A stretch of 48,212 nucleotides of DNA from Rhodanobacteraceae bacterium (GTDB taxonomy: Bacteria > Pseudomonadota > Gammaproteobacteria > Xanthomonadales > Rhodanobacteraceae). The translations under genes and the position numbers were made by a program. The stretch lies in assembly GCA_036845145.1 (NCBI GenBank), contig DAIUEL010000002.1:1-48212 (forward strand). The letters are read 5' to 3'. Shown in pieces: positions 1-48,212 of this stretch; within the stretch, counting starts at the first letter, position 1; each line of letters opens with the position of its first letter. The notes beneath the pieces were generated by a model. It made no database searches. It was not told the origin of the DNA and saw only the letters and a list, made by a program, of their open reading frames with translations.

Positions 1-621
1 TGGTCGGCGCGCTGGTTGCCGGAGCATCGCGTGCGGATCGGGGTCGGCCACGAGGTCACGGAGCTGCGGCGCGCCGAACGCGAACTCGAGCACCGCGCCA
101 ACCACGATTCACTGACCGGCCTGGTCAACCGGCACCGCCTGCAGGTGGAACTGCAAGCCGCCATCGATCGTGCGGCCGACGAGGGCGGCGGACTCGCGCT
201 CTTGTACATAGACCTGGACGGGTTCAAGCGCGTCAACGATCGTGCCGGCCATGCGGTCGGCGACCGCTTGTTGCGCGAGCTTGCCGGGCGCATGCAGCGG
301 GGCGTCCGCCAAAACGACCTGGTCGCGCGCGTCGGCGGCGACGAATTCGTGGTGCTGCTGCCCGAGTGTCACGACGTCCACGCCGCGCGGGAAATTGCCG
401 ACAGTTTGCGGGCGCGCCTTACGATGCCGTACCGGCTGCCGGAGGGGCTGTTTCAACTGGACGCGAGTATCGGCGTCGCCACGTTTCCCGCCGATGGGGC
501 CGGTGCGGAAGCTCTGCTGATGCACGCCGACAAGTCGATGTACGCCGCCAAGCATGGCGGGCGCACCCGTGTCGAAAACCTTGTCGTCGAGGAATTGAAA
601 TCAGCCACCGGGACGGCGTGA
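1..621 (+). CDS. diguanylate cyclase (GGDEF domain) C-terminal part, 5'-truncated by the window edge
   Basis: Frame 1 is open from base 1. Motifs seen: DSLTGLVNR, YIDLDGFKRVND, GGDEFVVLL (GGDEF site), SIGVATFP, ADKSMYAAKHGGR. Confidence 0.9.
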   Translation, partial: WSARWLPEHRVRIGVGHEVTELRRAERELEHRANHDSLTGLVNRHRLQVELQAAIDRAADEGGGLALLYIDLDGFKRVNDRAGHAVGDRLLRELAGRMQRGVRQNDLVARVGGDEFVVLLPECHDVHAAREIADSLRARLTMPYRLPEGLFQLDASIGVATFPADGAGAEALLMHADKSMYAAKHGGRTRVENLVVEELKSATGTA

Positions 622-768
622 TCGAGGAAGCATTGCGCCGAACCGGTGGACGAAACCGCGGTGCGTGGATCGGCCACGCCCCGGTGAGGCGTTGGTCCTG
701 GCTCGGACGACGACGCGAAATCGTCGCGGCTGGAGCTCCTTGTTGCTGGAGCTAGCTTTGGATCGCCA

Positions 769-909
769 TCAGTTCGAGCCAGCCTTCGGCGCGTCGCCGT
801 TCTTGGCCGCTTCGCGCTGCGCACGCTTCTTCGCGTCCTTTTCCGCCACTTTCTTTTTCTTGGCGATTTCGCGTTGACGTTTTTCAAAGGAATAGTTGGG
901 CTTGGCCAT
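769..909 (-). CDS. small Lys/Arg-rich protein, 46 aa, below the ORF-track size cutoff
   Basis: Hand translation gives ATG at 909 and TGA at 771-769: MAKPNYSFEKRQREIAKKKKVAEKDAKKRAQREAAKNGDAPKAGSN. Codon third positions are GC-rich. It resembles a small basic protein family I recall in proteobacteria; this is not verified. Confidence 0.45.
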   Translation of the reverse strand: MAKPNYSFEKRQREIAKKKKVAEKDAKKRAQREAAKNGDAPKAGSN

Positions 910-986
910 GAGCAATCCGTCTGGGCTGGAGAGTGCAGTTTAGAGAAACATGGCCGCCGGACAAACTGACTCAACGAAAACAAGGG

Positions 987-1155
987 TCAGGGCCCACTTT
1001 CCAGCGGGTCTTTGATTCCTTGAGCGTGACCCAGGTTGGCGCGTGATCGCTCGTGTGTTCCCGGCCGCGCATCTCCCGGTCCACGCCTGCAGATTGAAGA
1101 CGCGGTGCCGCGGCCGGACTCGAGGGAATATGATCGATCCGGGCTGGCACACTTC
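987..1155 (-). pseudogene. displaced 3'-terminal fragment of an exodeoxyribonuclease III (xthA-like) gene
   Basis: It translates to ..RIDHIPSSPAAAPRLQSAGVDREMRGREHTSDHAPTWVTLKE.. The intact Xth tail at 6240-6400 reads RIDHILLSPAAAPGLQSAGVDRDVRGWERTSDHAPTWVRLEE. A 1-nt indel shifts the last ~8 codons (KDPLESGP* in another frame vs KGPLESRP*). No N-terminal part is present. Confidence 0.7.
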
Positions 1156-1240
1156 GTACCGCGCATCGCGTACCGGGTGAGCCATTGCGCGACCGGTGCG
1201 CGCACTCGAGGAATACACGGCAGAAGAAGGATCGATGGCC

Positions 1241-2530
1241 ATGACGAGCGCAAAGGCGAAGCGGCGGATCGTTTGGGCGGCACTGGGTGCGCTCGTTGCG
1301 GGGGTGATCGTCATCATCGCGATCAATCTGTGGCCGCACGAGCAGCAGTTGCAGCATCGGCTGCAGCACGTCAGCGCGGTGGACAGCGTGCAGTTCCGGC
1401 GCGAGATCGGAACGCTGCTGGGTGCCAGCGTCACCGAAGGCAACGCCGTGGCCGACTACCAGAATGGCGCGGAGTACTTTCCGGCCATGTTGGCGGCCAT
1501 TCGCGGCGCGCAACGCAGCGTCAACATGGAAACCTACATCTACTGGTCCGGCGACATCGCCAGAAAATTTGCCGACGCCTTGATCGAACGCGCCCGCGCC
1601 GGGGTGAAAGTGCACGTGCTGGCCGACTGGGCCGGATCCTCGAAAATGAAGCGATCACTGGTTGAACGCATGCGCGCCGGTGGCGTCCGCTTCGAGTACT
1701 TCCACCCGCTGCATTGGTATTCGCTCGACCGGATCAACAACCGCACGCATCGCAAGCTGCTGATCGTCGATGGCAAGGTCGCTTTCAATGGCGGAGCCGG
1801 AATAGCGGACGCGTGGAATGGCAATGCCACCCGGCCGGATCAGTGGCGCGACATGGAATTTCGGGTGGAGGGCCCCGTTGCGGCGCAGATGCAGGCGATT
1901 TTCGCGGACAACTGGCTGGCCACCACCGGCGAAGTCTTGCTGGGCGACGCTTACTACCCGGACGCGCCGCGGGCCGGCAACACCGCGGTGCAGGCATTTG
2001 CCAGTTCGCCCGATGGCGGCAGCGTCAACATGCAGTTGCTGTACCTGATGGCGATCAACGGCGCGCGGCACAGCATTGACCTGGAAGCCGCGTACTTCGT
2101 CCCCGACGACTTGACCCGGACCGCACTGCTCGATGCGTTGCATCGTGGCGTGAAAGTGCGCATCGTCGTGCCCGGTGCGCACGTGGACAGCCCGGTCGTG
2201 CGTAATGCTTCGCGGGAGACCTGGGGCGTATTCATGCAGGCGGGCGCGCGCTTCTTCGAATTCCAACCGTCGCTGTTCCACAACAAGTTGATGGTGGTGG
2301 ACAGCTATCTGACGATCGGCGGCTCGGCCAACTTCGACGACCGCTCCTTCAAGCTCAACGACGAATCCAACCTCAACATCCCCGACCGTGCGTTCGCCAC
2401 GCACATGACCGAAGTGATCGACGCCGACATCAGCCGCTCGCGCGAAGTCACGCTTGCGCAATGGCGCGATCGCCCATGGACGCGACGCGTGGCCGACTGG
2501 CTGTCGACGCTGGGTGCGTCGCAGCTCTGA
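1241..2530 (+). CDS. phospholipase D / cardiolipin synthase family protein with N-terminal membrane anchor
   Basis: Two HKD motifs: HRKLLIVDGKVAFNGGAGIAD and HNKLMVVDSYLTIGGSANFDDRS. TM segment IVWAALGALVAGVIVIIAINLW. AAGGA lies 9 nt before the ATG at 1241; the in-frame ATG at 1235 is an alternative start. Confidence 0.85.
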   Translation: MTSAKAKRRIVWAALGALVAGVIVIIAINLWPHEQQLQHRLQHVSAVDSVQFRREIGTLLGASVTEGNAVADYQNGAEYFPAMLAAIRGAQRSVNMETYIYWSGDIARKFADALIERARAGVKVHVLADWAGSSKMKRSLVERMRAGGVRFEYFHPLHWYSLDRINNRTHRKLLIVDGKVAFNGGAGIADAWNGNATRPDQWRDMEFRVEGPVAAQMQAIFADNWLATTGEVLLGDAYYPDAPRAGNTAVQAFASSPDGGSVNMQLLYLMAINGARHSIDLEAAYFVPDDLTRTALLDALHRGVKVRIVVPGAHVDSPVVRNASRETWGVFMQAGARFFEFQPSLFHNKLMVVDSYLTIGGSANFDDRSFKLNDESNLNIPDRAFATHMTEVIDADISRSREVTLAQWRDRPWTRRVADWLSTLGASQL

Positions 2531-2588
2531 AGGCGGAAACGGAAACAGGGAAGCCAGGGTCGGAGCGAGTGCGAATCGAGATTCGCCA

Positions 2589-2753
2589 TCAGGATGAGCC
2601 GCGTACGAAGTGATTCTCGCGCCGCGTGATTTCGCGCAAGTCCTGCAGGTAGCGGATGTGATCGATCTCTGCGAAGAAGCGCGGGCGGCGAGCATTGCCA
2701 CGCTGGATCACGTGCCGTGCGATGCCGGGGCCGAGCCGGTGGCGACGGGGCAT
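2589..2753 (-). pseudogene. N-terminal ~54-aa fragment of a REP-associated tyrosine transposase (RAYT, IS200/IS605 Y1 family)
   Basis: MPRRHRLGPGIARHVIQRGNARRPRFFAEIDHIRYLQDLREI matches the conserved RAYT N-terminus (..HV.QRGN.R...FF...DY..YL..L). The ORF then stops before the HUH and Tyr catalytic regions. Confidence 0.55.
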
Positions 2754-3250
2754 GGTCGCGATCCTTGCAAGACGGTGCGGCATTCTCGCTGTCGCGCGCA
2801 CGCTGGTCCCCGAGGTCGCCGGGAACGTCCGTCGGGAAAAGTCGATTCTGATCCCGCGGTTTAACAAAAAATACAGTAATTCAAAGAAGGCTTGACACGC
2901 TTCCGTCGGGCGATCATGTTACGAAAATTCCGGCAACGGCAAGGAGGCATTATCGGAGTGGAGACGGGAATTACTTGGTTTTCCGTCTGGACGTCGAAAT
3001 ATTCTGCATGGCGAAACTGCGTCGCAAAAGTGACGTCATAGAGAGTTGTCGCCGCAATGCATGCCCTTGCCTTGAACTCATGGTTTCATCCTTGGTCGGG
3101 CCCGGTTCCTGTGCTTTCGGAGGCGGGCGTTACTCAATAGACGCAAAGCGTTTCAAATAGCTGAAGGCAGCGTCCCGGTCCATGCGTGAAGATGCGATGC
3201 CTATTGCAGCACCCGGGATATGTCAGTGACGTAACCTGAGGACGGCGGCC

Positions 3251-4171
3251 GTGCATTTGCTGCTGGGTGATCCGCAAGCTCCTTTCTGTTTGCGAGTTCG
3301 CGCCGTGTTGGAGTCGCGCAACTTCGCGACCCATGTCATGGCGAACCCATTGGTGCATCCATCGCGTTTTGCATGGCGATTGGATAATGGGCAATCCGCC
3401 ACCCGACTTGCCTGGGATGGCGGGCCGTCGATTCGTAACGAAGACATCTCCGGTGTGCTGGTAACCGGCACGGCGTGGATTGATCCCGCCGGTTGGCAGC
3501 CCGATGACCTGGCCTACGTGTACGCAGAGACGCAGGCAGCGCTGCTGGCATGGTTGTGGAGTCTTGATTGCCCGGTGGTCAACCGCTTTGCGGCTGCGAT
3601 TTGGCATCGCCCCAAAATTCCGTTCCTGTTCTGGCACCGGCTGTTGCGGCGCTGTGGTCTTCCGACGCCGGACACATTGGTAACCAACGTGGCGCGGGAG
3701 GCCCGGGCGTTCGGGGATCGTCTTGGCCAGGAAAACATGGCGGGTGTTGTCTATGGGCCACTCACCAGCGACATACGTTACTTGGTATCCAGCGACCAGG
3801 ACTGGAACGGCATGGCCGCACTACAGCGCTACGCGCCGGTTTGCCTGGCGCATCCACACGGAGCGGTACAACTGGTCTGTGTGGTGGGTGAGCAGGTGGT
3901 GTGGGAAGGGGAGCCGCCTCCCGAAATGACCCCGCTTGAACCGGCCTTGCGTCGATTCGCGGCGGCGGCGGGTTTGACTTTCGTGGAGATGGCTTTTGCT
4001 CCGGCCTCGGACGGTCACATTTGCGTCGTGGCCGTCGAGCCCCATCCCAACTTCGAACGCTTCGGAGATATCGCCCAAGAGCAGATCGTGGAGGGAATAG
4101 TGCGTTCCATTACGGAAGCACCGCGCGCCCGCAAGGGTTCCGTGCAATCAAGGCAATCGAGCTTCGCATGA
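3251..4171 (+). CDS. ATP-grasp-like protein, degenerate paralog of the downstream ligase
   Basis: GTG start preceded by GAGGA. It is colinear with the next ORF by eye: HLLLGDP/ILVCGGL, CPVVNRF/CPVVNRL, GLPTPDTLVTN/GLLTPPTLVTN, VEPHPNF/FEINPCPGF. It has VVYGPLTS where the paralog has VIYKSLSG, lacks the VDYRY segment, and has E-x-H instead of E-x-N. Confidence 0.65.
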   Translation: MHLLLGDPQAPFCLRVRAVLESRNFATHVMANPLVHPSRFAWRLDNGQSATRLAWDGGPSIRNEDISGVLVTGTAWIDPAGWQPDDLAYVYAETQAALLAWLWSLDCPVVNRFAAAIWHRPKIPFLFWHRLLRRCGLPTPDTLVTNVAREARAFGDRLGQENMAGVVYGPLTSDIRYLVSSDQDWNGMAALQRYAPVCLAHPHGAVQLVCVVGEQVVWEGEPPPEMTPLEPALRRFAAAAGLTFVEMAFAPASDGHICVVAVEPHPNFERFGDIAQEQIVEGIVRSITEAPRARKGSVQSRQSSFA

Positions 4172-5145
4172 TTCTCGTCTGCGGTGGCTTGGCCGACAAG
4201 GTGACCGAACTGGTATGTGCGCGGTTGCTGGACTGTGGCTATCCATATCGATTGCTTGATTTGGGAGGTTATCCAACCGGATTCCAATGCAAGTGGCGCT
4301 GGCGAGACGCTGGACCCGATGGCTACATCGTCGGCCCCGATTGGAAGCTCGATCTGGACGAGCTAACGGGTGTCTATATCCGTTACCTGGGGCCGGAAGG
4401 ACGAACGCCTCCGCCCGGCGTTGCACCAGCAGACGTGCCGACGATGTATTTCGAGTATGACACCGGCCTCACAGCCTTGCTGGAGGATTTGCCCTGCCCG
4501 GTGGTCAATCGCCTCGCAGGCGGAATGTCCAACAACAGCAAGGCTTACCAGGCATTGCTGGTGCGTCAGTGTGGCCTGCTGACACCGCCTACGCTCGTTA
4601 CCAATGACCCGGAAGCGGCGCTTCGCTTTTACGACGAGTGCCAGAGCGAGGTCATCTACAAGTCGTTGAGTGGAATCCGATCGATTGTCAGGCGCGTAGA
4701 GGCCGACCAGTTGGAGCGCCTGCCTCTGTTGCGCCACGGTCCAGCCCAGTTCCAGGCGTTCATACCGGGAGAGAACGTGCGGGTGCACACTGTAGGTGAC
4801 CAGTTGTTTGCCACGCGGGTGCGTTCGAATGCGGTGGACTATCGCTACGCCAGCCGCGAAGGCCACCACGTGGAAATGGAACCCACCACGTTGCCCCCGG
4901 CTATTGCGGAATCGTGTATGCGTCTTGCGCGGCGGCTGGATCTGCTGCTGACCGGCATCGACCTCAAGGAGGATCCGGACGGCAACTATTACTGCTTCGA
5001 GATCAATCCCTGTCCGGGCTTCCTGTACTACGAACAATATACCGGTCAGCCAATCAGCACCGCACTCGCAACCCTGCTCCACAAACCTGCCCCATCCGGA
5101 TGCGAGTCGGACCACGGTGATGGGAGGAGGGTAGCCGCGCGATGA
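4168..5145 (+). CDS. MvdC/MvdD-like (RimK-type) ATP-grasp ligase
   Basis: The ATG at 4168 overlaps the upstream stop (ATGA at 4168-4171). There is a pre-ATP-grasp N-domain (MILVCGGLADKV..). Other motifs: SNNSKAYQ, VIYKSLSG (ATP-binding Lys), QAFIPGENVRVHTVG, VDYRY, YYCFEINPCPGF (Mg-binding E-x-N). Confidence 0.8.
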   Translation: MILVCGGLADKVTELVCARLLDCGYPYRLLDLGGYPTGFQCKWRWRDAGPDGYIVGPDWKLDLDELTGVYIRYLGPEGRTPPPGVAPADVPTMYFEYDTGLTALLEDLPCPVVNRLAGGMSNNSKAYQALLVRQCGLLTPPTLVTNDPEAALRFYDECQSEVIYKSLSGIRSIVRRVEADQLERLPLLRHGPAQFQAFIPGENVRVHTVGDQLFATRVRSNAVDYRYASREGHHVEMEPTTLPPAIAESCMRLARRLDLLLTGIDLKEDPDGNYYCFEINPCPGFLYYEQYTGQPISTALATLLHKPAPSGCESDHGDGRRVAAR

Positions 5146-5221
5146 ATCGCACGACCATGGCAGTCGTGCGACGGATGCACTTGAAGCGTAATCGTTACCA
5201 CAGGACAAGGAGTTCGCGATC

Positions 5222-5734
5222 ATGGCAAAGTCAAGACAAAGCACACGGGACGCCCCTGCGGCGTCCAAGCAGCCCTTCGTCTCCCAGAAAGATCGTCCCG
5301 AGATGCGGATCAATCTCGATACGCCGCTCGGCGAGCTGCGGGTCAGGGAATTGTCCGCCATCCTGGGGTTCATGACGGGCAAGAACCCCAACTTCGAAGT
5401 GGGCAAAACCTCCTTGAAGGATTTCTTCGACAAGGACTTTCCCGAGGTGGCGAAAGACTGGGTCAAGGAGCTCAAGAGCGAGAAGCTCGAAAAAAACGAG
5501 ATCAAGGACAGCAAGGGCGAGAAAACCGAGAAACTGGAAAAGCACGAAAAAAACGAGAAGAGTGAAATCAAGGAAGCCAAGGCCGAGAAGGCGGAAAATG
5601 ATGGTGTCTTCGATCCTGGAAACGTGATTCGGAGGGATCCCAGGATGGATGAAATCATCCAGGCTGTGGCGGGCTTGACCAAGCAGGTGAGTCAACTCAG
5701 CAATCAGGTGGCGGAGTTGCAAAAGAAGGGCTAG
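5222..5734 (+). CDS. 170-aa Lys/Glu-rich protein of unknown function; candidate substrate of the adjacent ATP-grasp pair
   Basis: AAGGAG lies 9 nt upstream of the ATG, and the gene starts 76 nt after the ligase gene on the same strand. The protein has a structured-looking N-region (LGELRVRELSAILGF), a central E/K tract and a C-terminal coiled-coil-like tail (IIQAVAGLTKQVSQLSNQVAELQKK). Confidence 0.7.
   Translation: MAKSRQSTRDAPAASKQPFVSQKDRPEMRINLDTPLGELRVRELSAILGFMTGKNPNFEVGKTSLKDFFDKDFPEVAKDWVKELKSEKLEKNEIKDSKGEKTEKLEKHEKNEKSEIKEAKAEKAENDGVFDPGNVIRRDPRMDEIIQAVAGLTKQVSQLSNQVAELQKKG
5453..5602 (+). repeat. period-3 (E-K-x)n tract inside the CDS (residues 78-127)
   Basis: KDWVKELKSEKLEKNEIKDSKGEKTEKLEKHEKNEKSEIKEAKAEKAEND. 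By hand count there are 15 Lys and 16 Asp/Glu in 50 residues. Lys recurs every third residue with two one-residue phase slips. The DNA is visibly A-rich (gagaag/gaaaaa units). Confidence 0.85.
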
Positions 5735-6230
5735 ACGCGAGGGACCGCGGTGTTGCACTACCTCACGGCGGTCGGCCTTGCTCCAACGATCCGGACCGGA
5801 CCTCGCCCGCGCAGACGCAACGGCTCATCGGGATGCCGTCGGGCGAGGCCTGAATTCTTCGAGTCGAAACGTGTACCCGGATCAAGACGAGCCACGCAGG
5901 CGCAACATCGTCGCATCCCTTGTCGTTGCGTTCTCTTTGAGATCCATGGTTCGCACGATCAGGAAGACCAGCGTGGCGAGCGCCAGGATCCGCATCGGGC
6001 CGCTGCGGACGACGCGCGCGCCGCGGCGGCGCGCAGCGCCGGCGGATCGGGGCGGCCGCCGCTTGCCGGGGCGGTGATCACGATTCCCAATGCGGTCAGG
6101 TCGTGATGACGATGCCGACAACCAGTCCGCGCTGTGTTGAGTCGATGGCTGGCGCTGCCGAGGACACGGGCTCGTGCATATGGAACCAACAGGAGACGGA
6201 GACAATCGATCTGGAAAAAGGGGGCGCGGA

Positions 6231-6404
6231 AAACACGGGTCAGGGCCGACTTTCCAGCGGCCCTTTGGTTTCTTCGAGCCTGACCCAGGTCGGCGCGTGA
6301 TCGCTGGTGCGTTCCCAGCCGCGCACATCCCGGTCCACGCCTGCCGATTGAAGGCCCGGTGCTGCGGCGGGACTCAGCAGAATGTGGTCGATCCGCAGCC
6401 CGGC
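6231..6404. repeat. right copy of a ~175-bp diverged direct repeat (3' end of intact xthA plus ~9 nt past the stop); the left copy is 977-1155
   Basis: Same-orientation alignment by eye: aaaaca[a/c]gggtcagggcc..ccaggt[t/c]ggcgcgtgatcgct..cccggtccacgcctgc..gattgaag..gatcc. Identity is roughly 80-85% with one 1-nt indel. Confidence 0.7.
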
Positions 6405-7040
6405 ATCGCGCGCAAACGCGTTGCGCAGGTACTTCCAGAACGTGTAGACGCGCTCGTCCGGATGCAGCGCGCGAAGCGTGTCGGTCCAGCCCTGCGCCAA
6501 CAAGTCGCGGTATGCCGCGCGCACCTCGGGACGAAACAGCGCGTCGTCCACCCAGCGTTCCGGCGCGTAAACATCCAGTTCTTCCGGGATCACGTTGAAG
6601 TCCCCGGCCAGCGCGACGGGCATGCCGGAATCGAGAAGATCGCGCGCATGGTCCGCAAGTCGTTGGAACCAGCGCAGCTTGTAGTCGAATTTCGGACCGG
6701 GAGCAGGGTTGCCGTTGGGCAGGTAGAGGCACCCGATGACCATTCCACCCACTTCCGCTTCGAGGTATCGGCTTTGCACGTCATCCGGATCGCCGGCCAA
6801 AGCCCGCCTGCGTTCCACGGGATCGCAACCCTTGCCCAGGATCGCAACGCCATTCCAGCTCTTCTGCCCGTGCCACACTGCGCCATAGCCGGCGTCATGG
6901 AGGGCGGCGGCGGGAAACTGCTCCTGCGGCGCCTTGAGTTCCTGAAGGCAAACGATGTCCGGCAACTGCTCCTCGAGCCAGCGAAGCAGCAAAGGCAACC
7001 GCGCGCGAATGCCGTTGACGTTGTAGGTGGCGATTTTCAT
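6240..7040 (-). CDS. xthA: exodeoxyribonuclease III
   Basis: MKIATYNVNGIRARLP, DIVCLQELK, GDFNVIPEE, RIDHILLS and SDHAPTWV are all present. The length (266 aa) is typical. Confidence 0.95.
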   Translation of the reverse strand: MKIATYNVNGIRARLPLLLRWLEEQLPDIVCLQELKAPQEQFPAAALHDAGYGAVWHGQKSWNGVAILGKGCDPVERRRALAGDPDDVQSRYLEAEVGGMVIGCLYLPNGNPAPGPKFDYKLRWFQRLADHARDLLDSGMPVALAGDFNVIPEELDVYAPERWVDDALFRPEVRAAYRDLLAQGWTDTLRALHPDERVYTFWKYLRNAFARDAGLRIDHILLSPAAAPGLQSAGVDRDVRGWERTSDHAPTWVRLEETKGPLESRP

Positions 7041-7065
7041 TGTTCAAAAACGTGGACGGACCCAG

Positions 7066-7567
7066 TCAAGTTCCGAGCTGCGCCAGTGCCCTTTTCAGCA
7101 ATGCGTCGTAAAGCTCCACCCGCAATCGCAAATTGACCAGCAGCACAGACATCCAGTAGAAGAATGCCAGCAAACCGAACAGCACGATTTGCCACCAACT
7201 GATTTGTAGCGGCCAGCTTGCATCCTTGAACTGAATGCCGATGGCGGCGAGCACAGGCAGGGCGCCGAGCTTGTCGATGCTGCCGATGAACACCGGCATC
7301 TTGCTGCGGTACCGATCGAGGCGATGAGGCGCGTAGTTCGCTCAGGGCGTGCAGACAGTCGCGTGGAAATGACCGTAGCCACGCGACGAGGCTTTGGTAG
7401 TGCAGCATGTCGAAATCCATGTCGCTTACCGCTTCGCGTCCCTGGCGGCCAGGCATCATTGCCTGGATGCTGGGGAGGGTCGCGCGCGCACTGAGAATCA
7501 GCCCGGCGATCTCGACAAGCCGAAGCGCCGCCGACACGGCCACGACCCATGGTCGGGGAGGCAGCAC
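7066..7567 (-). pseudogene. membrane protein of unknown function with an apparent frameshift near 7340
   Basis: Codon bias is good in one frame from a GTG at 7567 (VLPPRPWVVAVSAALRLVEIAGLILSA..MLHYQSLVAWLRSFPRDCLHALS). It then continues in another frame (ANYAPHRLDRYRSKMPVFIGSIDKLGALPVLAAIGIQF..WWQIVLFGLLAFFYWMSVLLV..) down to the stop at 7066. Sequencing error cannot be excluded. Confidence 0.4.
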
Positions 7568-7664
7568 GATGCGTAAACGCAATGCGCCACATAACGTAAC
7601 GCAAAGCGGTGCGGAAAGTCGGATCGGGCTGTCATCAGTGCGCGGATAACCGGCCGTGCTTGGT

Positions 7665-8279
7665 TTACTCGAACGATCCGGTTCGCACCTCGCCTTCACG
7701 GGCGTAGCGAGTGACGACCACGCCCTTGGGCGTGGCTTTCGACTCTTCGGGGCGGAACGCGCACGGCCGCGAGCCATCGTCGAACAGGCGCTTGCCGCGG
7801 CCGAGCAGGATGGGATAGACCAGCAGAAGCAGTTCGTCGACCAGATCGGTGGCCAGCAACTGGTGGACCAGATCGCTGCTGCCTTGCGTTACCAGGTCGG
7901 GGCCGTCGTTGCGCTTGAGTTCGCGTACTGTCGCGACGACGTCCGGTCCCAGCGCGCGGCTGTTCTGCCATGCGAGCGTATCGGGATGATGGGTGGCGAC
8001 GTGTTTGGTGGTCCCGTTGAATGCGTCGGCGATGCCGCGATGCGGCGCGTCTTCCGCCACGTGCGGCCAGTATGCGGCGAAGATGTCGTAGGTGCGGCGT
8101 CCGAGCAGCAACTCGAACGGCCGCTCGAATACGCCGCCCATTACTTCGTCGGTTTCGTCGGCGTACGGCCACACCCATCCGCCGTGGACGAAGCCACCGC
8201 TGGTGTCTTCCTGCGGTCCCCCGGGCGCCTGCATCACGCCATCGAGGCTGATGAACGCCGGGACGATGAGTTTGCGCAT
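7665..8279 (-). CDS. dihydrofolate reductase family protein (RibD C-terminal domain type)
   Basis: Motifs FISLDGVMQAPGGP, LLLGRRTYDIFAAYWP, GSSDLVHQLL and LLLVYPILLGRGKRLF. Length 204 aa. Confidence 0.9.
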   Translation of the reverse strand: MRKLIVPAFISLDGVMQAPGGPQEDTSGGFVHGGWVWPYADETDEVMGGVFERPFELLLGRRTYDIFAAYWPHVAEDAPHRGIADAFNGTTKHVATHHPDTLAWQNSRALGPDVVATVRELKRNDGPDLVTQGSSDLVHQLLATDLVDELLLLVYPILLGRGKRLFDDGSRPCAFRPEESKATPKGVVVTRYAREGEVRTGSFE

Positions 8280-8549
8280 GTCGGTGCTCCTCTACGATCG
8301 GATGTGCCACTTGGAAGGGCGACGATTGGCGGACCGTAGGATCGACAACGGCCGGATCGCATTCGCTCGAATCCATCGTTGGCGGAAATCCGAGTGGGCG
8401 GCGCCGGTCTTGTGGACGATGCAAGTTTGCCGACGTGCGGCCGGGCTTCCGCTCAGGCCTCGTTCATGGCAACGGCCCTATGCCGAACAGTAATGAAGGA
8501 GATCACGGTCCAGGCTGGACAGGGCAGGGCGGCGCAGGTGCGTCGCGGC

Positions 8550-9878
8550 ATGTTGCGCTTCCTGCCGGGGTTCTTCGCGATCGCGGTGCTGCTGGCACTC
8601 GCAGGCTGCGGGGCCAACGCGACCTTGCCGATCAAGACGCAGATGGGGACGAGTCCGCCGTTGCCGCCGCCCAATCCAGAAACGATCCCGACCGTGGACA
8701 TCGCCCCGGCCGAGGGCTGGAGCGCCGACATCAAACCAATAGCGGCACCGGGTTTCGAGGTCAGTGCTTTCGCGCGCGGTCTCGATCATCCGCGCTGGCT
8801 GTACGTGCTGCCGAATGGCGACGTGCTGGTTGCCGAGAGCAATGCCCCGGCCGAAGCGAAGGGCCTGGGCGGCCTGAAGGGCTGGGCGATGAAGCGGGTG
8901 ATGAAGCGCGCCGGTGCCGGCGTACCGAGTCCGGACCGCATCGTGCTGTTGCGCGACAGCGACGGCGACGGCGTCGCGGACGTCCGCAGCGTGTTCCTGG
9001 ATCACTTGCACTCGCCGTTCGGCATGGTGTTGCTGAAGGGATCGCTGTACATCGCCGACACCGATGCGCTGCTGCGCTTTCCGTATCGCGATGGCGAAAC
9101 GTCGATCACGGCACGCGCGGAGAAGGTGACCGACCTGCCCGCGGGCACGATCAACTACCACTGGACGAAGAACGTCGTGGCGGGGCCGAAGGGTGACCTG
9201 TTGTATGTCTCGATCGGATCGAACAGCAATGTCGGTGACCATGGCATGGCGGCGGAAGAGGGCCGCGCCCGCATCGTCGAGGTCGATCCCGCAACGGGCG
9301 ACAAGCGCATGTTCGCGTTCGGCATGCGCAATCCCGTCGGCATGGCCGTGCAGCCGGGAACGGACGCGCTGTGGGCTGTCGTCAACGAGCGCGACGAACT
9401 GGGCGGGGATCTCGTGCCCGATTACCTGACGCGCGTGACGCCCGGCGGTTTTTACGGCTGGCCGTACAGTTATTTCGGCCAGCACGTGGATCCCAGGGTG
9501 AAGCCGCAGCGTCCGGATCTCGTGGCGCGCGCGATCGTCCCCGATTACGCGCTCGGCTCGCACGTGGCGGCGCTGGGCCTTGCGTTTTACACCGGCGATC
9601 TTTTCCCGGCGCGCTACCGCGGCGGCGTGTTCATCGGCGAGCACGGCTCGTGGAACCGGCGTCCGCGCAGCGGCTACAAGGTCGTGTTCGTGCCGTTCGT
9701 CGACGCCAAGCCGGCCGGTCCGCCGGAAGACATCCTGACGGGATTTGTCGCTGCCGATGGCAAGGCGCGCGGGCGTCCGGTTGGTGTCGCCATCGATCAT
9801 GCCGGCGCGCTGCTGGTCGCCGACGATGTCGGCAACGTGGTCTGGCGCGTCACGCCGACGGCGCATGGCGGCGATTGA
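8550..9878 (+). CDS. PQQ-dependent sugar (sorbosone/glucose) dehydrogenase family lipoprotein
   Basis: Motifs RWLYVLPNGDVLVAE, GSNSNVGDHG, FAFGMRNPVGMA, GGFYGWPYSY and GEHGSWNR. The start at 8550 gives a lipoprotein signal (MLRFLPGFFAIAVLLALAGC). In-frame alternatives are at 8493 and 8379. Confidence 0.85.
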   Translation: MLRFLPGFFAIAVLLALAGCGANATLPIKTQMGTSPPLPPPNPETIPTVDIAPAEGWSADIKPIAAPGFEVSAFARGLDHPRWLYVLPNGDVLVAESNAPAEAKGLGGLKGWAMKRVMKRAGAGVPSPDRIVLLRDSDGDGVADVRSVFLDHLHSPFGMVLLKGSLYIADTDALLRFPYRDGETSITARAEKVTDLPAGTINYHWTKNVVAGPKGDLLYVSIGSNSNVGDHGMAAEEGRARIVEVDPATGDKRMFAFGMRNPVGMAVQPGTDALWAVVNERDELGGDLVPDYLTRVTPGGFYGWPYSYFGQHVDPRVKPQRPDLVARAIVPDYALGSHVAALGLAFYTGDLFPARYRGGVFIGEHGSWNRRPRSGYKVVFVPFVDAKPAGPPEDILTGFVAADGKARGRPVGVAIDHAGALLVADDVGNVVWRVTPTAHGGD

Positions 9879-10107
9879 GGTACGCGTCGAACGGGGCTCA
9901 CGCTCCAGGCTTCGGACCCGGACCACATACGCACTGGTGCCGCGCAGTCCGCGCGGGCGCAGCGCACCTGGCCCGAGATTTCAGAAACTTTCAGATTTTT
10001 TGCAGGACTCGCCGATCCTTCCCGGCCATGGTGCCTGAACCGCCGGAGGGGTCTGGCGGTGGTGCCCATCGGGCACGCGCCTCCATCCACTTTCAGGAAG
10101 AACGGCA

Positions 10108-11385
10108 ATGTCCAGATCGCCAACGACAGTCGGAAACCGTTTGCGTGTTTCGGGTTGCGCGCAGGAAGGCGTTGGAAAACGACCTTCGCCTGCGGCGAGG
10201 TTGTGGGCGCGCCTGACGCGCCGCCGCGGCGCCTTCGTTGCTGCCCTGGCGCTGGCTACAGGCGCGACCACGCCTGCGACCGCATTCGCGCAGGCCCAGT
10301 GCACGCCGATCCTCAGCGGGCTGCGTTTGCCGGTGGCCAGCCTCATGACCCATCAGGGCCATCTGCTGATCGCGGAATCCGGAGACGGCACCGCCGGTTC
10401 CGGCCGGATTTCCATCCTCGACAAGGACGGGACCCTGCGCACGCTGCTCCGGGGATTGCCATCCGGCCCGGCCGACGTTGGCACGCCCTCCGGTCCCAGC
10501 GGGATATTCATGCGGGGACGCAGCCTGTATCTCGCGATGGGGACCGGCGACACGGGAATCCTGGGACCGCGCCCCGGCACGACGCTGGTCAATCCGAACG
10601 GGCCCTCCTCGCCGATCTTCAGCTCGGTACTGGCGATCAGCTTCACTCCGGGCGCGGAGATGCAGACGACCGGATTCACCATGACCCGGGCCAACCAGCA
10701 GGCGCTCGCCAACGGCCAGTTCGTGATGCTGACCGACAGCCGCGGCTACGTGATGGTCATCCGCATGCTGACGAATTTCCCCGAGTACGTGGCGTCGCCG
10801 CTGCCGGATGTACCCGACAACATCAGCCTTTCGAACCCGTTCGGCATCGTTGGATTTGGACGATGGCTCTTCGTCACCGACGGCGGACGCAACCTCGCGT
10901 GGAAGGTCGATGCGTTGAACGGTGCACAGACGGAATTCGTCAGCTACCCGAACGTACCTAACCCGATGTTCCCGGCCGTCGGCGGACCGTCCATCCAGGC
11001 CGTGCCGACCGGCATTACCGAGTGGCGGGGCAAGTTGCTGTTGGCACGGTTCACCGGCGCGCCGTTCGCGACCGGCGTTTCCAGCATCGAACGGATCGAT
11101 CCGGTCACCGGCGAAGATACGCGCCTGATCTCCAACCTCACGACGGCGATCGGCACGATTCCGTTGCGCCAGGGACACCAGCCGCTGCTGGTGCTGGAGA
11201 TGGCCGCCAGCGGGCCGTTCTTCAGCGGGCCCGGCACGATATTGAAGTTCGATGATCCGGCGGGTGCACCGACCACGGTCGCGAGCTGCCTGGTCGGGCC
11301 CACGTCGATGACGTACGACCGCTCGACCCATACGCTGTATGTCACCGAGGAAGAAGGCAACCTCGTAAGCGTTCCGTATCCGTAA
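10108..11385 (+). CDS. secreted beta-propeller-like protein (ScyD/ScyE-like) with Tat-type signal
   Basis: AGGAAG precedes the ATG. A twin-arginine signal is present: RLTRRRGAFVAALALATGATTPATAFA. Repeated Gly/Pro-rich strand motifs follow. The family assignment is from memory only. Confidence 0.7.
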   Translation: MSRSPTTVGNRLRVSGCAQEGVGKRPSPAARLWARLTRRRGAFVAALALATGATTPATAFAQAQCTPILSGLRLPVASLMTHQGHLLIAESGDGTAGSGRISILDKDGTLRTLLRGLPSGPADVGTPSGPSGIFMRGRSLYLAMGTGDTGILGPRPGTTLVNPNGPSSPIFSSVLAISFTPGAEMQTTGFTMTRANQQALANGQFVMLTDSRGYVMVIRMLTNFPEYVASPLPDVPDNISLSNPFGIVGFGRWLFVTDGGRNLAWKVDALNGAQTEFVSYPNVPNPMFPAVGGPSIQAVPTGITEWRGKLLLARFTGAPFATGVSSIERIDPVTGEDTRLISNLTTAIGTIPLRQGHQPLLVLEMAASGPFFSGPGTILKFDDPAGAPTTVASCLVGPTSMTYDRSTHTLYVTEEEGNLVSVPYP

Positions 11386-11402
11386 GCCGGCAACCCAAGC
11401 GG

Positions 11403-11429
11403 GAACCGGGCCAGGGACGGGCCCGGTTC
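11403..11429. terminator. GC-rich hairpin between convergent genes
   Basis: gaaccgggcc-agggacg-ggcccggttc forms a 10-bp perfect stem. It lies 18 nt after the + strand stop at 11385 and upstream of the - strand stop at 11645. No clear U-tract. Confidence 0.45.
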
Positions 11430-11644
11430 GGAGAGGATCGCTTCCATCGACTGCCAGCTTGGACGGCGTGGCGTCGAATGCGAACTACGGGATTCCGTGC
11501 GCGTCGGCGGCGGTGAATTGCATCTGCTCCATCAGTGCACGGAAGCGTGGATGTGGGCGCAGGTTGTTTCAGCGCGCTTCAATTCGAATGAGGGTTATGC
11601 GCACGTTGGCAAGTGGCGACGTGCGGTGTCGAGGAGGAGGCGCG

Positions 11645-13963
11645 TCAGTCACAGGCTTGCAGCACGCCGGTGGGTGCCGCATCCGCGGGCCAGTTCGCCG
11701 CGGTCAGCGTTACCTTGCCTTGGCCCTGGAACGACGTTGCCGAGTGGCCCAACTGCAATAGAAAAGCGCCGGCCGGCCGCTGCCAACGCTGGCCCCGGCT
11801 GTCGAAGTCCACCAGCAGGCGTGGGTCGGCGGTGACCGTCAGGTGCGCGGACTGGCCCGGCTTCAAGGCTACACGGCACCAGCCCGCCAGTCGCCTCACC
11901 CTGCCCGCGCCGGGCTGGGTCACGTAGAGCTGCGGCACGTCGATGCCTTCGCGCGAGCCGTGGTTGGTGACGGTGAACGAGGCCGTGACTTGGCCGCCTT
12001 TCAGGTGTGCTTCGAAACCGCTGTATTCGAATTGCGTATAGGTGAGGCCGTAGCCGAACGGAAACAGCGGTTCGAAGTGCTTGCGCTGATACCAGCGGTA
12101 ACCCACGTCGGCGCCTTCGATGTTGTAGTCCACATCCTGCGCCGGTTTGCCGCGCGGCGGCAGGCCGATGGCGGCGAGGCCCGCGCCGGGAATTTGCGGG
12201 CGCGGCAATTGCGATGCGTCGCGCGGCCAGCTCACCGGCAGGCGGCCGGATGGATTGACCTCGCCATACAGCAGCCGCGCGATCGACTCGCCGCCGGCCG
12301 CGCCGGGGTACCACGCTTCCAGCACTGCACCGACCTGGGTCAGCCACGGCATCGCGACGGGGCCGTTGGTTTCCAGCACGACGATGGTGCGTGGGTTCGC
12401 CTTGGCGACGGCTTCGACCAGCGCATCCTGGTTGTCGGGCAGCGCGAGTGTCGGCAGGTCGAAACTTTCCGCCGCCCACTGTTCGACGAATACCACCGCC
12501 ACGTCCGAGCGAGCCGCGAGTTGCGCGGCGGCGGCTATGTCCTTGCCGTCGGCGAAGATCACCTTGCTGTGCGCGCGCTTTTCAATCGCTGCCAGCGGTG
12601 CCGAAGGCTGGTAGATGCGCGGACCCGGCCAGTCGACGGGTTCCGCGCCCGGCACCGCGTTGCCCTGCGGCGACTGCACCGCCGAGGAACCGCCGCCGGT
12701 CAGCACCCCCCTGTCGGCGTGGCCGCCGATCACCGCCACGGATTGAGCGGCCGACAGCGGCAGCAACGAATCCCGGTTGCGCAGCAGCACCGCGCCGGCC
12801 TCCGCGACGCGCTGCGCCACCTTGCGGTCGGCGTCGAAGTCGATGGGCGCCGGTTTGGCCGGATGGTCGATCACGCCGGCCGCGAACAGGCTGCGCAGGA
12901 TGCGCCGCGCCATGTCGTCGATGCGCGATTGCGGCACTTCGCCGGAAGCCACTGCGGCGCGCAGCGGCTTGTCGAAATACACCTCCTTGTCGAACGTTTC
13001 TCCGGCCGACTCCTGGTCCAGTCCCGCCAACGCAGATTTCGCGGCGCTGTGCGCGGCGCCCCAATCCGACATCACGAAGCCTTTGTAGTGCCAGTCGTGC
13101 TTCAGCACCTGATCGAGCAGCCATTCGTTCTCGCAGGCGTACACGGAATTGATGCGGTTGTAGGAGCACATCACCGAACCGGGATGCCCGATCTCGATCG
13201 CGATCTCGAAGGCGAGCAGATCCGACTCGCGCGCCGCGGCACGATCGATGTTCGCGCTCAGGGTGTTGCGGGCAGTTTCGAGATCGTTGAGCGCGAAGTG
13301 CTTGATGGTGGAGACGACGTGCTGGCTCTGGATGCCGGCGATCGCGTTGCCGACGATCATGCCGGCCAGCAGCGGGTCTTCGCCCGCGTATTCGAAGTTG
13401 CGGCCGTTGCGCGGATCGCGCACCAGGTCCGCGCCGCCGGCGAGCATCACGTTGAAGCCGCGGCGATGCGCTTCGCCGCCGATCATCGCGCCGCCTTCGT
13501 AAGCCAGCGCCGGATCGAAACTGGCCGCGGTCGCGAGGCCCGACGGCAGCGCGGTGGCGCCGACATCGAGCGGCTTGGCGACACCAAGACCCGCATCGCT
13601 TTCCTGGATCGCCGGCAGGCCAAGTCGCGTGATGGCCGGCTGGTAACCGGCCGAGCCCAGCGCACCCGCAGGTCTCGGATGACGATCGCCGTATTCGGTG
13701 CGGAGCAAGCGGAATTTTTCCTCCTGCGTCATCGCCTGCAGCACCAACTCGGCGCGCTGGTCAGGCGAGAGATCGGGATTCATCCCTGGGTGTGCATCGG
13801 CTTCGCGCATGGGAACCATCCTGTTCCGTTTCGCGGTGCCTTGCATGACGTTGCCCGCGTCGTGTCCAGGCGGCGTTGCGGCGAAGCTTGCAGTGGAAAC
13901 CATGCAAGTGAACGCCGTGTACAGAGCGGCTGTCGCGGCGAAGGAAGTGCGGTTGAAGGCCAT
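11645..13963 (-). CDS. bglX: glycoside hydrolase family 3 beta-glucosidase, secreted
   Basis: Signal peptide MAFNRTSFAATAALYTAFTCMVSTASFAA. GH3 motifs KHFALNDLE and GFVMSDWGA (nucleophile Asp). A C-terminal fibronectin-like domain is present. Length 772 aa. Confidence 0.92.
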   Translation of the reverse strand: MAFNRTSFAATAALYTAFTCMVSTASFAATPPGHDAGNVMQGTAKRNRMVPMREADAHPGMNPDLSPDQRAELVLQAMTQEEKFRLLRTEYGDRHPRPAGALGSAGYQPAITRLGLPAIQESDAGLGVAKPLDVGATALPSGLATAASFDPALAYEGGAMIGGEAHRRGFNVMLAGGADLVRDPRNGRNFEYAGEDPLLAGMIVGNAIAGIQSQHVVSTIKHFALNDLETARNTLSANIDRAAARESDLLAFEIAIEIGHPGSVMCSYNRINSVYACENEWLLDQVLKHDWHYKGFVMSDWGAAHSAAKSALAGLDQESAGETFDKEVYFDKPLRAAVASGEVPQSRIDDMARRILRSLFAAGVIDHPAKPAPIDFDADRKVAQRVAEAGAVLLRNRDSLLPLSAAQSVAVIGGHADRGVLTGGGSSAVQSPQGNAVPGAEPVDWPGPRIYQPSAPLAAIEKRAHSKVIFADGKDIAAAAQLAARSDVAVVFVEQWAAESFDLPTLALPDNQDALVEAVAKANPRTIVVLETNGPVAMPWLTQVGAVLEAWYPGAAGGESIARLLYGEVNPSGRLPVSWPRDASQLPRPQIPGAGLAAIGLPPRGKPAQDVDYNIEGADVGYRWYQRKHFEPLFPFGYGLTYTQFEYSGFEAHLKGGQVTASFTVTNHGSREGIDVPQLYVTQPGAGRVRRLAGWCRVALKPGQSAHLTVTADPRLLVDFDSRGQRWQRPAGAFLLQLGHSATSFQGQGKVTLTAANWPADAAPTGVLQACD

Positions 13964-14061
13964 TCGATCGGACAGCGTCGGAATGCTCTGGTAGGTTGGT
14001 GCTGAGCGCAGCGAAGCCCAACGTGGATTGCGGCTACTCGCCCATCATGGACTCGACCGGC

Positions 14062-14100
14062 GTTGGGCTTCTCCCGGAACAAGTACGGGAGAAGCCCAAC
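14062..14100 (-). terminator. perfect 15-bp hairpin downstream of sodC
   Basis: gttgggcttctcccg-gaacaagta-cgggagaagcccaac lies 13 nt after the sodC stop. No U-tract on either strand. Confidence 0.5.
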
Positions 14101-14112
14101 CTGCGCTACGAC

Positions 14113-14724
14113 TCAATCGCGGGTAATCACGCCGCAGGCGATGCGCGCGCCGGAATTTCCGGACGGCTGGCTGCTGTAATCGTCGGGTTGTGCATGCACG
14201 ATCACCGCGTCGCCCAGGATGTCGGTGTTGCCGCCGGTGCCGAGCTGGATGTCTTTCGCCAGCACGTCGACCGTGGCGACACCCTCGGCGTTCGCCTGCT
14301 GGTTGGGGAGATCGCCTGCGTGGCGTTGCCCCGCGTCGGGATGGCCGTGCGGCTGTTGCGTCGGATTGAAATGACCCCCGGCGCTGCTGGCATCCGGCGT
14401 GCTGCAGTCGCCGTGTTCGTGGATGTGGAAACCGTGGGTGCTGTCGGGTTTGAGCCCGGTGATGCGGCCAGTGATGCGGACGCCCTGGTCGGTGCCGGCG
14501 AACGAAAGCGTGCCGGAAACATCGCTGTTGCTGGCCGACGCGAGCACGGCGTGCGCGCGGGCCGAAGAACCCGCCGGTGCGGGCGATGCCATGGGCGATG
14601 ACGCAGGAGATGCTGCAGTCGTGGCAGGTGCGGCGGGCGATGCCGGTGCCCCCTGGTTATCGTTGGCGCATCCCGCCAGCAAGGCGACGGATGCGAATGC
14701 AAGCAACGCAGTGATTCGTGTCAT
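14113..14724 (-). CDS. sodC: Cu/Zn superoxide dismutase, lipoprotein
   Basis: Lipobox LLAGC. Motifs HGFHIHEHGDCS, GGHFNP, HAGDLPN and GARIACGVI. Confidence 0.93.
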   Translation of the reverse strand: MTRITALLAFASVALLAGCANDNQGAPASPAAPATTAASPASSPMASPAPAGSSARAHAVLASASNSDVSGTLSFAGTDQGVRITGRITGLKPDSTHGFHIHEHGDCSTPDASSAGGHFNPTQQPHGHPDAGQRHAGDLPNQQANAEGVATVDVLAKDIQLGTGGNTDILGDAVIVHAQPDDYSSQPSGNSGARIACGVITRD

Positions 14725-14821
14725 GGGATCGTCCTTTCGAGCCAGGATCGTCCGAGGGTAATGGCCCCGTCCAGACGCGCCGTCAATATTCCGTTAGGAA
14801 GTCCAACCGGCGCATCGTGTT

Positions 14822-16621
14822 TCACCCGGCAGGCCACAGCAGCGGCGCCAGCCACGCCACGGCGACGCCCAGCAACAGGGTCAGCGGCGTACCCACGCGC
14901 ACGAAATCGACGAAGCGGTAGTGACCAGGCTCGTACACCAGCAGGTTGCCGTGGTGGCCGATCGGGGTCAGAAACGCCACTACCGCTCCCATCGCGACGC
15001 TGAACACCATGGCGAAGGCCGACATGTGGAGCAGGCCGGCCATGCCCAGCGCGACCGGTCCCAGCAGGATGGTGGTCGCGGTATCGGACAGGATCTGGGT
15101 GAAGAGGGCGGCGGTCAGGAACAGCGCCAGCAGCACCCAGGTCGGCGACCAGCCGGACACGAATACGGAGAGCCAGTCCGCGAACAACGCTGCGGTGCCG
15201 GTCTGTTCCATCGCAAGTCCCAGCGGAATCGCGCCGGCGATGAACACGAAGATGCGCAGCTCCACCGACTCGTAGGCCTGCTTCAACGTCAGGCAACGGG
15301 TGACAACCATCGCCGCCGCCCCGCTCAGGAACGAGACGGCGACCGGCAGCACGCCCGAGGCTGCGCCCGCCACGCTGAGCGCCATGATCAGGGCCGCGAG
15401 CCAGCCGCGGCCGCGTACCTGGGCGCGGCCCGAGAACGGCACCAGCAGCAGGAACGAGGGATTGCGGGCGAGCTGGTCCAGCGCGCTCTTGTCGCCCCAC
15501 AGCACCATCAGGTCACCGGCCTCGAGCTTGATCTTGGACAGCTCCTGGCGGATGAAGCCGCGCTTGCGCCACAGCCCGACCACCACCACGCCGTAGCGAC
15601 GCAGGAAGTCGACGTTGCCGATGGTGCGCCCGACCAGCCCGGAGTCGGGGGCGACGACGGCCTGCACCAGGCGTTCGTCCTCTTCCCGCGCGGCGCGGCG
15701 GTCGTCGCCGATTTCGTCGCCATATTGGACCACCGCGCTCAGTGCGAGGCCTTGTTGTTCTTTCAACGCCGCCAGTTCGTCCGGACTGGCGCGCACCAGC
15801 AGCAGGTCGCCCGCGGCCAGCAGCTTGCGTCGCCAGGGTTTCCGGCGCGAGCTGCCGTGCCGCAGCCAGTCCACCACCCGGAAGCGCTCGGCGTGCTCCT
15901 TGCCGAAATCGCGCATCGATTTGCCGACGTGCGGCGAAGCCTCGAGCACCACCAGCTCGGTGTAATAGCGTTCCAGGCGAAAACGATCCTCGCCGCCGCT
16001 GCTGCCCTCGTGGCTCGGCAGCAGCCAGCGTCCGAAAAACAACATGTACGCGGTGCCGATCAGCGTCAGCACGATGCCCATTGGCGCGATCGAGAAGATG
16101 CCGACGTCATGCGCGCCACCACGCTCGAGCAGATCGCGCGCGACCAGGAAAGCCGGTGCCGCGATCACCGTCACGGTGGTGCCCAGCGATGCGGCGAAGG
16201 CCATCGGCATCATCAGCCGCGAGGCCGGCAGGTCGTGCGAGCGGTTGAGCTCCAGGATCACCGGCAGCATCATCGCCGTGATCATCAGGTGGTGGCTGAA
16301 GGCGGCCATCAACGCCACGCAGGGCATGATCACCAGCACCGCGCGCCAGATGCTGCTGCCGGCCATGCGTCCAATCCATGCGCCCAGCAGGCCGGTCACC
16401 CCGGTCTGTGCCAGCCCCGCCGACAGCACGAACATGGATGCCACGAGGATTGCCGGGTCGCTGGAGAAGCCCGACAGCGCGTCAGCGGGGTTGAGGAGGC
16501 CGGTGCCGGCCAATGCCACCACGACGAGCACGCCGGTGAGATCGATGCGCACCCATTCGGTGACCAGCAGGACCAGCGCTGCCGCGAGGATCACCAGAAA
16601 CACGATCTGCTGGAATTCCAT
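14822..16621 (-). CDS. SLC13/DASS-family permease with central TrkA-C (RCK_C) domains
   Basis: Multi-TM N- and C-halves flank two soluble segments: LVVLEASPHVGKSMRDF..LLLVRASPDEL and QAVVAPDSGLVGRTIGNVDF..GDLMVLWGDK. ATG start at 16621; the GTG at 16648 is an alternative. Confidence 0.88.
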   Translation of the reverse strand: MEFQQIVFLVILAAALVLLVTEWVRIDLTGVLVVVALAGTGLLNPADALSGFSSDPAILVASMFVLSAGLAQTGVTGLLGAWIGRMAGSSIWRAVLVIMPCVALMAAFSHHLMITAMMLPVILELNRSHDLPASRLMMPMAFAASLGTTVTVIAAPAFLVARDLLERGGAHDVGIFSIAPMGIVLTLIGTAYMLFFGRWLLPSHEGSSGGEDRFRLERYYTELVVLEASPHVGKSMRDFGKEHAERFRVVDWLRHGSSRRKPWRRKLLAAGDLLLVRASPDELAALKEQQGLALSAVVQYGDEIGDDRRAAREEDERLVQAVVAPDSGLVGRTIGNVDFLRRYGVVVVGLWRKRGFIRQELSKIKLEAGDLMVLWGDKSALDQLARNPSFLLLVPFSGRAQVRGRGWLAALIMALSVAGAASGVLPVAVSFLSGAAAMVVTRCLTLKQAYESVELRIFVFIAGAIPLGLAMEQTGTAALFADWLSVFVSGWSPTWVLLALFLTAALFTQILSDTATTILLGPVALGMAGLLHMSAFAMVFSVAMGAVVAFLTPIGHHGNLLVYEPGHYRFVDFVRVGTPLTLLLGVAVAWLAPLLWPAG

Positions 16622-16674
16622 GCCGGGAGATTCGTCGTGGCGGTCCACTCGATGGTAGCGGTAGCCAAGCGAGC

Positions 16675-16806
16675 ATGGTGAAGCACGAGGAAATCGGCAC
16701 CCGCACGCGCGGCGGGCGCTGCCCGGTGCACGTTTTCACGCCGGACGGCGCTTCGCACGGCTGGATGAAACCCGACTTTCCGGTGTACGACGAAGCCGCG
16801 GCGTAA
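16675..16806 (+). pseudogene. possible internally deleted dienelactone hydrolase remnant (43 codons)
   Basis: MVKHEEIGTRTRGGRCPVHVFTPDGA|SHGWMKPDFPVYDEAAA looks like the N-terminal strand and the C-terminal HG..Y[DN]..AA tail of dienelactone hydrolases joined together. Assessed by eye only. Confidence 0.3.
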
Positions 16807-16881
16807 CGCGATCGGTCCGAAATATCGGCGTTGTTCAGCCGTGCACTGAGATAGGCGAAGGCCGCACGTCGGTCCGCGTTG

Positions 16882-17883
16882 TCATGCGGACGCAATGACC
16901 CAGCCGAACAGCGCGCCGTCGGACCGCACCAGGGGTTCCAGTGTGAATTTCGTGCCCCAGGCTCGTTCGGCCGATGCCGTGAGTGCTTCGGCGGATGGCG
17001 TGTCCAGCGCGGCGCGACACATCGCCGACAGACGCGCATGGTGCGCCTTGATCGCCGTGGCAGTCTCGTCGATCTTGTCGAGGACCGGGGCTGGCCCGAG
17101 TTGGGGCAGGTGCTGGATCGCATGCACGAGCACGCTGCCCACGTTGCGATACATGCGAAGATCCCCGGTGGTGGCCTCGCCATCACGCAGCGACTGCAGC
17201 GCAACCAGAAACTTGTCTCGGGCTTCGACGCTGCCGGCCGCAAGCGGGCCCGCGGCAGCCGTCCGGACCAACGCCTCCGCCGTTTCGAATATGCCGGTTT
17301 GCACCAGTCGCTGCACGTCGGCGAGTTGCGCGCGCGCACCTTGCACGACGATGCTGTTCGATGCGTGGGTGACGAATCGCAGTCTCGCATGGGGATGGCT
17401 GACGCGACGCAGTTCGGCCAACGTGCGATCGAGTGCGGTGTATTCGATGGCGTACTGGCCGACGATGAAATCGAACGAATCGTCGGGGAACGGCAGGTGC
17501 TCCGCCGGGGTGCGGGGTAAAAAACGGATCATGTCTGCACCGGCGCCCATCCCCATCGGGTGCAGCTCCGCTGCATCCACGGCGTCGATGGTTACCCGCA
17601 CGTTGCGGGCGCTTGCGACCTCGGCAGCCAACCGCGCAACCGCGCCGTTGCCGGTGCAGATGTCGAGGACGCGGGCGCCGTTGGCCATGCTGCCGAAAAA
17701 TCGTCGCCAGCCTTCGGCGATGGCCGGTTGGTAATTGGCACCGGCTTCACCGCCGCACGAGGCGAGGCGGCCGTCGCGCCAGTATTGGTCCCAGGCAAAG
17801 GTCGAATCAGGAAGGGGAGAATGGTTCAACGTTCGATTCCATTGGCGGGTGTTGAGGACAAGGGGAAACGGGAGAAACAACAA
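16882..17883 (-). CDS. class I SAM-dependent methyltransferase with C-terminal extension
   Basis: Motif I is VLDICTGNGAVARLAAE and the post-I acidic residue is in IDAVDAA. The TTG start at 17883 is uncertain. Confidence 0.8.
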   Translation of the reverse strand: MLFLPFPLVLNTRQWNRTLNHSPLPDSTFAWDQYWRDGRLASCGGEAGANYQPAIAEGWRRFFGSMANGARVLDICTGNGAVARLAAEVASARNVRVTIDAVDAAELHPMGMGAGADMIRFLPRTPAEHLPFPDDSFDFIVGQYAIEYTALDRTLAELRRVSHPHARLRFVTHASNSIVVQGARAQLADVQRLVQTGIFETAEALVRTAAAGPLAAGSVEARDKFLVALQSLRDGEATTGDLRMYRNVGSVLVHAIQHLPQLGPAPVLDKIDETATAIKAHHARLSAMCRAALDTPSAEALTASAERAWGTKFTLEPLVRSDGALFGWVIASA

Positions 17884-18125
17884 GGATATTGGATGACGTG
17901 CCGAGCCACGCCAAGTTGACCGCGAACGAGCTGGGTCGTGCGCCGGTGAACGCGCTGGGCGCGCACTGCGTTTCGGTGCCGGAAGTGCCTCTTACTCCAT
18001 GAATTTCCTATGGAGTTTGGTTCGGCCGATGGACGAGCAAGCGCCGCCGACACCCATTGCAACCCGTGTTGTTTGGCCGGAGAATGTCGGCAAACGCCAA
18101 CCCGTTGTCTCGCGGGAGAAGGTCA

Positions 18126-19955
18126 ATGGACACTTTGCGGCGTATATCGGATCGCGCGCGTGCGAGAGGTTTCGCGACGTGGTCTTTCGCGGGCTTGGTC
18201 CTGGTCTTGGGACTGGCCGTGATCACTGCAGGCTGTGGCAGCGACAATACCGCAGCGAACACCACCGATCCGCACTGGGTGCAGCAGGCCCGTCCCCACA
18301 ACAAGGTGGCCGTGGTTTTCGTCCACGGGCTTTTCGGCGACACGGACGGCACCTGGACGAACGCCAACGGGCAGAGTTTCTTCAAGCTGCTCAAGACCGC
18401 CCCCGGCATGGGCAACCAGCTCGACGTGTTCGCGTTCGGCTTCACGTCGCACGCGTTCAAGGGTGGTTCGCTCGACATACGCGAGGCCGCGAACATGCTG
18501 GAGCAATCGCTCCAGTACAACGGCGTGTGGGATTACCCGACCGTGGTGTTCGTCGCGCACAGCATGGGCGGGTTGATCGTGATGCGCGAAATGGTCGATA
18601 GCCCGGCGCACCGGGAAAACGTGCCACTGATGATGTTCTATGCGGTGCCGCAGGAGGGTTCGCAGATTACCGCCATCGCCCAGCATGTCGTGAGGAATCC
18701 GGCCGTCAAGCAGATGCTGCTGGCCGACCAGAATGATTTCCTGAAGCTGCTCAACGACGATTGGGGCAGGGTGCCGGACCAGGACAAGCCGACGATCATT
18801 TGTGCCTACGAGACGGCGCCGCTGGACGGCGTGAAGATCGTACCGTGGTCCAGCGCCACGCGTTTCTGCCATGGCGTGCCTGTCGCCATCGAAGGCACCG
18901 ATCACTCCACGATCGTCAAACCCGATCGCCCGACGCACCCGTCTGTAGTCGTGTTGGTCAATGCGCTCAATCAATACGTGTTCGGCAAGCCCAACAGTCC
19001 GCTGTTGTCGACGCCGGACTTCACGCTCGAAGGCGATCATTGGACCTACGAGTTGACCGATCCGGACGGCAGGAATTTCGCGCGGCTGGTCAACGATGGC
19101 GACCGCAAGCTTGACTACACCATCAAGGCAATCTCCGATCCGAAGCTCATGGTGCTGCCGGATGACACCCCGAAGGACATCCCGGCGAAGCACGCCGACC
19201 AGCTGCAGCTTGTGCTGCTGCACGGAACCCTGAAGCCGGAATATCGGTTCACGCTCAGCGCGCCGCCATTGGACGACCGCGTGGTCGTGGTTCGCGTGAA
19301 GGACTTGGCCGCGGTGCAAGCCAGACAGGATGCCGTGACCCGCGATTTGACGGTGCAGATTGGAAGTTACCTTTCGCCGGACAACGTGGCTCAACTCAAG
19401 GGCATGACCGAGGAACAGCAGTACGCGAAAATCGCCGAGGTGGCCGGCGATTCGATTGCGAAGTCGGCGCCCGATCTCCCCGCTGCCGCGCGTTGGGTGG
19501 TCACGGCGGACACACTTTCCTCACTCGGGCTATTGGCGCCCGCCAACCGGGCATTGCTCAACGCAAGGCAGGCTTCCCCACGGATCGCCGCGACGGCAAG
19601 CGCGCAACTGGTCGCCAGTGTCATCTCGGCCAAGTCGGGCAAGTCCAGCGTGCTGCAAAACGTCCCGGGTACACCATCGGACGATGCGCACAGGCAAATG
19701 ATCGCGTCGGCCCATGTGGTACCCGGACAGCTCGACGCAAGTGACCTGCATGCGTGGTCGGATCTTTCGGCGAAGCTGCAGGAGGTGCCGTCGCTGAAAG
19801 CCTACGGCTACGCCATGCAGGGCGACGTGGCGTGGGTGAAAGGCGACACCGAGACAGCCAGCAAAGCCTATCAGACCGCCAGCGCCATCCAGTCTTCGCC
19901 CGTCACCCGGAAGAAAATCGAGGCGATGAAAGTGGCCAAGCCGTCGGGCCATTAG
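18126..19955 (+). CDS. alpha/beta-hydrolase lipoprotein (lipase/esterase-like) with a ~330-aa C-terminal region of unknown function
   Basis: GAGAAGG precedes the ATG. Lipobox ITAGC. Oxyanion-type VFVHGLFG and nucleophile elbow VAHSMGG. The C-terminal half has no motif I recognise; the extreme end looks TPR-like (AYGYAMQGDVAWVKGDTETASKAYQTA). Confidence 0.78.
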   Translation: MDTLRRISDRARARGFATWSFAGLVLVLGLAVITAGCGSDNTAANTTDPHWVQQARPHNKVAVVFVHGLFGDTDGTWTNANGQSFFKLLKTAPGMGNQLDVFAFGFTSHAFKGGSLDIREAANMLEQSLQYNGVWDYPTVVFVAHSMGGLIVMREMVDSPAHRENVPLMMFYAVPQEGSQITAIAQHVVRNPAVKQMLLADQNDFLKLLNDDWGRVPDQDKPTIICAYETAPLDGVKIVPWSSATRFCHGVPVAIEGTDHSTIVKPDRPTHPSVVVLVNALNQYVFGKPNSPLLSTPDFTLEGDHWTYELTDPDGRNFARLVNDGDRKLDYTIKAISDPKLMVLPDDTPKDIPAKHADQLQLVLLHGTLKPEYRFTLSAPPLDDRVVVVRVKDLAAVQARQDAVTRDLTVQIGSYLSPDNVAQLKGMTEEQQYAKIAEVAGDSIAKSAPDLPAAARWVVTADTLSSLGLLAPANRALLNARQASPRIAATASAQLVASVISAKSGKSSVLQNVPGTPSDDAHRQMIASAHVVPGQLDASDLHAWSDLSAKLQEVPSLKAYGYAMQGDVAWVKGDTETASKAYQTASAIQSSPVTRKKIEAMKVAKPSGH

Positions 19956-19965
19956 GTCGTCTGAA

Positions 19966-20155
19966 TCACGTCAACCTGGGTACCCATCGCGCAAGCCACC
20001 AGCGGGTCGATGACCGCTCCGTGGCGACGCTGGCGCAGCAGTCGTTCCAAAGCGCGCAATAAACCGGAGAGCGCCGCATCGCATCAATGGAACCCGGGGC
20101 GGACGAGAACGCCGCGCAGATTCCACGCCGCGATTGCGTCACGTGTCAGTGGTCC
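19966..20155 (-). pseudogene. frameshifted N-terminal remnant of a second PhyH-family gene
   Basis: TRDAIAAWNLRGVLVRPGF then, in another frame, IDAM..YCALWN. The intact neighbour reads TNDAIAEWNARGVLVLPKFYAGAEIDAVLADYRALWN. Confidence 0.4.
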
Positions 20156-20421
20156 GCCCAGTCCTGGTGCTGCATGGGCGCGCCCGAGTTGCCATCGGGC
20201 GCAAGACGCGGGCGGCTTACCGGTGAACGACTTGGAACGTGCTGGCAGGAAGCGGCGCGCCGGGTGCGGGCGCTGCGGAAGCAGATACCATTGCATCGCC
20301 CGTACAGCGCCATCGCGGCAAGCTTGCGAACGGACATTTCGGCCATCCCCTTGGCTCCCGCGCCAAGCATACCCAGACATCGCTGCGTGGCACCGTCCGC
20401 TTGTCCGGTTGAAGATCGCTT

Positions 20422-21300
20422 CTAGCCGCGCGCGAAAAGTCCGCGCACGCGGCGTGCCAATTTTCCGGCGCGATGGCGCATCCGCGCATTGACGCTGCCG
20501 GGGATCGGCTGGTGCGAGCGCCGTATCCAGAACCCGCCCGACCCGGGCACCAATCGATGTCCCATCGCGCGGCAATCGGATTCCGAGAAGTAATGGAACA
20601 CGACGCTGCGGCGCGTGCGGCCGCGTTCGGCGATGGGACTGCCGCCGTGGAGCAGTTGCGCATTCCAGACGAATACGTCTCCCTTGCGGGCCTGGAACAA
20701 TTCGCTTTGCAATCCGTGCTGCTGGACCTGCGCACGCATCCAGCCTTGCCACGCGCCCAGTTCCTCGGGAAGGAAATGGCGCTGGCCATTGGAGAAAACG
20801 TAAGGCTCGATCCGATGGCTGCCGGGCCAGTAGCGCAGCAGGCCCGACTCCGGCGAGCAATCCTCCAGCGCCACCCACACCGCGACGAGGTGGGCGGGTG
20901 TGCGCGGAGTCATGAACAACGAGTCGACGTGGTCTTCCTGCTCGGTGCCGTATTCGAGACTGAGCGAATTGCATACCGCGGGCCGCTCGCCGAGCAGTCG
21001 CTGCAGCAACGGCACCAGCCGGTCGTTGAGCGCGAGTCGGCGGACGGAAGCCTGTTCCAGGTAAAGGTCGTTGACCTTGAAGCGATGCGACGCGCGCGCG
21101 TCCGCAGGTACGTCGCGCAAGCGCATGCGCCGGTCGAGATCCATGTCATCCACGGTGACGCGGGCGCGCCCTTCATTCCATAGCGCGCGATAGTCGGCCA
21201 GCACCGCATCGATTTCCGCACCAGCGTAGAACTTCGGCAGCACGAGGACGCCGCGCGCGTTCCACTCGGCGATCGCGTCGTTCGTTTGCTGTCCGTCCAT
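20422..21300 (-). CDS. phytanoyl-CoA dioxygenase (PhyH) family Fe(II)/2-oxoglutarate oxygenase
   Basis: HVDS (H-x-D facial triad), WVALEDCSPESGLLRYWPGSH, NAQLLHGGSP. Start taken at MDGQQTN (21300). Confidence 0.85.
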   Translation of the reverse strand: MDGQQTNDAIAEWNARGVLVLPKFYAGAEIDAVLADYRALWNEGRARVTVDDMDLDRRMRLRDVPADARASHRFKVNDLYLEQASVRRLALNDRLVPLLQRLLGERPAVCNSLSLEYGTEQEDHVDSLFMTPRTPAHLVAVWVALEDCSPESGLLRYWPGSHRIEPYVFSNGQRHFLPEELGAWQGWMRAQVQQHGLQSELFQARKGDVFVWNAQLLHGGSPIAERGRTRRSVVFHYFSESDCRAMGHRLVPGSGGFWIRRSHQPIPGSVNARMRHRAGKLARRVRGLFARG

Positions 21301-21368
21301 GCTTTCACCCCGTGATCGCCGACGTTGAATGCAACCGGGAGGAAAAATAGCAGACGGCGCGGCATGAT

Positions 21369-21443
21369 GTAGGGCGGGTGCCAACCCGCCTCGGTGGACT
21401 GCTGCCATGATGGCGGGATCCGCTGCGCTCCTCCCGCCCTACG
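21369..21443. repeat. REP-like palindromic element
   Basis: GTAGGGCGGGtgccaaCCCGCC ...spacer... GGCGGGAtccgctgcgctccTCCCGCCCTAC. The termini are inverted repeats and each half can form a hairpin. Confidence 0.65.
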
Positions 21444-21457
21444 CTGGTTGCGGTGTC

Positions 21458-22465
21458 TCAGCCTACGCCACGTATTTCGCATCGCCCCAGCCGATCGCGA
21501 TCGTGTGGTGCATCGAACGCAAGGATCGGACCGATCGAAATCACGCCGTGCGGATTGATGGTCTTGTGGCTGCGGAAGTAGTGATGACGGATATGGTCCA
21601 TCCACACGGTGCCGGCGACGCCCGGCATCTGATAGATGTCGCGCAGCAGGCCTTCGAGATTGGGATAGTCGTTGATCCGCTTGCGGTCGCATTTGAAATG
21701 CGTGGCGTACACCGCGTCGAAACGCACCAGCGTGGTCCACAGGCGCAGGTCTGCTTCGGTGAGCGTGCCGCCGATCAGATAGCGGTGTTCACCGAGGCGC
21801 CGTTCGAGTGATTCCAGGGTTTCGAACAGCGCGGCGACCGCCTCGTCATAGGCTTGCTGGCTGGTCGCGAAGCCGGCCCTGTACACGCCGTTGTTGACGT
21901 TGTCGTACACGGTCGCATTCATGGCGTCGATGTCCGGACGCAAATCATCGGGGCAGTAATCGCCCGGGCGCGCGCCGATGCCGTCGAACGCCGCCCCGAG
22001 CATGCGGATGATTTCGGACGATTCGTTGTTGACGATGGTTTCGCGCTGTTTGTCCCACAGCGTCGGCACGGTGACCCGGCCGCTGTAGTGCGGGTCGGCC
22101 TTGAGATAAAGCTGGTACAGCTTGTCGAATCCGTACAGCCGATCACCGGTCGCGCCTTCGAAATCGGTGCGGAATTCCCAGCCGTTCTCCAGCATCAATG
22201 GATGCACCACGGAAACGTCGATCTTTTTTTCCAGGCCCTTCCAGGCCCGCATCACCAGGGTGCGGTGCGCCCACGGACAGGCGTAGGAGACATACAAGTG
22301 ATAGCGGCCGCTTTCGGCCTTGAAACCGCCTTGCCCGGACGGACCGGCGCTGCCGTCGGGCGTGACCCAGTTGCGGAACTGGCTGGCCGAGCGCTCGAAG
22401 CGTCCGCCGGTGCTTGCGGTGTCGTACCACCGGTCTTGCCACTTGCCGTCTACCAACAATCCCAT
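21458..22465 (-). CDS. yqjG: glutathionyl-hydroquinone reductase (Xi-class GST)
   Basis: MGLLVDGKWQDRWYDT..GGRFERSASQFRNW parallels the E. coli YqjG N-terminus. The CPWAHR active-site motif is present. AAGGA lies 9 nt before the ATG at 22465. Confidence 0.9.
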   Translation of the reverse strand: MGLLVDGKWQDRWYDTASTGGRFERSASQFRNWVTPDGSAGPSGQGGFKAESGRYHLYVSYACPWAHRTLVMRAWKGLEKKIDVSVVHPLMLENGWEFRTDFEGATGDRLYGFDKLYQLYLKADPHYSGRVTVPTLWDKQRETIVNNESSEIIRMLGAAFDGIGARPGDYCPDDLRPDIDAMNATVYDNVNNGVYRAGFATSQQAYDEAVAALFETLESLERRLGEHRYLIGGTLTEADLRLWTTLVRFDAVYATHFKCDRKRINDYPNLEGLLRDIYQMPGVAGTVWMDHIRHHYFRSHKTINPHGVISIGPILAFDAPHDRDRLGRCEIRGVG

Positions 22466-22563
22466 GGTCGTCATTCCTTTTGCGTGATGAAACTCCAGGC
22501 TGAAGCGACATTGAAGCACGCCGGTGCTCGCGATGCATGCCGCCGCCGGCGTACAGTGGCGGC

Positions 22564-23544
22564 ATGCGCGATCAGGATGACATGACGCTGGATGGGCGAG
22601 GGCGCCCTCACGCCGCGCGCCTGCGCTTGCCCGGCATGAAGCTGCTGCCGGCGGTCGCGCGGGAGCATCTGCGGCGGCAGGTGCTTGCGGTATTGAGCCG
22701 GGATGCGCCGGCGCCGGATTACGACGCGCCGCTGGGGGACCCCGGCTTGTTCGGGCCGGACAGCGTGACGTGGAAGGTCCACGCGGACTTCCCGTCGATG
22801 ATGGCGGGCGGTCTGGCGTCCTTGATGCTGCAGGCGCTGCATCCGCTGGCGCTGGCGGGCGTGTGGGACCATTCCGCGTTTCGCACCGACACGCTCGGCC
22901 GCCTGCGCAACACCACCGCGTTCGTCGGACGCACGACCTACGCGCCGCGCGCGCCAGCCGAAGCGGCCATCGAACATGTGCGCGTGATCCATCGCAGCGT
23001 GCACGGCACGGCGGAAGATGGGCGACCCTACAGCGCGGACGATCCGCACCTGCTCGTCTGGGTGCATGGCGCCGGGTGCTGGTGTTTCCTGCGCGCCTAC
23101 GAGCGTTATTGCCAACCCATTCCGCCCGCGATGCAGGATCGCTATCTCGCCGAAATGGTGCGCATCGCCGAAGCGCTGGGCGCGCGCGACGTTCCCGAAT
23201 CGACGTCGGAGCTGGATGCTTTTTTCTCGCGCGTGCGGCCCGAGCTGGTGTTCGATGCGCGCACCCGCGAGACGCTGCGGGTGCTGGGATCCATTCGATT
23301 GCCGATTCCCTTCGCCGGGTTCAGCCGCGATCTGTTCCTCGGCTCCGCGGCCGCGCTGCTGCCCGGCTGGGCGCTCGATTTGATGGAGCGACCGGGCCTG
23401 CAGCGATGGCGCGATCGCGGTGCCGCGCACGCGTTGCAGCTGATTGCGCCCAGCGTGCGCGACGCGATGGCCGAAGGCGGGTTGGCATGGCGCGCCTGCC
23501 GGCGCACCGGCACGGATTACGCGGCGTTGTACAAGTGGGTGTAG
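22564..23544 (+). CDS. MpaB/DUF2236-family oxygenase-like protein
   Basis: GLFGPDSVTWKVHAD, MLQALHPLA, LGRLRNTTAFV and DPHLLVWVH resemble the DUF2236 family. Assignment is from memory. Confidence 0.75.
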   Translation: MRDQDDMTLDGRGRPHAARLRLPGMKLLPAVAREHLRRQVLAVLSRDAPAPDYDAPLGDPGLFGPDSVTWKVHADFPSMMAGGLASLMLQALHPLALAGVWDHSAFRTDTLGRLRNTTAFVGRTTYAPRAPAEAAIEHVRVIHRSVHGTAEDGRPYSADDPHLLVWVHGAGCWCFLRAYERYCQPIPPAMQDRYLAEMVRIAEALGARDVPESTSELDAFFSRVRPELVFDARTRETLRVLGSIRLPIPFAGFSRDLFLGSAAALLPGWALDLMERPGLQRWRDRGAAHALQLIAPSVRDAMAEGGLAWRACRRTGTDYAALYKWV

Positions 23545-23626
23545 GGCGGATTTCAAACCGCCATCCGCGTTTGGAGGGGAGCGCAAACGGCGGGATTCGC
23601 CGCTATGCGGCTGCTCCCGCCCTACG
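23541..23626. repeat. REP-like palindromic element
   Basis: GTAGGGCGGAtttcaaACCGCC ... GGCGGGATTCGCCGCTATGCGGCTGCTCCCGCCCTACG. Confidence 0.65.
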
Positions 23627-23659
23627 GCTTTATTGAAACCTTGTGGGGCAGTAAGAGTG

Positions 23660-23729
23660 CACCGCATCCCGCCATTGCATGTTTCAATCATGGCGGGATT
23701 CACCGCTGCGCGGCTACTCACGCCCTACA
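23660..23729. repeat. REP-like element, degenerate left arm
   Basis: gcATCCCGCCattgcatgtttcaatcatGGCGGGATTCACCGCTGCGCGGCTACTCACGCCCTACA. Confidence 0.55.
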
Positions 23730-23774
23730 GGACTCCGCCCTGCGACATGCGGACGAGGCCGCACTTTCCGTGGA

Positions 23775-24332
23775 TCAAGCGCCCCGGCCTTTCCCTTCCT
23801 CGGAGGCCTTCTTCAAATCGGAATCGGAGAGCACCCGCATGTCGGGATCGGTCGTGTCGGTGCCCGGCGCGAAGTGAAGGCGTTCCATGTATGGCGTCGG
23901 TTTCCTGCGCCGGTAGTCGGCGAACTCTTTCGCGTAATAGGCGCGCGCCTCGTCCACGCTCTTGCTGCCGCACACGATGTCGTGCATGAGGTTCAACGCG
24001 AGGAAATTCGCCTGCTCGTCGTGGCATCGCGCCGACACTTCGCCGGCGGTGCGTTCGACGATCACGCTGCCATCGAATGCAGCGAGGTCTGAAACCTTTT
24101 TCGGCGGCACCTGGTAGTTGATGACCGATTCGACGGAGTCGTGGTGCGGGGCCGGGAAGTTGTGCTGGAAGAAAGTCTTCTGCGCGATGATCCGCTTCCA
24201 CGGACCCGCCTTGTACCGGGTCAGCCGGCTCTCGCTGGCTTCCTGTGGCTCGCCGTATTGGTCGAGCACCAGTTGCGCCGCTTCCTTTGATTCCGAAGGC
24301 CAACCCCGAACGAACTCCGATCCCGTCGTCAT
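23775..24332 (-). CDS. hypothetical protein (185 aa)
   Basis: AAGGAG lies 7 nt before the ATG at 24332. Composition is protein-like and codon bias is good. No motif recognised. Confidence 0.6.
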   Translation of the reverse strand: MTTGSEFVRGWPSESKEAAQLVLDQYGEPQEASESRLTRYKAGPWKRIIAQKTFFQHNFPAPHHDSVESVINYQVPPKKVSDLAAFDGSVIVERTAGEVSARCHDEQANFLALNLMHDIVCGSKSVDEARAYYAKEFADYRRRKPTPYMERLHFAPGTDTTDPDMRVLSDSDLKKASEEGKGRGA

Positions 24333-24450
24333 CGTCACTCTCCTTGTTCGCGTTGCATCAGTCCTTTTTCCGATGATAGACGGATCGCCGCGCGGAACCG
24401 TCAACGGGAAAATGGCGGTTTACTCGGGATTTATTGCATGAGGCGCCAGC

Positions 24451-24535
24451 GTGGCGGGTTGCAAGCGGCCGGCAACGTTTGAAGACGCGGCATCGACGGC
24501 GGGATTTGCCGCCTCGCGGCTACTCCCGCCCCAGC
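24451..24535. repeat. REP-like element, degenerate
   Basis: GTGGCGGGTTGCAAGCGGCC ... GGCGGGATTTGCCGCCTCGCGGCTACTCCCGCCCCAG. Confidence 0.5.
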
Positions 24536-24559
24536 CACTTCGATGCGTCGCGGTTGCCG

Positions 24560-25744
24560 CTAACCGTGCTCGCGCAGCCATGCCCGCGCCGCATCGCCGG
24601 GCATGGGACGTGCGAAGTAATAACCCTGGCCCTGGTCGCACTGGAGTTCGGCCAGCGTGCGCGCCTGTGCTTCGGTCTCGACGCCTTCGGCCACGGTCGA
24701 GAGCTGCAGTTGCTTGCCAAGCCCCACGGTGGTGGCGACGATCTTGCGCGCCTCATCGGAAGTATGCAGGCCCCACACGAACGACCTGTCGATTTTGATT
24801 TCCGAAAACGGCAATTGCGCCAGTTGTACCAGCGAGGAATAGCCGGTGCCGAAGTCGTCGATGCTGAGCTGGAATCCCTTCAGTCGAACCCGCGTGAGGA
24901 TGTCGAGCAATTCGGCGGTGCGCTGCGGCGCCGTGGTTTCCGTCAGCTCGAGGATGATGCGCGCCGGATCCACGTCGAACCGAATGCACCGCTCATGCAG
25001 CAGGTCGGTGAAACTCACATCGGTGAGGCTGGCGGCGGAAATGTTGATCGCGAGTTGCGGCGCGCTGCCATCGGCGATGCCGGCGAGCCACGCGAGGCCG
25101 GCTTCGATGACGCAGATGGTCAGCAGGTTCATGTTGCCGGATTGCTCGATCAACGGCAGGAACCGGTCGGGCGGAAGCAGCCCGAATTTCGGGTGCTGCC
25201 AGCGCACCAGGGCCTCCACGCCGGCGGGACGGCCGCTGGCGAGATTCACCTTCGGCTGGTAGTGCAGGACGAACTGGTCGTCCCGCAGCGCGGACTCGAT
25301 GTCGCCCAGCAATTTTTCATGATCTGCGGTCGTGATCGGTTCGGGATGCGCCCGGTGTTGCGCATGCGCATCCAGCAAGGCACGCAGTTCCGCGGGTTTG
25401 AATGGTTTCGGCAGGGTGCCGATGATGTGCAGGCCGCGTTCGATGCCGACCCGCTGCGCCGACTCCAGCACCTTGCTGCCCATGCCGCTCATCATGATGA
25501 TGCTGGCGCCACATCCACCCGCCGCGAGATTGCGCAGCACCTCCACGCCGTCCATGCCGGGCATCAGCAGGTCGATGATGATGTGGCTGGGTTCGAAGCC
25601 TGCGACATCGTCGAAGAAGGCCTCGGGCGATTCCGACATCCGCACGGCGAAACCATGCCGCTTGGCGGCGAAGGCCACGGTCTGCGCCACCGCCGGTTCG
25701 TCATCGAGGATCAGCAGCCGCCGCGATTTGTCGTGTTCCGTCAT
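24560..25744 (-). CDS. response regulator with EAL (c-di-GMP phosphodiesterase) output domain
   Basis: REC motifs: LILDDEP, IIDLLMPGMDG, KPF. EAL motifs: VEALVRW, ELTET, DDFGTGYSS, KIDRSFV, EGVET, QGYYFARP. Confidence 0.92.
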   Translation of the reverse strand: MTEHDKSRRLLILDDEPAVAQTVAFAAKRHGFAVRMSESPEAFFDDVAGFEPSHIIIDLLMPGMDGVEVLRNLAAGGCGASIIMMSGMGSKVLESAQRVGIERGLHIIGTLPKPFKPAELRALLDAHAQHRAHPEPITTADHEKLLGDIESALRDDQFVLHYQPKVNLASGRPAGVEALVRWQHPKFGLLPPDRFLPLIEQSGNMNLLTICVIEAGLAWLAGIADGSAPQLAINISAASLTDVSFTDLLHERCIRFDVDPARIILELTETTAPQRTAELLDILTRVRLKGFQLSIDDFGTGYSSLVQLAQLPFSEIKIDRSFVWGLHTSDEARKIVATTVGLGKQLQLSTVAEGVETEAQARTLAELQCDQGQGYYFARPMPGDAARAWLREHG

Positions 25745-28041
25745 GTGCCACCGTCCTTTGCTCGCTTCTCGCCCAGCACCGCGCGCAGCTTGGCCGCGAG
25801 TTCGGGTTTCCGGTACGGCTTGTGCAGCAGGTTGATGCCCGGGTCCACGCGACCATGGTCGATGATCGCATTTTCCGTGTAACCCGATGTGTACAACACC
25901 GGCAGGCCGGGCCGCAGTGCGCGCGCGGCTTCCGCGAGTCTGGGGCCGGTCAGGCCGCCGGGCATGATCACGTCGGTGAACAGCGCATCGCAGGGAATGT
26001 TTTCGCGCAGCAATGCCAGCGCCTCTGGACCGTTGGCTGCCGCGACCACGCCGTAGCCGAGGCCTGTCAGCAGCTGCACGGCGTGTGCGCGCACCAGATC
26101 GTCATCTTCCACCAGAAGAATACGCTCGCCGCGACCCGCGATGTCGGCCGGTTCGACCATCGTGACCGGTTCGATTTGGTCCTTGGCCTGGCGCAGGTAC
26201 AGCGTGACGACCGTGCCATGGCCGGGTTCGGAATAGATCGCCACGTGGCCGCCGGATTGCTTGACGAAACCGTACACCATGCTCAAGCCCAGGCCGGTGC
26301 CCTGGCCGCGCGCCTTGGTGGTGAAAAACGGTTCGAACGCGCGCGCCACGTCTTCGGCGCTCATGCCGGTGCCGGTATCGGAAATCGAGATCCGAACGTA
26401 GTCGCCGGGCACCACGTCCGCGCGCCGCTCGGTGTAGTTTGCGTCCAGGATCACGTTGGCGGTTTCGATCATCAGCTTGCCGCCGCCGGGCATCGCGTCG
26501 CGCGCGTTGATGCACAGATTGAGCAGCGCGGATTCGAATTGCGCCGGGTCCACCGACACCCGCGCGACGTCGGCCGCGTTGTTCACCGTCAGCTCGACGT
26601 TCTCGCCGAGGGTGCGCCGCAACAGGGTGTGCATGCCGTTTACCAGTTCATCGGGGTGCACAGTCCGCGGCTCCAGTGCCTGCCGGCGCGCGAAGGCGAG
26701 CAGGTGGCGGGTCAGCTCCGCGCCGCGTTCGCCGGCGGTGCGGATCATGTCCACCAGCGGAAGCACGTCCGTCCGGTCGGGCAGTTCCTCCGCCAGTGCA
26801 TCGGCGTTGCCGACGATGACCGTCAGCAGGTTGTTGAAGTCATGCGCTATGCCGCCGGTGAGTTGCCCGATGGCTTCGAGTTTCTGGGACTGCGCGAGGC
26901 GACGTTCCAGTTCCACGCGCTCGGTGACGTCGGTGTGGATCTTCAGGACGCCGACGGCCTGGCCACCCTCGTTGCGCAGGAGGGTCCAGTGCCCGTCGAC
27001 GGTGATGGGCTTTCCGCCCGCGCCGGCTTGCCGGAAGCGCCCGGACCATTCGCCTTTTTCGAAGACCTCTGCGTCCGCGGTTTCGAACGCAACCGGGTCG
27101 CCGTACACGATGATGTCTTCCACGCGCCTTCCGATCGCCAGGCCGCGGGGGATCCCGTAGATGGTTTCGGCGGCATGGTTCCAGTAGCGGATGCGGCGAT
27201 CGAGGCTCCGCACCATGATCGCGTCCTTGGCGCGGTCGAGCAGCATCGCCTGTTCGCGGAGGGTGTCCTCGCGCTGCTTGCGATTGGAGAGATCGGTGAT
27301 CGCACCCACCACGCGCACCGCGCGGCCGTTCACGTCGCGGACGACGAAGCCGCGGTTGTACACGAATGCGTAGCTGCCATCCTGCCGCCTGAATCGGTGC
27401 TCACAGGTCCATTGTTCCGCGCCGCTGCCGATCGCCTCGTCCATGCTGCGGACGACTTGTTGGCGATCATCCGGGTGTATCCGCGCGCGCGCCCATTCGA
27501 GCGTACCCTCGACCGCCTTGGGTGGAATCCCGAACAGCCGCTGCAACCCGCCGTTCCACCAGACGGTGTTGTCGTCGATGTTGCGGTCCCACACCGCGTC
27601 TTCGGTGGCCCGGGTCACGTAGTCGAAACGTTCATGGCTCAGCCGCAACGCTGCCTCGATTCGAACGCGTTGGGTCACGTCATGCGCAAGCACCAGGCGC
27701 GCGGCGACGCCGCCGAACACGATATCGTCGGACGAGACCTCGACATTGATGATCGTGCCGTTCTTCTTGATGTGCCGCCAGAACCCGAACTCGCGGTGGC
27801 CTGCCGGGCCGGTGGAACGTACCCGCGCCAGCTTGGCCCTCTCATCCGGTGGCCGTATGTCGGCAATCGTCATGGCGAGGAATTCTTCCTCGCTGTAGCC
27901 GTATTGCTTGCACGCCTGGGCGTTCACCGCGAGAAACCGGCCGCTCGCAATCTCGAATACCCACATCGGCAGCGGGTTCGCGACGAACAGCATCTCGTAG
28001 TATTCGCTGCCGCTTCCGCGTGTGTTGTCTTCGGCGGTCAT
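25741..28041 (-). CDS. PAS-domain hybrid sensor histidine kinase / response regulator
   Basis: Multiple PAS modules. H-box IAHDFNNLL, N-box NLCINARDAMP, G-boxes DTGTGM and GTGLGLS, C-terminal REC (ILLVEDDDLV, TDVIMPGGLTG, KPY). The stop overlaps the downstream start (ATGA at 25741-25744). Start is 28041 or 28068. Confidence 0.9.
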   Translation of the reverse strand: MTAEDNTRGSGSEYYEMLFVANPLPMWVFEIASGRFLAVNAQACKQYGYSEEEFLAMTIADIRPPDERAKLARVRSTGPAGHREFGFWRHIKKNGTIINVEVSSDDIVFGGVAARLVLAHDVTQRVRIEAALRLSHERFDYVTRATEDAVWDRNIDDNTVWWNGGLQRLFGIPPKAVEGTLEWARARIHPDDRQQVVRSMDEAIGSGAEQWTCEHRFRRQDGSYAFVYNRGFVVRDVNGRAVRVVGAITDLSNRKQREDTLREQAMLLDRAKDAIMVRSLDRRIRYWNHAAETIYGIPRGLAIGRRVEDIIVYGDPVAFETADAEVFEKGEWSGRFRQAGAGGKPITVDGHWTLLRNEGGQAVGVLKIHTDVTERVELERRLAQSQKLEAIGQLTGGIAHDFNNLLTVIVGNADALAEELPDRTDVLPLVDMIRTAGERGAELTRHLLAFARRQALEPRTVHPDELVNGMHTLLRRTLGENVELTVNNAADVARVSVDPAQFESALLNLCINARDAMPGGGKLMIETANVILDANYTERRADVVPGDYVRISISDTGTGMSAEDVARAFEPFFTTKARGQGTGLGLSMVYGFVKQSGGHVAIYSEPGHGTVVTLYLRQAKDQIEPVTMVEPADIAGRGERILLVEDDDLVRAHAVQLLTGLGYGVVAAANGPEALALLRENIPCDALFTDVIMPGGLTGPRLAEAARALRPGLPVLYTSGYTENAIIDHGRVDPGINLLHKPYRKPELAAKLRAVLGEKRAKDGGT

Positions 28042-28254
28042 TCGCTTCCCGACTGGCGAGGCATCCATGGCCGCCCCGGCGCGCATGCATGGCCAATGTA
28101 TACCGAAGCGGGCAGGCAAGTCACGACCGGCTCGCAAAAGGAGAGGCGCGTCACAAAAGGTCACGCCGCTCCATGGCTGGTTCGCGCGCCTCGTGTGCCT
28201 GCTTTCTGCGGGTTGCAGCCTTATTGCAAGGGTGCTCGCCGGCATCTTTTGTGA

Positions 28255-28365
28255 CAGCCCCACGGCAGGGCCGAGGTGCGCAACCAGGACGCCTTGTTGC
28301 GGCGATCCGATGCGGCGGTGTACGCCGCAAAACGCGCCGGGCGCAACCGCGTCGAATGGTATTAA
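28255..28365 (+). pseudogene. orphan C-terminal ~30 codons of a GGDEF domain
   Basis: ..AEVRNQDALLRRSDAAVYAAKRAGRNRVEWY* matches the canonical GGDEF tail (..LL..AD.A.Y.AK..GRNR). There is an in-frame stop at 28252-28254, and no upstream GGDEF sequence in any frame. Confidence 0.45.
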
Positions 28366-28377
28366 AGCCGGGTCGCG

Positions 28378-29751
28378 TCAACGAGCCAAACGGCTTGATG
28401 GAACAGGCGGGCCAATCGCGCTAGATGCCCGCCGGCCTTCGTTCGGGGTGCTGCTGCCGCCCACATCCATCTTGATCGTCGCGTTTGAAGGTGCTTCCTG
28501 CGCCTGCAATTTCGCGGCGACCTGTTCGGCTTCGCGCATCACGCGCAGCAGGTTGCGGCCGGCGAGGGCGGCCAGTTCGCCGTCGGTCCAGCCGCGGCGC
28601 GCGAGCTCGGCAAACAGCGCGGGATAGGTGTCCACGCCCTCCAGGCCCTCGGGCGTGATTTCGATGCCATCGAAGTCGCTGCCGATGCCGACGCTCTCGA
28701 CGCCGGCGATCTTGCGAATGTGGTCGATGTGATCGGCCACCTGCGCGATGGTGGCTTTGGGTTGCGGATGTTCCTTCTTCCATTGGTCCATCGCAGCCTT
28801 GGCGCGGTCGGGTTGGCCGACATACAGCGCATCGAATTTCGCCGACGCGCCGGCGCGGTCGGCATCCCACGTTGCGACGGCCTGCGAAATGAAGGGCGGG
28901 TAGAAGTTCACCATCACCACGCCGTGGTTCTGCTTGACCATGCGCAGCACGTCATCGGGTACGTCGCGCGGATGATCGTCCAGTGCACGTGCGCTTGAGT
29001 GCGAAAAAATCACCGGGGTCCGTGTGGTTTCGAGTGCTGCCTTCATGGTTTCGGGCGACACGTGCGAGAGATCCACCAGCATCCCGAGCCGGTTCATTTC
29101 GTGCACCACGGCGCGGCCGAACGGCGTCAGCCCCTGGTGCGCGGGCGTGTCGGTAGCCGAATCCGCCCAGTCGGTGTTCTTGCTGTGCGTCAGCGTCATG
29201 TAACGGACGCCAAGCGCGTAGTAATCGCGCAGCACCGGCAGCGAGTTGTTGATCTGATGGCCGCCCTCGACGCCGATCAGACTGGCGATGCGCCCGGATT
29301 TCTCGATGCGTTGGATGTCGGCGGCGGTGGACGCCATTTCGAAATCTTTCGGATACTTCGCGACCATCGTGCGGACGATGTCGATCTGCTCGAGCGTCAT
29401 CTGCACCGCCTCGGGACCGGTCGTGGTCGCCGGAATCCAGACCGACCAGAACTGCGCACCGAGGTGGCCCTTGCGGGCGCGCGGGATATCGGTCATCAAA
29501 TGCACGTCGCCGTCGCCGGTCTTGCCCCGCAGGTTGGACGTGTCGGCAGAAAGATCGATGTTTCCGACATTGCCGAAATCGGTGCGGATTCCCCACGGCA
29601 GGTCGTTGTGGCCGTCGATCACCGGCGTTTCGGTGAGTACGCGATCGACCCGCGCCGACAAGGCTTTGTCCTTCGCCGACGGCAGCGCAGCGAGGGCGAT
29701 GCACGGAAGGGCGACGAGCAGGCAGGCGGCGATGCGAAGGTGCTTGGTCAT
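28378..29751 (-). CDS. membrane dipeptidase (peptidase family M19), secreted
   Basis: Signal MTKHLRIAACLLVALPCIALAA. Motifs VIDGHNDLPW, LTHSKNTDWADS, DLSHVS, SHSSARAL, GSDFDG. Confidence 0.9.
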   Translation of the reverse strand: MTKHLRIAACLLVALPCIALAALPSAKDKALSARVDRVLTETPVIDGHNDLPWGIRTDFGNVGNIDLSADTSNLRGKTGDGDVHLMTDIPRARKGHLGAQFWSVWIPATTTGPEAVQMTLEQIDIVRTMVAKYPKDFEMASTAADIQRIEKSGRIASLIGVEGGHQINNSLPVLRDYYALGVRYMTLTHSKNTDWADSATDTPAHQGLTPFGRAVVHEMNRLGMLVDLSHVSPETMKAALETTRTPVIFSHSSARALDDHPRDVPDDVLRMVKQNHGVVMVNFYPPFISQAVATWDADRAGASAKFDALYVGQPDRAKAAMDQWKKEHPQPKATIAQVADHIDHIRKIAGVESVGIGSDFDGIEITPEGLEGVDTYPALFAELARRGWTDGELAALAGRNLLRVMREAEQVAAKLQAQEAPSNATIKMDVGGSSTPNEGRRASSAIGPPVPSSRLAR

Positions 29752-29844
29752 GGCGTCCCCGGTAAGGTCATGAGAAGAGCTGTCGCGCATCGCGTTCATG
29801 CGACACGTTGCGCCGAGCCTATCAGCGTTTCGACGGATGATCGC

Positions 29845-31044
29845 TCAGAAGAACGTGGGCATGGTTTCCAGCACGTGCAACTCGTCATCGACCAGCAGCA
29901 CCTGCCGCCACTTGTCGAAAGTAAGGCACGGATGCGAGGCGCCGAACGAAAGAATGTCGCCGATGTGGAGATCGAGGTCATCGGGAATCACCAGCATCGC
30001 GTGCTGGTCCATGACCTTGCGGACGCTGCAACCGGTCAGTGGCCGCGCGGGCTGACCGGGCCGATGCAGCTGCAGCGGGATCGGCAGGTCGGGATCGACG
30101 GAAATGTCGCGCTTGCCCATCGCGACCACTGCCAGGCCGGGTTCGGGCAACGACTGCACGTGGGCGAACACTGCCAGCGCCGGTTCGAGTTCGCCCATCA
30201 GTTCCGGATGGCGCGCCTTCACCTCGGCCATCGCATCGCGATATGAGCGGTGATCGTGCACCACATAGCAACCGGGCCGCAGCACCGGCGTGCAGTGATC
30301 GCGCAGGTCGGGCTGGTCGAACGCTTCCGCGATCAGGTCGAACCATTGGGAACCCGCCGCGGTGACGATGGGCTTGCGATCCGCGAAGGCACCCGCAGCG
30401 CGGAGCGTGCGCATGCTGGTGACGAGTTTTTGGCCGTAGCTGCGGATGTCGCCGGCGGCGTGGCCGCCGCCGATCAGGCCTTCGTAGCCCTCGATGCCAC
30501 AGAGGGTGACGGCCGGCGCGGCTGCGATGGACTCGATGAGCCGTTCCAGTTCCGCGTCGCTGCGCACACCGCAGCGGCCGCCGGGCACGCCGAGTTCGAC
30601 CAGCACCCGCAGAACGAGGCCCCGCGCCGCGAAAAAGCGGCTCAACGCTTCGACATTGGCCGCGCTGTCGACCAAGCAATGATAGTCCGCGCCGCGCTCG
30701 ATCAGTCCGGCCACGATCGCCATGTTGGGCGTTCCGACCAACTGATTCGCCATCAGCAGGCGCGTCGTACCGTGTTCGAAAGCTGCGGCGCACTGGACGG
30801 CGGTGGCCAGCGTGATGCCCCACGCGCCCGCGTCGAGCTGGCGGCGGAACAGCGCGGGCGTCATGGTGGTCTTGCCGTGCGGCGCGAGCTGCGCGCCATG
30901 GTCGTCGGCGAAGCGTTGCATCCATGCAATGTTGTGGGCGAGCGCCGTGTCGAAAACGACCGCCGCGGGCAGGGCCACGTTTTCGAGCAGTGACTGGCCG
31001 TCGACGGGTTGGCCTTTTTGCAGATGGTGCGCGGGAAGGACCAT
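29845..31044 (-). CDS. PLP-dependent amino-acid deaminase/aldolase of the alanine-racemase-fold (D-serine dehydratase-like) family
   Basis: APHGKTTM (PLP Lys context), GITLATAVQ and a C-terminal beta-domain (GDILSFGASHPCLTFDKW). Substrate not determinable. Confidence 0.8.
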   Translation of the reverse strand: MVLPAHHLQKGQPVDGQSLLENVALPAAVVFDTALAHNIAWMQRFADDHGAQLAPHGKTTMTPALFRRQLDAGAWGITLATAVQCAAAFEHGTTRLLMANQLVGTPNMAIVAGLIERGADYHCLVDSAANVEALSRFFAARGLVLRVLVELGVPGGRCGVRSDAELERLIESIAAAPAVTLCGIEGYEGLIGGGHAAGDIRSYGQKLVTSMRTLRAAGAFADRKPIVTAAGSQWFDLIAEAFDQPDLRDHCTPVLRPGCYVVHDHRSYRDAMAEVKARHPELMGELEPALAVFAHVQSLPEPGLAVVAMGKRDISVDPDLPIPLQLHRPGQPARPLTGCSVRKVMDQHAMLVIPDDLDLHIGDILSFGASHPCLTFDKWRQVLLVDDELHVLETMPTFF

Positions 31045-31253
31045 GGGCGCGAGCCTGAAGCAACGATGCCCGATGCTACAGGATGCCGATTTTTCTTACA
31101 CAGTGCGTTCTCGCACGGCGCCTCGACGGCGGGCGATTCATGGGAACTGCAGCCGCACCCGGAGCGGGTTGGTCGCCGAAATCCTTTACAAAAATCGCTT
31201 TCCCATCCGGCCGATCATGCGCTACATAAAAGCAAATCAATGGTTTGAACGAC

Positions 31254-31268
31254 TGGCACGTTGAATGC
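31254..31268 (+). promoter_or_regulatory. candidate sigma-54 (-24/-12) promoter
   Basis: TGGCACGTTGAATGC against consensus TGGCACG-N4-TTGC. The GG and GC spacing is correct and there is one mismatch in the -12 box. It lies ~70 nt upstream of the PEP-CTERM gene start. Confidence 0.45.
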
Positions 31269-31338
31269 TTTTTTTGCGGCAGCCGGGGAAAACCGAACGG
31301 GCAGTTTGTCATGCCCAATGTCAGGAGGATTGCAAGCC

Positions 31339-32094
31339 ATGAATGTGGAGAAGGAAGTTTTCGCAAAAAAAACCGGGCTCTGGATGGCCCTTGCAACGAT
31401 CGGCATGTTGGCGTCGGCGCCGTGCGCGTTCGCGACCCCGGTCCAGATCGGCTTCAACGGTGCGGGCGGCAGCGGACACGTTTCGCTCACGGTCGAATCC
31501 GATACCACGGCCGGTGATCCGGCCGGCGCCCAGGTGATCACCAATGCCAGCGGCACTTTTTCCGACACGAACCTTGGCATCGATGATGTATCGATCACGG
31601 GCGTGCTGGTGCGCAATTTCGCGACGCCCAACGATACGGTGCCCAGCCCCGAGAATGACCCACTGCCGTTTCCGCCGGTGCCGTTTCCGGCGAGCTACAG
31701 CAAGCTGCCTGTGCTGAACCCTCCGGGCATGGATACTGCGATCACCTACGACGATCTTTTTTACCTCGACGGATCTCCACGGACCTGCTGGGACTATCCC
31801 TTCTCCGGCGGTTTCCTGGATCCCTACGGCGTGATGTTCACGCTTGCCAACGGTGGCTTCGTGGATTTGTGGAGCGACGGGGTGATGTCGCCGGGCGGGC
31901 TTACCTACGGATTCGCCGTGATGCTCCCGAATGCCGATCCCGACGGCAACTGGGTCAGCGACTTCCAGTTCAGCGGGGTCCGCGCAGCGGTGCCGGAACC
32001 GGACTCCATATGGCTGTTTGGCGCGTCGGTGCTCGGGCTGTTCGCATGGCGTCGCTCGACTGAAACACGCAAGCGCGCATCACGATCCATCTGA
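31339..32094 (+). CDS. PEP-CTERM sorting-domain protein
   Basis: AGGAGG lies 9 nt before the ATG. Signal peptide ..MLASAPCAFA. C-terminal VPEPDSIWLFGASVLGLFAWRRS matches PEP motif + TM + basic cluster. Confidence 0.8.
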   Translation: MNVEKEVFAKKTGLWMALATIGMLASAPCAFATPVQIGFNGAGGSGHVSLTVESDTTAGDPAGAQVITNASGTFSDTNLGIDDVSITGVLVRNFATPNDTVPSPENDPLPFPPVPFPASYSKLPVLNPPGMDTAITYDDLFYLDGSPRTCWDYPFSGGFLDPYGVMFTLANGGFVDLWSDGVMSPGGLTYGFAVMLPNADPDGNWVSDFQFSGVRAAVPEPDSIWLFGASVLGLFAWRRSTETRKRASRSI

Positions 32095-32174
32095 TCGCGC
32101 GGCGCTTGCTCGTGCAGCGCGCGATACGGAGGTGTCGCGCGCTGCAAGTATTCGCCTGATCGCCGGGTCCATCG

Positions 32175-32202
32175 GTGAAGCGGATGCGGGCTTCCGCTTC
32201 AC
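32175..32202 (+). terminator. hairpin downstream of the PEP-CTERM gene
   Basis: gtgaagcgga-tgcgggct-tccgcttcac, a 10-bp stem. No U-tract. Confidence 0.35.
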
Positions 32203-32322
32203 GCGTAGGAAATCCCCCACAACGCTTTCGGAATTGATTGCGCGACCACCGGGACGATCGCCGACTTCGCGTCCGTTCGCGCGCGCCAACAATTTGCGCT
32301 GGCGATCGGCGGAGTGAAAGCG

Positions 32323-33201
32323 ATGCGTTCGACGGTGCGAGGGGTGGTAGTGGGTGTACTGGTGTGGGCGGCAGCGTTGCCGGTCGTGGTATGCGCCGCG
32401 CCGCCGCCTCCGGTCGAACTGGTCGACGTCTATCACCGCGGTGTCGACCTGTCCCGCTACTGGGTAAGCGAGAAATTCGATGGTGTGCGCGGCTACTGGA
32501 ATGGCCATGAATTGCTGACGCGCGGCGGCACGGTCGTGCGCGCGCCGGGATGGTTCACGAAGCATTGGCCGAAGACACCCATGGATGGCGAGTTGTGGGC
32601 CGGCTACGGGCATTTCGCGACCGCCTCCACCATCGTGCGAACGGCCGGACCGGATGATCCGGCGTGGCACAAGATGAGCTATCGCGTTTTCGATCTCCCC
32701 GCGCACGGCGGCAACTTCGACGCGCGCGTACCGGCGATCCGGGAGACGGTCGCGGCGATCGGTGATCCTTGGGTGGTCGCGATCCGCCAGTTTAATGTTC
32801 CCGACGAAACCGCGCTGCGGGCGGCGCTCAAGCGCGTGCTCGACAGGGGCGGCGAGGGGCTGGTGTTGCACCGCGGTGATGCGCCTTACCGGCCCGGACG
32901 CAATGTCGGCTTGCTCAAGCTGAAGCCGTACCAGGACGCCGAAGCCAGGGTCGTCGCGATCCGGCCGGGCGAGGGCCGGCTCAAGGGCATGATGGGCTCG
33001 ATCGAAGTGCGCACACCCGACGGACGTCGTTTCGCGATCGGCTCGGGGTTTTCCGATGCGCAACGCGCGCATCCGCCAGCGGTGGGCTCGTGGGTGACCT
33101 ACCGATTCAACGGTATGACGGACAGCGGGTTGCCACGGTTCGTGCGATTCCTGCGGATGCGACCGGGCGGACCGCCGCCGGAAGTCCCCGCACAGCCGTG
33201 A
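32323..33201 (+). CDS. minimal ATP-dependent DNA ligase with N-terminal signal peptide (Lig E-type)
   Basis: Signal MRSTVRGVVVGVLVWAAALPVVVCAA. Motif I SEKFDGVRG (KxDG), EGLVLH, LLKLKP and an OB-fold tail (GSIEV..FAIGSGFSD). GGAG lies 8 nt before the ATG at 32323; the GTG at 32314 is an alternative. Confidence 0.85.
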   Translation: MRSTVRGVVVGVLVWAAALPVVVCAAPPPPVELVDVYHRGVDLSRYWVSEKFDGVRGYWNGHELLTRGGTVVRAPGWFTKHWPKTPMDGELWAGYGHFATASTIVRTAGPDDPAWHKMSYRVFDLPAHGGNFDARVPAIRETVAAIGDPWVVAIRQFNVPDETALRAALKRVLDRGGEGLVLHRGDAPYRPGRNVGLLKLKPYQDAEARVVAIRPGEGRLKGMMGSIEVRTPDGRRFAIGSGFSDAQRAHPPAVGSWVTYRFNGMTDSGLPRFVRFLRMRPGGPPPEVPAQP

Positions 33202-33228
33202 TCGTGGTGTGTGCGACGACGCTCACGC

Positions 33229-33663
33229 TCACGCGCCGTGGCTTCGCGCCCACTGCACGATGCCCGGGGCATTCATGGCGCCTGCTTGGCGCGCGATTTC
33301 GCGGCCGCCGCGGAACAGCGCGAGTGTCGGAATGCTGCGGATGTCGTAGCGCGCGCCGAGCGATTGTTGCGCGTCGGTGTCGACCTTCAGCAGGCGCACA
33401 CGCGGCTCCAATTGTGCCGCGGCCTTCACGAATTCCGGCGCCATCATCCTGCACGGTCCGCACCACGGCGCCCAGAAATCGACCAGCACCGGGACCTCAT
33501 CGTGTGAAAGGTGTTTCTGGAACGCGGCATCGTTCACTTCCACCGGCTTGCCGTCGAACAATGGTCGATGGCAGTTGCCGCAATTCGGCGTGTCCGATCG
33601 CTCGCGCGGCACGCGGTTCACCGCTGCGCAGTGCGGACACACGATGTGCGATGCGTTACTCAT
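33229..33663 (-). CDS. trxC: thioredoxin 2 (zinc-finger thioredoxin)
   Basis: N-terminal CPHC..CGNC zinc finger followed by the WCGPC thioredoxin domain. Length 144 aa. Confidence 0.9.
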   Translation of the reverse strand: MSNASHIVCPHCAAVNRVPRERSDTPNCGNCHRPLFDGKPVEVNDAAFQKHLSHDEVPVLVDFWAPWCGPCRMMAPEFVKAAAQLEPRVRLLKVDTDAQQSLGARYDIRSIPTLALFRGGREIARQAGAMNAPGIVQWARSHGA

Positions 33664-34790
33664 GATGAAGCCCTTCCATTGTCGTCGGCGGACGGTTCGC
33701 CGGCCGTCGTGCTGGAAGCATAGTCCGCCGCCGCATGGATCATCGAGTTGGCGGTCGCGATGACGGGCACAGCGAAGAATGCCCCGGCGATACCGCCGAT
33801 GGCCGCGCCCGCCATCACGCCAAGCACGATCCCTAGCGGATGCACCTTGACTGCGCCACCGGTGATCAGGGGATGCAGGACGTTGCCCTCGATCTGGTTC
33901 ACCAGCAGCACGATGCCGAACATGATCAGCGCGTTGATCCAGCCGTTGAACAGCAGTGCGATGAGCACCGCCACCGCGCCCGCCACGATCGATCCGATGA
34001 TGGGCACCAGTGCGCCGAAGAACACGATGGCCGCGATCGGCGTCGCCAGCGGCACGCCGATGATCCACGCGCCGGATCCGATCGCGACCGCTTCGAGTGC
34101 GGCCACGAAGATCTGGATGCGAACGAATTCCTTGAGGGTGCGCCAGCCCGCGCGCCCGGCGAAATCGATGCGCGCACGGGCGCGGTGTGGAAACAACCGC
34201 GTGGTCCAGGCCCAGATCCCGGCGCCGTCGATCATCGCGAACAGGGTCACGAAGATGATGATGAAGATGCCTTCGAGAAGGCCCACCACGCGTTTGCCCA
34301 CGTTGGCCGCGCGCAACGCGATCTGCGAGGCGTTGTTTTGCAGCCACTGGACGATATCCGAGACGTAGCCATTGATCTTTTCGGGTGTCAGTCCGAACGG
34401 ATGCGTCGCGAGCAGGCGGTTGAGCGAGTTGCCGAGCGCGCCGATCTGTTTTTCCAATACAGGCAGCGCGGTCACCACCCGCTCGGTGACCAGCAGCAGC
34501 AAGCCGACCACCACCGCGATCCCGATCAGCAGCGCAACCAGGATGGCGAGCCACTTCGGCCAGCCGTGACGCTGCAGGACATCCGACAGTGGTACCAGCA
34601 ACGCCGCCACGATGATGCCGATCAGGAACGGAATCACGATTTCCGCGAGCAGGTGCGCGAGGAATCCGATGCCCGCGAGCGCGGCGGCGATCACGAGCAG
34701 GCGCCACGTGAACGCGGCGCCGATGCGCAGCCCGTGCGGAACGGCTTCGTCGGCCGGATCGCTGGAACGTGCGTGCCACCTCGAACTCAC
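33660..34790 (-). CDS. AI-2E family transporter (PerM/YhhT-like permease)
   Basis: Eight or so TM segments and the characteristic Gly-rich C-terminal helices (ITGGAVKVHPLGIVLGVMAGAAIGGIAGAFFAVP). The stop overlaps the trxC start (ATGA at 33660-33663). Confidence 0.88.
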   Translation of the reverse strand: MSSRWHARSSDPADEAVPHGLRIGAAFTWRLLVIAAALAGIGFLAHLLAEIVIPFLIGIIVAALLVPLSDVLQRHGWPKWLAILVALLIGIAVVVGLLLLVTERVVTALPVLEKQIGALGNSLNRLLATHPFGLTPEKINGYVSDIVQWLQNNASQIALRAANVGKRVVGLLEGIFIIIFVTLFAMIDGAGIWAWTTRLFPHRARARIDFAGRAGWRTLKEFVRIQIFVAALEAVAIGSGAWIIGVPLATPIAAIVFFGALVPIIGSIVAGAVAVLIALLFNGWINALIMFGIVLLVNQIEGNVLHPLITGGAVKVHPLGIVLGVMAGAAIGGIAGAFFAVPVIATANSMIHAAADYASSTTAGEPSADDNGRASS

Positions 34791-35059
34791 ATCGGCACTC
34801 CGTGGCCGGCAACAAACGCCTTACGCGAAGGCGCAAGCCAATCGGGCGCGCTGTCTGGCGACGCCTGACGGGGCAAGGCAAGTCGGTCTACGCGCGACAA
34901 GCGGGCACAGGCTAACCACACGCGGGTCGAATTGATGTCAAGAGCGTTTCTGAGAGCCCGGGTTGGTGATCGGATCGTGACGGCGCACCACATCGGCCTT
35001 CACATGGCGTGAAACGTTCCGTGCGGATAATGAGGTCTTTGACCAAGGAGACCGGACGA

Positions 35060-35704
35060 ATGAACCTGAAGATGCCTGCGCTCATGGTTGCCTGCACTCT
35101 GGTGCTGTCGGCCTGCGGCGGCAACAACCAGTCCGAGAACGCCCCCGCACCGGGCGCCACGGCTCCGATGCCGGCGACGACCGCGCCTGCGATGCCGATG
35201 ACGACCGCACCCGCGGGCGCCGCGACCGCGGGCCAGGCCGCGATGCCCGGAACGGCCGGAACGTCGGCGATGGCGTCCGAGGCCATGGCGGGCAACGGCA
35301 AACCTGCCGCGACCGTCAACAACTGCAGCACGGAAATCGAGGCCAACGATGCGATGCAGTACAACGTCGGCTCGATCGCGGTGCCCTCGTCGTGCACGAA
35401 CTTCAAGATCACCCTGAAGCACACCGGCAAGCTTCCGGTGGCGTCGATGGGCCATGACGTTGTGATCACCAAGCAATCCGACATGCAAGCAGTGGATCAG
35501 GACAGTGCGGCGGCTGGCCTGGACAATGGCTACATCAAGGCGGACGACGCGCGTGTCATCGCGCATACCAAACTGATCGGCGGCGGCGAAACCGCATCGG
35601 TGAGTTTCCCGGTCAGCAAGATCAAGGACGGCGGCCCGTTCGTGTTCTTCTGCAGCTTCCCGGGTCACTCCGCGTTGATGCACGGCACCATCAGCGTGCA
35701 GTAA
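35060..35704 (+). CDS. azu: azurin, lipid-anchored with Ala/Pro/Met-rich linker
   Basis: AAGGAG lies 9 nt before the ATG. Lipobox LSAC. The mature domain aligns by eye to P. aeruginosa azurin: CSTEIEANDAMQYN, MGHDVV, RVIAHTKLIGGGE, FFCSFPGHSALMHG (Cu ligands His, Cys, His, Met). Confidence 0.9.
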   Translation: MNLKMPALMVACTLVLSACGGNNQSENAPAPGATAPMPATTAPAMPMTTAPAGAATAGQAAMPGTAGTSAMASEAMAGNGKPAATVNNCSTEIEANDAMQYNVGSIAVPSSCTNFKITLKHTGKLPVASMGHDVVITKQSDMQAVDQDSAAAGLDNGYIKADDARVIAHTKLIGGGETASVSFPVSKIKDGGPFVFFCSFPGHSALMHGTISVQ

Positions 35705-35834
35705 CGCGATCTGTCGATGGGTGGGTGGCAAACGAGGCGGGCGCCAAAGGGCGCCCGCTCTTGCGTGCGCACCGGCTTGGCATCTTGCGCGATCCGACCC
35801 ACACTTCAGACATCTTTGGCGCAAGGAATCAAAC

Positions 35835-36233
35835 GTGATCCATCTGCCCGTGCTGGTCGTGCTGCTGAACGTGTTGCTGTTGTTCGCCACCGGACTGGTA
35901 GTGGCGAGCGCGCGCGGTCGTCACGGCGTCAAGGCGCCGGCGACGACCGGCCACCCGGATTTCGAGCGCGCGTTTCGGGTGCAGATGAACACGCTGGAAC
36001 ACACGGTGGTGTTTCTGCCCACGCTTTGGCTGGCCGCGCAGTGGGGCAATCCCTCCTGGGCCGGCATCCTCGGATTGATATGGATCGCGGCGCGCGTGTG
36101 GTACGTGCCGGCCTACCTGCGCAGCGCCGAGGCGAGGCATTATCCCTTCATGGTGTCGATGATCGCGTGGCTGCTGTTGCTGGTGCTGGCGATCTGGGGC
36201 GTGGTGCGGCTATTCCTGTTGCAGCCGTGGTGA
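35835..36233 (+). CDS. MAPEG-family membrane protein (glutathione transferase-like)
   Basis: GTG start with AAGGA 7 nt upstream. Four TM helices. Motifs RAFRVQMNTLEH and ARVWYVPAYL are typical of MAPEG. Confidence 0.8.
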   Translation: MIHLPVLVVLLNVLLLFATGLVVASARGRHGVKAPATTGHPDFERAFRVQMNTLEHTVVFLPTLWLAAQWGNPSWAGILGLIWIAARVWYVPAYLRSAEARHYPFMVSMIAWLLLLVLAIWGVVRLFLLQPW

Positions 36234-36255
36234 GAACGCGCATGGCGTGATTCGG

Positions 36256-36924
36256 TCAGGCGGCGGGCGTCTTGGTTGCGATCTCGCGCAGCGCGTTTTC
36301 GAACACTTCCGGAGGCTGCCCGCCCGAAATCAGGTATTGACCATTGACGACCGTTGCGGGCACGGAATGGATGCCGGCCTGCTGCCAGCGGCGTTCCCGT
36401 GCGCGGACTTCGTCGGCGTATTGGTCGCTCTCGAGTAGGCGGCGCGCGGCGTCGCCATCGAGACCGTTTTCATTCGCGATGCGCACGAGCACGTCGCGAT
36501 CGGCGACATTTTCATTATCGGTGAAGTAGGCGCGAAACAACGCCTGCTTGAGCGCGATGGCCTTCTCGCGATCACGCTGTTCGGCCCAGTGCAGCAGGCG
36601 ATGCGCGTCGAAGGTGTTCCAGACGCGGCTGCCCGCCTGCGTGTTGATCGCGACGCCCAGCGGCATGGCGCGCTCGCGGATCGCCTTGCGGTTGACCTCG
36701 AGCTGCGCGTCGTCGATGCCGTACTTGTGCCTGATGTGCTCGCCTGCGTCTTCGCCCTCGAGCGGCATCTGCGGGTTGAGTTCGAACGGCTGCAGGTGGA
36801 TCTCCGCCTCGACGCTGCCTTCGAGTTTCGTCAACGCCGATTTCAGGCTCGCGAGACCGATCGCGCACCAGGGGCACGCGACGTCGGAAACGAAATCGAT
36901 GCGGAAGCGCGCAGGGGCAGTCAT
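36256..36924 (-). CDS. DsbA-family oxidoreductase (FrnE / 2-hydroxychromene-2-carboxylate isomerase-like)
   Basis: FVSDVACPWCAIG (CPWC) and GIHSVPATVVNGQYLISGGQ. The TTG at 36933 is an alternative start. Confidence 0.88.
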   Translation of the reverse strand: MTAPARFRIDFVSDVACPWCAIGLASLKSALTKLEGSVEAEIHLQPFELNPQMPLEGEDAGEHIRHKYGIDDAQLEVNRKAIRERAMPLGVAINTQAGSRVWNTFDAHRLLHWAEQRDREKAIALKQALFRAYFTDNENVADRDVLVRIANENGLDGDAARRLLESDQYADEVRARERRWQQAGIHSVPATVVNGQYLISGGQPPEVFENALREIATKTPAA

Positions 36925-37206
36925 GGCAATCAACCGGTGTGGGGGTCACATCGATGTGGAGGCGCTTGCGCGCATGTCAATGAAGCGCGTGCGGTCGGGG
37001 TTCTGTGTTCATCGGGGCGCGACGCTCGATTTCAGGCGCACGAAGCCTTCTCGATCTTCGCGGGCGGGGATGCGCCGGTCACGCGCCGCTGTCGGCCGCC
37101 CTGCGAGTGCGGCTTCCTGCGTGCCCGGATTCCGGATTGCCTTTCGCACAGGCGTGCGCTGCCGAAGTGTTAGAGTGCCCGGCTGATGCCCGCAGCGAGT
37201 AGTGCG

Positions 37207-38121
37207 ATGACAGCCTTTTATCCGATCGGTACGCCTGGCAAACCGTGGGGCCATGCGGAAAAATCCGAGTGGCTTTCGCGGCAGCGCAAGCGGCGCAGTT
37301 ACGCGGATGACGTGCTGGACGTGGTCGACCGGTTGCGGGCGCGTTTCGACGTGGTGCAGTACGGCGCGCTCGATTACGCGCCCGACCACTACCCGTTGTT
37401 CGCGCTGAAAAGCCGCGACTGGAACGACGCATTGCCCATCATGCTGGTGACGGGCGGCGTGCACGGTTATGAAACCAGCGGCGTGCACGGCGCGCTGCAG
37501 TTCGCGGATCGGCACGCGGAAGAATACGCAGGGCGCGCCAACACCGTCGTCGTGCCGTGCGTCAGCCCGTGGGGTTACGAACGCATCCACCGTTGGAATC
37601 CGCACGCGCTCGATCCGAACCGCAACTTCATTCCCGACAGCCCGGCGCCGGAATCGGCGGCGCTGATGCGGCTGGTTGCGCCGTTCCGCGAGCGCGTGTC
37701 GATGCATATCGACCTGCATGAAACCACCGACACCGATGAATCGGAATTCCGTCCCGCGTTGGCCGCGCGCGATGGCGCGCCGTACGAGCCTGGCACGATT
37801 CCGGACGGCTTTTACCTGTGCGCCGACAGTGCGAATCCGCAACCGGAATTCCAGCAGGCGGTGATTGCGGCGGTCGCGAAGGCGACACACATTGCGCCGG
37901 CCGATCCCGACGGCACCATCATCGGTTCGCCGGTGGTCGCCCCCGGCGTGATCGAATATCCGCTGGTGAAGTGGGGCCTGTGCGCGGGCATCACCGCGGC
38001 CCCCTGGCGCACCACCACCGAGGTGTATCCCGACAGCCCGCGCGCCACGCCGGCGCAATGCAACGCGGCGCAAGTCGCGGCGGCTCGTGCGGCGATCGAC
38101 TACGCGCTGGCGCACGTCTGA
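37207..38121 (+). CDS. M14-family zinc carboxypeptidase-like protein
   Basis: GGVHGYETSG (H-x-x-E zinc site), DPNRNF, HIDLHETT (third zinc ligand). Confidence 0.8.
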   Translation: MTAFYPIGTPGKPWGHAEKSEWLSRQRKRRSYADDVLDVVDRLRARFDVVQYGALDYAPDHYPLFALKSRDWNDALPIMLVTGGVHGYETSGVHGALQFADRHAEEYAGRANTVVVPCVSPWGYERIHRWNPHALDPNRNFIPDSPAPESAALMRLVAPFRERVSMHIDLHETTDTDESEFRPALAARDGAPYEPGTIPDGFYLCADSANPQPEFQQAVIAAVAKATHIAPADPDGTIIGSPVVAPGVIEYPLVKWGLCAGITAAPWRTTTEVYPDSPRATPAQCNAAQVAAARAAIDYALAHV

Positions 38122-38334
38122 AGGAACGCCCGCGCCGTCGACGAACGGCGCGGCAGCGCAAGGGAGATTTCGCTGCCGATGTGCACGTGCGTTGGGTGTG
38201 TGTCACTCGCGTGTGGATGCCGCCACCTGGCGCTCCTCTCGACTTCGAATGCAGCCGCGAACGAGTCGGCAAACAGTCGCCGACCCTGTCCCGCGGAATG
38301 TCACGGCTGCCAATGTCGCCCTCTTGCATTTGTG

Positions 38335-38416
38335 TATGTTGAAAAAACAATAACTTATTATATACATATCATGTAAAATCATGGTTCAACAACAAAATGC
38401 AAAATTTTGTGATGGA
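38335..38416. promoter_or_regulatory. AT-rich island with dyad symmetries (likely promoter/operator region)
   Basis: gtatgTTGAAAaaacaataacttattatatacatatcatgtaaaatcatggttcaacaaCAAAATgcaaaATTTTGtgatgg. By hand count about 20 G+C in 82 nt. It contains a TTGAAA -35-like hexamer, TATA-rich -10 candidates, and the palindromes aataacttatt and CAAAAT-N5-ATTTTG. Confidence 0.5.
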
Positions 38417-38607
38417 CTTCCCGCGCACGAGGCGTAAAGTAGGCCCGCAGCCAGCCGGTTAGCAGGGGTTCATGGGGAAACATGGTGATACGTGTCAGCA
38501 GGTTACCTGCGCCTTCGCATGCAGTTTTGTGAAGACGACCAAGACCACGTACTCACGCGTATCTTCGGAACCCGGTCTGCCGATTGACCGCGAAGCAAAT
38601 CGCAGCA

Positions 38608-38632
38608 GCGAAGCCGCCCTCGGCTTCGTTTC
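38608..38632 (+). terminator. terminator-like hairpin inside the ~270-nt leader of the downstream gene (possible attenuator)
   Basis: gcgaagccg-ccct-cggcttcgt followed by ttc. It lies ~50 nt before the ATG at 38684. Confidence 0.35.
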
Positions 38633-38683
38633 ATCAATGGATGTGCTGTGTCGAAAACTCGACCTGACCCCGAGGAGATCATC

Positions 38684-39466
38684 ATGAGTGTGCGTTTCGA
38701 GCGTACCGGTCCTTTGACCGAATTGAGCAGTTACCCGCAATGGGCGCAGGACATGGTTGGTGAGTGCGATGTCGTCAAGCGGACGGTCGTGGATCACGAG
38801 CTGTGGCGCGCGATGTGTACCGGCGAGCATCCGGAAATCACGCAGCGGTTCGTGGTCGGTGCATGGCCGGCGATCGAGCGTTTTCCCTGCTACATGGCGC
38901 GCAGTCTCCTGAAGACGCGTTACGGGCGCAGCGAGGGCGAGGACAACGCCCGGCGCTGGCTGGTCCGCAATATTCGCGTGGAGCAGAACCACGCCGAATA
39001 CTGGTTGAACTGGGCCGAGGGCGCCGGCGTGTCGCGCCAGCAGGTGTTCCACGGCCAGTTGCCACCCGGCACCCAGGTGCTCGCCGATTGGTGCGAACAA
39101 GTCAGCACCGGCGACACGCTGGCGGCCAGCCTCGCCGCCGTGAACTACGCAGTCGAAGGTGCAACCGGTGAGTGGTCCCGCATCCTGTACGAAAGCGAGA
39201 GTTTCGCGGCGCAGTATCCGCAGCCGACCCGTCGCGGAAGCCTGCGCTGGCTGCAATTGCACGCGGCTTACGATGACGAACACCCGTGGGAGGCGCTGGA
39301 ACTGGTCTGCGGATTGCTCGGCCCTTCGCCGCGCGCGGCCGAGGTCACCCACATCGCCGAGTGCATCAAGCGTACCTACGTCGCCATGCGGATCCTGGGC
39401 GACCGTTCGGTCCAGCCCTCCGGCAAACTGGAAGTGGCCGAAGATTGCGAGGTCGTCGCGGCCTGA
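38684..39466 (+). CDS. heme-oxygenase-like fold protein (TenA/PqqC-like, 'iron-containing redox enzyme' family)
   Basis: GAGGAG lies 7 nt before the ATG. The protein is all-helical with E/H-containing motifs (VEQNHAEYW, AVNYAVEGATGEW, LHAAYDDEHPWEAL) of the kind that form di-iron sites in this fold. Family call is from memory. Confidence 0.72.
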   Translation: MSVRFERTGPLTELSSYPQWAQDMVGECDVVKRTVVDHELWRAMCTGEHPEITQRFVVGAWPAIERFPCYMARSLLKTRYGRSEGEDNARRWLVRNIRVEQNHAEYWLNWAEGAGVSRQQVFHGQLPPGTQVLADWCEQVSTGDTLAASLAAVNYAVEGATGEWSRILYESESFAAQYPQPTRRGSLRWLQLHAAYDDEHPWEALELVCGLLGPSPRAAEVTHIAECIKRTYVAMRILGDRSVQPSGKLEVAEDCEVVAA

Positions 39467-39537
39467 ATCTGAAACGGTTGGTACAAAAATTGCTTTGTAT
39501 GGAGACGTTTATGCGACCGTGACGACCCGCTTTGACC

Positions 39538-42291
39538 ATGCAGCATGGCTCCTTCCATCCCTTGCGCACTCCTCTGGCCAGGCGCCTGCTGCCGCTCGCC
39601 TATGCACTGGTCGCGGTGGTGGTTCTCATCCTGCTGCTTACCTGGGTCACGGTACAGGCCCAGATCGCCCTCGCCGGTTACCTCAACGGCGAGAGCATCT
39701 GGTCCAAATCGCAGAAGCAGGTGACGGTCGACCTGCTGCATTACGCTGCAACCGGCGACCCCGCGGACTACGCCGATTTCCGGAAGAACTACGCGGTCCT
39801 TGAGTCACTGCGCACCGCGCGTGACATGATCGTGTCGGGGCATTTCGACTACCAGTCGGTCGAGGACGAAATGCGCCGCGGGCGCGCCATGCCGGTGGCA
39901 ATCCCGAACGCGATCTTCCTGCTGGACCATTTTGCCGGCGCGCCGTACATGCGGGAGGCGCTGCAGCAGTGGCAATCCACCGACAGTTCGATGGCAGAGC
40001 TTTCCAAGATTGCCGAAACGTTGCATCGCGCCTACACCGACAATGCCATGACGCCGGCCGAGATCGTCCGGCAACGCGCTCGGATCACGGCCGTCAACGC
40101 GTTCATCGAGCCACGGTCCAACCAGTTCTCACTCAGCATCGCGCAGGGCGCCGTCTGGACGGGCCGGGTGTTGTTCGGCGGCATCCTGATTTCGGCGGCC
40201 ATCGCGATCGGCCTGTGGCTGTGGATGGCGCGTCGCGTGCTGGCCGGCATTCGCGGCAGCGAGGAACGTTATCGACTGTTGTTCGACAGTGCGCCGGACG
40301 CCATCCTGATGGTGGACGAGCACAGCGGTCGCGTACTGGATGTGAACCGCACCGCCAGCGCGTGGACGGGCCGCGCGCCGCGCGAATTGGTCGGCAATCA
40401 CTATGCCGAGTTGTTCCAGAGGGATCCGCTGCAGAAGGGCGCGGCCGGCAACGGCGAGTTGCGCGCGGTGAACGGCCAACTCAAGCCGGTCGAAGCGCAG
40501 ACCAGCACTGCGGAATGGGGCGAGCAGACGGTACGCCAGGCCATCATCCGTGACATTACCGAACGGGTGGAGAGCGAACGCGCACGCCGTACCGCCGCCG
40601 AGGCGCTCGCCAGCATCGCCGAAGGCGTGATCATCGCCGACGCCGAGCGGCGCGTGGTGTCGGTGAACGCGGCGGCCACGCTGATTACCGGCCATACCGC
40701 CGAGAGCCTGATCGGCACGCGGCTGGACGATTCGCGCAGCATGCCGGACGGCACGCCGTTGCCGCGCACGATGTGGGAACAGATCGCCGCCGCGCGCCAC
40801 TGGTCGGGCGAGGTGCGCAGCACCCGCAAGGATGGCACCAGCTATCCCGAACGGCTCAGCATCAGCACGATCCGGGATGTCGACCAGGGCGTGCTGCATT
40901 ACGTCGCAGTGTTCAGTGACATCTCGGTTGCGAAGGCCGACCGCTACCGGCTGGAGCATCTCGCCGCACACGACGCGTTGACCGGGCTGGTCAACCGTTC
41001 GGAATTCCAGAGCCATTGCGAGAAGGCCATCGAGTACGCGGCGCAGCATCGCGGCGCGGTGGCGGTAATGTTCATCGACCTCGATGCATTCAAGTTCGTC
41101 AACGACAGCTACAGCCACGCTACCGGTGACCGGTTGCTGCGGCTGGTGGCCGAACGCATCCGCCACGAATTGCGCGATGGCGACATCGCTGGCCGCATCG
41201 GTGGCGACGAATTCACGGTGTTGCTGCCGCGGCTGAGCTTGCGCGAAGACGCGACCCGCCTGGCGGATCGGTTGTTGTCGGTGCTGTCGGAACCGTTCCA
41301 CGTCGACAGCTACGAGATCGTGGTCAGCGCCAGCATCGGCATCGCAGGCTACCCGCTGGACGGCGAGGATGCCAAGACGTTGATCGCCAGCGCGGACGCC
41401 GCGATGTATGCGGCCAAGACCGAGGAGCGCAATACCTGGCGCTTCTACCTTCCGATGATGCAGGCCAACGCGCGCCAGCGCATGTTGCTGACCGCGGAAT
41501 TGCGCCAGGCGCTGCACCAGGAAGAATTCCGGCTGGTCTACCAGCCCAGTGTGGAAATGCGCTCGGGCCGCATCGTGGCCGTCGAGGCGCTGCTGCGCTG
41601 GCAACATCCCGAACGCGGTGAAATCCTGCCCGGCGATTTCATCCCGGTCGCGGAAAGCATCGGGCTGATCCATCGCATCGACGAATGGGTGATGCACGCG
41701 GTGTGCGCGCAGATCCACGCGTGGGACGAATCCGGCATGCCGCCGATCCGTGTGGCGCTGAACGTGTCGGCGCGCTGGCTTGGTCACCCCGGTTTCGTCG
41801 AAAGCGTTCGCCGCGCATTGCAGACGAACGCCGTCGCGCCCGAGCGCATCGTGCTGGAAATCACCGAGGGCGCGATGCTGCGGCTGGGCGAGGAAACCGA
41901 GCGCACCATGCGCGCGCTGCATGCGCTCGGCATCGGCGTCGCGATCGATGACTTCGGCACCGGTTACGCGTCGATGGCATACCTGAAATTGCCTGCGGTG
42001 GCCTTCCTGAAGATCGACCGTTCGTTCATCACCGGCTTGCCCGACGACGCGAACGACGTGGCGATCATCGGCGCGATGCTGGCAATGGCCGGCAGCCTCG
42101 GACTCACCGCGATCGCCGAAGGCATCGAGACCGAGGGCCAGCACGATTTCCTGTTGCGCGCGGGCTGCGCCGAGGGGCAGGGCTACCTGTACTCGTATCC
42201 GCTGCAGCCGGCCGCGCTGGAGCGGATGTTGCGCCCCAAGCGCCACATACCCGGCGCGAAGCTGAAACTGGTGCCGCCGGTTCGCAGTTGA
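39538..42291 (+). CDS. membrane sensor PAS-PAS-GGDEF-EAL protein
   Basis: Two TM segments flank a ~190-aa periplasmic helical domain, followed by PAS modules. GGDEF motifs: GGDEFTVLL, SIGIAGYP. EAL motifs: EALLRW, EITEG, DDFGTGYAS, KIDRSF, EGIETE, QGYLYS. Confidence 0.92.
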   Translation: MQHGSFHPLRTPLARRLLPLAYALVAVVVLILLLTWVTVQAQIALAGYLNGESIWSKSQKQVTVDLLHYAATGDPADYADFRKNYAVLESLRTARDMIVSGHFDYQSVEDEMRRGRAMPVAIPNAIFLLDHFAGAPYMREALQQWQSTDSSMAELSKIAETLHRAYTDNAMTPAEIVRQRARITAVNAFIEPRSNQFSLSIAQGAVWTGRVLFGGILISAAIAIGLWLWMARRVLAGIRGSEERYRLLFDSAPDAILMVDEHSGRVLDVNRTASAWTGRAPRELVGNHYAELFQRDPLQKGAAGNGELRAVNGQLKPVEAQTSTAEWGEQTVRQAIIRDITERVESERARRTAAEALASIAEGVIIADAERRVVSVNAAATLITGHTAESLIGTRLDDSRSMPDGTPLPRTMWEQIAAARHWSGEVRSTRKDGTSYPERLSISTIRDVDQGVLHYVAVFSDISVAKADRYRLEHLAAHDALTGLVNRSEFQSHCEKAIEYAAQHRGAVAVMFIDLDAFKFVNDSYSHATGDRLLRLVAERIRHELRDGDIAGRIGGDEFTVLLPRLSLREDATRLADRLLSVLSEPFHVDSYEIVVSASIGIAGYPLDGEDAKTLIASADAAMYAAKTEERNTWRFYLPMMQANARQRMLLTAELRQALHQEEFRLVYQPSVEMRSGRIVAVEALLRWQHPERGEILPGDFIPVAESIGLIHRIDEWVMHAVCAQIHAWDESGMPPIRVALNVSARWLGHPGFVESVRRALQTNAVAPERIVLEITEGAMLRLGEETERTMRALHALGIGVAIDDFGTGYASMAYLKLPAVAFLKIDRSFITGLPDDANDVAIIGAMLAMAGSLGLTAIAEGIETEGQHDFLLRAGCAEGQGYLYSYPLQPAALERMLRPKRHIPGAKLKLVPPVRS

Positions 42292-42299
42292 GCGTGCGC

Positions 42300-43295
42300 T
42301 CAGCGCGCCATGAATTCCACGCCACAGCGATAAATGCGTTCGGCACCCGGTTCCAGCCGAATGCCGTCGGCGCATTCCGGGCGGTTGAAGGCGTCGGCCA
42401 TGAATTCCATCGGCTCCAGCGCCACCGCGCTGCGCGCGCCCATGCCCAGCGTGTCGCCGGTGAAGGCGTGCATCACGCCGCGCTCTTGCCACGCCGTCAC
42501 GGTGAAATCGTGGGCGGGGTCCGACAGTCGCGTGCGGATCCGCCCGTCGTCATCGGGTGCGAGATCGGTGTAACCGTTGTCGAGTACCGCGTCGCCGATG
42601 CCGCGTGGTTTGCGGAAGTCCAGCGCCGGTGCGTCATCCAGCGAAACATAGGCGGCGTCGCCCGGCAGGGCGATCAATGTGTCGTCGGTGCGGATCGTGG
42701 TGCGTGCGGGAATTTCCAGCGTCCAGTCGTCGGCCATTCCGTCGCCGGCACGGAAATAGGCGTGCCAGCCGAAGAAACACGGCGCGGGCCGATCGCCGAC
42801 GTTGCGCATGCGGGCTTCCAGCGTCAGCCCCGTCGCATCGAGCGCGAATCCCAGCACAAGATCGATCGAAAACGGATAACCGGGACGCGCCCGGATCGCG
42901 GACGTCGCAAGCGTGCACTGCGCGGACGTGTCCTCGGCGCGCAATTCCACGATGGCGAAATCCACGCCGCGCACGAAGCCGTGCCGGAATTCGCGCGACG
43001 CGCCCTCGATGCCCGGTTCGAGGTCGTAATCTTCTCCATCGAAACGGTAACGGGCGTCGCCGATGCGTCCTCCGAACGGTGCGAGGATCGCGAAATGCGA
43101 GCCCTTGCGCGTCTTGATTTCGGCGGCATCACGATAACCCCAGGCGATGTCGAACGCTTCGCCATTGCGCGGAACTTCCAGGTTCAACAGCGCGGCGCCG
43201 TGGCAGGCGATGCGGGTGCGGTGGCCCGCGTCGTCGGCCAGCACCACGATCGGTTGATCCCCGAGTGTCGCGCGTTCTGCGGTGTATCTGTCCAT
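42300..43295 (-). CDS. aldose 1-epimerase (galactose mutarotase-like) family protein
   Basis: FGGRIGDARYRFDGEDYDL, HGFVR, GYPFSIDL, GWHAYF, VALEPME. Confidence 0.85.
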   Translation of the reverse strand: MDRYTAERATLGDQPIVVLADDAGHRTRIACHGAALLNLEVPRNGEAFDIAWGYRDAAEIKTRKGSHFAILAPFGGRIGDARYRFDGEDYDLEPGIEGASREFRHGFVRGVDFAIVELRAEDTSAQCTLATSAIRARPGYPFSIDLVLGFALDATGLTLEARMRNVGDRPAPCFFGWHAYFRAGDGMADDWTLEIPARTTIRTDDTLIALPGDAAYVSLDDAPALDFRKPRGIGDAVLDNGYTDLAPDDDGRIRTRLSDPAHDFTVTAWQERGVMHAFTGDTLGMGARSAVALEPMEFMADAFNRPECADGIRLEPGAERIYRCGVEFMAR

Positions 43296-43381
43296 GCCTC
43301 ATGTCCTGATGACGATCCGACATGGTACGCGTGCGGCGCGCGCCGATACCATGCAAGAATTCCCGTGCCGCGACGTGGCAG

Positions 43382-43984
43382 ATGAAAGACATGCATCACG
43401 ATGCGGCGCACGCGTCGCACGACACCAGCGCGATCAATCGCCTGCGCCAGGATTTCAGCGGCGTCGACAGCGTGTGGCTGTTCGGCTACGGCTCGCTGAT
43501 CTACAAGGTCGATTTTCCGTACATCGAGTGCAGGCCCGCGACGATCCGCGGCTGGTCCCGGCGTTTGTGGCAAGGCTCGCACGACCATCGCGGCACCTTC
43601 GAATACCCCGGCCGCGTCGCCACGCTGGTTCCCGAACACGATGCAGTTTGCACGGGGATGGCTTATCGCGTCACGCCCGCAACGTTCCGGCACCTCGATC
43701 ACCGCGAGAAAAATGGCTATCTGCGATTCGCGATGGCCCTGCACTTCGCCGGCGACGCATCCGCCGAAGGCATCGTGTACATCGCCAACGAAGAAAACGC
43801 GGCGTGGCTCGGGCCCGCCGACGAAGCGGCGATTGCGCGCCACGTCGCCGGTGCTTCCGGGCCAAGCGGCAGCAACCGTGACTACGTGCTCAAGTTGGCG
43901 CAGGCCCTGCGCAAACTCGGCGTGGACGATCCCCACGTGTTTGCCGTGGAAGCGGAATTGCGCAGCATGCGATCGGTCGGCTGA
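43382..43984 (+). CDS. chaC: gamma-glutamylcyclotransferase, ChaC family
   Basis: LFGYGSLIYK, YPGRVATLV, REKNGY, NRDYVLKL. Confidence 0.85.
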   Translation: MKDMHHDAAHASHDTSAINRLRQDFSGVDSVWLFGYGSLIYKVDFPYIECRPATIRGWSRRLWQGSHDHRGTFEYPGRVATLVPEHDAVCTGMAYRVTPATFRHLDHREKNGYLRFAMALHFAGDASAEGIVYIANEENAAWLGPADEAAIARHVAGASGPSGSNRDYVLKLAQALRKLGVDDPHVFAVEAELRSMRSVG

Positions 43985-43997
43985 AACGAAGCCGCAT

Positions 43998-45494
43998 TCA
44001 CGACATCGCCCGCAGTCGCAAACCACGCGGCGTCAGCGCGCGTTCGATCAACTCGAACGCGCCCTGCATGACCAGTGCCAGCAAAGCGGCAGGCACCGCG
44101 CCTTCCATGATCAAAGGGAGGCTGTCGAGGCGGATGCCGGTAAGGATCGGCTGGCCGTAACCGCCTGCGCCGATCAGCGCGCCCAAAGTCGCGGTGCCGA
44201 CGTTGATCACCGCCGCGATCTTGATGCCCGCGAGTATCGAGCGCAGCGCCAGCGGCAATTCCACGCGCCACAACCGGACGCGTGGCGGCAACCCGAGTGC
44301 CGCCGCCGATTCCAGCAATGAGGGCTGGATGCCGGTCAATCCGGCGTGCGTGTTGCGCACGATCGGCAGCAGGCTGTACAGGAACAGCGCCGCGATCGCG
44401 GGCTCGGCGCCGATCCCGAACAGCGGGATCATGAACACGAACAGCGCCAGCGACGGCACGGTTTGCAGGATTCCCGTCAAGGCGATCACGATTTGTCCCA
44501 GCCTGCGACGGCGTGCGGCCAGGACACCGAGTGGCACCGCCAGCACGATCGCCAGGATGAGGGAAATGCCGACCAGCGCGAGGTGCTGCGCGGTGTAGCG
44601 CGCCATTCGGGGCCAGAATGCGCCGCCGCTTCCGGGCTCCGCCTCGACGCCAAGAAAATTGGCGGCAACGCTCGTCTCGCTCTTGCCGTCGATCTTCACC
44701 GCCTTGTTCATTGCCCGCATCCGTTGCGCGTCGATGCTGCCTTCGAGACGGTTCAGGACGGCGGCGAAATTCGGCGCACGCTGCTCGAGGTCGAGTCGAT
44801 ACAGGTAAACCGCTTCGTAGCGGGGGAAGTAATGCAGGTCGTCCTTCAGAACACGCAAGTGGTAATACGCGATTTCCGCATCGGTGCTGTACAGGTCGAT
44901 CGCGTCGACCGCGCCGGATGCGAGCGCACGATAGGCCAGGTCGTGATCCATGCCGCGCGCACCCATCGGCAGGTGGTAAGCGGCTTTCAGGCCGGGCCAG
45001 CCGTCGGCTCGGTTCATGAATTCGTTGGAGAACGCGAGTTGCAGGTCCGGGTGCCTGGCAAGATCGGAAATACCGCGGATGTGGAGCCTGCGCGCTTCGT
45101 CTTCCCGCATTCCGATTGCGTAGGTGTCGTTGAAGCCCAGGGACGCGGTGATCCCGATGCCGAGCTGCTTCAGCCGTTCGCGCAGCAGTGGAATGCCCGC
45201 GTCGGGCGGCACATCGTGCAAAAGTTCATGGACCAGGGTACCGGTGTATTCCGGATACGCGTCGATGTCGCCGCCCAGCAGTGCGCGCCACAGGATGCGC
45301 GTGCCGCCGAGGCCGCGTCGGTGCTCGACTGCGACGCCATGCTCCTTCGCGGCGAGCCGGGCGATTTCGCCCAGCACCACCGATTCGGTGAAGTTCTTCG
45401 AACCGATGACGACGGTTTCCGTGGAATGCGCGGCACGCAGCGGCACCAGCGCGGCCAGCGCGGCGAACGCCAGCATTGCAAGGCAGCGACTCAT
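43998..45494 (-). CDS. osmoprotectant (glycine betaine/choline-type) ABC transporter, fused substrate-binding and permease protein
   Basis: The N-terminal signal plus SBP half has IGSKNFTESVVLGEI and DAYPEYTGT. The C-terminal permease half carries the EAA-like loop (ESAAALGLPPRVRLWRVELPLA). Confidence 0.9.
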   Translation of the reverse strand: MSRCLAMLAFAALAALVPLRAAHSTETVVIGSKNFTESVVLGEIARLAAKEHGVAVEHRRGLGGTRILWRALLGGDIDAYPEYTGTLVHELLHDVPPDAGIPLLRERLKQLGIGITASLGFNDTYAIGMREDEARRLHIRGISDLARHPDLQLAFSNEFMNRADGWPGLKAAYHLPMGARGMDHDLAYRALASGAVDAIDLYSTDAEIAYYHLRVLKDDLHYFPRYEAVYLYRLDLEQRAPNFAAVLNRLEGSIDAQRMRAMNKAVKIDGKSETSVAANFLGVEAEPGSGGAFWPRMARYTAQHLALVGISLILAIVLAVPLGVLAARRRRLGQIVIALTGILQTVPSLALFVFMIPLFGIGAEPAIAALFLYSLLPIVRNTHAGLTGIQPSLLESAAALGLPPRVRLWRVELPLALRSILAGIKIAAVINVGTATLGALIGAGGYGQPILTGIRLDSLPLIMEGAVPAALLALVMQGAFELIERALTPRGLRLRAMS

Positions 45495-46270
45495 GCTGCC
45501 CCGGGCAGGGCGCGCTGCGCGGCCACGAATTCGCGCACGAACGGATCGGCGGGATGGCGCCGGAAATCTTCGAGGCTGCCGTCCTGCAGCACACGGCCGC
45601 GCCGCACCAGGATCAGCCGGTCGCTGAAGAACGCGGCTTCGGCGAGGTCGTGGGTCACCATGATCACCGTCTTGCCGAGGTTCCGAAATATCTCACGCAA
45701 CTCATCCTGCAGACCGTGGCGCACCAGCGGGTCGAGCGCGCCCAGCGGCTCGTCCAGCAGCAGGGTGGGCGGGTCCAGCATCAGTGCGCGCATCAAGGCG
45801 ACGCGCTGGCGCTGGCCGCCGGACAATTCCGCGGGGAAACGTCCGAACAACTCTTCACGGAGGTGGGCGAGGGCGGCGAGCTCGCCCGCGCGTTCGCGTA
45901 TGCGCGATGGCGTCCAGCCAAGGTGGCGCGGCAACAGCATGAGGTTGCCGAGCACGCTCAGGTGTGGAAACAGCCCGCCATCCTGGATCACGTAACCAAC
46001 CCGGCGACGCACCTCCAGCACGTCCTCGCGTCGCAGCGGCTCGCCATCGCACCGCACCTCGCCGGCCGTCGGCCATTCCAGTCCGATCAGCATCCGCAAC
46101 AGCGTGGATTTTCCGGAACCGCTGGTGCCGATCAGGGTGCTGGTATGGCCGCGCGCGAAGTCGAGACTGACATCATCGACGGCGCGCGTTGTTCCGAACG
46201 CACGAGTCGCGTGAACCAGTGCGAATGCCGAATCAGGGAGTTTGGTGCTGGCTTCCAGCGAGGCAGGCAT
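45491..46270 (-). CDS. ABC transporter ATP-binding protein
   Basis: Walker A GTSGSGKST, signature LSGGQRQRV, Walker B LLLDEP. The stop overlaps the downstream start (ATGA at 45491-45494). Confidence 0.92.
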   Translation of the reverse strand: MPASLEASTKLPDSAFALVHATRAFGTTRAVDDVSLDFARGHTSTLIGTSGSGKSTLLRMLIGLEWPTAGEVRCDGEPLRREDVLEVRRRVGYVIQDGGLFPHLSVLGNLMLLPRHLGWTPSRIRERAGELAALAHLREELFGRFPAELSGGQRQRVALMRALMLDPPTLLLDEPLGALDPLVRHGLQDELREIFRNLGKTVIMVTHDLAEAAFFSDRLILVRRGRVLQDGSLEDFRRHPADPFVREFVAAQRALPGAA

Positions 46271-46447
46271 CGTGGATGTTGCGCCGTTTGCGTCCGACCA
46301 CGGCGTAGTAATACAGCATGTTGCCTTCGCTGGACAGGCGGCGCCGGTCGCGCCGACTCATGTTTGCGGGTGCAAACGCGAGCGCCCCGGATCAATCCGG
46401 GGCAGGCTGAGGCGGCGCGAGTCGGGCGACGAGCCGTCAGGGCTTGC

Positions 46448-46807
46448 CTAATGCCGCGTGCGCTTGCCGCTGGCCGGGTTCATCTCGACGCTCACCGCGA
46501 ACGTGCGCTGTTCACCGGGTTGCATCGCGCCGACGCCGACCAGGCGCCGCGCGATTTCCTCGCCGCGTTCGTTGCGGATCGTCAGCACCATCGAATATTC
46601 CCACGCGCCGGCGTCGGACGGATTCCGGAAGCTGCCTTCGACGCGCAGCGGCGTCAGCGTGGCGGGCGCCGCCAGATCACCGGCCGGGCCGCCGTAACGC
46701 AGCTTGTGGTTGCACGCAGGACAAACCTGCGAGCTTTCCAGGATTGTCTCGCGGCAGTGCGGGCAGGTGCGCGTGGCGCCTGCCGCACCCGCCTGCGGCG
46801 GGGTCAT
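46448..46807 (-). CDS. zinc-ribbon protein (119 aa), translationally coupled to bactofilin
   Basis: MTPPQAGAAGATRTCPHCRETILESSQVCPACNHKL (CxxC-N13-CxxC) followed by a ~75-aa beta-looking domain. The ATG at 46807 overlaps the bactofilin stop (ATGA at 46804-46807). Confidence 0.6.
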   Translation of the reverse strand: MTPPQAGAAGATRTCPHCRETILESSQVCPACNHKLRYGGPAGDLAAPATLTPLRVEGSFRNPSDAGAWEYSMVLTIRNERGEEIARRLVGVGAMQPGEQRTFAVSVEMNPASGKRTRH

Positions 46808-47340
46808 TTGCCGTTGCCGTTGGTGTGGCCGTTGGTCTTGGGCGCGTCCGATGAACCGCCTTTGTCGTCCCAGCCGAACTCGGCCTGGCCGCGCATGCGC
46901 GAACCTTTGGCGACGCTGAAGGTGGTGGACTTCACGTCGCCGGTCAGGGCGCCCGTCTGCAGCAGCTCCACGTGCGCCGCGGTTTCGATGTTGCCGGTCA
47001 GTTCGCCCGCGATCGTTACGCGTTCCGCGCGCACGCTGCCGTTGACCTTGGCGCCATGTTCGATGGTCAGGTCGCCGCGCACATTGATGTCGCCCTTGAA
47101 GCGACCGGCAATGCGCACATGGCCGGCGCCTTCGATCTTGCCTTCGATCACGAGGTCGGGCGCGATGTGTGACTCGGACGCCGACTTCGCGGACGCAGCC
47201 GCGGGTTCGGGGCTGAAAGCCGCCGCTTTCGCGGCCGGCGCAGGGTGTTCGACTGGCTCGGGCATATCGAAGCGCGCCACGTCGGGCGGGTTCGGCAGCG
47301 GGGACGATGGGGACTTGGCGGGTTCTTTCCACAGGGCCAT
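46804..47340 (-). CDS. bactofilin-family cytoskeletal protein
   Basis: Pro/Ala-rich N-tail, then a beta-helix repeat core (IEGKIEGAGHVRIAGRFKGDINVRGDLTIEHGAKVNGSVRAERVTIAGELTGNIETAAHVELLQTGALTGDV). Confidence 0.88.
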   Translation of the reverse strand: MALWKEPAKSPSSPLPNPPDVARFDMPEPVEHPAPAAKAAAFSPEPAAASAKSASESHIAPDLVIEGKIEGAGHVRIAGRFKGDINVRGDLTIEHGAKVNGSVRAERVTIAGELTGNIETAAHVELLQTGALTGDVKSTTFSVAKGSRMRGQAEFGWDDKGGSSDAPKTNGHTNGNGK

Positions 47341-47655
47341 GACAGGGCTCCGGTTTGGTCAGGGAGGGCCGAGCGTACCGCCAATCAAGTCGGATGGGAA
47401 TGGAAAAATGAACAGAAAACCGTGTCGGCACGCGGAATTGTGCGGTGCTTCTCCGGTAATACCTGAGCAGGTATTCGATGGCGCTTGCGCACATCAGCCA
47501 TACCGGCGTCATTCCGGGGCCGCCCGCGTTGTTTGCAGGCGGATCCGGAATCGGCTCGCCTCGGAAACACACCGATGCCGCGCCATGGACCCGGCGCGGC
47601 ACCCGGAATGACGACAAGGAAGGTACCTTTTGGCGGGCGTGGATGAGCGGCAAGC

Positions 47656-48028
47656 ATGTCCATCGAAGCCGCCGCGCAAGGCGTGCCGGATGCGCGCATG
47701 CGATTTCCCGACGCCATGTTGGCCGAGCGCGTCGCCTTCCTGTTCACGCGCTATCAGGCGCTGGCCTTGTTGTTGCCGGCGCAGCCCGCAAAGCCGCGCC
47801 GCCGAAAGGGCGTGCGATGCGCTCGACCCACTGGGCGACACCGTGGCCGTGGTGGTCAACGTGCAGGACGTGACGGCCACGACTTCAGAGGGCGCGGATG
47901 CCGTTTTCCGCAATTGCCAGTTGCCGGAAGGGCAGCGTGCGTTCCTGCAGCCCAAGCGACAGATCGAGGTGCTTGATCCCGCAATCCGGAAGGCGTTCAA
48001 GGCGCAGCAGGGTTCATCGACGCATTGA
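47656..48028 (+). pseudogene. hypothetical protein split over two frames (frameshift near 47805-47815)
   Basis: GC3-rich coding signal runs in frame 1 (MSIEAAAQGVPDARMRFPDAMLAERVAFLFTRYQALALLLPAQPAKPRRRKGVR). It switches to frame 2 (ALDPLGDTVAVVVNVQDVTATTSEGADAVFRNCQLPEGQRAFLQPKRQIEVLDPAIRKAFKAQ..). No start codon is available for the second part. Confidence 0.4.
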
Positions 48029-48151
48029 GCCGTCACGCGTTGGAACTCCTGATCAACACGTATCCTCGTCATTTCCGCGCGAACGCGTGAACCAGTGACT
48101 TTCGCAACACCATAAGTCACCGGGTTCCGAATATCGCTACGCGATTCCGGG

Positions 48152-48212
48152 ATGACGGATAAAACCAGTACTTCCTTGGTGTCGATTCCCGCATTTCCCG
48201 TTCGTCGCCCAA
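48152..48212 (+). CDS. possible 5' end of a gene running off the window (MTDKTSTSLVSIPAFPVRRP..)
   Basis: An ATG with open frame to the window end; only 20 codons are visible. Confidence 0.2.
   Translation, partial: MTDKTSTSLVSIPAFPVRRP

Follow-up and report, generated by a model that had tools for sequence, protein, structure and literature searches.

A duplicated xthA 3′ end in a Rhodanobacteraceae genome, a probable scar between two alternative gene orders

In a contig of a Rhodanobacteraceae bacterium (DAIUEL010000002.1; the window analyzed here is its stretch of 48,212 nt from position 1), the 3′ end of the exodeoxyribonuclease III gene xthA occurs twice as a direct repeat, and the copy separated from the gene is a decaying pseudogene fragment. 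We consider it likely, with a probability of roughly 0.6, that the two ends are a scar where two alternative gene orders were joined by non-site-specific recombination, and not the edges of an island. The DNA between the copies is composite in content, the ATP-grasp cassette within it is a separate unit, and the DNA that follows the xthA tail is variable. A sequence-only reading had taken the whole interval for a single integrative element, inserted at the xthA 3′ end, whose integrase was lost; its composite content and the lack of an integrase and of a core at its edges speak against this. The features are compiled in Table 1.

Table 1 Features in and around the interval between the two xthA ends (window coordinates).
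Feature	Position	Strand	Basis or remark
PAS-GGDEF diguanylate cyclase gene, 3′ part	16–621	+	Cut by window start; Pfam GGDEF, E 4.6e-45
Small basic ORF “basic48”, 46 aa	769–909	−	ORF list; conserved in many Xanthomonadales-like genomes
Orphan xthA 3′ end, pseudogene fragment	976–1141	−	166 bp: last ~51 codons, stop, 11 bp; 1-bp frameshift
PLD upstream region, native	1142–1240	+	Similarity to L132 runs up to the inner edge of the orphan
Cardiolipin-synthase-like PLD gene, 429 aa	1241–2530	+	PLDc_2 and PLDc; native backbone gene
Y1 transposase N-terminal stump, IS200-like/RAYT-type, ~45 aa	2619–2753	−	tblastn
Low-GC spacer	2868–3146		GC 0.51
Mobile three-gene ATP-grasp cassette	3147–5768	+	86.8% over 2622 bp to L176 296–2905
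p306, degenerate ATP-grasp paralogue	3251–4171	+	41% over 101 aa to the ligase
ATP-grasp ligase	4168–5145	+	TIGR04187, MvdD and MvdC matches, all below cut-off
p170, putative substrate, 170 aa, (KxE)n repeat run	5222–5734	+	Alignment
Two remnants of a 430-aa gene	5878–6161 (5878–5972, 6023–6161)	−	~1.1 kb internal deletion; GC 0.66
Right repeat copy, functional xthA 3′ end	6229–6395	−	Last 51 codons of intact xthA, stop, 11 bp past the stop
xthA, exodeoxyribonuclease III, intact, 266 aa	6240–7040	−	Exo_endo_phos (Pfam); TIGR00195 241 bits, TIGR00633 231 bits, both above cut-off

Local alignment of the two copies gave 168 columns, of which 144 are identical (85.7%) and three are gap columns, with a score of 210 compared to 19.5 ± 2.9 for shuffled sequences. 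The pair was returned by blastn within the window with an E-value of 2e-49 and again by a repeat search, which placed the copies 5253–5254 bp (~5.25 kb) apart. Alignment statistics thus support the direct repeat previously proposed at 977–1155 and 6231–6404, but not its extension to 1155 and 6404: homology ends at 1141 and 6395, and 1141–1163 is PLD-upstream DNA. As had been stated, the right copy is the functional end of an intact xthA (Table 1), and the left copy is an orphan with a frameshift, reading RIDHIPSSPAAAPRLQSAGVDREMRGREHTSDHAPTWVTLKE before a 1-bp deletion shifts the frame. The longest identical run between the copies (17 bp) lies in the middle of the repeat, and their alignment shows no identical core at the edges and no att-like core. 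The microhomology at the inner junction, at most 1–2 bp, is uninformative as to mechanism.

An assembly artefact was ruled out as the origin of the orphan. More than 20 metagenome contigs from this species, assembled independently and matching the window at ~99% identity, were compared, and all of them carry it. Its own branch carries 15 changes, spread over codon positions 1, 2 and 3 as 3, 5 and 7, plus an indel, indicating neutral decay. The orphan and the intact copy share five derived sites found in no other xthA compared. The 87 other xthA loci contain neither another partial copy nor an island of this kind.

The proposed inventory of the interval, comprising a PLD-family gene, ATP-grasp genes and decayed ORF debris, was recovered, and the debris turned out to be the two ends of a 430-aa gene. 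Most of this content has counterparts in relatives lacking the repeat, a finding of the kind that the sequence-only reading had itself named as refuting an island. The order in the relative L132, which has neither the orphan nor the ATP-grasp genes, is xthA, 2.6 kb, PLD, DUF72; its positions 6446–7837 match window 2532–1141 at 86.7%, and its PLD orthologue is 90% identical in amino acids with a Ks of 0.52, against 0.56 for xthA. The PLD protein scored 264 bits against the cardiolipin synthase model TIGR04265, slightly below the cut-off of 290. The 430-aa gene follows xthA in L093 and is itself followed by DUF6164 and DUF748, likewise without an orphan; the two remnants match L093 6049–6143 and 4808–4947 at 79–80% by blastn, and tblastn detected the C-terminal 34 aa (E 6e-8) and the N-terminal 20 aa (E 5e-4). 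Because both genes are native in composition, occur close to xthA in relatives that lack the orphan and show a Ks equal to that of xthA, they belong to the backbone and not to the cargo of an island.

The 23-mer at 1141–1163 occurs once per genome and lies in PLD-upstream DNA common to the window and L132, where a fused DUF72 gene reads through the region as its derived C-terminal tail. We considered and rejected the 23-mer as a split DUF72 tail, since the window-type DUF72 tail is widespread and the DUF72-PLD fusion of L132 is derived.

A comparison of the composition of the interval with that of its flanks had been suggested. A deviation was found for the ATP-grasp genes (GC 0.59, GC3 0.67–0.75, neighboring genes 0.80–0.85) and for the spacer upstream of them, the low-GC stretch noted before, and for nothing else between the copies; PLD has a GC3 of 0.83, as in the flanks, and the debris is native-like as well. 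The ORF previously called a truncated RAYT is plausible as such: the stump is 47.8% identical (tblastn, E 6e-4) to the N-terminus of a Pseudoalteromonas ORF matching Pfam Y1_Tnp (E 7e-12), but has no Pfam match itself. Stump and spacer make up 612 bp missing from the relative L176, in which only ~94 bp separate the PLD stop codon from the cassette.

The region appears to have been reshuffled many times in this Rhodanobacteraceae group. The DNA after the xthA tail differs in each of L091, L093, L094, L132, L182 and the window, and similarity breaks even before the xthA stop codon, by 37 bp in L132 and 30 bp in L182. L091 and L094 share the gene order of the xthA 5′ flank (p77, RibD_C, GSDH), and basic48 and a sulfatase gene lie on this 5′ side in L094 and L132. 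In L093, L176 and L132, DUF6164-DUF748 is flanked by the 430-aa gene and PLD, but in the species of the window it is located beyond DUF72, and in strain L188 DUF72 and an RNA ligase gene are replaced by Peptidase_S9 and a 280-aa gene. The xthA gene itself is a recombination mosaic: its 5′ 480 bp are nearest to L182 and its 3′ 280 bp to L091, with exclusive shared sites of 16:3 and 4:8 for the two parts, a pattern indicating that homologous exchange does occur at this locus.

On the left side, the GGDEF gene (300 aa at full length in the conspecific contigs L083–L086 and L183), basic48 and the orphan travel together as a block of ~1.6 kb. The Ks to the L094 orthologue is 0.35 for the GGDEF gene, the same as for xthA (0.37) and GSDH (0.39), which marks the orphan-bearing block as native DNA with an altered position. 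We found 299 relatives of basic48 in metagenomes; its upstream neighbor differs between the window, L094, L096 and L097, and in all of them similarity ends ~55 bp upstream of the start codon. The GGDEF gene, a full-length Exo_endo_phos gene and the ATP-grasp genes are also present on a relative's contig, JGI 3300048101, known from gene order alone.

We propose that the stretch from DUF72 to xthA once came in two orders, one in which the GGDEF gene and basic48 adjoined the xthA 3′ end, and another running from PLD through the 430-aa gene to xthA, and that both became joined in one chromosome. No relative's sequence shows either parental order in full; the model is pieced together from overlapping parts. 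One end of the exchange would have used homology, in xthA or DUF72, and the other would be an illegitimate join at xthA codon ~212, beside the PLD upstream region, so that either the PLD segment entered the junction between xthA and basic48 or the orphan-basic48-GGDEF block came to lie upstream of PLD. The product would be a second, partial xthA end, since decayed neutrally. The ATP-grasp cassette would have entered after PLD earlier, in a separate horizontal transfer, with the transposase stump and the low-GC spacer added beside it. As to mechanism, homologous-plus-illegitimate recombination or duplication and loss would account for the arrangement.

Divergence values fit separate events. Ks between the window and its relatives ranges from 0.32 to 0.56, and is 0.36–0.47 to L176 for the ATP-grasp genes, which lie at the same site after PLD there (order PLD, trio, DUF748). 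The branch of the orphan carries 15–19 changes in 166 bp (0.10–0.12), a clock of 166 bp only, with a Poisson range of ~0.05–0.18 that touches Ks/2 of the closest relative (0.16). The orphan is therefore probably the younger of the two, although gene conversion between the xthA copies could make it look young.

Among other explanations, an intrachromosomal tandem duplication with the PLD upstream region and xthA codon ~212 as its limits, followed by complementary losses, with the orphan as the end of the first copy, is unlikely. Its junction would leave a shortened xthA end immediately ahead of the PLD upstream region, the arrangement found at 1141/1142, the two xthA copies have derived sites in common, and the changed position of DUF6164-DUF748 is a gene-order swap of this duplication-loss kind within the lineage. 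However, the orphan tail is followed by basic48 and the GGDEF gene instead of a second 430-aa gene region, which would require additional deletions, each stopping precisely at the xthA tail, and no ancestor with both gene sets in the required order was seen. It is rather doubtful that the orphan remains from another complete xthA gene, either a paralogue or a close relative's copy, between GGDEF/basic48 and the trio region, whose 5′ 635 bp were removed by deletion or by the arrival of PLD. Such a stage fits the gene order of JGI 3300048101 better than a simple 166-bp overlap does: a 99-aa gene (+), PAS-GGDEF (+), Exo_endo_phos of 287 aa (−), 543 bp, p306, ATP-grasp and p171 (+), and a 505-aa gene (−), that is, the window order with a full-length candidate xthA orthologue in the place of the orphan. 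The decay of the orphan also looks recent. Against this, the PLD-trio adjacency common to L176 makes PLD an unlikely late arrival, and none of the 87 loci has two xthA copies.

We regard an integrase-dependent element spanning 1142–6228, which brought its own xthA 3′ end and displaced the native one as the orphan, as very improbable. The topology fits, one of the direct repeats belonging to the intact gene and the other being an orphan, as it would for any single-crossover insertion into xthA, which gives an orphan end, an insert and a regenerated gene end; the interval does hold the clearly foreign trio and the transposase stump, and in JGI 3300048101 the GGDEF gene abuts the 3′ end of Exo_endo_phos, close to the predicted empty site. 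Among 80 loci carrying basic48, none has this site, in which the small basic ORF would come right after xthA. Pfam searches revealed no integrase, excisionase or recombinase, no tRNA and no Rfam family were found, and the literature search yielded no publication that connects xthA with an att site. The core-less repeat edges, the native-like PLD and 430-aa genes and the absence of comparable islands from the 87 loci also argue against an element, as do the borders of the cassette, which stop 2.0 kb and 0.46 kb short of the repeats, and its divergence from L176, which exceeds the age of the orphan. Moreover, the right copy is as near to L093 (86.2%) and L094 (84.4%) as those are to each other (83.8%), so the divergence of the intact 3′ end from relatives stays within what native DNA would show.

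In Escherichia coli, phage 21 and e14 integrate at the icd 3′ end, with an integrase beside the att site and a cargo absent as a unit from empty-site strains. As here, the direct repeat comprises the ~50 terminal codons of a housekeeping gene, one copy completing the gene and one being an orphan, with foreign DNA in between; here, in contrast, no integrase is present, mostly native backbone lies between the copies and no empty site was found. An integrase would give the same topology as seen here. Homology-facilitated illegitimate recombination and Campbell-type insertion of a relative's chromosomal DNA are known from naturally transformable bacteria and resemble the present case in their one homologous and one illegitimate end, the truncated gene copy and the merging of donor and recipient orders. 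Homologous exchange is independently visible in xthA here, whereas the mechanism is inferred, with hardly any junction microhomology. As at REP/RAYT rearrangement hot spots, the shuffled blocks of relatives have a palindromic REP family right at their borders, among them the xthA tail of L182; one REP arm is similar to the xthA tail, and the window has its Y1-transposase stump. No canonical REP copy was found in the species of the window (one chance-level match in 48 kb, with 0.7 expected), and with a transposase remnant of 45 aa no present-day REP/RAYT system can be claimed.

The cassette, in turn, is the sole clearly foreign DNA between the copies. Similarity to L176 stops at its borders with nothing beyond. 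The earlier proposal that the ATP-grasp module arrived by horizontal transfer is borne out by its lower GC and GC3, its absence from five relatives (L132, L093, L094, L091 and L182) and the occurrence of the same three genes at 73–81% protein identity in other phyla, which together mark the module as mobile. In L178–L181 it lies in unrelated contexts, and in Nitrospira it is accompanied by relaxase, ParB, RelE and Mrr genes. Graspetide (ATP-grasp RiPP) clusters include those of microviridin (MdnB/MdnC), plesiocin and corallotide, the latter with a ~22-kDa precursor containing KxxxD repeats and partner-dependent synthetases (PMC13097080; PMC8939145). The cassette resembles them in that the best family and structure matches of its ligase are graspetide maturases, the top PDB matches being graspetide ligases, and in having a further ATP-grasp-like gene as well as a neighboring protein in which Lys/Glu motifs recur. 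It differs in scores far below the family cut-offs (133.7 versus 350 bits), in the KxE spacing and the lack of a recognized leader in the putative 170-aa substrate, and in its unusual conservation across phyla; any cross-linking is putative. While the scar itself is ordinary, this graspetide-like cassette is the more interesting of the two.

The two copies of the xthA 3′ end (976-1141 and 6229-6395) lie in the same orientation at a spacing of 5253-5254 bp, as found by a repeat search of the window. Their local alignment has 144 identical among 168 columns (85.7%; 3 gap columns) and a score of 210, compared to 19.5 ± 2.9 for shuffled sequence, and blastn within the window returned the pair with an E-value of 2e-49. 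The sequence-only reading had described this repeat, and the similarity of the region 977-1155 to xthA is upheld by the alignment statistics; its extension to 1155 and 6404 is not, as homology ends earlier and covers 51 codons, the stop codon and 11 bp. The right copy was correctly recognized as the 3′ end of intact xthA and the left copy as a frameshifted orphan, which reads RIDHIPSSPAAAPRLQSAGVDREMRGREHTSDHAPTWVTLKE before the frame is broken by a 1-bp deletion. The orphan begins at xthA codon ~212 and abuts the DNA upstream of a PLD-family gene. It carries the hallmark of a scar: a 5′-truncated gene copy, fused to unrelated DNA, frameshifted and in neutral decay. We detected it in identical layout in all of more than 20 independent conspecific metagenome contigs, ~99% identical to the window, and it is therefore not an assembly artefact. 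Uninterrupted identity between the copies reaches 17 bp at most (1074-1090 and 6328-6344), in the middle of the repeat and not at an edge, but decay could have erased an att core. In the relative L091, a Rhodanobacteraceae MAG (GCA_051961995.1, JBQCCR010000040.1, ~10640), xthA has a 1-bp deletion at codon ~212 and is called at 221 aa; this is also where the orphan of the window has its inner edge, which may be an assembly error or coincidence.

Features between and around the repeat copies, and REP sites in relatives
Feature	Locus	Position	Strand	Details
PAS-GGDEF gene	window	16-621		
basic48, small basic ORF	window	769-909	-	
PLD-family gene	window	1241-2530		cardiolipin-synthase-like; TIGR04265 264 bits, just under cut-off; GC3 0.83, like rest of window
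Y1 (IS200/RAYT-type) transposase stump	window	2619-2753		N-terminal-like; 45 aa
Low-GC stretch	window	2868-3146		GC 0.51
p306	window	3251-4171	+	
ATP-grasp ligase	window	4168-5145	+	
p170	window	5222-5734	+	
Remnants of 430-aa gene (both ends)	window	5878-5972, 6023-6161		GC 0.66, native-like
xthA, exodeoxyribonuclease III	window	6240-7040	-	266 aa; TIGR00195 and TIGR00633 above cut-off
REP sites	L182	2693-2775		
REP sites	L094	3020-3035, 3349-3364, 5918-6001		
REP sites	L176	2936-2991		
REP sites	L093	several		

The DNA between the copies contains what had been listed from sequence, namely the PLD gene, a transposase stump, a low-GC stretch, two ATP-grasp-related genes with a 170-aa ORF, and ORF remnants. 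This segment is composite. Deviant composition is limited to 2531-5768, comprising the cassette with the ATP-grasp genes and the preceding spacer, and the PLD gene and the remnants resemble the flanks; the foreign signature sought by comparing the segment with its flanks is thus not segment-wide. The ATP-grasp module itself had rightly been called foreign: its cassette (3147-5768) has a GC content of 0.59 and a GC3 of 0.67-0.75, and the same trio of genes occurs in other phyla. The relative L132, which possesses neither the orphan nor the ATP-grasp genes, has a 90% identical PLD orthologue 2.6 kb downstream of xthA. Its positions 6446-7837 match window positions 2532-1141; this match begins at the PLD stop codon, includes 100 bp of DNA upstream of PLD and ends precisely where the orphan does on its inner side. 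The Ks of PLD (0.52) matches that of xthA (0.56). The remnants are the two ends of a 430-aa gene without a Pfam family, the full version of which lies downstream of xthA in L093 (6023-6161 and 5878-5972 match L093 4808-4947 and 6049-6143; protein-level E-values of 6e-8 and 5e-4). With PLD and the 430-aa gene near xthA in these orphan-less relatives, 1142-6228 does not hold as one element. Elsewhere in the window, an ORF on the minus strand (33229-34881) has a GC3 of only 0.56 and a GC1 of 0.79 and is more likely a shadow ORF, read on the wrong strand or in the wrong frame, than a gene.

The relatives were recovered through protein searches and gene-context look-ups, and close homologues of xthA and DUF72 carry the name Rhodanobacteraceae in their sources. 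Contigs with identical XthA or identical basic48 were set aside as they all represent the same species with the same layout, as were XthA matches in the genome collection as a source of an empty site (best only ~75% protein identity, no synteny). At the amino acid level, xthA of L182 is 93% identical to the window (Ks 0.32), xthA and PLD of L132 90-91% and xthA of L094, L093 and L091 86-90% (Ks 0.37-0.39, 0.42 and 0.52-0.56, respectively, the last range also holding for L132); L176 is linked through its ATP-grasp protein (91%).

Written with xthA on the plus strand, the gene order in the window's species is GSDH(-), RibD_C, p77, xthA(+), 430-aa remnants, trio(-), PLD(-), orphan(+), basic48(+), GGDEF(-), DUF72(-), RNA ligase(-), DUF6164(-), DUF748(+), PhoD(+). 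In L094 we found basic48, sulfatase, GGDEF, GSDH, xthA and Peptidase_S9; in L132 basic48, sulfatase, xthA, two PEP-CTERM-like ORFs, a DUF748 fragment, PLD and DUF72; and in L093 xthA, a 595-aa gene, NrsF, an ECF sigma factor, the 430-aa gene, NAGPA, DUF6164 and DUF748. The DNA beyond the xthA tail differs in every relative, and similarity to the window is lost 37 bp (L132) and 30 bp (L182) before the xthA stop codon. Rearrangement extends to strains: in L188, 98.6% identical, Peptidase_S9 and a 280-aa gene (8060-10360) replace DUF72 and the 2′-5′ RNA ligase beyond GGDEF (compare 9240-10860 in the conspecific L183). This Peptidase_S9 is the gene directly downstream of xthA in L094, with 89.9% DNA identity and a Ks of 0.27, below the backbone value. 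The more distant loci L112 (RibD_C next to basic48) and L119 (PhoD, DUF72, basic48) have no xthA or p77 remnant and were discarded as guides to the ancestral order.

The xthA gene is itself mosaic. Among the window, L182, L091, L093, L094 and L132, the 5′ 480 bp of the window's gene have their nearest match in L182 and the 3′ 280 bp in L091 (exclusive shared sites 16:3 versus 4:8), and the breakpoint near column 480 is real. As a pointer to an incoming copy, the mosaic is confounded by the aberrant 3′ part of L182 xthA, with 14 unique changes compared to 5 in its 5′ part.

A 23-mer at 1141-1163 was first taken for the severed 3′ end of DUF72, marking the junction of a head-to-tail duplication, because L132 translates it as the last DUF72 codons. 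The tails of DUF72 orthologues ruled this out. The window-type tail (...KALVADCSAS...) is common to many relatives at 83-97% identity, and the L132 type occurs in only two clusters, the second being P0249; the DUF72-PLD fusion in L132 is therefore derived. At 7812-7860 of L132, the common C-terminal tail of DUF72 has been lost and the frame continues into the PLD-upstream DNA (...AILISPRRAGTLRTV*). The 23-mer belongs to the region upstream of PLD.

A palindromic REP family (AAAGAACGGGGTCAGGTTCACTT / AAGTGAACCTGACCCCGTTCTT) lies at the borders of shuffled blocks in four relatives. In L182, a perfect REP palindrome sits where xthA similarity ends and replaces the last 10 codons of the gene. No canonical copy was found in the window's species, compared to 4-5 per locus in the relatives, and REP-mediated junctions in the window were rejected on these grounds and serve as no more than a lead. 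Moreover, a REP/RAYT system needs an intact Y1 (HUH) transposase and flanking REPs, whereas the window has only the N-terminal stump. A REP-arm-like 14-mer (GACCCGTGTTTTCC) occurs three times in tandem directly after the xthA stop codon in L094 (9366-9415), and a similar one (GACCCCGTTATTCC) twice in tandem after the REP of L176 (2975-3005); this motif forms the 11-14 bp tail common to both repeat copies in the window.

To place the orphan in time, the 26 differences between the copies were polarised with five relatives as outgroups. Fifteen fall on the orphan branch (3, 5 and 7 at codon positions 1, 2 and 3; one an indel), seven on the branch of the intact copy, and four are ambiguous. This corresponds to neutral decay of the orphan by ~0.10-0.12 substitutions per site, with a Ks to each relative that is more than twice as high (0.16-0.28 per lineage); as this clock is built on no more than 166 bp and the top of its range reaches the lowest Ks/2, it lends support without being decisive. 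Both copies have five derived sites in common that are missing in L091, L093 and L094. The trio occupies the same post-PLD site in L176 with a Ks of 0.36-0.47, and in view of the lower decay of the orphan the cassette probably predates it. The GGDEF gene of the orphan block has a Ks to L094 of 0.35, the same as xthA and GSDH, and so this block is native DNA and not an import from a distant donor.

We consider the repeat most probably, at roughly 60%, a scar left when two gene orders of the DUF72-xthA interval recombined. Homology would have anchored one end, and an illegitimate join at xthA codon ~212, beside the region upstream of PLD, would have formed the other. Either a segment from a close relative, running from PLD through the 430-aa gene to xthA, entered a GGDEF-basic48-xthA arrangement, which would give the topology of the sequence-only reading with no integrase needed, or a block of orphan, basic48 and GGDEF was placed upstream of PLD. 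The parental order from PLD to xthA could be pieced together from L132, L176 and L093; the 3′-3′ adjacency of GGDEF and xthA was seen in one contig only (JGI 3300048101), known from gene order alone. There, the order agrees with that of the window, with GGDEF followed by a full-length Exo_endo_phos gene and then the trio. On this basis, the contig keeps alive a tandem duplication with complementary loss, which we regard as unlikely, and it would also suit an orphan that is the truncated remainder of a second xthA copy, which appears improbable.

The mechanism favored in the sequence-only reading, a fossil integrative element that had inserted at the xthA 3′ end, is not supported. Pfam and NCBIfam searches of the sizeable ORFs of 1142-6228 matched PLD, ATP-grasp or nothing, without any integrase or recombinase, and the Y1 stump is the only mobile-element trace found in this segment; tRNA and Rfam scans found nothing. 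Reuse of the target is not apparent either, as a second partial xthA copy was present at 0 of 87 xthA loci with flanks of up to 10 kb, and the proposed empty site with xthA directly upstream of basic48 at 0 of 80 basic48 loci. Our literature search returned no publication that connects xthA with an att site. At the 3′ end, intact xthA is 86.2% identical to L093 and 84.4% to L094, which are 83.8% identical to each other. Together with the finding that the segment is not absent as a whole from the orphan-less L132 and L093, the missing recombinase and target reuse make a strictly integrase-borne island very improbable.

The horizontally mobile unit is instead the 2.6-kb cassette, judging from its odd composition, its exact sharing with L176 and its recurrence in unrelated contexts. 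It is precisely the stretch common to the window and L176 (296-2905; 86.8% identity), where the PLD 3′ end precedes it and a REP pair and DUF748 follow. It stops 2.0 kb and 0.46 kb short of the repeats, and neither a recombinase nor terminal repeats are visible at its ends. In L178, the trio (9071-11537) adjoins a kdp operon, and in Nitrospira (L180, 9085-11522, and L181) it is found among relaxase, ParB, RelE/HTH, Mrr and RadC genes. MAGs named Blastocatellia, Pyrinomonadaceae, Nitrospira and Acetobacteraceae encode the ligase at 73-81% identity, so that its range comprises Acidobacteriota, Nitrospira, Alpha- and Gammaproteobacteria. A plasmid search with the ATP-grasp protein gave only distant tgmB-type matches (<36% identity). 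A defence function of the trio was rejected, as PADLOC gave no match; DrmC-like matches of the PLD protein are generic to the PLD domain, and cardiolipin synthase scores far higher.

Judged by its sequence, the ligase clearly resembles graspetide maturases, although all family scores are below cut-off (TIGR04187 133.7 bits, cut-off 350; MvdD 105.9 bits; MvdC 82.2 bits); its six best PDB matches are graspetide ligases (E-values 1e-23 to 3e-10). The p306 protein is paralogous to the ligase, but partial and degenerate. The p170 protein gave no family or structure match but is conserved across phyla, with a (KxE)n run (KSEKLEKNEIKDSKGEKTEKLEKHEKNEKSEIKEAKAEKAE) at residues ~84-125 followed by a C-terminal coiled-coil-like segment. 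By analogy to the KxxxD repeats of corallotide, p170 is a candidate for a large substrate in which Lys and Glu would be joined by isopeptide cross-links. Recent work has described large precursors with repeated Lys-acid motifs and synthetases that depend on a partner (PMC13097080). The cassette is similar to graspetide systems in its ligase matches, the partner-like paralogue and the K/E-repeat protein, and differs in scoring under the family thresholds. Tentatively, it may represent an undescribed cross-phylum mobile graspetide-like system, in which an active ligase and its partner p306 would cross-link Lys and Glu in the (KxE)n run of p170. Its entry point would have been a hot spot downstream of xthA, bordered by REPs, and recurrent breaks at this site would also have made the orphan.

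For annotation, these results call for caution: a direct repeat of a gene 3′ end around a block of foreign genes mimics a fossil integrative island, and the same topology can arise from recombination of related chromosomes with different gene orders. The two are told apart by comparison with relatives, not by topology alone. The neighbourhood of DUF72, GGDEF, basic48, xthA, PLD and DUF748 is reshuffled in every lineage sampled and REP-bounded in relatives. In this unusually plastic neighbourhood, the repeat is best read as a rearrangement scar of an ordinary kind, in itself biologically unremarkable. The item of interest is the cassette, which is the more useful lead: small, self-contained, 73-81% identical across phyla, and encoding a graspetide-type ligase, a pseudo-ligase and a K/E-repeat protein together.
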